Assembly (NCBI GenBank): GCA_964016885.1
Contig: OZ024742.1
Location: 153,450,001 to 153,514,000 of the forward strand
From: Eledone cirrhosa
Taxonomy: Eukaryota
DNA: 64,000 nucleotides
Direction of reading: 5' to 3'
The notes under the pieces are model-generated. The model did not search any database and was not told the DNA's origin. It saw only the letters and a program-made list of their open reading frames with translations. Of this stretch, positions 1 to 64,000 are shown piece after piece (position 1 is the first letter of the stretch; each line of letters begins with the position of its first letter). A program made the position numbers and the translations under genes.

Positions 1-1440
<1,440 letters not shown>

Positions 1441-1554
1441 TATATCGACATTCGATCGACTTTCGTCAAATCGGACCGAGGAAACAATGTTTCTATTGGT
1501 CTTTCCAATTGCTAATACTATCTATCCGTCGCAACTCCAGGTTATATATATATA

Positions 1555-2160
1555 TATAAATGAAAAAAATAGCGTGCTGCGTTGTTGCGAATGTGAACAT
1601 ATGAATGAAAATAGACCGAGAAACAGGATTGTCCATCATCAGTAGTCTGCTGATATCATTGGTATTTCTTCGCATTAAAGCCTACTCCTAAAATCAATGC
1701 GAGCGATAACTAAATTAAGTTATCGGGACAGAGCGAATTGGAAGGGAAAATGAAACAAACAACATGGTAGTAATGCAACGTAAAGAGAGACAAGTCAATG
1801 AATATTGTGCGCTTAAGTCCGAACAGATCAAATGATGAGGAGAGGCAGACACGTCCAAGTCACGCGGAAAGTGAGAGAGAAAATAATTTCATATAGGTCA
1901 GACGGGAGGGAGTGAGAGGGGGGGGGGCAGCAGAGAGTGAGTGAGTGAAAGTATGAGGAAGAGGCCAGCCGAGAGTGTGTGACCAGCAGCGGTGATGAAA
2001 GAAAGCAAGAAGTAAAGGAGAGAGAAGGGGGGGGGGGGGGGAGAAATAGGATAACAGTAAGGTGACAGAACAAATACGAACCATAGCGAGGGAAAAAAAT
2101 ATATGTGAATGAAAAAATGGCGTGTTGCGTTGTTGCCTATGTGAACATATGAATGATAAA
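1555..2160 (-). repeat. About 550-bp unit with a direct end repeat, related to the 36250-37612 family
   Basis: atgaaaaaa..gcgtg.tgcgttgttgc..atgtgaacatatgaatga occurs at about 1560 and 2110. Shares ccatcatcagt..cattggtattt and a GA-rich body with 36250-37612. Confidence 0.6.
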
Positions 2161-2431
2161 TATATATATATATCTATATATATCTATATATAAGGGGTTA
2201 TCCGAACAAGGATATGATATGCGAACCACAGAATGGTCTGTCAGTTGTTAAATAGATAAAAGAAAGTGCTCAACGACCAGCATAAAAGTTTAAGCCGGAT
2301 CATTATATATCAATAAAAATCCAAGGCCCAATTAATTTAGTTCTGGTGTATTAAAATCCGTAAGGTTCATTTCGTTGGGGACTATCAGTTATTACAGCCT
2401 GAGCTTCTCAGACAGTAAGAAATAGTGTAAT

Positions 2432-2680
2432 AAAAGGGTTAAAGACATAGACAGTGTATTTTATTAGAAATATTCTAATGAAATGTTTAATGACATAGAC
2501 AGTGTCTTTTATTATAAATACTGTAATGAAAGGGTTAAAAACATAAACAGTGTATTTTATTAGAAATATTTAATGAAAGGTTTAATGACATAGGCAGTGT
2601 CTTTTATTAGTGATATTGTAATGAAAGGGTTAAAGACATAGACAGTGTCTTTTATTAAAGATATTGTAATGAAAAGTTTA
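2432..2680. repeat. Minisatellite, about 48-bp unit, about 5 copies
   Basis: aaagggttaaagacatagacagtgt(a/c)ttttattagaaatattgtaatg repeated. Confidence 0.9.
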
Positions 2681-2817
2681 GATAGAAAGCTGCAGAAATC
2701 AGTTGCTCAACTAAAGATATCTGTCATTTATTAGAGGAGGAAATATATGAAGAAATGTATGAAAGTAATAAATATTTTCTCTCCAGTAGTGGCCTGTGGA
2801 TCTGGTTCATGTCTCTC

Positions 2818-3150
2818 AGATGGCATGATAGATTACATGTAGATGGCTGTAAAGGGGATATGATAGATTACAGGTAAATGGTTGTAAAGATAGTATGAGA
2901 TATTACAGGTAGATGGTTGTAAATGTGATATGAGATATTATAGATATATGGTTGTAAAGGGGGTATGAGATATTACAGGTAAATGGTTGTAAAGATGGTA
3001 TGAGATATTACAGGAAGATGGTTGTTAAGATGGTACGATAGATTACAGGTAGATAGTTGTAAATATGGTATGAGATATTACAGGTAGATGGTTGTAAATA
3101 TGGTGTGAGATATTACAGGTAGATGGTTATAAAGATGGTATGACAGGTAA
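2818..3150. repeat. Minisatellite, about 35-bp unit, about 9 copies
   Basis: gatggtatgagatattacaggtagatggttgtaaa repeated. Confidence 0.9.
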
Positions 3151-4069
3151 AGTTGCTTTTTTAGTAGGGTGCTGTTTCAAGTATATGTTTAACGTTACTC
3201 TGAAAAAAAGCACTCAGTCAATGCAGTAAATGGGGTTGGCGCTAAGAAGGGCATCTAGCCGTAGAAACCAAGCCAGGAATCGTTCTGTATTAGCAAGCCT
3301 GTATGGTCATCTGGCCTGACGTCTCACAAAGAGACAACTCATCTAAAGTTTGGGAATAATTTGGAAAATATTTACTTTTCTTGATACAGGGGGCCGGCCG
3401 GGCGAGTGTTGTTATTTCCTCAACGTTCAGACCCGGTATGACCCTAGGACCTCGGGTGAAAGAGTTGGTTAGTTCCGATCCCACGTTAGTATCGCTAGAT
3501 GCTTATTATAGAAAGTGATGAAATCAATTAGTCACACACCACCCCCTCCTCCTTTCGCACACTGGCCGTTATAGAAGTAGTGAAAGCTATCCTTCCATCC
3601 CAAGACGGACTATAGTAGGGGTGACTTCTAGGTTTAGCATTGGCGAACAGTTATAGTCTCTCAGCTCCACATGTCCACAGGCCTGCGCGCCATTGAATAT
3701 ATAACCATCAAGAGACTATATGAAAAACATATATATATTGATTATTTATGATATATTTTACAACCAGTAATTACTAAATTTAAAAAACATAATTTACTTA
3801 ATTATAAAAGATAAAGTGAAAGGTTGCATGAAAGAGATATGTACACGGGATCGATATTATAATGAAAGACTTCGAGCCCTCTTCGGATTTTAGTCTTCAC
3901 ATTTATTATTGTTACTATATATATATATACAAATATATATATATATATATAGAGAGAGAGGGTTAGAACACTGGAAGGTAATATCCGTAGTGGTAGAGCA
4001 CTCAGTCCATGGGACGAGTTAGGTAGAAGTGGTAATACAACAGTTAGCTCCGTATAACCATGAACATTA

Positions 4070-4107
4070 CGAGCTGAGGATCCGCGAAGGTGAAACAATT
4101 GTTCTCG
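4070..4107 (+). ncRNA. Type I hammerhead ribozyme, intact core
   Basis: cgag-CTGAGGA-t-cc(gcgaa)gg-t-GAAA-CAATTG-TT^-ctcg. Stem I cgag/ctcg; palindromic stem III ACAATTGT; GUU site. Enclosed by a 19-bp stem (about 4029-4047 / 4119-4137). Confidence 0.85.
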
Positions 4108-4141
4108 GTATGGTGAACTAACTGTTGTGTTACCACTCCTC

Positions 4142-4215
<74 letters not shown>

Positions 4216-4328
4216 ACTTAATTATATATATATAACTACATTATCGGAGAAAGCTAATAGCGATACTCCGGCCAAATTCCAACTCACACAACAAACATTA
4301 GGAAATAAGTGAGATATTCCTAATTATA

Positions 4329-4417
<89 letters not shown>

Positions 4418-4857
4418 GGTGGCTGCCAACTCGTTTTCGAGTACGGCCACTACTTTATATCCATGTAGGAGAACCCCAACCGATGAGCTGAACGAGTGTG
4501 ACTTTTTAGTCCAGCCAGCGACTTGAAAACTCTGGTACAAAGACTACACTTGTGACCATTATTGACACATAGTGCTGGGCCCATGGTACCATGTGATGAC
4601 AAGTGCAGAGAGATCTCCAGATATAAAGCAATGCCTGTGCTGTGAAGCTTTTATAGTGAGCAAAGGCACTGCACAAAGCCAGTCCCACTCTCTTAACCAA
4701 GATGATATTTACCAAAAAGAAGAACAAGTCAACATCATTGGATACCATCAGGGTTGCAGGTGTTATATCAGAGTTTTCCTTCTCCTAGAATTCTGCCTTG
4801 ACAAAGGCTAAGGGGTCATCTCTCCCGGGTATATACATACATACATACATACATACT

Positions 4858-4987
<130 letters not shown>

Positions 4988-5004
4988 TCTATTCATTATA
5001 TTTT

Positions 5005-5120
5005 GTTTGAGTTCAAATCCCGCCATGGTTAACTTTGCCTTTCATCCTTACGGGGTCGATAAAATAAAGTACCAGTAAGGCACTGGGTAATTGCTGGCCT
5101 TGTGCCTAACGTAGAAACAA
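5005..5120 (+). mobile_element. tRNA-type SINE fragment (cephalopod-like)
   Basis: B-box-like gagttcaaatccc followed by aactttgcctttcatccttacggggtcgataaaataaagtaccag; same family as 19450-19880. Confidence 0.75.
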
Positions 5121-6170
5121 TTATATTTTGTTTGTATATCTAAAATCAATTATGTTTGAGGTAAGTGCAGAAAAAAAATATTATGGAGGACGGTTTTTTT
5201 CTCGACGTGTACCTTAAAGAAAAGTTATGTGCACACCCATTCATTCAAGAATCCTGGGCTACGTTAATCAACTGGTCTACCCAAAACGATATGGGATTTA
5301 AAACAGGATAATATGGATTATGCACTTTCTTGGTCAATGTCAAGTTTCGCTCACCCATATTAAATGACCCTCCTGTAATATTTGTGTTATGGATGTCTTG
5401 GATATTATGGCTGGAACATATCTGTTGAACTTTCTGCACGATGGAATGTTTAACTGCCAACATAATGCATTAACGACTTTCGCTAAATATCACCCTGACT
5501 AACTGTGCCTCTGTATTAACTCTACTTGAAATACACTTTACACCACCCTTCTTCTTGCCGCCCGCTTGTCCTTTTTGTTGTTGCTTTCTGAGATAAACCT
5601 AATAATGTGTCGACCAACTTAATTCATAACATTTCAACGACATCGTATAATACCTGGTCACTTCGGCATTGCTTATTTTTCTATATTCCTATTCTATTTT
5701 TTCTATTTCCTCTTCTCTCTTTTATATCTTGTTAATATAACCTGTAGACGGAAACTAAATTGTACAGTGTCACACGTGGGAATCAAGCACATTCCTGTAA
5801 CCTATCGTCCCGCCCACCATTACATTAACGCGCCAGCTTACATTAGTTTCCGGTATACTAAGGCTTCTCAACCCTGCACTAGGTACACAAACAATCTATT
5901 AATTGAACCTTTGTGCGAGAAGAAGTTTTAATTTGGAAGACAGAAGAATCGAGTTATTTTGACTATAAAAATAGGCTTGATAACTTGGGGAGCCCTGGAG
6001 ACGGACAAGCACCGCCCACGGGACTGGAACCCACACCTGCAATATAACATTTAATACATTTTCTGAACGAAGGGAAAAAGTGAATGTAATTTGTTAATTT
6101 ATCTCTGAATTTACAAGAATAATATATATATAAATAAATTCTATTATTGTGCGGCTAATAATGAAAAAAA

Positions 6171-6294
<124 letters not shown>

Positions 6295-6714
6295 CATTCA
6301 GAAATAAATTACCAAATTACATTCACTCTTTTAGAAGTTCGACAAATTTGATTTTGTTCACGAAATTTATTAAATACATAATCCCGGAAATGAGAAATGT
6401 CTGGTGAAGGATTAGAAACTCATTTATGAATATGATTGATTGTTCCCTTCGTGATATCACGTAATAACTTTATAATTTTCTAAAAACATTTAAAACAAAT
6501 TTCTCCTCGCTGCTACTCTGATCTACTATTAAGAATGTACATGCTTACACGAGGCAGAAGAAAATGTATTATTGCCGTGATTATTTTTTGTTTATTGAAA
6601 TAAAATGAAATATTTAATATTAATACTTACGCACTCACAAACACAATCACACACACACGCATACACCACACGGCACGTCATCACACACAACAAACACACT
6701 CTCACACATGTATT

Positions 6715-6900
6715 CTTTCTAAACATTGGCACAAGGCCATCAATTTCGGGGAGGAGGAAAGTCGATTATATTGATGCTTTATGCTATCGACAGCAGAAAG
6801 CTAAAAGCAATTTTGTCCTTTGCAGATTCAACCTCTGAACATAGAAAATCGTAGCTAAACACCTTAAAATCATTTATCCAACGATCAATTCTTTATGTCA
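6715..6900 (-). mobile_element. Diverged SINE copy
   Basis: Reverse complement resembles the 3' part of the 19450-19880 SINE (ggcacaaggcca..aattt..ggagg..aagtcgatta). Confidence 0.55.
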
Positions 6901-6954
6901 ATCTACCATATACCGCACCTACATATGCACACGCATCATGTTTCTCTCTCTCTC

Positions 6955-7225
6955 CTCTGGTGGATGGGTGCTACATGAGAATGTTGAGGATGGCTCTAAA
7001 TATTAATCAGTATAAACTGACGATGAAGAACTCAGAGGTGTACGGGAGCCTCCCAAATGTCAGCTCAAACGTGACACAGAGGAGACTGAGGTTAACATAT
7101 GTTGATGCCCTAAGGACAGACACTGCTCTCTTGGAGACGCAGGGGGGGGGGGGGCAGCCATAATGAGGGACAGAGACCGCTGGAGAGAACTCGTCCACGG
7201 ATCTCGGGAATTGTACCCGCTCTAG
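6955..7225 (+). pseudogene. RTE-clade LINE 3' fragment
   Basis: LDGCYMRMLRMALNI...EVYGSLPNVSSNVTQRRLRL resembles the RTE C-terminal region. Confidence 0.65.
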
Positions 7226-7235
7226 ATAGATAGAA

Positions 7236-7317
<82 letters not shown>

Positions 7318-8047
7318 TTATTAAAATAACAGATGAAAGTTTAATCTGTTATTTTAATAAAATATATATATATACGGGATAACAAGTTTTCGTTATAGGC
7401 AATCCACTTAGAAGTAGTCCAGTTAGAGTACTCTATATTGTGGATCGTATTAACGTATGGCTTAGTTTGGCTCAACAAGACGCTTCCATAGTGATCCAGC
7501 GTTTCACGGTGATTTCTATGTAGGTTATACCTGGAGTAATAATAATTAGGGTAGTAGAGTGGGTAATAGGAATTGAGCGACACTTAATTGCACTTAAAGG
7601 GGCAGATTCCAAAAATCTGTCTCTGGGTACATTTTATTAGTTATCTCTCCATCCCTCAGAAACTACGTCTAACGTAGTTTTTACATGTCAACTTCGTACA
7701 TCTGTATCATATTACTTTGGTTACCATGCTAGTGTTATCATTTTATCATCATATTCTATTTCTCACTTATATTGATGTTATTAATTTAACTATTCAGTAT
7801 CTAGTTATTTTGTTATTGATATTATTGTTCTGGTCTAATACCACTCCTCCATAAAAGCTATGCCTTGTATATTACCTTCACTTTCACCTGCTCTGATGAA
7901 TTAAGTGGTTATAAGCTAAGTATTGGAGTTCGATTGACGCAACATCTAGAGATTAGCGAACTCTTGACCTACCAGATCAAAGAAACAATTGTCAGCACCG
8001 TGAATAAAGCCCTTATTGTACAGACAGCCATGTTACTCTTATCTCTC

Positions 8048-8109
<62 letters not shown>

Positions 8110-8269
8110 ATAAGAGACGGAGGATCTGTGGTGCCAATAATTGAAATTTATTAGACATATTACAATCGTTTCTCTGGCGACGAGCTCGAGGCACGATCGA
8201 TGCGATAATCGAAACTGACTCTGAAATCGCAAGATCCTCCGATACGTCTAGATTTTTCCAAGCAGAGTT

Positions 8270-8308
<39 letters not shown>

Positions 8309-8339
8309 TGTATGCATCTTTATATATATATAAATATTC

Positions 8340-8387
8340 AGGAACCCCGGCGGCTGAGAGGGTCGTGGGGACAGAGTACTTTCCCAC

Positions 8388-8454
<67 letters not shown>

Positions 8455-9320
8455 TGTATGCATCTTTATATATATATAAATATTCAGGACCCCGGCGGCT
8501 GAGAGGGTCGTGGGGACAGAGTACTCAAACACACCTTCAAGCAGGTTCTGACAGAAGCAACCGTCTACAACTGATCTGACTGGATCTCCAAGCGCGACAA
8601 GCCAAGCTTACGGATGTTATTGAACCATCACGCTCGGCGTCCTCCGCTGGGTCTCCTGCCGGTTTGTTTTCACCATAAAATCTGTCCACCGATTCTTTTC
8701 TGAGACGTTCTAATCCCATGCCATCATAACTGAAGTAGCGGCCGTACGTGGAGTCACTCTTTGATCTGCGAGCGACTCACTTTATCGAGTAAGGTTACTC
8801 CAAAGACGCTTTGGCGGATTCCCATTTCGGTCGCTTTCATTTGCAACCGTATTCTTTCGGTCGTTACCAAAGATTCATACCATAGGTAAGGATTTACACG
8901 AATACCGAATTTAAGATAGTGAGTTTGGCTTTTACGCCTACCCGCGTTTTTCTGATTAGAGAATCCTGAAGCTGGCGCTTAAAGACAACAGCTCCTGCAA
9001 TTATTGCACTGAATTCAACCTCCTGCCTTGGATCAGTCGTGAACACCACCCCGAAATTCTTCAATTCTCTATCTGCTTCATTGGAACTCCAACCACATGT
9101 AGGGCGCACAGCGCAGGCTTCCATCACAGGTCTCAACATTTGCATCCGACAGGCAGCTGAGGAGATATGCAACGTCCGGTTTGACGACACCGGTTGGCAT
9201 CAGGCCACAGAACCTGTCAAATAGTTGTTGCAATGGCAAGAGCTCAGCCATCGGGGTCCCAACTATTTCCTATAACCATACTCTACTCCCCCCAGTATCG
9301 ATTAATCTGGTGAGTAAAGC
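8340..9320 (-). pseudogene. RTE-clade LINE fragment (RT C-terminal part); 3' end duplicated at about 8300-8380 and 8450-8525
   Basis: Minus-strand KNFGVVFTTD..AKLTILNSVFV..YGYESLVTTERIRLQMKATEM..GVTLLDKVSRSQI, with stops. Confidence 0.7.
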
Positions 9321-9573
9321 TCTAACGAGTTTCTTACTGCATGCATCTTGATTATATATATATATATAAATTCACCGAGAATCGCAATTCGGCGGGTAGA
9401 AATAGCGAAACGAAACGCAATATCAGAGTTATGCTGGCAAGCGCTCCATTGTTAAAAAAGCAGAGCTAAACATATATGTTAAAACGCCATACAAACTGAA
9501 AAGTGGTCAAGAAGGAATTAACCCCCTAAGCTAAAAAAACAAGTCAAGCTAACCAGGTGAAACTAAATAAATG

Positions 9574-9607
<34 letters not shown>

Positions 9608-9846
9608 GTAAGTATGCATGTATACGTACATACATATATGTATACAGACGTACAGTAGCATGCACATATATATATATATATACATATATACATACATATG
9701 CATACAGGTACACATACATATATGCACGTATCAGTTTAGCGGCGCTAACGTCGCTTTGTTCGTTTGTAAACAAACTGAACAGCCTGAATTTATGCCATAC
9801 GGTGTTAAGGCAACCACGTCACCTTTTTGTTCAACACTGACACAGG

Positions 9847-9891
9847 AACGATGTACTAGTTTCAAGCTTGTTAGCTATCATCAGCACCGTT
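9847..9891 (-). ncRNA. Minimal type I hammerhead ribozyme
   Basis: aacggtg-CTGATGA-t-agct(aaca)agct-t-GAAA-CTAGTA^-catcgtt. Confidence 0.92.
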
Positions 9892-10312
9892 TACCCATCT
9901 GCCAGATAGTTGAACGTTCGAAAGTATATACTTTCCTTATGAAAATTAACGGCTGAGCAGCCTAATTTGCATATTGAGTGAGTTAAATCGGTCAGGCATA
10001 CCGAAAACGATAAATTGAAACAAAATGAAAACGAAATTTCATTTCTCACTCTTAGTATGGCACTTACTTAAATGTAAGTATGCATGTATACGTACATACA
10101 TATATGTATACAGACGTACAGTAGCATGCACATATATATATATATATACATATATACATACATATGCATACAGGTACACATACATATATGCACGTATCAG
10201 TTTAGCGGCGCTAACGTCGCTTTGTTCGTTTGTAAACAAACTGAACAGCCTGAATTTATGCCATACGGTGTTAAGGCAACCACGTCACCTTTTTGTTCAA
10301 CACTGACACAGG

Positions 10313-10357
10313 AACGATGTACTAGTTTCAAGCTTGTTAGCTATCATCAGCACCGTT
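10313..10357 (-). ncRNA. Minimal type I hammerhead ribozyme
   Basis: Identical copy 466 bp from the previous one. Confidence 0.92.
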
Positions 10358-10804
10358 TACCCATCTGCCAGATAGTTGAACGTTCGAAAGTATATACTTT
10401 CCTTATGAAAATTAACGGCTGAGCAGCCTAATTTGCATATTGAGTGAGTTAAATCGGTCAGGCATACCGAAAACGATAAATTGAAACAAAATGAAAACGA
10501 AATTTCATTTCTCACTCTTAGTATGGCACTTACTTAAATGTAAGTATGCATGTATACGTACATACATATATGTATACAGACGTACAGTAGCATGCACATA
10601 TATATATATATAGTGCCATATATATATATATAGTGCCATACTAAGAGTGAGAAATGAAATTTCGTTTTCATTTTGTTTCAATTTATCGTTTTCGGTATGC
10701 CTGACCGATTTAACTCACTCAATATGCAAATTAGGCTGCTCAGCCGTTAATTTTCATAAGGAAAGTATATACTTTCGAACGTTCAACTATCTGGCAGATG
10801 GGTA

Positions 10805-10849
10805 AACGGTGCTGATGATAGCTAACAAGCTTGAAACTAGTACATCGTT
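10805..10849 (+). ncRNA. Minimal type I hammerhead ribozyme
   Basis: aacggtgctgatgatagctaacaagcttgaaactagtacatcgtt. 7-bp stem I, palindromic ACTAGT stem III, GUA site. Confidence 0.92.
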
Positions 10850-11146
10850 CCTGTGTCAGTGTTGAACAAAAAGGTGACGTGGTTGCCTTAACACCGTATG
10901 GCATAAATTCAGGCTGTTCAGTTTGTTTACAAACGAACAAAGCGACGTTAGCGCCGCTAAACTGATACGTGCATATATGTATGTGTACCTGTATGCATAT
11001 GTATGTATATATGTATATATATATATATATGTGCATGCTACTGTACGTCTGTATACATATATGTATGTACGTATACATGCATACTTACATTTAAGTAAGT
11101 GCCATACTAAGAGTGAGAAATGAAATTTCGTTTTCATTTTGTTTCA

Positions 11147-11187
<41 letters not shown>

Positions 11188-11659
11188 TATACACATATAT
11201 AACCGACCTGGACCCATTGCAATTGATGGTAAAATACAAATGCAAGGTTTCTATGACACCTAAATCTATAATACTGTCTGATTAAAACTATAAGCTTTTG
11301 GTATAAGGATCGAACAAGGAATATCATGCTATCAACAGGTATTTTGCTCTGCGCCAACTTTGTGAATGGCGCAGGGCTTTGTAAAAGCTCATGCGTAACT
11401 CAGAAGGGGAAAAACCCCAGATTTTTGCAAATGAATTCAGTACATATATATATATATATAGTTTAGGTGCTTCAGTGAATTACATTTTTGTACGCTCATC
11501 ATTTTAAGGGTAGACAAACGTCAATTATATACACCCCGTTCTATGACTGGTGTCTTTGTTTTATACAAGAAAGGCTAACAAACAAATATTACTAAGAGAT
11601 TCTCCGGTGCTCTAACAACACAACCAATCTACCGTTCTATTTATATGTATAAACATATT

Positions 11660-12190
11660 TTTCTACATTTATCGGCTATAGAAATACAGCGTGTTGACAT
11701 CTACCTGTCCGTGTAATGCAGTATATATTGTTATCACTTTCCTTGTTTTTCTAGCTAACGTTACATAGTCTTCTTTCGTCAATTTTATCCGAATATGGCT
11801 CTTGAATTCTTGGCATTAATAGTATTTATGCCATTGCACTTCGTTACACTTTGGATGTACTCTCTCCCAATTTCGCTTTTATTAATCCATCGTTTATACT
11901 TTATACCATCAGCTTCTGAAAGACTCAGATAATTATATCCATTACGTGTTACATTCTCTCAGATCTTAATTTTGTTTCGTACAGTCACCCTGTCATTTAT
12001 GTTCTACTTGATTCAATTGATCACACATTTGCACATTTAGAAATAGTAAATTTGACTTTTATGTCATTGCTGAATACTCTCACTAAGCGAAATATGTTCT
12101 CAAGCTCTCTTTCATTCTTGCTATAAAATTTGATGTGATTCATGAACAGTAAATGGTTGACAATATTCCGGTTTCTACTTTATTTTTTCC
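11660..12190 (-). pseudogene. R4/Dong-clade LINE RT fragment
   Basis: IVNHLLFMNHIKFYSKNERELENIFRLVRVFSNDIKVKFTISKCA matches the R4/Dong NHLLYMDDIKLY..FS.DI.M.FG..KC pattern. Confidence 0.75.
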
Positions 12191-13655
12191 GGCCTCTGTT
12201 TTCTTTAGTTCTAGTGAAAGTGAATTTAGGCGAAAGAAACACAATACGTGTGATAAGCTTCGAAGATTACCGAAGGAGTATCTCCCCGTAGTTAGTTCTT
12301 TTCTAATGTCCGTCACTAAAACAGCAAAAGGCAGCCACACAGATATAACTTCGTGATAGTGAAGAGGTCTAACGAAGAAACGATGGTCCTCATAGCCGAA
12401 AATGATGACATGGTGACTGAAGGAAAAACCTTTAGTACTAGCATATTTAAAGTGCCACAAATATTAATGGAGGTAGGGATATCTCTTGAGGGATACAAAA
12501 ACGATAGATGTGGGATCCATTCGTGTAAAAGCCACTACTACACTGTGAAAGGGGTTCCGAAAGGAGTTCTAAACGTGTATGCAGGTCATAAAACGGAAGC
12601 CTGCCTCGTGTTTCGAGGGAAGATGCAAAGTATTGCGAAAAACCGATAACAGCAACGGAGATGCGAAAATCACTAATTGCTTGCAAGAAGCTGTTTTCGC
12701 CCGATTTGGAGGGTGTACCGTACAAATCCTACGTAGACATGCCTAACTTGTTCTCTCAGATGTCCTTGAAGTTGTCTACTGACTATGGCAGCAGAACAGG
12801 AGAATTCACGGATATGTAATTTGGGATATAATAATGAAACCATAGCAATGTGATTCTAAAAGGATTTGTGACGAGAAAAATCGACGCTGTCTTTGGGGAG
12901 ACTCTTGGCGTTGCCGAAAATCAACAAGCCACTCTTTTCCAGAAGAATTTCGGTCGAAAGCCCTTAGATAACTTCCATAACCTCCTGAGCAGGCATGGAA
13001 GTACCTTCATCCAGGCCGTTCCTTGATACACACTGGGCGACAAATCCATTCGGCACACACTCATCGCTTGTCCAAGTATTGTTGATTGTGGGTTTATGTT
13101 GAACTCCTACTGTCGCTTGTGGGATAGATCCGACTTTGAGTCCATTGGGAAGATCGTCCCGCCCTCTTCCTTTAGAGAGTGAAAACAGGCAGTTATTATA
13201 TACCCGGCGGCAACGAGTAAAGAGGTCATGTCATGGACGTTTGAAAGTGTTGAAGACATGAAATGATGACCTTTAAAAGGAAAATAAGTTACAAGTGGCG
13301 AAGTACTGCCCTCTTAGCAGTTTTTTGAAATATGGAATAGGTTGGGGAGCTTAGTCCGAGTGAATCTGTCTACCTTGAATATACATTTCTCGATCGGAGG
13401 ACAGCTGGGAGGGAGCTCTTACCCTAGCAGTCAGGTTCTCCCTGCTTTTTGTGGGTTTTCTCCACGAGGAATCACTTTTGGGGAATTTGTTAATATTGAC
13501 TTTTGAAATGTATATATTTTAATCTGTTATAAAATACTCACACTGTATCGTCCTGATCCATCTTGTGCCTTATTAATAACATACCAGTAATACACTGAGA
13601 TAATTGCTGCCCGTGTGCCAAAAGCAGAAAAAATAATAATTATTATCATTATTGG
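12190..13655 (+). mobile_element. Internally deleted Tx1/L1-like LINE, related to the next element
   Basis: IVKRSNEETMVLIA resembles VRRSNKELIVLIA (about 15700). An RT piece (SPDLEGVPYKSYVDMPNLF) resembles SPGLYGLPYELYVNMPDLF. Ends in an (AAT/ATT) tail. Confidence 0.7.
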
Positions 13656-13669
13656 GCGTTGAAGCGAAT

Positions 13670-16600
13670 GGACGTACTATAGTGAGCTCGTAAGTTTGTT
13701 TTTTCTACGGTTTGAAATACGTTTCTCATTAATATTTTTGTTTCAAACGGGAAATAAGACTTTAGTCTTCGCTCCCAAGAAAGGACTCCCCATAATATTT
13801 GGGCCTTTGGCCCAAATATTTAAACTTTGTGTGTTTAAAAGAAAGCATTTATGGTGGAGTCACGCCGCCAAGTTTGAGTTTACTGTCTTGCGACAGCGAG
13901 TCAATCGTTGAGGCTAATAACGCTGCCCGTCCCGCAACAATTTTAAATGTAACAACACATCAGACAATATCACCAACACCAGCACCAACAACAATGAGAA
14001 CACTAATATAAATAAAAATGACAGCAGCCACACCAGCGATATTACCAAAAACAGTAAAAATAAAAGCAGTCGTGAACAAGAATGACAACAGCAGCAGCAA
14101 CAACGACTGCAAAACCAACAACAACTGCAATAATGACAACAACACCAACAACAGAAAGAACGTCAACAAAGACAACAATATCAACAACAGTGACAATCAC
14201 AACAAAAGCAAAAACATCGATATCAACGAAATCAACAACGAAATTAACACTACTAACCAGAACATAAACAGCGACAGTACAAACAGCAACAATACCAACT
14301 GCCCCAAAAACAACAACAACGGCGGCACCAAAGGCAACAAGGATAACAGCAACAACACCAACAAGAACAAGAACAACAACACCACCAACGACAACAAGAA
14401 ACAAACTTTAGCTGCGGCAGCAGCCAAAATGAGGCCATACTTCAGCATGGACCTCTCGAACAGAGTTGAAAAGTTGACCCAGGCCTGGAAGCTCAACAAG
14501 TAAGAGCAAACCTGGGCCAACTTAACTGTGCCGGTAGAAGCTATTGAAGCAGCGGAGCACAGAACGGTGCATTACAGATGTATCTCAGCAGAAACCAAGT
14601 GGGCCGCTTTAATTCCACCAGCAGATGTCGAAGTCGCGCTGAGGTGCATCAGGGATGACACTGAATACATGGGGAGGGGCAGACAATACGGCACCATTTC
14701 GGTGCTGTTTAAATCAGAAGCCCTCACTATGAAACATACTATGACACCTTGCAAAAGCAGCAAGGTCGTAATGTACCCCCCCCCCCCCCCTCACACACAC
14801 ACACACACACATGCGAAAAAGAACGGCCCGTCTTCGCATTCCCAGAATTCCACCAGGACTTGACATGTGATGGCTTCTGGGATGTGTGATTGTGGAGTGG
14901 ACAGATACAGAACTGACAGAGGAGGACTGGTCCGGGGTTGACCTGGAGATACTTCTCCAGATCAGGCCGGAGAATGCCAAAATATCCCGAAACACATCCG
15001 CCGTCTTCAGAATGGGACGGTCATACACATTATGACTGGGGGCAAAAAGCCACATTCTTTCGTTTGTGGGGAAAGAAAACGAATTGCGAGCCTTCTGCCC
15101 TCAACTGCTGAAAGATGCAAGGGATCAAAGGGCTCCACTGGTGCCAACGCAGGGCCAGGACCACAACCAACACCAGCACCGGCAAATCACCAGCAACAAC
15201 ACCAATAGAAAGGCCACCACCAACATTGAACACCCAGGGGGGAAACCAGGAAAGTTGGCAAATGCCCCCTCCCCCCAAAAAATTCACACATCAATAAGAA
15301 CATAGACACACACAGAGACACACTTACAGACACAGACTCTTCATCTACCAGTAGTGAAGATGAGGGAAAACCCAAATCCCCCAAAATACAAAAAAGGAAA
15401 CAGAAAAAAAACTCACCAAAGCACAAAAACACCCACAATAAAAGATGCAGACACCACCCACGCAAACATCTCCACAACAACACCAACATCAACACCACCA
15501 TCACCATCACCAGAATACCCCAAACGCAAATAATCTAAACAGACGCAAGAACAAATACACACACAAACATCTGAAACCACAGACACGGCACTCACAACAA
15601 ACAGAGACACAACCAAAACAACACCATCAAAACCATCACCACCACAGCCACGCAAACAAATAAAATCGCACCAACAAAACATACAAAACTTTGTGCTCGT
15701 CAGGAGGTCCAACAAGGAACTGATAGTCCTCATAGCACGAAGTGAAGAAATACAAAAAAGAGGGGGGAATATTCTAATCGAGCACATTTCGCATGCCGGA
15801 AGATTTGTTTCTGGTGCGAATGTCGCTTGATTTATACAAAGAGATACGAGACAGCTTTCTTCGGGACGTGGGAACCCCGAACGTAAAAACCACTTCAAGA
15901 CTTTTTAAGGGATTCCCAAAAGAATCCCCACCAACTATGGAAGTCGAATCACCCGGCCTTCACAAGAGCCCGAAAGGTAAGTAAACCTGTCCTCTCCCTT
16001 TTAGCATGCCAACATGGCTGTATTAAGAATAGGAAGTTTAAATGTTCGAGGCCTGGGACAGTCCTGGAAGCAAGGTCACCTGCTGAACGACATCAGGTCT
16101 CTAGAAATGGATGTCATTGCCGTCAGCGAGACCAGAATTTCTGACACGCGCGCACTAGCCCCCATTTTCGACGACTATCAGATCTTCGCATATGTTAGTC
16201 GGCTAATGGGAGGTGGGTGGTAGTGCTGTTTAGGGAAGGCCTGGATCTCGAGGTAAGTTGCTGGTCCTGGGCGTGAACAATAACGAAGCTGGTGCCTTTA
16301 GACTGGTGGCGTCTACGCCCCTACTCAGGCGGGACGGCTGGACTTCTTTAGAAGCCTGGAAGCGTTTCTGGGTACGTATCGCCCTTTACTGTTAACGGGG
16401 GAATGGAACCGCATTTTAGACGCACGCTGGGACTGTGTAGGAGTATCCGATAGGAGCGGGGGGTGCAAAAGCCTCAAGTACCTGATCTGCCATTTCCATC
16501 TGTCTGACAGGTGCCGACTAGATTTCTCTAATGCGCCAGTGTGGACCTGGAACAAACGCATATGGTCATCTAGATCGTATATAGTCACGATATTCATCAG

Positions 16601-18920
16601 GAGCATAGACAGAAATAGTGTAAGCTGTCCACATTTAAAACAGTCGCCTATTCAGATCACAAGTTTGTGATCTGTATGGTCGACCTAGATAAGACGTGTA
16701 GGTTAGGACCTGGTTACTGGAAGCTGAACATGTTATTTACGGCACGTAAGGCTTACAGGACCGGGTCAACAATTTAGTTAGGAGAAAGTTGACAGTGGAA
16801 GTCGTCAACAATAGATGGTGGTGGTGGTGTGTGTGTGTGGGGGGGGGGGGGCTCTCAAAAGAGAGATGAGAGTAATGTCAATAGAATTTAGCAAAGAAGT
16901 AGCGTTAGAGAAAAACAGAAAGGATGGTGAGCTGGTAGATAAGTTAGACGAGGCTATTTGTAGTGACGTTGCAACTGGCGTGCTAGCGGCAGAATGGCAT
17001 TAATCATTTCTTCAATGCGAAACACGAAGATTGCATTGTCATAGCTAAGGAACGTGCTCTGAGAAACGAGGGAACCAAATTTATTCGATGGCCCGCGTGG
17101 CAGAGGCGCAGCGTGGTAATAAAGCCAGCTGAAAGATTCCAAGCGGATTTGTGAGGCCTTTCGCCAACATTTTGCTCGGTTTTTTCGGGGGAAGTGGCGA
17201 GGCAGAAATGGTAGCGGACTTCAGTCCCTACCTCGGAGGCTTGCCGCAACTCTCGATGGTCGACGCTGAGCGCTGCGAAAGGCCGATTACTTTAGCCGAG
17301 ATTCATGAAGCCCTTGTCCTGTGCATGAGGCGCAAGTCACCCGGTTTGTATGGTCTGCCCTACGAGCTTTACGTAAATATGCCAGACTTGTTCTCCGATC
17401 TCCTCGAAGCGCTCTACTGCAACTGGCAGCAGAACGGGAGTATTCCCAGTTCTCTGAGCCGGGGGGTAGTGACGCTGATATGCAAAGACGAGAACAAGTG
17501 GGACACATTAGACAATTTCAGGCTCAACACAGAGTTTAACATTTTGACCAAGGTGTTAGCGAAGAGGGTGGCGTTTGTCAGCAGGGATTTGGTTGGGGAG
17601 GCGCAAACTTGCGCAATCCCAACCAGGACTTTACACGACAACCTACACCTGAGGCGATACATCATAGAGAGGGTAGGGCTAAACCTGGCTTCAGTTGGGC
17701 TCTGATCAATTTAGACCAATCGAAAATATTCGATAGGGGCCACCATCGATACATGGAGGCTGTCCTCAAGGCGGCTGGCTTCGGTCCCGTCTTCAGAAGC
17801 TGGATCGCAGCAATGCACAGCGGCATCTGCTCAGTGGTCAAAGTTAATGGCCACCTCTCGGAACCATTTCAGATCTCCCGATCGGTCCGTTAAGGGTGTC
17901 CTCTCTCCTCCCTTATGTACGTATTGACTCTGGGGACTTTACTGCGGAAACAAGAATAGACCAAGACTAGGTGACTGGCATCTGGCATGCTGCGATGCAC
18001 TTACTGCCCTCTAGCAGGCGGGCAATGCGGTAAGTGGAACTTAAACACCCGAGTTCTATAGAGGATTAGTGGTGGGTAAGTGCGACGACGCACACTGAGA
18101 GACTCTGGGCGTCGACGAAGTCGAACTAACCAGTCTGTTCCAGAGGACTTTCGAGCCGGGGACGAAGGATAATTTCCAAAAATACCTCGCTTACTAGTGC
18201 TGCGGTGGAGCGCTGCCGGTTCGAGATAAACTCTACAGGCACGGAAGTGCTGTCAGACGGACTGGTCCGAGATACGAGCAGTGCGACAAAACCGTTCTAC
18301 ACGCACTCGTGCAGTGTCCGTGCATTACTAACTTGTGAAGTTATATCGAACAGCTGTTGTTGCGTGTAAAAAGGAACTGGCTATCGGCCGAGTACATAAT
18401 GAAGATCGATCCGCCGACTTCTTTTGGCCAGGAAGGGCAGGCAATTTTACTCTGTCTGGTGGCAGTAGCGAAAGAGGTTATATGGTTGAAAGGACTAAAG
18501 ACAGACACTTTTCTCCTCGGCCAGTCCCTCATCAACTTGGAGAGGAAGGTGAGGGTGGAGAGAGATGTGCTGCCCCCCAGTACATTTACTGAAAGGTTGG
18601 TGATCGTGGCGAGAATGGCCCGTGTGAGTGGGCCTACTCTGATCATGGGCCTGTAGGTGGGTGAATTTGAGGAGGAGAGAGGTGCCCTTCCCGGGTGCTC
18701 TTGAAGCGTCGGGTCGTTCAGGATTGGTGGGGTACATGAGTGAATCCTGGGTGGGTATCCCACCCCCCATTTGGGGAATTTTTCTTGTATTTTTCTTGTT
18801 ATTTTGTTATTGTAATTATTGTTTACACGTTGTATATTTAAACCCCCACTGTCACAGTCCTTTGTATTATCCCTAATATGTCGGCCCTTGTGGCCAATAA
18901 ATGAAATCATTATCATTATT
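13670..18920 (+). mobile_element. Near full-length but decayed Tx1/L1-like LINE (ORF1 about 14018-15984; ORF2 APE-RT about 16007-18656)
   Basis: APE start IGSLNVRGL..DVIAVSETR; RT motifs KSPGLYGLPYELY, LNTEFNILTKVLAKR, LDQSKIFDR, RSVR*GCPLS. Frameshifts and stops; aataaa plus (ATT) tail. Confidence 0.9.
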
Positions 18921-18944
18921 TGTTGTTGCTGTTGTTTCTTTGCT

Positions 18945-19445
18945 AAGCTTCTAACGCTGGATATGTATTACAGTGTTAGCTGTTCACTTCCAGAGAACTG
19001 AGGTAACATCCTGTAATTTTCCCTCCGGTGTATTCGAGCTGATCCAAGTATAGTTGTTTTTGTAAGTGCTTCCATCTGTATTGCAATCCCTATTTGTTTA
19101 CGATGAAAGTGCCACAGGACCTTTGATCCATCATTATCGATAACGCCTTCAGTTGTATGCTCTTACCACTTTTCTACTGTCAAGTGTATATTTGCCACAA
19201 AGTGCCCACTGGTGTATCTTACACTGTTATCCTGACGGCTCTTATAATCTTTCTGGGCTAGTGGGGTGTATTGCTTTGTAATATTCCATACAGTATTTAC
19301 GTTATTGCCACACATTCTACACTTATCACTTTCTGTGGCGTTGTCTCCTCTATGTTTGATTTAGTTAGGTCCCAGCACCTGTGCTTGAACAGAACAGACC
19401 CAGGCCTCTCGTTCCAGCCCCAGACAACATCCTTCCACCCCTACT
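18945..19445 (-). pseudogene. R4/Dong LINE C-terminal (Zn-knuckle) fragment
   Basis: Minus-strand DKCRMCGNNVNTVWNI..PLAQKDYKSRQDN resembles CRxC..ET..HI..C..LA..YK.RHD. Confidence 0.65.
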
Positions 19446-19449
19446 CATC

Positions 19450-19880
19450 TTTTGGTAGAATGAGTAGTGCGTCGGACAATATGCTTAGCGGTGTAGAGTT
19501 ACCACCCTTTACATGTTGAGTTCAAATCCCGTCGAGGTTAACTGTGCCTTTCATCCTTACGGGGTCGATAAATAACGCACTGTGGTCGATTTAATCGACT
19601 TTCCCCTCCTCCAAAATTGCTGGCCTTGTGCCTATATAAGAAACCATTATTATCGGTGGATTGGCAGTATCGGTAGAGTGTCGGACGCCATGCTTTGCAT
19701 AGAGCATAGAGTTACGGCTCTTTATGATTTGATCTCAAATCCCGCTGAGGTTAACTTTGCCTTTCATCCTTATGGGGTCGATAAAATAAAGTACCAATCA
19801 CGCACTGGGGTCGATTTAATCGACTTTCCCCTCCCCCCAAATTACTGGCGTTGTGCCTATATAAGAAACCATTATTATAA
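19450..19880 (+). mobile_element. Two tandem tRNA-type SINEs
   Basis: Two copies of about 210 bp: ggtaga..gtcggac..gagttcaaatccc..cctttcatcctta.ggggtcgataaa..ggccttgtgcctatataagaaaccattattat. Confidence 0.85.
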
Positions 19881-20152
19881 ATGAAAAATATTGGAAATAA
19901 CAATTAGCTACAGACATCTTTAAAAATCGTATCAAGTCACACAAACACATTATAGTATAATCCTGTAAAATTAAGAATTTTAGCATCATGTTCTACTACA
20001 GTGAATACGCAGAACGCAGTCGATACCAATATCAGTTAAGATCTTCTCTACGGTCCACTCTGAGTAGAACCGAAGCTTTCCGACTACATGTAATACATAC
20101 ACACACACACACACACACACTCACACACACACACACACACACACACATACAT

Positions 20153-20238
<86 letters not shown>

Positions 20239-20243
20239 TATAT

Positions 20244-20590
20244 AAACGTGGTTCTGTCTTTGCGCGTAATTGTTTTTCACCGCTCCTATTAATGACGTAT
20301 TATTCGTTTTTTCACGTTCTTTGCCAGCGAACGTTCCACGAACCAAAGTATCGCCTTCCTGTCTTCCTCCGGTTGCAACGTTTTTTGAAATATCCAGTTC
20401 TGCGTTTACAGATTGACTTTGTTAGTTTCAGAAGATCCCGTTAAGGGTGAAAGCAGCGATTCCTTGCTTAAACTTTAATCTGTTATTTTAATAAATATTT
20501 GCTCTACTGTTCTTATATATTTGATATATATTTATCCTTATCGAGCCCTCTTTGGATTTTAATCTTCAATGTTATTATTATTACTATATA
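20244..20590 (+). mobile_element. PLE-tail-like repeat with a variant hammerhead (20424-20474)
   Basis: agttt-CAGAAGA-t-ccc(gttaa)ggg-t-GAAA-gca..tgc-TT^-aaact. Near-identical copy at 47230-47480; its 3' end appears inverted at 46650, 47918 and 55065. Confidence 0.65.
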
Positions 20591-20630
20591 TATATGTATT
20601 TATATATATAATATATATGTATATATATAT

Positions 20631-20661
<31 letters not shown>

Positions 20662-21789
20662 TTTTATATATCTTTTATCGTTTCCTCTATATTTCCTTCT
20701 TCCCCCTCTCCCTTCCTAGTCCTTCCACCCCAGATCTCCTCCTTTGTCGTCGTTCTTTTCACCTTCTCGCCCACCCCGATGCAGCCATTCGGTCCTCTGT
20801 AGCTCCAGTACACCCACCCCCTTATGTTATGATAGAATTGGCCGATTCCGCTTTTTATAGCAGATGTGCAAGACCCCAGATACATGCTTTCTTCTCTGAT
20901 TGCTGCTCCATTTCCGTGATTTCTAGATTTCTTAGTGGTATCTCTGCTTTAGTTTCTTGTATATCAGTATTTATTTTTTTGGGGATTCTGAATTAATCTT
21001 TCGTATTAGTTTTTCATATATATCGTACGAGTATTTATGTATATTGGATTAGAATTTATGTATTGTAGCAGTACTTACATATATTGTATTAGTTTTTTTA
21101 ATATTTATTGTATTAGTATTTATGTAGTTTGTAATATAATTTATGTATTGTAGCAGTACTTATATATATGGTATTAGTATTCATGTTTCGGGATTCTGAA
21201 TTATTATTTCGTATTAGGATTTTTAGAATTTTGGCCCCCTATTTGTTGACCTGTCATTGTAAGAAGATTTGGCCGATTACTACTAACTCATGAATTTCTG
21301 TCACTACAATCTCGTATTTAGTATTCCGTCCCACCTATTAAACATTTCTATAGCTTATCAGTACCAGTGAGAGATTTGATAATTGTGGAAGGGGACTTGA
21401 AACCACAAATTGTTTTTTTTATATTTTTTATATTTTTTATATTTTCTATATATTTACTCCATATAGACTTACTTATTGTTTCAAATTCCTCCCCCTCCCC
21501 TTCTCTAGTATACTTTTTTCAACCTTCTGTTCTTAGAATCTGCTGTAGTTGTCACTTTCAACGCTTGACTGAGTTTCCTACACTCTCAGTCCCTCTTTCT
21601 TCTACTGGCAAGTCAGCTACCCCTACCTTCCACTTAATGCCATGATAGAATCATGTGTCTCAACAACAAACTTTTGACTAATCCTTGTGACAATCACTTT
21701 AACATACATGGAATTACCTCCCTGAGAAGTTCGGCTATTCATTTACCAGGATAAACATTTTCATTTAGTCCAGAATTAGCCGTCGAATG

Positions 21790-21921
<132 letters not shown>

Positions 21922-21987
21922 AATATATAAATATATAAGTAGATATATATATATATATTATATATATATATACTTATATATATATAT

Positions 21988-22017
<30 letters not shown>

Positions 22018-22019
<2 letters not shown>

Positions 22020-23112
22020 TGTTATACTTTGGGAGGGTCATGTTGCCAATAAGAAACACACGCACCAGTTACTTTCACTTCAATTTATTATAATAAATTT
22101 ATAATAAATATATAAATTTATAAATTTCTGGTTGGTTGGTTGGTTCCACAACCAGATAGTTGTTTATATATAGTCATAGTTATTTCGTCACACACTCTGT
22201 GACCTCTTCAGTGACTGGGGATTCCTTTCTTTGTTTCTGTGCCTCTCCTTTGTTCTGCCCTACGCCATTTTGTTTCTCTGTGTGTGGTGTGTGCTCAGTC
22301 TGCGCATGCGCCACATCCGGGTGTCTGTGTGTGTTTATGTTCATTTATTTATTTGTTTATTTATAGGTTACTGGTTGGTTGTTTGTTCTATGTGTGTGTG
22401 TGTTTTCATTTTGTCCTTAATTGTAAGTTGTGATGTTGCTGTTCCACTCATATTTTCTATTTAATTTTGGTTGTAATTCTTTTATGTTTATTGCCTCTGT
22501 AATTTGTCTAAACATTGCGTCTTTTCTGTGTGTAGATTCTATTTTTATTTCTATGTTCTCTAATTTACCCTTGTGTTCTATTTTAGCATGTTGGTAGAGT
22601 ACAGATGATTCTTTACTATCTTGAAGGTCTCGCCAGTGTTCATTTATCCGTTCCCCTACACTACGAGCTGTCTCACCTATGTACACTATATTTTTGTCTC
22701 TACATTGTCCTTCAGTACATCTTATGCTATACTCTACATTTCTAGTGTTACAGTTAATATGGGGGCTTATTTTACAGGTTTTACATTTCTTATCTATACA
22801 TGAGAGTCTTTGAAAAGGGTATGTCTTGTTTTTACGGAGGTACCTGGTCTTTCTACTATCTTTAATATTGAGTTTATGTTTATTTAGGGCCCTTCTAAAT
22901 TTGTAAGCTAATTAACCTCTAGGGGTTGTATCGATGAACATTACACTATGGTATTTATTGCTGTCATACCATGAGTTTATTCTATTAGCCTTGTTCCTAG
23001 TTCTTTCTATTCTATTCCAAAAGTTGCTCCTATACAAGGGGCAGGTCCCATTTATGTCATTATTTACCATTTTTTCCCATTTAGTTCTGGCTCCTCTATA
23101 CACTCTGATTTC
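22018..23112 (-). mobile_element. 5'-truncated Penelope-like element (RT linker, GIY-YIG, pLTR)
   Basis: NVEYSIRC..YIGETARSVGERINEH..RQITEAINIKELQPKLNRK. Hammerhead at 22172-22216. Confidence 0.9.
22172..22216 (-). ncRNA. Type I hammerhead in a PLE pLTR
   Basis: agtca-CTGAAGA-g-gtcac(agagtgt)gtgac-GAAA-taac-TA^-tgact. Confidence 0.8.
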
Positions 23113-23784
23113 ATATATATATATATATATGTACAATAAATCAAAAACGCCTACATACTCATACAATTTGTATTTGCTAACAATGATTCATCCATACCAT
23201 TGCGCAGCAATCATCAGAGCTTAAAAATAAAATTACTATGCTAAGTATAGGCTCTACCGAGCTTCGTCACATGAACATTAGAAATACAATAGAGGGCAAT
23301 CAGAGGGAGATCGGAAATGGCGAGTATTGAGAGAGTGCATAATGGGTTGTTATTCTGCACTATCGCTAAATGTAATTGTAGAGGCAGATTTTTTTTAAGA
23401 TGCAGAAGCACGTGAGGGAACGCAAAAGCAACAAATATAAAAAATACTTAAGATATATAATGATAAAGTAAAAGGAAAATAATAATATAAAGAGAGAAAA
23501 AAAGTTTGTTTAAGAAAAAATAAGTATAAGATATGATTTAGTTCTCCATAACTTAGAGTTATAGAAATACTATAAGGCTCCCTACGTACCTTCATAAATC
23601 CCAATTATGTTAACCATGGGTGCTATACCTGTATATATACATGCACCACATAAATAAATACAGGCCAAACACAAGCAACATATATATATGTATATATATT
23701 GACTATCCGGGAACCTCCAACCGACATGGTCGCATTATTTAAGGGTATGTCAATATATGTTTATAAAACTGATCTATATTATAC

Positions 23785-23845
23785 TTTATCTGATGAAAGC
23801 GCGCCATAATTTGCTGTGGTATCCTTGAAATATATATAATGAAAT
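23785..23845 (+). ncRNA. Diverged hammerhead of the 62.5-kb family
   Basis: tttat-CTGATGA-..ccata..tgtggtatcct-t-GAAA-tatatata-atgaa; flanks match 62733-62835. Confidence 0.6.
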
Positions 23846-23989
23846 AAATATGGCTTTATAAATATAGTTTCGATTTGTTAATATATTATATATATACATA
23901 TATGTAATATATACATATATGTAATATATACAGCATTGACGAAGCTTTAGAATACGGCCAAGCAAGCGGACAGACATATATATATTATA

Positions 23990-25204
<1,215 letters not shown>

Positions 25205-25205
<1 letters not shown>

Positions 25206-26710
25206 CTGGAAAGCATCCAGCAAATAGCTAACTCCATCCACCAGAGTATTAGATTTAATATAGACTACCCAAGCAAATACCCCAACCATCGATTACCTGT
25301 ACTAGACACAAAACTCGGGTTAGATACTATCAATAACAAAAAACAGATCCTCCATTCCCATATGCCAAACCCATGACTTCCAAATATCTGATCCACCGAA
25401 ATCAGCTGTTTCGGACCACACCAAAATCAACATACTGATTGCCGATTTGGTACGGGTGATGAGAAACGTGTCCCGCATGTGCAACCCCCAAAACTAGAGA
25501 GACACATATAACACTTCATCCACCGTATGCAGTTCTCTGGTTACAATCAGAGTGATAAGATCAGAGTATATAGAGGAGCCTAAACAAAATGTGAAAAATG
25601 GTAAATAATGATACAAATGGGATCTGCACCTTGTATAGGAGCAAATTTTGGTATAGAATAGAAAGAACTAGGAATAAGTTAATAGAATAAACTCATGGTA
25701 TGATAGCAATAAATACCATAGTGTAATGTTCATCAATACAACCCTAGAGGTGAATTAGCTTACAAATACAGAAGGGCCCTAGATAAACATAGACTCAATA
25801 TTAAGATAGCAGAAAACCAGGTACCTCCATAATAACACTTATTAGAAATACATACCCTTTTCAAAGACCTCCCTGTATAAATAAGAAATGTATAATCTGT
25901 AAACTAAGCCCCCATATTAACTGTAAAACTAGAAATGTAGTATATAGCATAAGATGTACTCAAGGACAATGAAGAGATAAGAATATAGTGTACATAGGTG
26001 AGACAGCTCGTAGTATAGGAGAACGGATAGATGAACAGTGACGAGAGCTTCAAGATAGTAAAGAATCATCTGTACTCTACCAAGATGCTAAAATAGTACA
26101 TAAGGGTAAATTAAAGAACATAGAAATAAAAATAGAATCTACACACAGAAAGCCGCAATGTTTAGACAAATCACAATGGCCACAAACATAAACGAACACC
26201 AATCAAATTTAAATAGAAAGCATGAATGGAATAGTAACATCACAACTTACAATTAAGGACAAAATGAAAACACACACAAACATAGAACAAACAACCAACC
26301 AGTAACATGTAAATAAACAAGTAAATAAACAAATATAAACACACACATACACCCGGATGTAACACATGCGCAAACTAAGCACACCATACACACAAAAACA
26401 AGATGGCGTAGGACAGAATAAAGGAGAGGCACAAAAACAAAGAAAATAATCCCCAGTCACTGAAGATGTCACAGAATGTGTGACGAAAGAGCTTTGGCAA
26501 TATATGAACAATCGTCTGGTTGTGAACCAACCAACCAACCGGAAATTTATGTATTCCTAAATTTATAAATTTAATTTGTAATAGATTGAAGTGAATGCAG
26601 CTGGTGCATGTGTTTCTTATTGGCAACATGACCCTCCCAAAGTATAACAATATCGGTTTCAACACACATTTTCAGATAAAGTATCTTGCTAAACACATTC
26701 AGAAACGACA
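25205..26710 (+). mobile_element. 5'-truncated decayed PLE (RT thumb, GIY-YIG, pLTR with HHR 26455-26499); inverted relative of 22018-23112
   Basis: LPVLDTKL..INILIADLVRVMRNVS..MQFSGY..YIGETARSIGERIDE; tail is the reverse complement of 22018-22420. Confidence 0.88.
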
Positions 26711-26717
26711 TATATAT

Positions 26718-26751
<34 letters not shown>

Positions 26752-27150
26752 TGGAATAAATGCTCTGAAATAGCGATGTATATGTGAATATAGACATAGA
26801 ATATTCGAAAATATTCTGTATGTTTATAATAAACATTTTGAAGACCCTGAAGATTTCTAACAAGAATGAAACGCGTAGATTACTTCCCTTGCTTTTATCG
26901 AGAATCTAATTGTAATACGTGACGTATTCTATTCTATAGCGATTGGGTCTTCAAAATGTTTATTATAAACATACAGAATATTTTCGAATATTCTATGTCT
27001 ATATTCACATATACATCGCTATTTCAGAGCATTTATTCCAATTTCTAATTTCTGCCGGACCGGCAACCGCTCTTTCAAACCAGTTCCTGTACACAGCTAA
27101 GTATTCTATAAGTCTCTAGCTGTGTCATTCTCGATAAAAGCACTGGATAT

Positions 27151-27193
27151 GTAGTCCTGAAGATTTCTAACAAGAATGAAACGCGTAGATTAC
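27151..27193 (+). ncRNA. Minimal type I hammerhead ribozyme
   Basis: gtagtc-CTGAAGA-t-ttct(aaca)agaa-t-GAAA-CGCGTA^-gattac. Stem I extended by the 16-bp pair attctcgataaaagca/tgcttttatcgagaat. Confidence 0.93.
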
Positions 27194-27460
27194 TTCCCTT
27201 GCTTTTATCGAGAATCTAATTGTAATACGTGACGTATTCTATTCTATAGCGATTGGGTCTTCAAAATGTTTATTATAAACATACAGAATATTTTCGAATA
27301 TTCTATGTCTATATTCACATATACATCGCTATTTCAGAGCATTTATTCCAATTTCTAATTTCTGCCGGACCGGCAACCGCTCTTTCAAACCAGTTCCTGT
27401 ACACAGCTAAGTATTCTATAAGTCTCTAGCTGTGTCATTCTCGATAAAAGCACTGGATAT

Positions 27461-27503
27461 GTAGTCCTGAAGATTTCTAACAAGAATGAAACGCGTAGAT
27501 TAC
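27461..27503 (+). ncRNA. Minimal type I hammerhead ribozyme
   Basis: Identical core 310 bp downstream. Confidence 0.93.
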
Positions 27504-27770
27504 TTCCCTTGCTTTTATCGTGAATCTAATTGTAATACGTGACGTATTCTATTCTATAGCGATTGGGTCTTCAAAATGTTTATTATAAACATACAGAATA
27601 TTTTTGAATATTCTATGTCTATATTCACATATACATCGCTATTTCAGAGCATTTATTCCAATTTCTAATTTCTGCCGGACCGGCAACCGCTCTTTCAAAC
27701 CAGTTCCTGTACACAGCTAAGTATTCTATAAGTCTCTAGCTGTGTCATTCTCGATAAAAGCACTGGATAT

Positions 27771-27813
27771 GTAGTCCTGAAGATTTCTAACAAGAATGAA
27801 ACGCGTAGATTAC
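27771..27813 (+). ncRNA. Minimal type I hammerhead ribozyme
   Basis: Identical core 620 bp downstream of 27151. Confidence 0.93.
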
Positions 27814-27935
27814 TTCCCTTGCTTTTATCGAGAATCTAATTGTAATACGTGACGTATTCTATTCTATAGCGATTGGGTCTTCAAAATGTTTATTATAAAC
27901 ATACAGAATATTTTCGAATATTCTATGTCTATATT

Positions 27936-27970
<35 letters not shown>

Positions 27971-28031
27971 CGGCGATGAATTAGTTTTGCGAGGTTTTTT
28001 ATATGAAATCGTGTGTCGAAACAGATATTGT

Positions 28032-28289
<258 letters not shown>

Positions 28290-28307
28290 TACATATATAT
28301 GTATATA

Positions 28308-28350
<43 letters not shown>

Positions 28351-28400
28351 TACATTTATATGTATAGAAATCTTATATGTACATCTATATATATATATAT

Positions 28401-28471
<71 letters not shown>

Positions 28472-28515
28472 CATATATATGTATATATATATATTATATA
28501 TATATATATATACAC

Positions 28516-28554
<39 letters not shown>

Positions 28555-29185
28555 AACATGTATGTGTGTGTGTGTGTGTGTGAATATGTACATATATATT
28601 TATACTAGCTGACGTACCCAGCTTCGCCCGGCTAAACGTATGATAAGAGAAGAGAGGTAAAAGGGAAAATGACTGTATTGGATGTCTGTATGGTTACAGT
28701 ATGAGGCAAGTCCGTGGTGTCTGTGTGATACGAAAAACAGTAAAAAAAACTTCCAGGCATAACAGATTCTTCGTTGTACCCTTTCTGCGTAGTATATGAA
28801 TAATTCTAGGTGCTCCTATAATTCATCTTCTGCCTGACTGTAAAACGTGTATCATAGCATATACGTGGTTGTTCCACGTTTCTCAAAAGGATGATGGAAT
28901 TTCCAATTTTTTATATTATATGTAGATATAGATATAGATAATTAATATAAAAGATGTCCGTCAATGTAAAAAACGTCCCTATTTACTTGAAATAGTTTAT
29001 ACAAATTCCAAATTAATATGGATATGGATAACATGCTTATCTATTATTTGCTCATTAGTGGAAATCGAGTGGAGAACACTATCGACTAATTCTCTCTGAG
29101 ATTGGGTCAACATTGGCATACGTTCATCCACAATACAGTGGATCACACGGAATAGTTCCCTCCGATCGAGTGGCAACCGTCTAAG

Positions 29186-30493
29186 CTACAATATCATATT
29201 CAATGATAAGACACGTTGCCGCATTTCTTCATCAGGAATTGGCAAATTGAAATCTCTTAAACATTTGAAATGAACTTGAAGCAGTTGCTCATAATTGAGC
29301 AAAATAATAGCTTTCATCAAATGTTCATCATCGACCTGAAGATGATGCCTAAAATCATCAGCCATAATTCCCCAATGGCGTTCAAATAACTCTCTTGGAT
29401 CGGCAGGATTGCAGAATCCTAGAATCGTGACAAACAACTGCCCTATTTGAACTGGCATCTGTGTTGTTCCTGCAGCTTCCATGGCATTCAGCATCATCCT
29501 GAAAGAGTCCCATATGCTGACACACAGCCTGGTATATTTCATATTCCACGCCATTGATTGTTTTCAAATCAGCGAAGCTCTGTTTACCTCTCGAAAAATC
29601 ATTATGCAACATAATTTGGAGATAAAACACATCACCAGATTCTGGATGAACATTACAAACCCGTCCACTAGTCATGAATCTCAACTTTTGTTTTCTATCA
29701 TTCCATTTCTTTCCCTTCTCATCCCACGTATAGTGCGAAGGGAAATCGCAGTAGAGTTGCCTTTGATCAGGGTTCAAAGGATGTGCCCTATTATGCTTGA
29801 ACCACTCAGTCAAGGAGGTAGTGCGTTAGCAATTCTTTCGACACCTCTTCTAGTGTCCTGAAAACAGACCATTTGCCTATTCTCTAAGTGAACCGTCAGT
29901 TTCTGAACGCTGGGTTTGCGTTCATTGAGATTAAAATGGAACAATCTCCAGCAAGCTTCGCTAGATCCAATAGAGCGAACATAATGGAACCTGCCAACTT
30001 CATCTCCATGGTTCGCTTCCTCATTCCTGACATTGATCATGGCCCGATAATGACCTTTGTAAACATATTTGAATAGATATTTGCAAGCTTTCACTGAGCT
30101 ACACATTTCCACAGTAATATGACAACGATATATCATAATCAAATATGGATTGTATGGCACAACCCGTTGATTTGTAACCTGTCGACCGTTTACATTTTCA
30201 ACCAAACCGCCATCTGCAGGCGACCGTCTGCTGTATGAGGGATGAGTATCCCCATCGTTCCAGGAAGTGTTCGTGACAAAAGATTTCGGAAACTGCTTAC
30301 TACATCGGCCATTTTTCATGCAAGGCGTTTTCTCATTTGCAACTCCGCATTGGTTGTGCACCATTGACTTTGCCACCAAGTTGCGTAGTGCCTCATTCTC
30401 CGGCAGTTCAGCACACACAATGCTGTCGACATCTTCAGCACATCTCAATTTGCAATCTCTATGTAAAATGATCAGAAAATGTGCATGTGGCAA
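29186..30493 (-). pseudogene. Helitron Rep HUH/Y2 catalytic region and linker, frameshifted
   Basis: PHAHFLI, MVHNQCG..PCMKNGRCSKQFPK, VVPYNPYL, KYLFKYVYKG, EACWRLF, LYCDFPSHYTW. Confidence 0.9.
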
Positions 30494-30561
30494 TCCTCTT
30501 TTTGGAATTCAATTACGTATGTAAAAGCAACTAAACCTCCAAAGATTTCCTCTTTTCCACA

Positions 30562-31413
30562 TCATCCATTATCTTTTTCAGATATCATTTCGAATCCTCT
30601 TGCCTCAACATCAGTACGGTCCTTTGGCTGTTGTCCTGGCAAAAGTGCATCCTTAATATCAGTACATTCAGGATTGCATGTAACCGTTATAAACAAACCT
30701 GTCTTTCCAAACTTTCTGACAATAGCCATTGCATCCTGATAGCGAATGTTCATATATCTCGGGCCGCCGATGAACGACGATGGCAAAATGATGCGTCGAT
30801 CAATTTGCTTGTAATTGGCATCATCGGCTGTTATCGCATCCTGTATATTATTATACAATTCAGCTCTGATATGTTGCTGATGTATAGCTATATAATTTAG
30901 CCTTTGATGTTCGATCTTTGCGAATGCCATACAACAGTATTCCTGGGACAATCTGTTGGCTTGAAATAGCGCATTTCTCTGCTGATTCCTCCTGTTCAAA
31001 TGGAACGCGTAAAAGTCGCGGATCGAATTATTGTGTCTATTGCCACCTCCCTGTTGATGCTGATTCTCATGATCATCTAAATGAACAGACATGTTCCATC
31101 CATTTTCACCTTTTCGGATTAAAAGAACATAATGCAATGGATAGTATGCCCTATTTGACTCATTGATAGTCTTGAGACCACCATCTCTGCGATTGAGGAC
31201 GATATCTCTCGATCGAGCCTTATCGTTCATCAACACAGCAACTTCACGAAATCCTTCAGGGTCATTATATCGCCGTTCGTGTTGATTCCTTGGCACTGCG
31301 TCAGTCCTAACCACCAATGTTTTCTGCTGAACATTTTGCAGTTCAGCCACCAACATGAAATCCATAACATAAGGATTACACTGCTTAAGCCATGATTGCA
31401 AATCACGGATCAA
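30562..31413 (-). pseudogene. Helitron Rep N-terminal segment
   Basis: 283-aa ORF with YYPLHYVLL..GENGW, RLSQEY and GGPRYM motifs. Confidence 0.9.
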
Positions 31414-32574
31414 ATCAGTTAACCTAATGATGCAACTGCATAGATCTTCGTTTTAATATCCTTCCCACTTATACACTAACATAGAGGAAGGACAGAGGAC
31501 ACATGTCTCTTTCCTAACGCGTCCTTAGTTAGAAATAGAATATTTTCATTATTGTAAACATATACAGATTGCCCTTTAGTACCAGCCGATTAGATTGCTA
31601 CAATACATGCACAGATCAATTACTCACAGCTTAAGCACGAGGCACAAATATATACGCCGCCATTCCTGTAGTGCAACAATGGCACGCCTGGTATATAGAG
31701 TAATTTGATACTATTATGCACACATAATTTTGTACTATTAAGCACCATCATAAAAAATTATAGCGTTAGCAATGTTAATGAAAGCTACTAGCTAGCATTC
31801 AATTCTATTACTTTTGCTAAGTTATTACGATGGCTATGATATACCTGATACAAAAAAACCTTGAGGTATTTCTTATATGAAATAGGAATCCTTAATACTG
31901 TAGATTCTTAGCTAACTGCGGTAGCTCGTGAACCGAAATAACTAGAACTATCTTTAAGATTAATGGGAGATATTTTGGTGTTTTGAATACGAAAAATTAA
32001 TGAAGAAGGCGCCTTTCCCGGGCCAGAGAGCAACTGATGACTAGAAATTTATACGAGGTGGGGATACAGTAATAAATTATATATGCTTACCCTTTAAGCA
32101 AATCGTAAATAAAAATAAAATAAACAAACACATAAATTAACTACCCTAATCCCTTTGACTTAAATAATGCCGAAATTAAAATTTATCTCGTTTTTTTGTT
32201 TTTTTCTTTTCTAAATTACAGTAGCTAAGTACAATCTCATTTTACAGATAAGAAATTAGATTTGAGAAGGTAGAATTCTCTCTTAATTGCGTGTATACTC
32301 TACTAGTAAGCCTAATACCTTCACGTCAATAGGTCTAGTCACACACTTTCTCCTTCTTTTCATTCCGTCTAGCCCCTTCATTGCTGCACTGAATGTAATA
32401 AAACTAGATAATTCAAGTCGTTTATCGGGATAAAGATGGACTAAACCAGATATCTTTACGAAGACGTACATTAGGCCAAATGTAGCCCCATATCTCCCCA
32501 CCCCGATCGCTAAACCCTCCCTGAGAAAAACGAAAAACAAAAAAACAAGGGACATTTTGAGATTTTTTGGGGCA

Positions 32575-32766
32575 TAGACGGTCTGCCCATATATGGACTA
32601 TATCCCGTGAGGAGTTCAGTTAGATACCCGCCGTTCGAATACCGACGCTTTAGTTCGGATCTAGATGTTGAAACGGCTGCAGCTCAGCCGACGGGGTCCT
32701 GAATTGTGAATTGTTTCATATTACCCCAAGTATTGAGTACTTTGGTAATTAATTGTCTAACCTTAG

Positions 32767-32814
<48 letters not shown>

Positions 32815-32960
32815 GTGTCTCTGTGTGTGTGTGTGTGTGTGTGCGTGTGTGTGTGTGTGTGCGTGAACAATTCGTAAACTGAACTGAACCGACGGTATTC
32901 TGGCGGCGGGAAAACATCCTCACGAGGTAAGGTGAGACCATATATGGGTAGACAGTCTGT
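32575..32960. repeat. Old diverged inverted repeat around a microsatellite
   Basis: agacggtctgcccatatatgg..cgtgagga..cccgccg..gaatacc versus ggtattc..cggcggg..tcctcacg..ccatatatgggtagacagtct. Confidence 0.6.
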
Positions 32961-32994
32961 ACATAAAAAAGGTATAAATATATATATATATATA

Positions 32995-34000
32995 TAACGT
33001 TAAAAGAGATAGAAGGCTAAACAATGCAATATGTACTGTAACAAAAAGTAAAAGTAACTTACCTGGTAATATTTGTTGTTCTTCTTTTATGTTTCGAATA
33101 TTCCGGGACCTGAATCGAAGGCGGCGTAGGCATAAGCCCTGCTCTAACTGCTGTTTCATGAAATTACCACATTGCAGTGAAAGCATAACCTCGCTATCCG
33201 CAGAACTATCTACAAAGAAGGGCTGGACATACAATTAGCACACTCAGGTCCTTCACTGAGTGGATACCTCTCTAAAAGGCATTCCACATATAACAACAAT
33301 CAATGCTCGCTGATTAACCGCCCTATCCGTGATACAGATATGTGCCAGCGGACACATGTGGAATACCAAATTGAATGCAACAAATATAAAGAGTTCTACA
33401 TTGGCAGAACAACTGGAAACCACCACAATCGCATTGAAGAAAACCTCAACACACACGCATCCTCATTCCAAAAAACACATCGACAAATGAAATGTAGAAA
33501 CATCAACCAGTATATTACCGTTAACATTAAAGCCAGTGAGAGAAATGTTGGCAATTCAAAAATTAAGGAAGCCTTGCCCATACGTCGACTCAACCAGCAA
33601 ATAAATAATAGATTAGAACTCAGCACACAGAAATTGATATAAAAAGATATGCCCACGGGCATACAAACTAAACATCTCATAGAAAAAAGATAATTGATTT
33701 CGCGAAATACTATATTGGCAATTGACGTCATTCTCGTGGAAAGCGAAATAACCATGAAAAAAGGCTTGAAAACAACTTTAAAACAAAATCCAAATTTAAT
33801 CCCCAAAAGAAGGAATTGGAATATTATCCACTGAAAGATCCTTAAACCCTGATAAAGCGACTTTTAGGCCCCGAAATATTGGACAGATAAACGAACAAAA
33901 AGGAAAAGGATTACCAGGTAACTTAACTTGACCTTTCGTTGCTTCATCTTACAGTCCATTTTGCATTGTTTAGTCTTCTATCTCTTTCAACGTTATATAT
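32995..34000 (+). mobile_element. Decayed PLE GIY-YIG fragment with an inverted tail arm (32995-33115 versus about 33865-33997)
   Basis: VEYQIECNKYKEFYIGRTT..KIKEALPIRRLNQQINNRLE resembles 42286-43137. Confidence 0.8.
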
Positions 34001-34168
34001 TATATACAATGCTTCAAGCCAACTACAACACTATATATATATATATATATATATACAATATTAAATAAATGGAAACTATATTTATAAAACCATATTTATT
34101 TCATTATATATATTTCATTATATATATTTATATATATATGATAATATCAAATGTTACCTATATTATAA

Positions 34169-34204
<36 letters not shown>

Positions 34205-34354
34205 TTATAATATAGGTAACATTTGATATTATCCAATTACAAGTTTGAGAATAGCTCAATGTAAAATAACAAGTATATTACAGAGCCGAGATGCTTTATA
34301 AACAACAATCAAAGAGTGTTTAGGGCATTTATATATGTGTATATATATATATAT

Positions 34355-34837
34355 ATTGTTATACTTTGAGAGGGTCTTGATACCAATAAGAAACACACGC
34401 ACCAGTTGCTTTCACTCCAATTTATTATAAATTAAATTTATAAATTTAAGAATTTATAAATTTCCGGTTGGTTGGTTCCATAACCGGACGGTTGTTCATA
34501 TATACTCAAAGTTATTTCGTCACACATTCTGTGACCTCTTCAGTGACTGGGTATTCTTTTCTTTGTTTTGTGCCTCTCCTTTGTTCTGTCCTTTGTTCTG
34601 GCGTAGGACAGAAAGGAGAGGCACAAAACAAAGAAAGGAATCCCCAGTCACTGAAGAGGTCACATAATGTGTGACGAAAGAACTTTATGAACAACCGTCC
34701 GGTTATGGAACCAACCAACCGGAAATTTATAAATTTAATTTATAATATATTGGCAACATCACCCTCTCAAAGTATAACAATATCGGTTTCAACACATGTT
34801 TTCAGATAAATAATCTTGCTAAACAAATTCAGAAACG

Positions 34838-34840
<3 letters not shown>
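34355..34840. mobile_element. pLTR-only fold-back of the 22018/25205 PLE family, HHRs at 34504-34548 (minus) and 34646-34690 (plus)
   Basis: Arms are reverse complements around about 34600; agtcaCTGAAGAggtcac..gtgacGAAA. Confidence 0.88.
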
Positions 34841-34936
<96 letters not shown>

Positions 34937-34955
34937 GGCGTGTATATATATATGC

Positions 34956-35029
<74 letters not shown>

Positions 35030-36249
35030 ATATATATGGGTGTGTATGTGTGTGTGAGTGTGTCTTTGTATGTGCATCATGAAAATAATTTGCAGATTTT
35101 TCGCAGTACTAGGGCCTTGTGTTAGTGGCCTATTTAACTGACAATTCTATCCTGAAATACAAAGAAAAATATGTATGAATTTGAGTATTTATAGCAAAAG
35201 AATTGTTTCTGAATATGACAATAATTGTAATTCCCCGAAAGGAAACTTAAAGAGGAAACAGTTTTTCTTAAATTGTTGATAAAGTCGTATTATGTATATT
35301 AGATAAACATACACTTTGAGTTTTTTCCAACTCCAGACGGCTTTTTAATGTTAAATTCGCTATCACATACTTAATATTTACTGTAGAATCAGCTGAACTT
35401 TATATCTATTCATGACAGCTTTAAGTACTAGCATCTTTCCTCGTTACTTTGGAAAAGACTATGCTATTTTTTCTACTATTCATTACAAACGTAAATATTA
35501 GCACAAAGATATAAATTACTGACATCATATTGCCAATCGATATGTCATATTTCGCGACTCCAATCTTCCAATTTATGGATTCATGTGGATACGTTTTCAA
35601 ATAGTCAATATTAATAATACATTATATTATTTATTTTATTCGTATGCTTCTGATATACATGAACTAATTTCTCTGGTAATATATTATACTATTCTATTTT
35701 TGTTTTTGGTTTTGCAGAAAATAGAATTTAATCATTTTAAGAGTGATGATGGAGTGTCATTTGAAGTAGTAGCTTTACACAGGTTTCTCTGCTTCACTAC
35801 AGTAGTGTTTTGTCGAGGAATACAAACGACTAAAGGCTAATTGTGCAATGGCGTCAAAGTGGACATGAATTCTCTGGAGGAATTATTCATTTACTGAATT
35901 GCTAGCAGTTATTAGTTTTTTTTATAATTTCGATTCAGACAATTATATGTAGAGAGATCTAGAGTTACTATGCAACATTTAAAGGACCTGCGAGAATATT
36001 TTCTAAAATGTTATTAAAATAGGTGTGGACAAAACAATCAATAAAAAAGCATTAATTTGTGACACAGCATATTTAGCTATTTTATATTAAAAAAATTGGA
36101 TATATGAACGATACTAGATTCAATGGGAATGTATTTTTTATCAGGTGGAGGACTATACGCTTCTTAATATTCATATAGGTTCCTTACATCAGTCATGATT
36201 TTAATAGGGTTGCAGTGTGTAGCAACTAGGAAAAAGGTATATATATATA

Positions 36250-37612
36250 TAAAATTAGTCCTTCATCAGTGATCTTCCAACTTTCATTGGTATTTCATCG
36301 CTTTAAAAATCATATACCTCTAGTTGGTGCGAGCAATAACAAATGAAAGTTATTGGGACAAGTAAATTAGGGTGAAACGAGCGAGACATGTAAACAAACA
36401 ACGATGGTATGGCAACGGAAAGATAGGAAGAGACAAGTACATGATATCTGTAAGCTTAAGCTTGGTGAATTCATGAGCGAGAGATACAGACCATCCGACA
36501 TGGGTGAGATGTGAGCGAGAAAAGGATTTTGCACAGGTCAAACGCGAGGAGGTGAGAGAGGGGGAGAAGCAGAGAGTGAGTGAGTGGAAGTGTGAGGAAG
36601 AGACCAGCAGAATGAGAGTGTGACTGACATAGGGGTTAAAAGAGGAGAGAGTAAGAAGGAAACAGACAATCGCAGCTGAGGAAAAAATATAAATATGAGG
36701 AAAATGGAGCGCTGCGTGGTTGCACATGGGTTACATATGAATAAAATTAGTCCATCATCAGTGATCTTACAACTTTCATTGGTATTTTATTGCTTTAAAA
36801 ATCATATACCTCTAGTTGGTGCGAGCAATAACACATAAAGTTATTGGGACAAGTAAATTAGGGTGAAACGAGCGAGACGGAAAGATAGTAAGAGACAAGC
36901 ACATGAAATCTGAAAGCTTAAGCTTGGTGAATTCATGGGCGAGAAATACAGACCATCTGACATGGGTGAGATGTGAGCGAGAAAGGATTTCACCCCTAAT
37001 TTACTTGTCCCAATAACTTTATTTGTTATTGCTCGCACCAACTAGAGGTATATGAATTTTAAAGCGATGAAATACCAATTAAAGTTGGAAGATCACTGAT
37101 GATGGTCTAATTTTATTCATATGTAACCCATGTTCAGCCACGCAGCGCTCCATTTTTCTCATATTTATATTTTTTCCTCAGCTGCGATTGTCTGTTTCCT
37201 TCTTACTCTCTCCTCTTTTTACCCCATATGCCTGTCACACTCTCTCTCTGCTGGTCTCTTCCTCACACTTCCACTCATTCACTCTCTGCTTCTCCCCCTC
37301 TCTCACTTCCTCCCGTTTGACCTGTGCGAAATCCTTTTGCCGCTCACATCTCACCCATGTCGGATGGTCTGTATCTCTCGCCCATGAATTAACCAAGCTT
37401 AAGCTTACAGATTTCATCCGCTTGTCTCTTCTTATCTTTCCGTTGCCATACCAACGTTGTTTGTTTACATGACTCGCTCGTTTCACCCTAATTTACTTGT
37501 CCCAATAACTTTATTTGTTATTGCTCGCACCAACTAGAGGTATATGATTTTTAAAGCAATGAAATACCAATGCAAGCTGGACGATCACTGATGAAGGACT
37601 AATTGTATTCAT
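36250..37612. mobile_element. Non-coding fold-back of about 490-bp tandem units
   Basis: Unit restarts at about 36252 and 36744; inverted arm from about 36990; retains gatcaCTGATGAtggac; (TA)n flanks. Confidence 0.85.
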
Positions 37613-37901
37613 ATATATATATACATATATATATATATATCGGCATTCGATCGACTTTCGGCAAATCGGACCGGGCAAACTAGGTTTCCATTGGTTTCCC
37701 AATGGCTAAATGTATCCCTCGGTCCCACCAAAACTGTCTTGGTCAAGGAGGCATCACTCGGTCCAAGAATCCAACTCACAACCATGCGATTGCGAATCCA
37801 ATTCTCTAAACACTAGCAGTGCGCCTTCACAGGAACGAACACCATAGCGCATTCTATCCGACGTTCTAAAGATTCTGCCCATTCACCGGCTTATATATAC
37901 T

Positions 37902-37942
<41 letters not shown>

Positions 37943-38122
37943 ACATACAGACATACGGACAGACTTATATATATATATATATCATTTAACATTTAATATT
38001 CTACCATAATATTTCATTATAATATATTATAGTTTTAAAGGAGTGTAAATAAAATGAGTAAATCAGACAAAGTTGGACCTGCTTTTATTAATATAATCTT
38101 CTATACACAATCATACACATCC

Positions 38123-38169
<47 letters not shown>

Positions 38170-38170
<1 letters not shown>

Positions 38171-40475
38171 CTATTGTGTATATGCCAAAATGTCTGGAAA
38201 GCAACAAATGATATCAACAGAATCAGAAATAAATCTAAAGGAGATTTCATCGAAATTATCAACACTATCACCATGATTGACACACAATCGTCTATTTTAA
38301 AGGAAATAGATAAACAATCTACAGGCGGAAAACATATAACTGAACATATAAACTCTGAAATTAAGAATTTAGCTGAAACTATACCAACAGTTATCAAAGA
38401 TACAAAAGAAAACCTATAACAACACCTTTGGATGTCAGAACTAAACGAAAGAAATGTGGAAGACATGGAAAGAATTTCTTAACATAAGAAAACAAAACTT
38501 CTGGAAAGCATACATATGCGAAAAATATGTCGAAACACATTCGAAATGGCTTTCTCTAACGGCACCCATACTCCCTCGTAAATACCTAATTAAAGAAATT
38601 GCAGGACAGCCAGAAGAAGAAACAAACCCCGATGGGACCTTACACAATTGACAAAATTCAGGACATCTCCATTACTCAATGTAAACAATTCCGCTACAAA
38701 GCCAAATACGAAGCTATCGATGACCAAATTAAAGTCTAAATTTCAAAGCTAACGACTAGTAATATAGCTGAAAAACTACGAGAACTATGGATCAGAGATA
38801 TCTCAAAAGAAGAAAGCAAATCAAGAAATGTATGGCAGCAGAAAAAAATATTTCTCGACGAATATGCTGCAAATCACGGTAAAGACTCTGGAACTCTGAG
38901 AAAAAAGCATTAACAGTGGACAATCTCGCCAACATAACATACGCCGGAACAGGTGGCAACACAAACACTCACCTTACCTTGAATCAAAGAAGACTACGGT
39001 AAGAACTCTTCGATTCTTCTACAAAAACACCCTAACGCACACAACATGAACAAAAAGTACAAACACGATAGATATTCCTTTGACCAGACCATGAGAAGTA
39101 GAAAATCCAGGAGATCATTCTCAAGATCTCAACAGAGACAACCCACAAGGAACGGGGGGAAAAAACCGTAGAATAACGAGATCACTTTCAAGATCTCAAC
39201 AGAGATTACCCACAAGAAACTGGGTAAAAAACCGAACTAAACCTGAAAGCAAACCTAGGTCATTTTCCCAGTTGTTAAAAATAATGCTAACAAGAAATGG
39301 AAAAATAATATACATAATACCATAAATAGGACAAAAAACATAAGGAAATTAAGTATAATATCACGACCAAAAGTTCATCAAGCAAACACCAACAGGAATA
39401 TAAATCCTGAACAGAGAAAAATCTTTTTTTAACGTCATGACAAAAAAACCGGGGAAAAAAAAAACGGAAAAAAACGGAAAAAAACCCCAGGAGGAAACAT
39501 ATCTAAAACAATTGAACACGTAGATCCTAAAATAAGTAATTTATCCAAAAGAGATCTTGACAATGCGGAAATCCAAATTCTCTCAAAAGGACTGAAATTC
39601 ACACCGTCTCCAACAATCAACTATGACGAACTAAATGAGGATACCCGAGAATTCTGTCGTAAATTACTTGTAGAATTCTTCGTCGATAAAATTAATGAGA
39701 GTGATGAATCACTAGTAAAGAATAAATCAAATTTCCCTCCGCCAAAAGGAAGAAATATCTATCTCGACCAATACATTGATATCCTCTCTAAATTTCCTCG
39801 TAGACGTAACACTAATGCTAGGCCAAATATTTACAAATTGGAAATGTCTGCACTTAAACGTATACAAAATGATAAAACAATAACAATTAAACAATCAGAT
39901 AAAGGGGGTGAAATAGTGATAATGGATGCTGAATACTACAAAGATTTGGTTGAGGAACAACTGAAAGACACAACATTCAACCATGAAATACCGTCAAATA
40001 TAGACCACGACACCATGAAGAAGATCAACAACCTGGCTTCAAAATCACTTACTGATATGAAAGAGACTACATCACCAATGTTGAGCCAAAACACAGCAAC
40101 GTTTGTGGCTTACCAACAATTCATAAGTCAAAAGAAGTCCAACTGGCAGTAAAAGAACAAAAAGTGAGTACATTAAATTACTACACCCGAAAGACTTAAA
40201 ACTTAGACCTATTATAGCTGGTCCAACATGCCCTACCCACAGTCTAAGCAATTTTGTTGATATTATTTTGAAACCACTATGTATTCACATACCCAGTTTC
40301 ATCCGTGATGATATCGACTTCCTATTCCATCTTCCCAAAACCACGGAAACGAATTCACTTCTACTTAGTATTGATGTGGTAAGCTTTTACACCAACAATA
40401 CACATCATTTATGAATAAAGGTGGTTAAATACTGGATGGAAAAACATAGAGAAGTGATTCCCACCAGATTCACAG
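38170..40475 (+). pseudogene. Decayed PLE ORF (N-terminus and RT motifs up to about motif A)
   Basis: SNLSKRDL..ILSKGLKFTP, ITIKQSDKGGEIVIMD..Y, LRPIIAGPTCPTHSLSNFVDIILKPL, SFIRDDIDFL, SIDVVSFYTNI. Confidence 0.88.
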
Positions 40476-40872
40476 TGCCAATAATGTGCTCAAAGGAAAA
40501 GGAATTCTGAGCTCAGGATTCCTTTTCCTTTGAGCAGATTATTGACAGGGAATGACGAGAGTCTATGGCTCAGTCAATTTATCGTGATAGTTCGCTCCTT
40601 ATAACAGCCTTTCCTCTCTATCTGTTTGGGTGCGCACACTTCGAGTGGTTTTGGGGCTGCCCATTCTAGCAGCTCGTCCCTCAGATACCACTGGTTCACT
40701 GCCCTAAACACGCTGTGACATCTCTATGCCGCGTGTAGTTGGATGGTCGCTTTAGATTCTCTTTGAATTGTCTGGAATCTATAGTCTTGCACGCGCTGAT
40801 GAGCCACAGGCTATTCCATTTCGGTCAACAACTTCCTGGCGAAACAGATCTCTTTGGAGTTGTACGTATGTG

Positions 40873-41012
<140 letters not shown>

Positions 41013-41091
41013 CGGAGGAAATGTGGTAAGGAAGCATGTGGACCATAACTCACCAAAGTACTTAATACTTAGGGTAGTAGAGTGGGTAATG

Positions 41092-41201
41092 GGAACGAGT
41101 AGGACCCCGACAGCTGAGCTCAAGCCGTTTAGACGGCTAATTCAGTCCAGAATTAGCAGTCGACACGGCTTGAGCTCAGCCGTCGGTGTCCTACTCGTTC
41201 C
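41092..41201. repeat. About 110-bp imperfect palindrome
   Basis: ggaacgagtaggaccccgacagctgagctcaagccgt / acggcttgagctcagccgtcggtgtcctactcgttcc. Confidence 0.85.
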
Positions 41202-41530
41202 TATATATATATATATATATATATATCACGATAATTAAGAGGTGGGTATATATATTTTAATTTATATTTTTTTAATTAGCGTGTGTCTACCCTGCCTTCC
41301 ATAGAATATAGATTCCTTAAACTGGTGGTTTTCCTTGTTTTATTGATAGCACACTTTCTCTCTCTAGTGTGTTACCTTTTCAACATATTGTATTTTAAAG
41401 AGGCCAGGATTCCTTTTCCTTTGAGCACATTATTGACAGGAAATACCGAGAGTCTATGGCTCCGATAATTATCGTGATATATATATATATATATATATAT
41501 AAATATATATATATATACATAATATATATG

Positions 41531-43906
<2,376 letters not shown>

Positions 43907-44087
43907 TATATAAAATATATAAATATATATATATATAATATATATATATAAAATATATATATATATAATATATATATATACATAATATATATAATATATA
44001 ATATATATATATAAAATATATATATATATAATATATATATATACATAATATATATAATATATAATATAATATACATAATACATATAA

Positions 44088-44178
<91 letters not shown>

Positions 44179-44281
44179 TATATACATAATATATATATAT
44201 ATGTGTGTGTGTGTGTGAATGAAGTAATTCCGTCGGAAAGGTCCAGGAAAAAAGAGTGCTCTATGTAGGAAACAGAGCTTA

Positions 44282-46649
<2,368 letters not shown>

Positions 46650-46653
<4 letters not shown>

Positions 46654-47474
46654 ATAATAATAAAATTGAAAACTAAAATCCAAAGAGTTTTACGTCCGTA
46701 TGAGTGCGCAGGTTTGTACGTATGGTGGGTGTGTGTATATGTGTACTTCTTATTTTAGTTGACTTACGTCTCCGAACATTCGTGTATTTATATGTAGGTA
46801 TGCGTGTGCGATTGTTATATACGTATTTATTTACTTATATACGTTTATATAATTATTTATTTATTTATACACAAGCATACACACACACACATATTTATAT
46901 GTGCGTGGTTTTGTATACCCATGGTAAGGTTTTGCGTATGCTTGTGTATGTACGTATCTGTTTGCGTGTATGTATTTATTTGTTTCTATTACTTCTGTAT
47001 TGTATTTATTTACTTTGTTCTTAACTCTGTAGCGGAGATTAATTTGGTCTCCTAGTTAGAATTTTAGTCTACGATTTCTGCTATACCATTTACGTGGTTT
47101 TGTCTTTGCGTGCTATTGTTCTCAACGCTCCACATATGAATTATTATCTTCGTTTTTTCGTTCATTGCAAGAAAACGTTTCTATGCACCACCTAAGAGAA
47201 CATTAGTCTACGACCTCTTTTATACCATAAACGTGGTTTTGTCATTGCGCGTAATTGTTTTTCACCGCTCCTATTAATGACGTATTATTCGTTTTTTCCC
47301 GTTCTTTGCCAGCTAACGTTACCACGAACCAAAGTATCGTCTCCTGTCTTCCTCCGGTTGCAACGTTTTTTGAAATATCCAGTTCTGCGTTTACAGATTG
47401 ACTTTGTTAGTTTCAGAAGATCCCGATAAGGGTGAAAGCAGCGATTCTTTGCTTAAAATTTAATCTGTTATTTT

Positions 47475-47480
<6 letters not shown>
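46650..47480 (+). mobile_element. Longer copy of the 20244 family with a short inverted 5' arm; variant HHR at 47409-47459
   Basis: 47230-47480 matches 20244-20495; 46650-46687 is the inverted family 3' end. Confidence 0.7.
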
Positions 47481-47564
<84 letters not shown>

Positions 47565-47565
47565 C

Positions 47566-47628
<63 letters not shown>

Positions 47629-47777
47629 GATATATATATATATACATATATATTTACATATATATATATAGATATATAGATATAGATATATATATATATA
47701 CATAATATATATATATATATATGCATAATATATATATATATGTATATATATATATATTTATATATATATATATATAC

Positions 47778-47832
<55 letters not shown>

Positions 47833-48036
47833 ATATACATAATATATATATATATATACATATATATATACATATATATATACATTATATATATGTATAT
47901 ATATATATATATATATAGTAATAATAATACATTTGAAGACTAAAATCCAAAGTGGGCTCGATAAGGATAAACATATATCATATATAAGAACCGTAGAGCA
48001 AATATTTATTAAAATATCAGATAATCTGGTATTTTA

Positions 48037-48093
<57 letters not shown>

Positions 48094-48140
48094 TAAACAA
48101 ATAATGAATAAACAATTCCTTATATTAAACAAAAAAAGTT

Positions 48141-48290
48141 CATTATTTAACGATCGTTTCTAGGATATATATGTGTTAGAATTGGCATGCATATTCAACA
48201 GATCTATGTACAAAATTATACAAAATTATACAAACTATCAAGATTAAATATACATACCAACACATATATACGCCGTCTTCAGAAATAATG
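48141..48290 (-). ncRNA. Type I hammerhead with a stem II of about 115 nt
   Basis: Reverse complement of 54351-54500. Confidence 0.82.
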
Positions 48291-49172
48291 AAGTATATTT
48301 ATGGATAATAACAACAATTCAAAAATTCAGGTCCGTTTGGGAACAAAATTGACCAATGAAAACACAAAGGGTTAAATGCAGTTCGGTGTGTGTATATACA
48401 TGTAAAACCCTTACACATATTTTACAAAAATGTATGTATAATTTGTATACGCATACTAAAAGGATGGATGCAAATACAAAATTTCAAGGTTAATGTCTCT
48501 GTAAGTTTATAATGTACAGATAAGATGCGTATTGACACACAAATATGAAATTAAGTATATAAATATATTTTTTCATACTCACACATATCCGTACAATCAC
48601 ACATACACGCGCGTATATGCATAAATATACACATAACCACGAACATACAAACACACACACACCCCCACTCACATTTATATATGTGGATATAAAATCATAA
48701 GCACATGGTTATTAATTCACTCACATAAGCACTGGCACACACATTTTTAGATCAAGATACAGAAATTAGGTGGGAGGGGGGGGGGAGAGGTCAGTATTCA
48801 ACGGTCTGAGCAGACTGCCTAATATAGATGTATCTATAAACTAAGAAAATAAAAAATAAATAATAAATAAACATTAAAGAGGAAAGAATAGAAAGAAAAA
48901 AGAAAAAAGAAAAAAGAAAAAAGAAATATATCAAGAAAATATATATATATATATATATACATACATATATATATATATATATATACACACACATATATAT
49001 ATAATATACATATATATACACATAGACACACACACACACATACATATATATACACACATATACAAACACATATATACATATACACACATCCACACTAAGA
49101 ACATACATACACACACATATATAAACATATACATATACACACATACATACATATACACATATACATACAAAT

Positions 49173-49215
<43 letters not shown>

Positions 49216-49551
49216 TATGTATATACACGTACATATACACACACATATACATATAATCACACATACTATATAGACACACATATATATAACCACACACATA
49301 CATGCACATATACAACACTTACATACTAATATACATACAGATATACACATACATAGCTATATATACACACAAATATATACAGACTTACATATATACATAC
49401 AGACAAATACTTACGCATCTATATATCGGTATATACATACAAACACCACTACACTATCACACAACTTAGACATACAAAGAGAAAGGTATATACCTATACA
49501 CACATACATATACAAATAGAAAAACATATAGATATATATATATATATATAT

Positions 49552-49612
<61 letters not shown>

Positions 49613-49849
49613 CACATACATATACACATACACACACATACACATACACACACATACATACATGTACACACACATAGAAATATATACGCATACACACATA
49701 CACACATACATATAAAGTCATACACACACATACACCTACACGAACATACACATACACATATATAAAGATATATATACACATACACACACACACAACACAT
49801 ACACACACACACATATATATAAAAAAAAAAAATAATAAAGATATATACA

Positions 49850-49901
<52 letters not shown>

Positions 49902-50241
49902 CATATATATATACACACACATACATACACACATACATAGACTTACATGTACATACATACACGTACATCGATATACATACATATATATATACACACATAG
50001 ACATATACATACATACATACACAACTTACATACACACATATATATACATGTATATTCATACATAGAATTAGATATATAATCATACATACATATGCACTTA
50101 CTTATACTCATATATACAAATACATACGCATCCATATATGCGTATATACATAAAAAACACCACTACAACCTCACCTAACTCAGACATACAAATAAAAATA
50201 AAAAGGCATATGTATATACATATATACACGCATTAATAGAG

Positions 50242-50276
<35 letters not shown>

Positions 50277-50535
50277 AATATATATATATACACACACATA
50301 CATTCATATATATATATATATAATAACCACACACACATACCACCAGAAATACACATACAAACACCCACATATACATATATATACACACGTATATATATAT
50401 ATATATATATACACACACATAAAAAACAGACATGCACATATATATATATTTTTTTACACTTATATATACACATATTATATACACATACACAACCTCACAT
50501 ATACACACATACACATAAGTTATATTCTAATAATA

Positions 50536-50578
<43 letters not shown>

Positions 50579-50660
50579 CATATATATATATATACACATA
50601 AACATATACATACATATATACACACATACGAATATAGACATATATTCACACATAGACACC

Positions 50661-50694
<34 letters not shown>

Positions 50695-50908
50695 TACATA
50701 TACACAGACACATATATACACTCACATATATATGTGTGTGCACACACACATATATACACACATACACACATATACACATAAACACATATATGTGCATACA
50801 TGCACACACACACACATATATCCACATAGATACGAAGATAGACATATAAATAGAGAGACATACATATATATACAACACACATACACACACATACATACAC
50901 ACACATAT

Positions 50909-50941
<33 letters not shown>

Positions 50942-51757
50942 TCTATATATACATATATACATACATATATATATATACATATATATATATACATACACAT
51001 ACACATACACACATTCACATACACATACATATATACATGCATATATACACATATATACATACATACACACACTCATATATACACACACAATCTTACATTC
51101 ATATTTGCATGCGCATATATGTATTTTTATATTCAGATATAAATACCCAAACCTATATAGACACCTACCTACATATATATTCATACATACACGCTTACAA
51201 ATACAGATGATAATAGTATGGGGGAAAGGGGGGGTTGGAGAAGGGGATCATAGTAAATATATGTTTCAAGAAACATAGAATATTTTCCGTATCTTGATCC
51301 AATGTATGTTTTTACATAGTTTCAGTGTTAGGAAATACAATAAACAAGAACTAAGGCAAAATCTATGCATCTCAAAATAAACAAGTATACCATTAATTAT
51401 ATGTTAACTAAACCAAAGATAGTTAACATATTGATTTCTAAGGTGTAAATTAGTTAGGTTTATAATATTTGAAGCAGAATTTTGAAGTTAAATAGTAGTA
51501 GAGTATTAATTATAGTATAACTAAATTAAAGTTAATAACGTTATGGTATCAATATTAGGAAATGAATTTAGTAATAGGGAAAAAACAAATAAAATAAAGT
51601 ATTACATCGGTAGTAGAATATAAATTATAGGTTAACTAAATTAAAAATTATATATTTATTTCTATAGTATATGTTAATTAGATATATAATACATAAAACA
51701 GATATTGTATTTTATCAATAGCAGAATATAATTATATGCAAATAGAAATCAAAATTA

Positions 51758-51788
<31 letters not shown>

Positions 51789-52374
51789 CACATACATATA
51801 TACATATATATACACATATATATATATATACATATATACACATATACATACACACACACATACACATACACATATACATATACATATTTTTTTCAAAAAA
51901 TTGCATAGAATATATTAACTAGGTATATATCCAAAACACATCCCATTCTATGATTACATGACATTCTGCAATTCGTCTGTATAAGGATACTAATTTTAAG
52001 CAAATTAAAATTAAATTTTTAGGTTGATTAAAATTAAAACCAAATTATAAATATATTTCTAAAATGTATATTAATTAGGTCTATAATACTAAAAAATTAT
52101 TTCTCTGTCATTGGATACACGATATTATTTTGTTATATTTTATCTGTAAAAGAATTATAATAAAAGGTTTAAATAAATTAAAATTAATCTATAAATTAAA
52201 TTACTAAGTATATATTAGTAATATTTAAAGGTTTTTCACAATTTATGATTACATAATATTTTATATTCTCATCTGTAATAAAATGTTAATTAAATTAAAT
52301 TTATAGGTTAACTAACATTTAAATTAAATTAATTTCTAAAATAATGTTATTAATTAGGTTTATAATATTTCAAT

Positions 52375-53570
52375 GTTTTTTTTAGTTTATGATTACACGA
52401 TATAACTAATTCCTGTCGTTTATTTAATAAGATATCCTTAGACTTCATTATTTCAAATAGTTCTTGGGAACATAATCTACATTCATTTCTATTATTTTGA
52501 TAAAGGGGTGGCTCTTTTGAGCACACTCCAGGTCAAATCATATTCTATATTCTTATTTTTATAACTATTGATTTTTTCTGGTAGAGATGTTGTATTAGCC
52601 AGTGCGGCATTTTTAAAACTATGCTTGTGGGTATTAAACCTTGTCTTAAAATTGTTAGAGGTAGCTCCTATATATGAGCAAATAGAATCTTTAGTTTTAA
52701 CATTACATTTATAGACTATGTTGTTAACAAGACAATTCCCTTTTAATGGGCAGTTTGCTTTGTTTCTACAGTTACATCCTTTCGTTAATTCTGTATTTGA
52801 GGAGATATTATGGTTAATTTGATGTACTGGTGGTATACTTATGGTTTTCTTACATTTATATGCATTATAGGCACTTATATTTTGTTTTATGTTATTTGTT
52901 GTAGAGTATGAGAATTTAACTGTAGACCTATTTAAGATTTGATGGTATTTGTGGTTTGGCGGGAAGTTTTTCTCAAGGATATAAAAAAATTTGTTAGCAA
53001 TATTATCCTTAACTTGTAAATTAAAAGGAGCATTATACCAAGTAACCCGTCTATTACGGTTTCTATGTTGTTTATTATTTTTATTATTTTTATAGGTTGT
53101 ATCGTGATTTTTACTAGGAGGATTAATGTTAATGATCTCACCACAACCATTTTTAGTTATATTTGTAGATTTAGGTGTTTTATCCTTTTTATTAGGAGTT
53201 TTATTATTAATATTTATTAGAGTTGTATGATGAGTAGTTTTTTGAGAGTTACTATACTTTATATTAGAAGATTTGGTATTTTGGGGTATAGTGTGGGTGG
53301 CATTTAGGTGTGTACTTTTCATTTGGTGTTTGTTGGTAATATTATGTTGTATGCTTTCAGTATTTTTAGTAGAAGGTATATACTCTAATCTATTTTTGTG
53401 GCCACTTCTATCTAGAGCTTCGTTATAGAAGGTCGCATTTTTATCAAATACATCTTGGTTAGAAGAAAGGTTAGAAATTCTAAGTGATATATTATATGCA
53501 AGGTTTTTAAGGATAGATTTAGGGTGATTAGATTGTGAGTGTATGTAATGTAAGTTTTGGTTAGGTTTAT
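52375..53570 (-). pseudogene. Naiad-type RT thumb, CNCx5C Zn finger and GIY-YIG, with a frameshift near the C-terminus
   Basis: RRVTWYNAPFN, CNCRNKANCPLKGNCL, IVYKC..YIGATSNNFKTRFNTH, then in a shifted frame CRLCSQE..LNKRQELVISCNH. Confidence 0.9.
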
Positions 53571-53667
53571 GGTTAGGTTTATATATATATGTTAGGTTTA
53601 TATATATATGTTAGGTTTATGGTTAGGTTTATATATATATGTGTGTGTATATATATATATATATATG

Positions 53668-53705
<38 letters not shown>

Positions 53706-54350
53706 CTTGATATATTTCTTTTTTCTTTTTTCTTTTTTCTTTTTTCTTTCTATTCCTTCCTCTTTAATGTTTATTTATTATTTATTTTTTATTTTCTTAG
53801 TTTATAGATACATCTATATTAGGCAGTCTGCTCAGACCGTTGAATACTGACCTCTCCCCCCCCCCTCCCACCTAATTTCTGTATCTTGATCTAAAAATGT
53901 GTGTGCCAGTGCTTATGTGAGTGAATTAATATCCATGTGCTTATGATTTTATATCCACATATATAAATGTGAGTGGGGGTGTGTGTGTGTTTGTATGTTC
54001 GTGGTTATGTGTATATTTATGCATATACGCGCGTGTATGTGTGATTGTACGGATATGTGTGAGTATGAAAAAATATATTTATATACTTAATTTCATATTT
54101 GTGTGTCAATACGCATCTTATCTGTACATTATAAACTTACAGAGACATTAACCTTGAAATGTTGTATTTGCATCCATCCTTTTAGTATGCGTATACAAAT
54201 TATACATACATTTTTGTAAAATATGTGTAAGGGTTTTACATGTATATACACACACCGAACTGCATTTAACCCTTTGTGTTTTCATTGGTCAATTTTGTTC
54301 CCAAACGGACCTGAATTTTTGAATTGTTGTTATTATCAATAAATATACTT

Positions 54351-54500
54351 CATTATTTCTGAAGACGGCGTATATATGTGTTGGTATGTATATTTAATCT
54401 TGATAGTTTGTATAATTTTGTATAATTTTGTACATAGATCTGTTGAATATGCATGCCAATTCTAACACATATATATCCTAGAAACGATCGTTAAATAATG
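54351..54500 (+). ncRNA. Type I hammerhead with a stem II of about 115 nt
   Basis: cattattt-CTGAAGA-[long hairpin]-GAAA-CGATCG-TT^-aaataatg. Perfect 8-10-bp stem I; palindromic ACGATCGT. Confidence 0.82.
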
Positions 54501-54720
54501 AACTTTTTTTGTTTAATATAAGGAATTGTTTATTCATTATTTGTTTAATATTTTATCTTGACTCTGTATACCGTTTATCTTTCACCGAAAGTGATTTTTC
54601 ATTACATCTCTTCTTTCCATGATATCCGGAATACATTGAGTTCTTCATACGGATTGGACACTACCGTAAACTCTTGGTAGATTTATCAACATAATATATA
54701 TATATATATATATATATATC

Positions 54721-54753
<33 letters not shown>

Positions 54754-54812
54754 GTACATAATATATATATATATATATATATGTATATACATAATATATA
54801 TATATATATATA

Positions 54813-54845
<33 letters not shown>

Positions 54846-54871
54846 GATATATATATATATATATACATATA

Positions 54872-54955
<84 letters not shown>

Positions 54956-54980
54956 ATATATATATATATATATATGCATA

Positions 54981-55013
<33 letters not shown>

Positions 55014-55185
55014 TATATATACATATATATATACATTATATATATGTATATATATATATATATAGTAATAATAATACATTTGAAGACTAAAATCCAAAGT
55101 GGGCTCGATAAGGATAAACATATATCAAATATATAAGAACCGTAGAGCAAATATTTATTAAAATAACAGGTAATCTGTTATTTTA

Positions 55186-55258
<73 letters not shown>

Positions 55259-55272
55259 CATCAAATATATAC

Positions 55273-55332
<60 letters not shown>

Positions 55333-55345
55333 TATATATATATAC

Positions 55346-55419
<74 letters not shown>

Positions 55420-55481
55420 TAATATATATATATATACATAATATATATATATATATATATACATAATATATATATATATAC

Positions 55482-55524
<43 letters not shown>

Positions 55525-55634
55525 AATATATATATATATACATATATATATATATGTTTATACATAATATATATATACCTATATACATAATATATATATA
55601 TATATTCAAATAATATATATATATATATAATATA

Positions 55635-56010
55635 TATATTCAAAACAACAAACAGCGAAGGACGCGTTCCGGACTTGTCCGACAGACAACTTTTTCCCCC
55701 ACCCCGGAAAAAAACCACAGTAGATGGATGTGAATCCGAAATATAGAGGGACTATTAAATCTCTCCCAAGGTAACTCTGTCTTGTATTGTTATTTTTATT
55801 TTATCCTTTATACTCTTCCCTTCATTCTACACATCTCACACAACTTATACATACCACGCATCTCAAAGTACACCCACTTACATCTCTCTCTCCACCACTG
55901 GACCTTGTTACCCGGAGATTTACCCATTTGTATCGTCGAGGCTTCCAAATGACTTAAAGATATTTACTTATTGTTCCACAATGCTTCAAGCAAACTTCAG
56001 TACTCTCATA
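55635..56010 (+). mobile_element. Solo 3' tail of the 41640-43840 PLE family
   Basis: Colinear with about 43465-43840. Confidence 0.85.
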
Positions 56011-56026
56011 TATATATATATACATA

Positions 56027-56109
<83 letters not shown>

Positions 56110-56149
56110 TAAATAAAAGTAAAATGATTAAAATTTAGCTTCGTTTATT

Positions 56150-56204
56150 ACTGCTATATATATTTCAGTGACAGCCATCTTTGGCTGTGACCTCTTCAGG
56201 CAGT
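56150..56204 (-). ncRNA. Type I hammerhead in a pLTR
   Basis: actgc-CTGAAGA-g-gtcacagcca(aaga)tggctgtcac-t-GAAA-tatata-TA^-gcagt. Confidence 0.85.
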
Positions 56205-57421
56205 TTGAATTAGTATGGTATAGACAAGTACATATGTTGTTTAGGTGTATGATATTGTCAATACTCTGATATGCCCAGTTCCTTGTTGGGTTGTTAATTC
56301 ACTGGGGACCTGGAGTCATATGAATTCAAACAAACGAATTTTCGTGTCACAGGTCCCCTTCTCCTCTCATTGGTCAGTTATTAGAACATTCCTCATTCTA
56401 AGTGTTGTTATTTTTGGAGTTAGCTTAAAAATTGATAAAATGGTAGAAGGGACAAGGTGTTAAAGGAACAAAATAACCAAACAAGTGTCAAACTTCCCAT
56501 TGTTCAGTTCTGAGAGCATTCCTCAGTCAGAAGTCTACAGAATTCTTTCTGGGGTGAGGCTCCCTGTAGTGTTTTTGCCTGCTATTGTTCAGTACATTTG
56601 ACCTCCACCATTATTTTGGTACTGTTGTTGTTGTAGTGGTCAGCTTATATCTTGCTGCTGCTAACAATTTAGAAGTATCCAGTTTGTGTTTTCTCTTCAT
56701 CCCTCCCGCCACCATCGTAGTGGTAGTGGTGGCGGTGGTGTTGGATATGGGGGGGGGTTATTTCATGTATATGAAGAAATATAAGGCAATAATTGAAGAA
56801 AACAGAAAATAAATAAATGATATAATAAAATAAAATAATTAATATAATTTGTGTAATTTGAAAATAAATAAATAAATAGAGAATAAAGAATAAAGAGTAA
56901 ATGACAGATTGGTGAAAAAGTAATGATAATGTATATGGAGATGTGAGAAATAATGTAGGATAAAGTGTGTGTGTGCGTGCTATAACCAATCTCAAGGTCA
57001 GAATATGTTGGATAGATTGGAATGATACAATATGTTAAGATGAGATATTCAATGTGTTTGTGTTATAATCTATCTCAACTTATAATAAATATAAGGTGAT
57101 ACAGTGAAGAGGGCAGAAAACAAATAACAAATTAATAAAGAGAAATCAAGATTTAAGATTGGAACTTGAAAGTCAGAAATCTGGTAAATTAATAGTGTTT
57201 GTGTTATAGATGTTGGCCAAATTATTATGGATGTGTCCGATTCTATCTCTAGGCTATCATGGTGTCTGCTCCGCCTGGGTTGTTCCCTATGGCTTGAGGG
57301 GAGTTCACAACCTAGGGTATTGTTATTGCCCATAGAGCTTGAGTGAGGTCTGGCCGAGATGTGTTTTCATGTTCTGTAGAAGTCCCTATGGCTTGAGGGG
57401 AGTTCACATCTTCTTGTGTTG

Positions 57422-59330
57422 CTACTGTCCATATATTCTGAGAAAGGTGCCGGTTCTAAGGTGTCTGCATGTCCCGAAGAAGTCGGTTCTGAGGTTTATC
57501 AGGCCGCTTCCACCTCTTAGTATCTCGAGGGTCTCGTTCAGGCATAGTTTGCATATGTGTGGTACTTTCCTGATTATGTACCAGGCCAGAGAGTATGGGG
57601 TCCTGTCCAGCTTAAGCTTCCAGATCAGGTTGGAGAGAGCTGTGCTTTTCCTTTTGGCCTCCTTCTTGAATGAATGGCGATGGTTGTACCAGCGGTCCTT
57701 AAAGCTCGTTGATGTGGCTCCTATGTAGAGGTGTTCGGAGTTGGGGGTTTTAACCCTACAACCGTACACTATGTTCTTCTTGAGACATTCATTACCAAGG
57801 GGGCATGATTCAGGGTTTCTACAGTTGCAGAGGGTGGTCGGCCTCTGCGTGCCTAGATTAGGGTTCTCATTATGTGTTACATGTTGGTCTTCCCCCATGC
57901 TCGGTGGGGGGTCCTTGGGTCTGTTTGTGTTTCTTGGGTGGACTCTGGGTCCCCCCTTCCCTCCTTTCACATGGTTCTGCTGAGTGTTTGTATTGCCATC
58001 TTCTGGTTGTGTGTTGCTTTTAAGCCTACTTCTGTTGATGCTAGCTATGTGTTGGGCCAAATTTCTCGTGGTGGAATACGAAAGCTTCACAGTGTGTCTG
58101 TTGAAGATTCTGTGGTATCTGTGGTCCCTCGGGAAGCATTTGTCAAGTGCTCCAAAGAATAATCGGGCCAAGCTTTTCTTTAGGGCCGCTGAGTAGGGTG
58201 GGTTGTACCACGTGATTTGTCTGTCTCTCCTCCTATATGTGTGGGTTGGGGGCTTCGTGATTTGTTGGAGATTTGTTGGTTTGCTGGTGGTTTCCGCACT
58301 GTTGCTTCCCTTTTGGGCTCTATACTTTTTGTTATCTTCGCGGCCCGGATTTGTGGGGTGGTTGTTGTCCGCCCCGGGAGATCCATCGTGGGGTTTTCGC
58401 CCGTTTCCCCCCCACCCCACCCCCACGTGTCCTGCGGTTGGGGCTGTCCGTCCTGGGGTAGTTAGCATCACGCCTGAGACTGCTACTCATATTGTGCTCC
58501 ATCTCGTGGTCAATCGCCCTAGTCCCCACCGCCCGTGTGGTGGTGTCTGGTACATGGTGCCTATTTGATTCTGCTCTGCCTGTATTGTTAGGGTTCGCCC
58601 TCCCCCCTCTGGCAACGCGGTTGTGGGTGTCTGTTGGGCTATCCACCTCCTGGCTTTTCGGACTATATGTTATATTTTGTCCACGTGCCGCCTTCTCTAG
58701 AGCTGTGTTGTAATATTCCGCGTGGTTGTTGAATATTTCCTTACTTGCGGACAGGCTGGAGATCCTGTCCGAGACACTCTTCACCACTGCCTTGGTTATG
58801 GATCTAGGGTGGTTTGATTTGGCGTTAACATATACTAGTTTCTCGTTGGGCTTGTGGTAGGGGTAGTATTGCTCGGTGTTCAGGTTTAGGGGGGTGTCTA
58901 GGAAGTTAACTACCTTCCTATTTGGGTCTATTTATATGCTGAGCCCCAGGTTCTTAAAGAAATGGCGAATACGGCTCCTCTTAAAGAAATGGCGAATACG
59001 GCTCCTCATACCCTCATACTCCTGACTTCTGGTTGGGTTTCCGGAGAATTTGAGGTTGGATATAATGTTAATCATCTCGTTTTCAAACTCCTCCATTAGT
59101 CTGTTGTGTGGGGGGGGGGGGGATTCCTCCTTGATCGAAAAAGGTACTCCATGTTTTCTGTGTTTGTAGTTTTCTGCGTTCCTCTTTCGAAGTGGAACGC
59201 CTTCCATCTCATCCTACGGATGAGGGAGTCCGTACTCTTGATGAGATCACTGGTGTATTCTCGTTTATCAGGTAGGGGGATGTCCTTCAGTGACGCTAAG
59301 GTTGCCAGTTTATCAATAGTGACTTAGGTC
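57422..59330 (-). pseudogene. Naiad ORF with the RT core deleted
   Basis: N-terminal region joins directly, at about 59035, to FKNLGLSI*..VVNFLD..PYHKPN..SNHP. No catalytic DD motif; frameshifts. Confidence 0.85.
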
Positions 59331-59519
59331 TGCTACTGTTTGAAGCGCTCAATCCGTGTGGGAGCTAGACAGATTTTGAGTTTATGTTGGTTGTATACCA
59401 ACACCTCAGTATGCAGGCTGGAGCACTCGACGAAGTGCGCAGGTTGGTTTGGTTACTCCGGAGTAGTGTAAAATAAAGTTAAATAAAAGTCAAATGATTA
59501 AAATTTAGCTTTGTTTATT

Positions 59520-59574
59520 ACTGCTATATATATTTCAGTGACAGCCATCTTTGGCTGTTACCTCTTCAGGCAGT
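59520..59574 (-). ncRNA. Type I hammerhead in a pLTR
   Basis: Second pLTR copy. Confidence 0.85.
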
Positions 59575-62096
59575 TTGAATTAGTATGGTATAGACAAGTA
59601 TATATGTTGTTTAGGTGTATGATATTGTCAACACTCTGATATGCCCAGTTCCTTGTTGGGTTGTTAATTCACTGGTGAACTGGAGTCATATGAATTCAAA
59701 CAAACGAATGTTAGTATCACAGGTCCCCTTCCCCTCTCATTGGTCAGTTATTAGAACATTCCTCATTCTAAGTGTTGTTATTGTTGGAGTTAGCTTAAAA
59801 ATTAATAAAATGGTAGAAGGGACAAGGTGTTAAAGGAACAAAATAACAAAAAAGTATCAAACTTCCCATTGTTCAGTTCTGAGAGCATTCCTCAGTCAGA
59901 AGTCTATAGAATTCTTTCTGGGGTGAGGCTCCCTGTAGTGTTTTTGCCTGCTATTGTTCAGTACATTTGACCTCCACCGTTATTTTGGTACTGTTGTTGT
60001 TGTAGTGGTCAGCTTATATCTTGCTGGTGCTAACAATTTAGAAGTATCCAGTTTGTGTTTTCTCTTCATCCCCGGGGCGGACAACAACCACCCCACAAAT
60101 CCGGGCCGCGAAGATAACAAAAAGTATAGAGCCCAAAAGGGAAGCAACAGTGCGGAAACCACCAGCAAACCAACAAATCTCCAACAAATCACGAAGCCCC
60201 CAACCCACACATATAGGAGGAGACACAGACAAATCACGTGGTACAACCCACCCTACTCAGCGGCCCTAAAGAAAAGCTTGGCCCGATATTCTTTGGAGCA
60301 CTTGACAAATGCTTCCCGAAGGACCACAGATACCACAGGATCTTCAACAGACACACTGTGAAGCATTCGTATTCCACCACGAGAAATTTGGCCCAACACA
60401 TAGCTAGCATCAACAGAAGTAGGCTTAAAAGCCACACACAACCAGACGATGGCAATACAAACACTCAGCAGAACCATGCCCCCTTGGTAATGAATGTCTC
60501 AAGAAGAACATAGTGTGCGGTTGTAGGGTTAAAACCCCCAACTCCGAACACCTCTACATAGGAGCCACATCAACGAGCTTTAAGGACCGCTGGTACAACC
60601 ATCGCCATTCATTCAAGAAGGAGGCCAAAAGGAAAAGCACAGCTCTCTCCGACCTGATCTGGAAGCTTAAGCTGGACAGGACCCCGTACTCTCTGGCCTG
60701 GTACATAATCAGGAAAGTACCACCCGATAAAGGGGGATCTTGCATATGCAAACTATGCCTGAACGAGACCCTCTAGATACTAAGAGGTGGAAGCGGCCTG
60801 ATAAACCTCAGAACCGACTTCTTCGGGACATGCAGACACCTTAGAGCCGGGACCTTTCTCAGAATATATGGACAGTAGCAACACAAGAAGATGTGAACTC
60901 CCCTCAAGCCATAGGGACTTCTACAGAACATGAAAACACATCTCGGCCAGACCTCCCTCAAGCTATATGGGCAATAACAACACCCTAGGTTGTGAACTCC
61001 CCTCAAGCCATAGGGAACAACCCAGGCGGAGCAGACACCATGATAGCTTAGAGATAGAATCGGACACAGCCATAATAATTTGGCCAACATCTATAACACA
61101 AACACTTTTAATTTACCAGATTTCTGACTTTCAAGTTCCAATCTTAAATCTTGATTTCTCTTTATTAATTTGTTATTTGTTTTCTGCCCTCTTCACTGTA
61201 TCACCTTATATTTATTTCAAGTTGAGATAGATTATAACACAAACACATTGAATATCTCATCTTAACATCTTGTATCATACCAATCTATCCAACATATTCT
61301 GACCTTGAGATTGGTTATAGCACACACACACACACTTTATCCTACATTATTTCTCACTTCTCCATATACATTATCATTACTTTTTCACCAATCTCTCATT
61401 TACTCTTTATTCTTTATTCTCTATTTATTTATTTATTTTCAAATTACACAAATTATATTAATTATTTTATTTTATTATATTATTTATTTATTTTCTGTTT
61501 TCTTCATTTATTGCCTTATATTTCTTCATATACATGAACTAACCCGCCACCCCTATCCAACACCAACACCACCACCACCACTACGATGGTGGCGGGAGGG
61601 ATGAAGAGAAAACACAAACTGGATACTTCTAAGTTGTTAGCAGCAGCAAGATATAAGCTGACCACTACAACAACAACAGTACCAAAATAATGGTGGAGGT
61701 CAAATGTACTGAACAATAGCAGGCAAAAACACTACAGGGAGCCTCACCCCAGAAAGAATTCTATAGACTTCTGACTGAGGAATGCTCTCAGAACTGAACA
61801 ATGGGAAGTTTGACACTTTTTTGGTTATTTTGTTCCTTTAACACCTTGTCCCTTCTACCATTTTATCAATTTTTAAGCTAACTCCAACAATAACAACACT
61901 TAGAATGAGGAATGTTCTAATAACTGACCAATGAGAGGAGAAGGGGACCTGTGACACGAAAATTCGTTCGTTTGAATTCATATGACTCCAGGTCCCCAGT
62001 GAATTAACAACCCAACAAGGAACTGGGCATATCAGAGTATTGACAATATCATACACCTAAACAACATATGTACTTGTCTATACCATACTAATTCAA

Positions 62097-62151
62097 ACTG
62101 CCTGAAGAGGTCACAGCCAAAGATGGCTGTCACTGAAATATATATAGCAGT
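62097..62151 (+). ncRNA. Type I hammerhead in the inverted pLTR
   Basis: Third copy. Confidence 0.85.
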
Positions 62152-62294
62152 AATAAACGAAGCTAAATTTTAATCATTTGACTTTTATTTAACTTTATTT
62201 TACGCTACTCCGGAGTAACCAGACCAACCTGCGCACTTCGTCGAGTGCTCCAGCCTGCATACTGAGGTGTTGGTATACAACCAACATAAACTCA

Positions 62295-62336
<42 letters not shown>

Positions 62337-62494
62337 GGATATTTATTATACATATATATATATATAAATAATATATATATATTATATATAAATATATTAT
62401 ATATGCATAAGTTTTATTTAAAATTGTTGGGTTACAACGAGTAAATATTTTATAACTGATATAAAAGCACTCAACGATTTTTGTAGTATTTTAC

Positions 62495-63040
62495 GATATT
62501 AAACAAATGGAAACTACATTTATAAAACCATATTTATTTCATTATATATATTTCAGGGATATCATATTAAACATATGGTATGCCCTCGTCAGACAAAATA
62601 CAATATATAAACAGTTTTATAAATAAATTTGACATACATTAAAACTTTACAACTTCCATAACAACTTTTTAAATGGAAGTTGTAAAGTTTTAAGGTATGT
62701 CAAATTTATTTATAAAACTGTTTATATATCGTATTTTGTCTGAAGAGGGCATACCATATTTTTAATATGATATCCCTGAAATATATATAATGAAATAAAT
62801 ATGGTTTTATAAATGTAGTTTCCATTTGTTTAATATTATATATATTATATATATATATATTATACATATATATATATATAATATATATATATACGATATT
62901 AAACAAATGGAAACTATATTTATAAAACCATATTTATTTCATTATACATATTTCGGGGATACCATATTAAAAATATGGCATGCCTTCTTCAGATAAAATA
63001 CAATATATAAACAGTTTTATAAATAATTTTGACGTACCAT
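62495..63040. mobile_element. Short fold-back (62495-62835) plus a third arm; hammerheads at 62536-62599 (minus), 62733-62796 (plus) and 62936-62999 (minus)
   Basis: atttt(a/g)t-CTGA(A/C)GA-(a/g)ggcat(a/g)ccatat..atatg(a/g)tatccc-(t/c)-GAAA-tat(a/g)tata-atgaaat. Confidence 0.82.
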
Positions 63041-64000
63041 AAATATTGATCAACTTTTATGTAAGAAGTTGGTTTGGTAGTGAGATGTTTATAAATATTT
63101 AGTGTTAAGCACAGTTAAAAAGAAAGACGGAGAAAAAGAAGAAATGTATGTAAAGAAAAACAGAGAGAAATAGAGAGAGATACGGGAGTGAGAAATAGTG
63201 AGGAGGTGAAAAAAGAGGCAGCTGAGGGAACAGATGAATAATAATAATTCATCATACAAATTGAGAGATTTAGAAGGGAGGGAGTACTACACTTATTTAG
63301 GTATAGTGTTAAGGAGACGGAGAGAAATAAAAAAATGAAGAGAAAACAGAGAGAGAGAGAAAGATAGAGGTAGGGGGAAAAAAGAGGTAGATCAAATAAT
63401 AATAATTATATATGGGGAGGTGAGAGAAATAGGAGAGAAGTAAGAGAGAAAACAAGAGAGAAACTCGAGAGGCAAATTTAAAATAACCGATACTTAGACT
63501 TCATCAAATATAAAGAGGGAGGAGAAGAAAGAGCTATATCTAGAGAGAGGGATGATAGATTTACATCTTTACGTTATGTCCTATCAATTTGAATTATCAA
63601 TTCATATGAAATGGCTATTATAATGTAAATATCAATATTCATGAATGAGACATAGATATATAATGTGTGAAAAATAATGACCATATGTTTAGTTTAAAAT
63701 TCTGAGGTCGATGTACCAAAAACTGAGATAAAACTTCAAAAAATACGGAAATATATAAGTATATATGTACTTTCCGGAAAAGTAAAGAAAGAGAAAAAGA
63801 GAAGGTCATCTCAAGTTCTAGTTGATACTATAGACATACCCATGATCTTACGTGATCAACTCTGTAATTTCTTGTTTCACAGAAAAAAATGTTTCCCTTG
63901 TGTTATAAAAGATGTTCCTATATATATATATATACATAACAAATATTTATTAATACTCTTGCCCTCACATACATGATTATCGTTCATGTATATAATATTA

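Follow-up and report, generated by a model that had tools for sequence, protein, structure and literature searches.

The 64,000-nucleotide stretch of Eledone cirrhosa DNA analysed here (the window) contains an insertion made of two arms of a 466-bp repeat, which meet 5' end to 5' end between (TA)n tracts (Table 1). The original prediction had described about 2.2 units on the minus strand and 1.1 inverted unit, near-identical and hence young, and the measurements agree: the arms comprise 2.17 and 1.12 units, the left arm has two complete units, 9603-10068 and 10069-10534, that show 0 differences over 466 positions and are followed by a third, partial unit of 78 nt that extends to 10612, and the 521 nt of 10632-11152 are the reverse complement of 10010-10530 without a single mismatch. 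Outside the microsatellite, the window unit carries at every position the majority base of the sampled family copies and therefore belongs to the youngest subfamily. As had also been stated, the ribozyme-sense 3' ends face outward into (TA)n (at about 9579-9603 and 11150-11180) and the unit contains its own TA/CA microsatellite. The (TA)n on both sides masks any target-site duplication. With unit positions (u) numbered from the predicted hammerhead cut site, the outer ends of the two arms lie at unequal positions, u251 on the left and u310 on the right. The description of the array as folded back on itself, in turn, does not hold; the arms are separated by a 19-nt junction without a central palindrome. 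This junction yields a 20-bp duplication (10597-10640), from which we infer slippage during microhomology joining, and its sequence occurs once in the assembly.

Table 1. Coordinates of the two-armed insertion and its hammerhead motifs, in window positions
Feature	Position	Strand	Basis
Left (TA)n target remnant	9579..9602	none	sequence
Left arm, 2.17 tandem 466-bp units; 3' end u251 (short end), 5' end within the internal TA run	9603..10612	-	unit comparison
Type I minimal hammerhead motif, predicted cut after 9854; core CTGATGA...GAAA CTAGTA at 9884	9847..9891	-	motif scan
Type I minimal hammerhead motif, predicted cut after 10320; core at 10350	10313..10357	-	motif scan
5'-5' junction, 19 extra nt drawn from both arm ends	10613..10631	none	sequence
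Right arm, 1.12 units; 5' end u256, 3' end u310 (long end)	10632..11152	+	unit comparison
Type I minimal hammerhead motif, predicted cut after 10842; core at 10812	10805..10849	+	motif scan
Internal TA/CA microsatellite, differs between loci	about 10968..11093	+	sequence
59-nt 'tail' between the two fixed end sites; at this locus at the right outer end only	11094..11152	+	end mapping
Right (TA)n/(CA)n target remnant	11153..11201	none	sequence

The type I scan detected a hammerhead motif in both complete units of the left arm and in the right arm but none in the partial left-arm unit, and the earlier claim of an intact hammerhead with an ACTAGT palindrome in each unit stands for the former and fails for the latter. 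In the plus-strand motif, stem I is formed by 10805-10811 and 10843-10849, stem II by AGCT and AGCT with a basal U-U, and stem III by the palindrome ACTAGT. This is a weak minimal form, marked by that basal U-U and by a stem III of 1-2 bp. Stem III is predicted to cost about 5 kcal/mol in the monomer, whereas an ACUAGU duplex between two copies is predicted at -6.8 kcal/mol; the available text of PMC4209133 describes hammerheads with a palindromic, weak stem III as a dimer-dependent type. At the gathering score, Rfam gave no match for the window array; in a scan by E-value the sole hammerhead match was HH9, at 18.5 bits against a cut-off of 52, and matches to Rfam microRNAs were rejected as caused by the microsatellite. 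Covariation in the hammerhead derives mostly from the single row of the 310-bp family described below, and within the 466-bp family only one stem I pair changes on both sides. A type I hammerhead motif is present in each tandem unit and can be described as a predicted ribozyme that scores below the Rfam thresholds.

A dispersed family with two fixed ends

The family is dispersed throughout the genome, as the assignment to retrozymes implied: a pattern search of the 3.0-Gb assembly with a 40-mer of the ribozyme returned 10,122 exact matches against 0 for the reversed control, and the motif is therefore not due to chance. When older subfamilies are included, the ribozyme matches amount to 23,441. 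No reverse transcriptase (RT) plus GIY-YIG open reading frame was found in the 466-bp unit, the longest stop-free frame of which, after circularisation, encodes 114 aa; the element is not an autonomous Penelope-like element (PLE) and is PLE-like in its insertion only. The unit has a GC content of about 0.36, and its RNA is predicted to be highly self-paired (z -7.8 for the whole unit and -4.4 without the microsatellite, 60 shuffles). By every sequence-level criterion, the 466-bp family is a non-LTR retrozyme. It shares with the metazoan members of this group, as far as the available texts describe them, a non-coding tandem unit of a few hundred bp with one type I hammerhead each, a low GC content, an RNA predicted to pair with itself, dispersal as monomers and multimers in the thousands, and the presence of PLEs in the same genome, and with the axolotl motifs the basal U-U of stem II and the short palindromic stem III. 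It differs from them in having a microsatellite of its own and in lacking a homologous PLE end repeat among the families sampled. The accessible parts of PMC7229834 and bioRxiv 10.64898/2026.07.22.740005 describe no inverted arms, fixed starts or (TA)n targeting for those elements, some of which have known activity and circles, whereas those of the 466-bp family are putative.

The claim that this is a second, unrelated retrozyme family is correct for its dispersed, retrozyme-type organisation and for the body of the unit, which is unrelated to that of the 310-bp hammerhead family at 26750-27943; it does not extend to the hammerheads, which are 76% identical over 37 nt between the two families. 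The 310-bp family has a like anatomy, with a 98-nt inverted arm, flanking (TA)n and two ends separated by about 34 nt; it was also seen at a second locus (L034). An older subfamily of the 466-bp element, with a shorter unit that is about 75-79% identical, lies at 24599-25165 and ends at the long site before (TA)n.

The arms were compared over 91 stretches, namely 90 loci and the window. Fifty of the loci (L031-L080) are all the clusters obtained from the first 100 listed 40-mer matches and are unbiased except for an intact ribozyme, while the other 40 (L081-L120) were picked by end-junction patterns and are biased to young copies bearing those ends. Of the nearly duplicate loci L106 and L107, the second was omitted from the analyses of template and haplotype, of junctions and arm lengths, and of partner divergence. 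All 64 adjacent pairs of opposite-strand arms are divergent, that is, 5' to 5' with the 3' ends outward. An inverted arm could be aligned at 27 of the 50 unbiased loci and is short at 3 more; the remaining 20 show no such arm. The outer end falls at u251 or at u310, two sites 59 nt apart, in 129 of 138 arms (those of at least 150 nt), and TA repeats follow 59 of 64 anchored ends without read-through.

The two ends are not combined freely. Of the 64 pairs, 51 are mixed, with a short end on one arm and a long end on the other, 3 have two short ends, none has two long ends, and 10 include another end (21, 3, 0 and 6, respectively, in the unbiased clusters); the three pairs with two short ends violate the rule of one end of each type. 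On contig C1, where two genome-wide lists of end patterns were crossed, a divergent long end lies within 10 kb of 19 among the 31 short ends listed, against 0.16 expected, and same-type pairs number 0. Many solo arms of the unbiased set (L038, L048, L053, L072 and others) have their 5' end in the internal TA run, at about u131. This suggests that the unit microsatellite anneals to the target to close the insertion, the position of these 5' ends being partly an alignment effect.

The anatomy of the window locus is the known signature of PLE insertion, a point that the original prediction did not make, and the family displays its components: an inverted 5'-truncated copy, two start sites, a one-sided tail and a (TA)n target. 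In the portions of PMC8557442 at hand, Craig et al. give the inverted, 5'-truncated copy and a tail confined to one end as hallmarks of PLE insertions, and Frangieh et al. found the PLE protein PAc to cut and extend both strands, starting at two internal RNA sites that bound the tail (PMC11167929). The likeness to insertions of EN+ PLEs, as these are presented in part by PMC8557442 (Fig. 2) and PMC3846280 and by PMC11167929, comprises the head-to-head inverted arm, the two internal starts that define a tail at one end, the AT-rich or (TA)n target, the partial tandems and the microhomology at the 5' junction. The 466-bp family differs from those elements in lacking an RT/endonuclease frame, in its tail of 59 nt instead of 30-40, and in that the two arms alike can be built of many copies of a small closed unit.

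Two probable primings on one continuous template

We consider it highly likely that priming was driven by a PLE enzyme from both ends of the target, and likely that the non-coding 466-nt retrozyme was pasted into (TA)n by PLE enzymes copying one continuous RNA from both cut ends. In 11 of 50 mixed pairs neither arm could have been copied from the other on grounds of length, and the two arms of L081, u253-310 and u68-251, have next to no sequence in common. The longer arm can be of either type (24 against 26), arm lengths are uncorrelated (rho -0.14, p 0.35), and the two 5' ends of a pair usually lie at different unit positions. The length-incompatible pairs, the indifference as to which arm is longer and the lack of correlation therefore call for two primings on a sense template. 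Together with the family-wide 5'-to-5' arms and the rule of one short and one long end, the 11 loci support the earlier proposal that both ends of one target were used.

The template is continuous across the predicted ribozyme cut. The 5' ends are distributed evenly over the unit, 5 of 120 lying within 10 nt of the cut site where 5.15 are expected; in the later set, 40 of 60 arms cross the site, 25 of them at least twice, and 254 of 256 copies preserve the exact spacing across the cut. Template jumping between cleaved monomers was rejected, as neither a pile-up nor indels occur at the cut. Variants point to a shared haplotype: 85 are present in all copies of both arms, 11 of them private to their locus among the 91 stretches (out of several thousand loci), compared with 2 fixed in one arm only, 5 in subsets of copies and 114 in single copies. 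In the 13 diverged pairs, partner arms mismatch at 1.5% of positions compared with 4.4% after shuffling (0 of 2000 shuffles as low), the partner being strictly the closest arm in 7 of the 13 and a foreign arm equally close in the other 6. Collapsed microsatellite alleles agree in 22 of 39 pairs, against 12% across loci. Such sharing is expected alike if a single molecule was copied, if two transcripts came from the same source locus, or if gene conversion took place afterwards.

The 5' junctions carry microhomology of at least 2 nt in 33 of 44 insert-free cases, against 18% at random, the overlaps being BLAST overlaps that are perhaps slightly inflated relative to the exact-match control; inserts are present at 14 of the 62 junctions, and overlaps exceed 10 nt at 4. 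In L1 twin priming, two primers at one target act on one RNA and the resulting inversion is joined by microhomology. The 466-bp family differs in that its second start is fixed 59 nt from the first, without poly(A), and in that its arms overlap in sequence and traverse repeated units. Classical twin priming, in which the first cDNA halts at the second primer, was rejected, since inspection revealed no pile-up of 5' ends near u251.

A circle accounts most simply for the continuity of the template, its uniformity and the long arms, and a circular template is modestly favoured over a long, uncleaved linear one. As has been shown for retrozymes of other animals, the array would be transcribed, neighbouring hammerheads would pair through the ACUAGU palindrome and cleave as dimers, and the monomers would be ligated into circles. 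A PLE endonuclease/RT, probably a dimer, would nick both (TA)n strands; the two 3'-OH ends would prime within the sense RNA, one at u310 and one at u251, 59 nt apart, and both polymerases would continue for random distances through many units before the two cDNA ends are united by microhomology-mediated end joining. On this view the multimer would arise in the act of insertion. More tentatively, with a chance that we place just below even, each two-armed locus may be the trace of a dimeric Penelope-type RT that rolled twice round a single covalently closed 466-nt RNA from the two sites, primed by both strands of one cut microsatellite, and wrote satellite-like multimers as it inserted them. 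A circular-RNA route was proposed for metazoan retrozymes by Cervera and de la Peña in 2020, according to the text available (PMC7229834).

The most serious alternative, which we hold to be less probable, is that the same two-ended priming acted on long uncleaved array transcripts, either one molecule or two from one source locus, with the ribozyme mostly idle and no circle needed. PAc inserted RNA that had not been processed, and its ribozyme showed no activity in the absence of protein (PMC11167929); of nine Xenopus dimers, only one was cleaved in vitro, as the accessible part of bioRxiv 10.64898/2026.07.22.740005 reports, and a long uncleaved transcript is for these two reasons a real alternative to the circle. 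It also agrees with the weakness of the hammerhead and with the 8 of 174 within-arm variants found in a subset of copies, and a homogeneous source array would likewise yield shared variants. Linear templates, however, can only shorten arrays, and the longest arm, in the youngest subfamily, reaches about 15 units (L080); some loci are uniform for one microsatellite length (9 of 9 at L090 and 8 of 8 at L115); and 244 of 257 copies have a hammerhead core that is intact or altered at no more than the tolerated N7, albeit in a sample of which 50 loci had been chosen for an intact core.

A single priming, after which the cDNA folds back or primes itself and the endonuclease resolves the second end, is an improbable origin of the arms. 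Arkhipova et al. put forward self-priming for PLE palindromes, in the part of PMC3846280 available, and the idea would account for variants common to both arms and is compatible by length with the window locus; junctions palindromic at hairpins of the unit, which are compatible with fold-back, occur at a few loci (L037, L056 and L113; about 3 of 64 junctions). Self-priming fits only these few junctions of the family, and may have operated at a minority of loci; as a general mechanism it is refuted by the non-overlapping arms, and the arm lengths and 5' positions set out above equally oppose it.

We give still less credence to the possibility that the unit is the end repeat of an autonomous PLE and that the arms are 5'-truncated stumps amplified locally by unequal crossover, a model taken from the accessible text of bioRxiv 10.64898/2026.07.22.740005. 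One locus (L044) does join an arm directly to Hydra coding sequence. Against this model, the long arms (to 6.1 kb and more) consist purely of units and none enters a recurring upstream element, the 5' ends are evenly spread over the unit, multimeric structure with clean, fixed outer ends can be found in both arms, and the PLE families examined have no homology to the unit, which may nevertheless descend remotely from a PLE end repeat. An assembly or chimeric-read artefact, to which the 100% identity of the arms and the single-copy junction, known from the assembly alone, could be attributed, is extremely improbable, because the flanks are unmirrored, the centre is offset, and the same anatomy of fixed complementary ends, never convergent, recurs at dozens of loci, diverged ones included; the structure in the window is real.

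Candidate mobilisers and the wider context

Circular or linear, the template would have been copied by a PLE enzyme, and the genome contains at least three young Hydra-type PLE families with long open frames (894, 830 and 821 aa) and tails of about 98, 137 and 90 nt. A young autonomous Hydra-clade PLE (family A) lies within the window at 56143-62290; it is two-armed and includes a partial tandem, with its short end on the left and its long end on the right, and intact copies that encode about 890 aa exist elsewhere. Its intact relative at L202 encodes 894 aa with the RWK, DKT and CxCX5C motifs that, in the part of PMC8557442 available, define the (TA)n-targeting Hydra clade. All 14 divergent pairs of family A (21 stretches) have one short and one long end, as do all 7 resolved pairs of a second family, B (9 fetched), and the two ends of a third, C, lie 90 nt apart. 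Hydra-clade PLEs resemble the 466-bp family in their (TA)n targeting and hammerheads, as noted in the same portions of PMC8557442, and two families tested here obey the rule of one short and one long end; they differ in having tails of 90-137 nt rather than 59 and no sequence similarity to the unit. Homology to the unit or its tail was found, separate retrozyme insertions aside, in none of 50 GIY-YIG loci, three Hydra-type and two DKG-type families, whereas first-look GIY-YIG candidates number 10,595 genome-wide and many PLE families exist beyond those sampled. Since no sampled PLE shares unit sequence, we infer the mobiliser from the anatomy; because of their dissimilar sequence and longer tails, the Hydra PLEs are candidates for it rather than an identified partner.

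Some loci join the retrozyme to other repeats. At L044 (2709-4150), an inverted Hydra-C long end and about 740 nt of Hydra-C coding sequence are followed by a retrozyme arm ending at u251; this single case is possibly one event, perhaps a template switch between PLE mRNA and retrozyme. Retrozyme arms are fused directly to other repeat families at L077, L039, L058 and L059, and L077 and L039 break the rule of one short and one long end. Such mixed-family junctions were not used to name a partner, as L077, and probably L039, is long-long. L206, where an array precedes a PLE frame, was rejected as a partner because the array is a separate insertion across a TA repeat of about 330 nt.

Other hammerhead-bearing elements accompany these families. 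A second Hydra-type family (830 aa) is present at 52495-53610 of the window and at L251-L253, with near-identical copies in head-to-tail 6.67-kb tandems of 3-5 units; read by eye, it carries an apparent hammerhead with a stem II of about 110 nt, and its full-length tandems may derive from a large circular template. A small non-coding hammerhead family (62543-62992, 23790 and many loci) has, by eye, a tail of roughly 90 nt like those of Hydra families A and C, of which it is likely a non-autonomous partner.

Neither the kind of element nor the PLE signature is new, and the 466-bp element itself represents no new class; a genomic link between the two was not found in the open main texts searched. 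In the text available, Li, Clavereau and Pollet (2026) connect retrozymes with PLEs through co-occurrence and end-repeat homology, invoke local amplification and leave the mechanism open (bioRxiv 10.64898/2026.07.22.740005), and a search of that text for 'tail', 'orientation' and 'target site' returned none of these terms. A non-autonomous PLE pair is reported in PMC9977147, in its accessible part without the two-armed anatomy. Both the genomic copying of retrozymes and the reason for the inverted arms and one-sided tail of PLEs are called unresolved in the portions available of PMC7229834, PMC8557442 and bioRxiv 10.64898/2026.07.22.740005. On this mechanism the family provides genomic evidence of unusual clarity: its young insertions number in the thousands, its 466-nt substrate has two starts mapped to within 1-3 nt, and intact candidate enzymes are encoded in the same genome, so that a circle versus a linear template, and one RNA versus two, can be tested. 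If two rolls round one closed RNA were indeed made, the family would supply direct evidence, at the level of the genome, of the circular-RNA route of animal retrozymes, and the tail and the inversion of PLEs would have a common explanation.

Beyond this assembly, 19 public sequencing runs under 15 coded labels, a metagenome included, contain at least half of the unit words. Four of these runs were examined: in one the unit was covered very deeply, in another thinly and by a mixture of old and young subfamilies, and in two not at all. Near-identical unit words in runs labelled as different organisms may reflect relatives, trace contamination or horizontal transfer, and we make no claim of the last. 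Elsewhere in the window, further PLE fragments with GIY-YIG-like frames and other hammerhead types occur at 22155-22911, 24190-24225, 26460-26516, 33181-33642 and 42286-43137, LINE-like RT fragments can be read by eye at about 14000-18000, and fragments of a Helitron helicase (PF14214) lie at 29810-31452.
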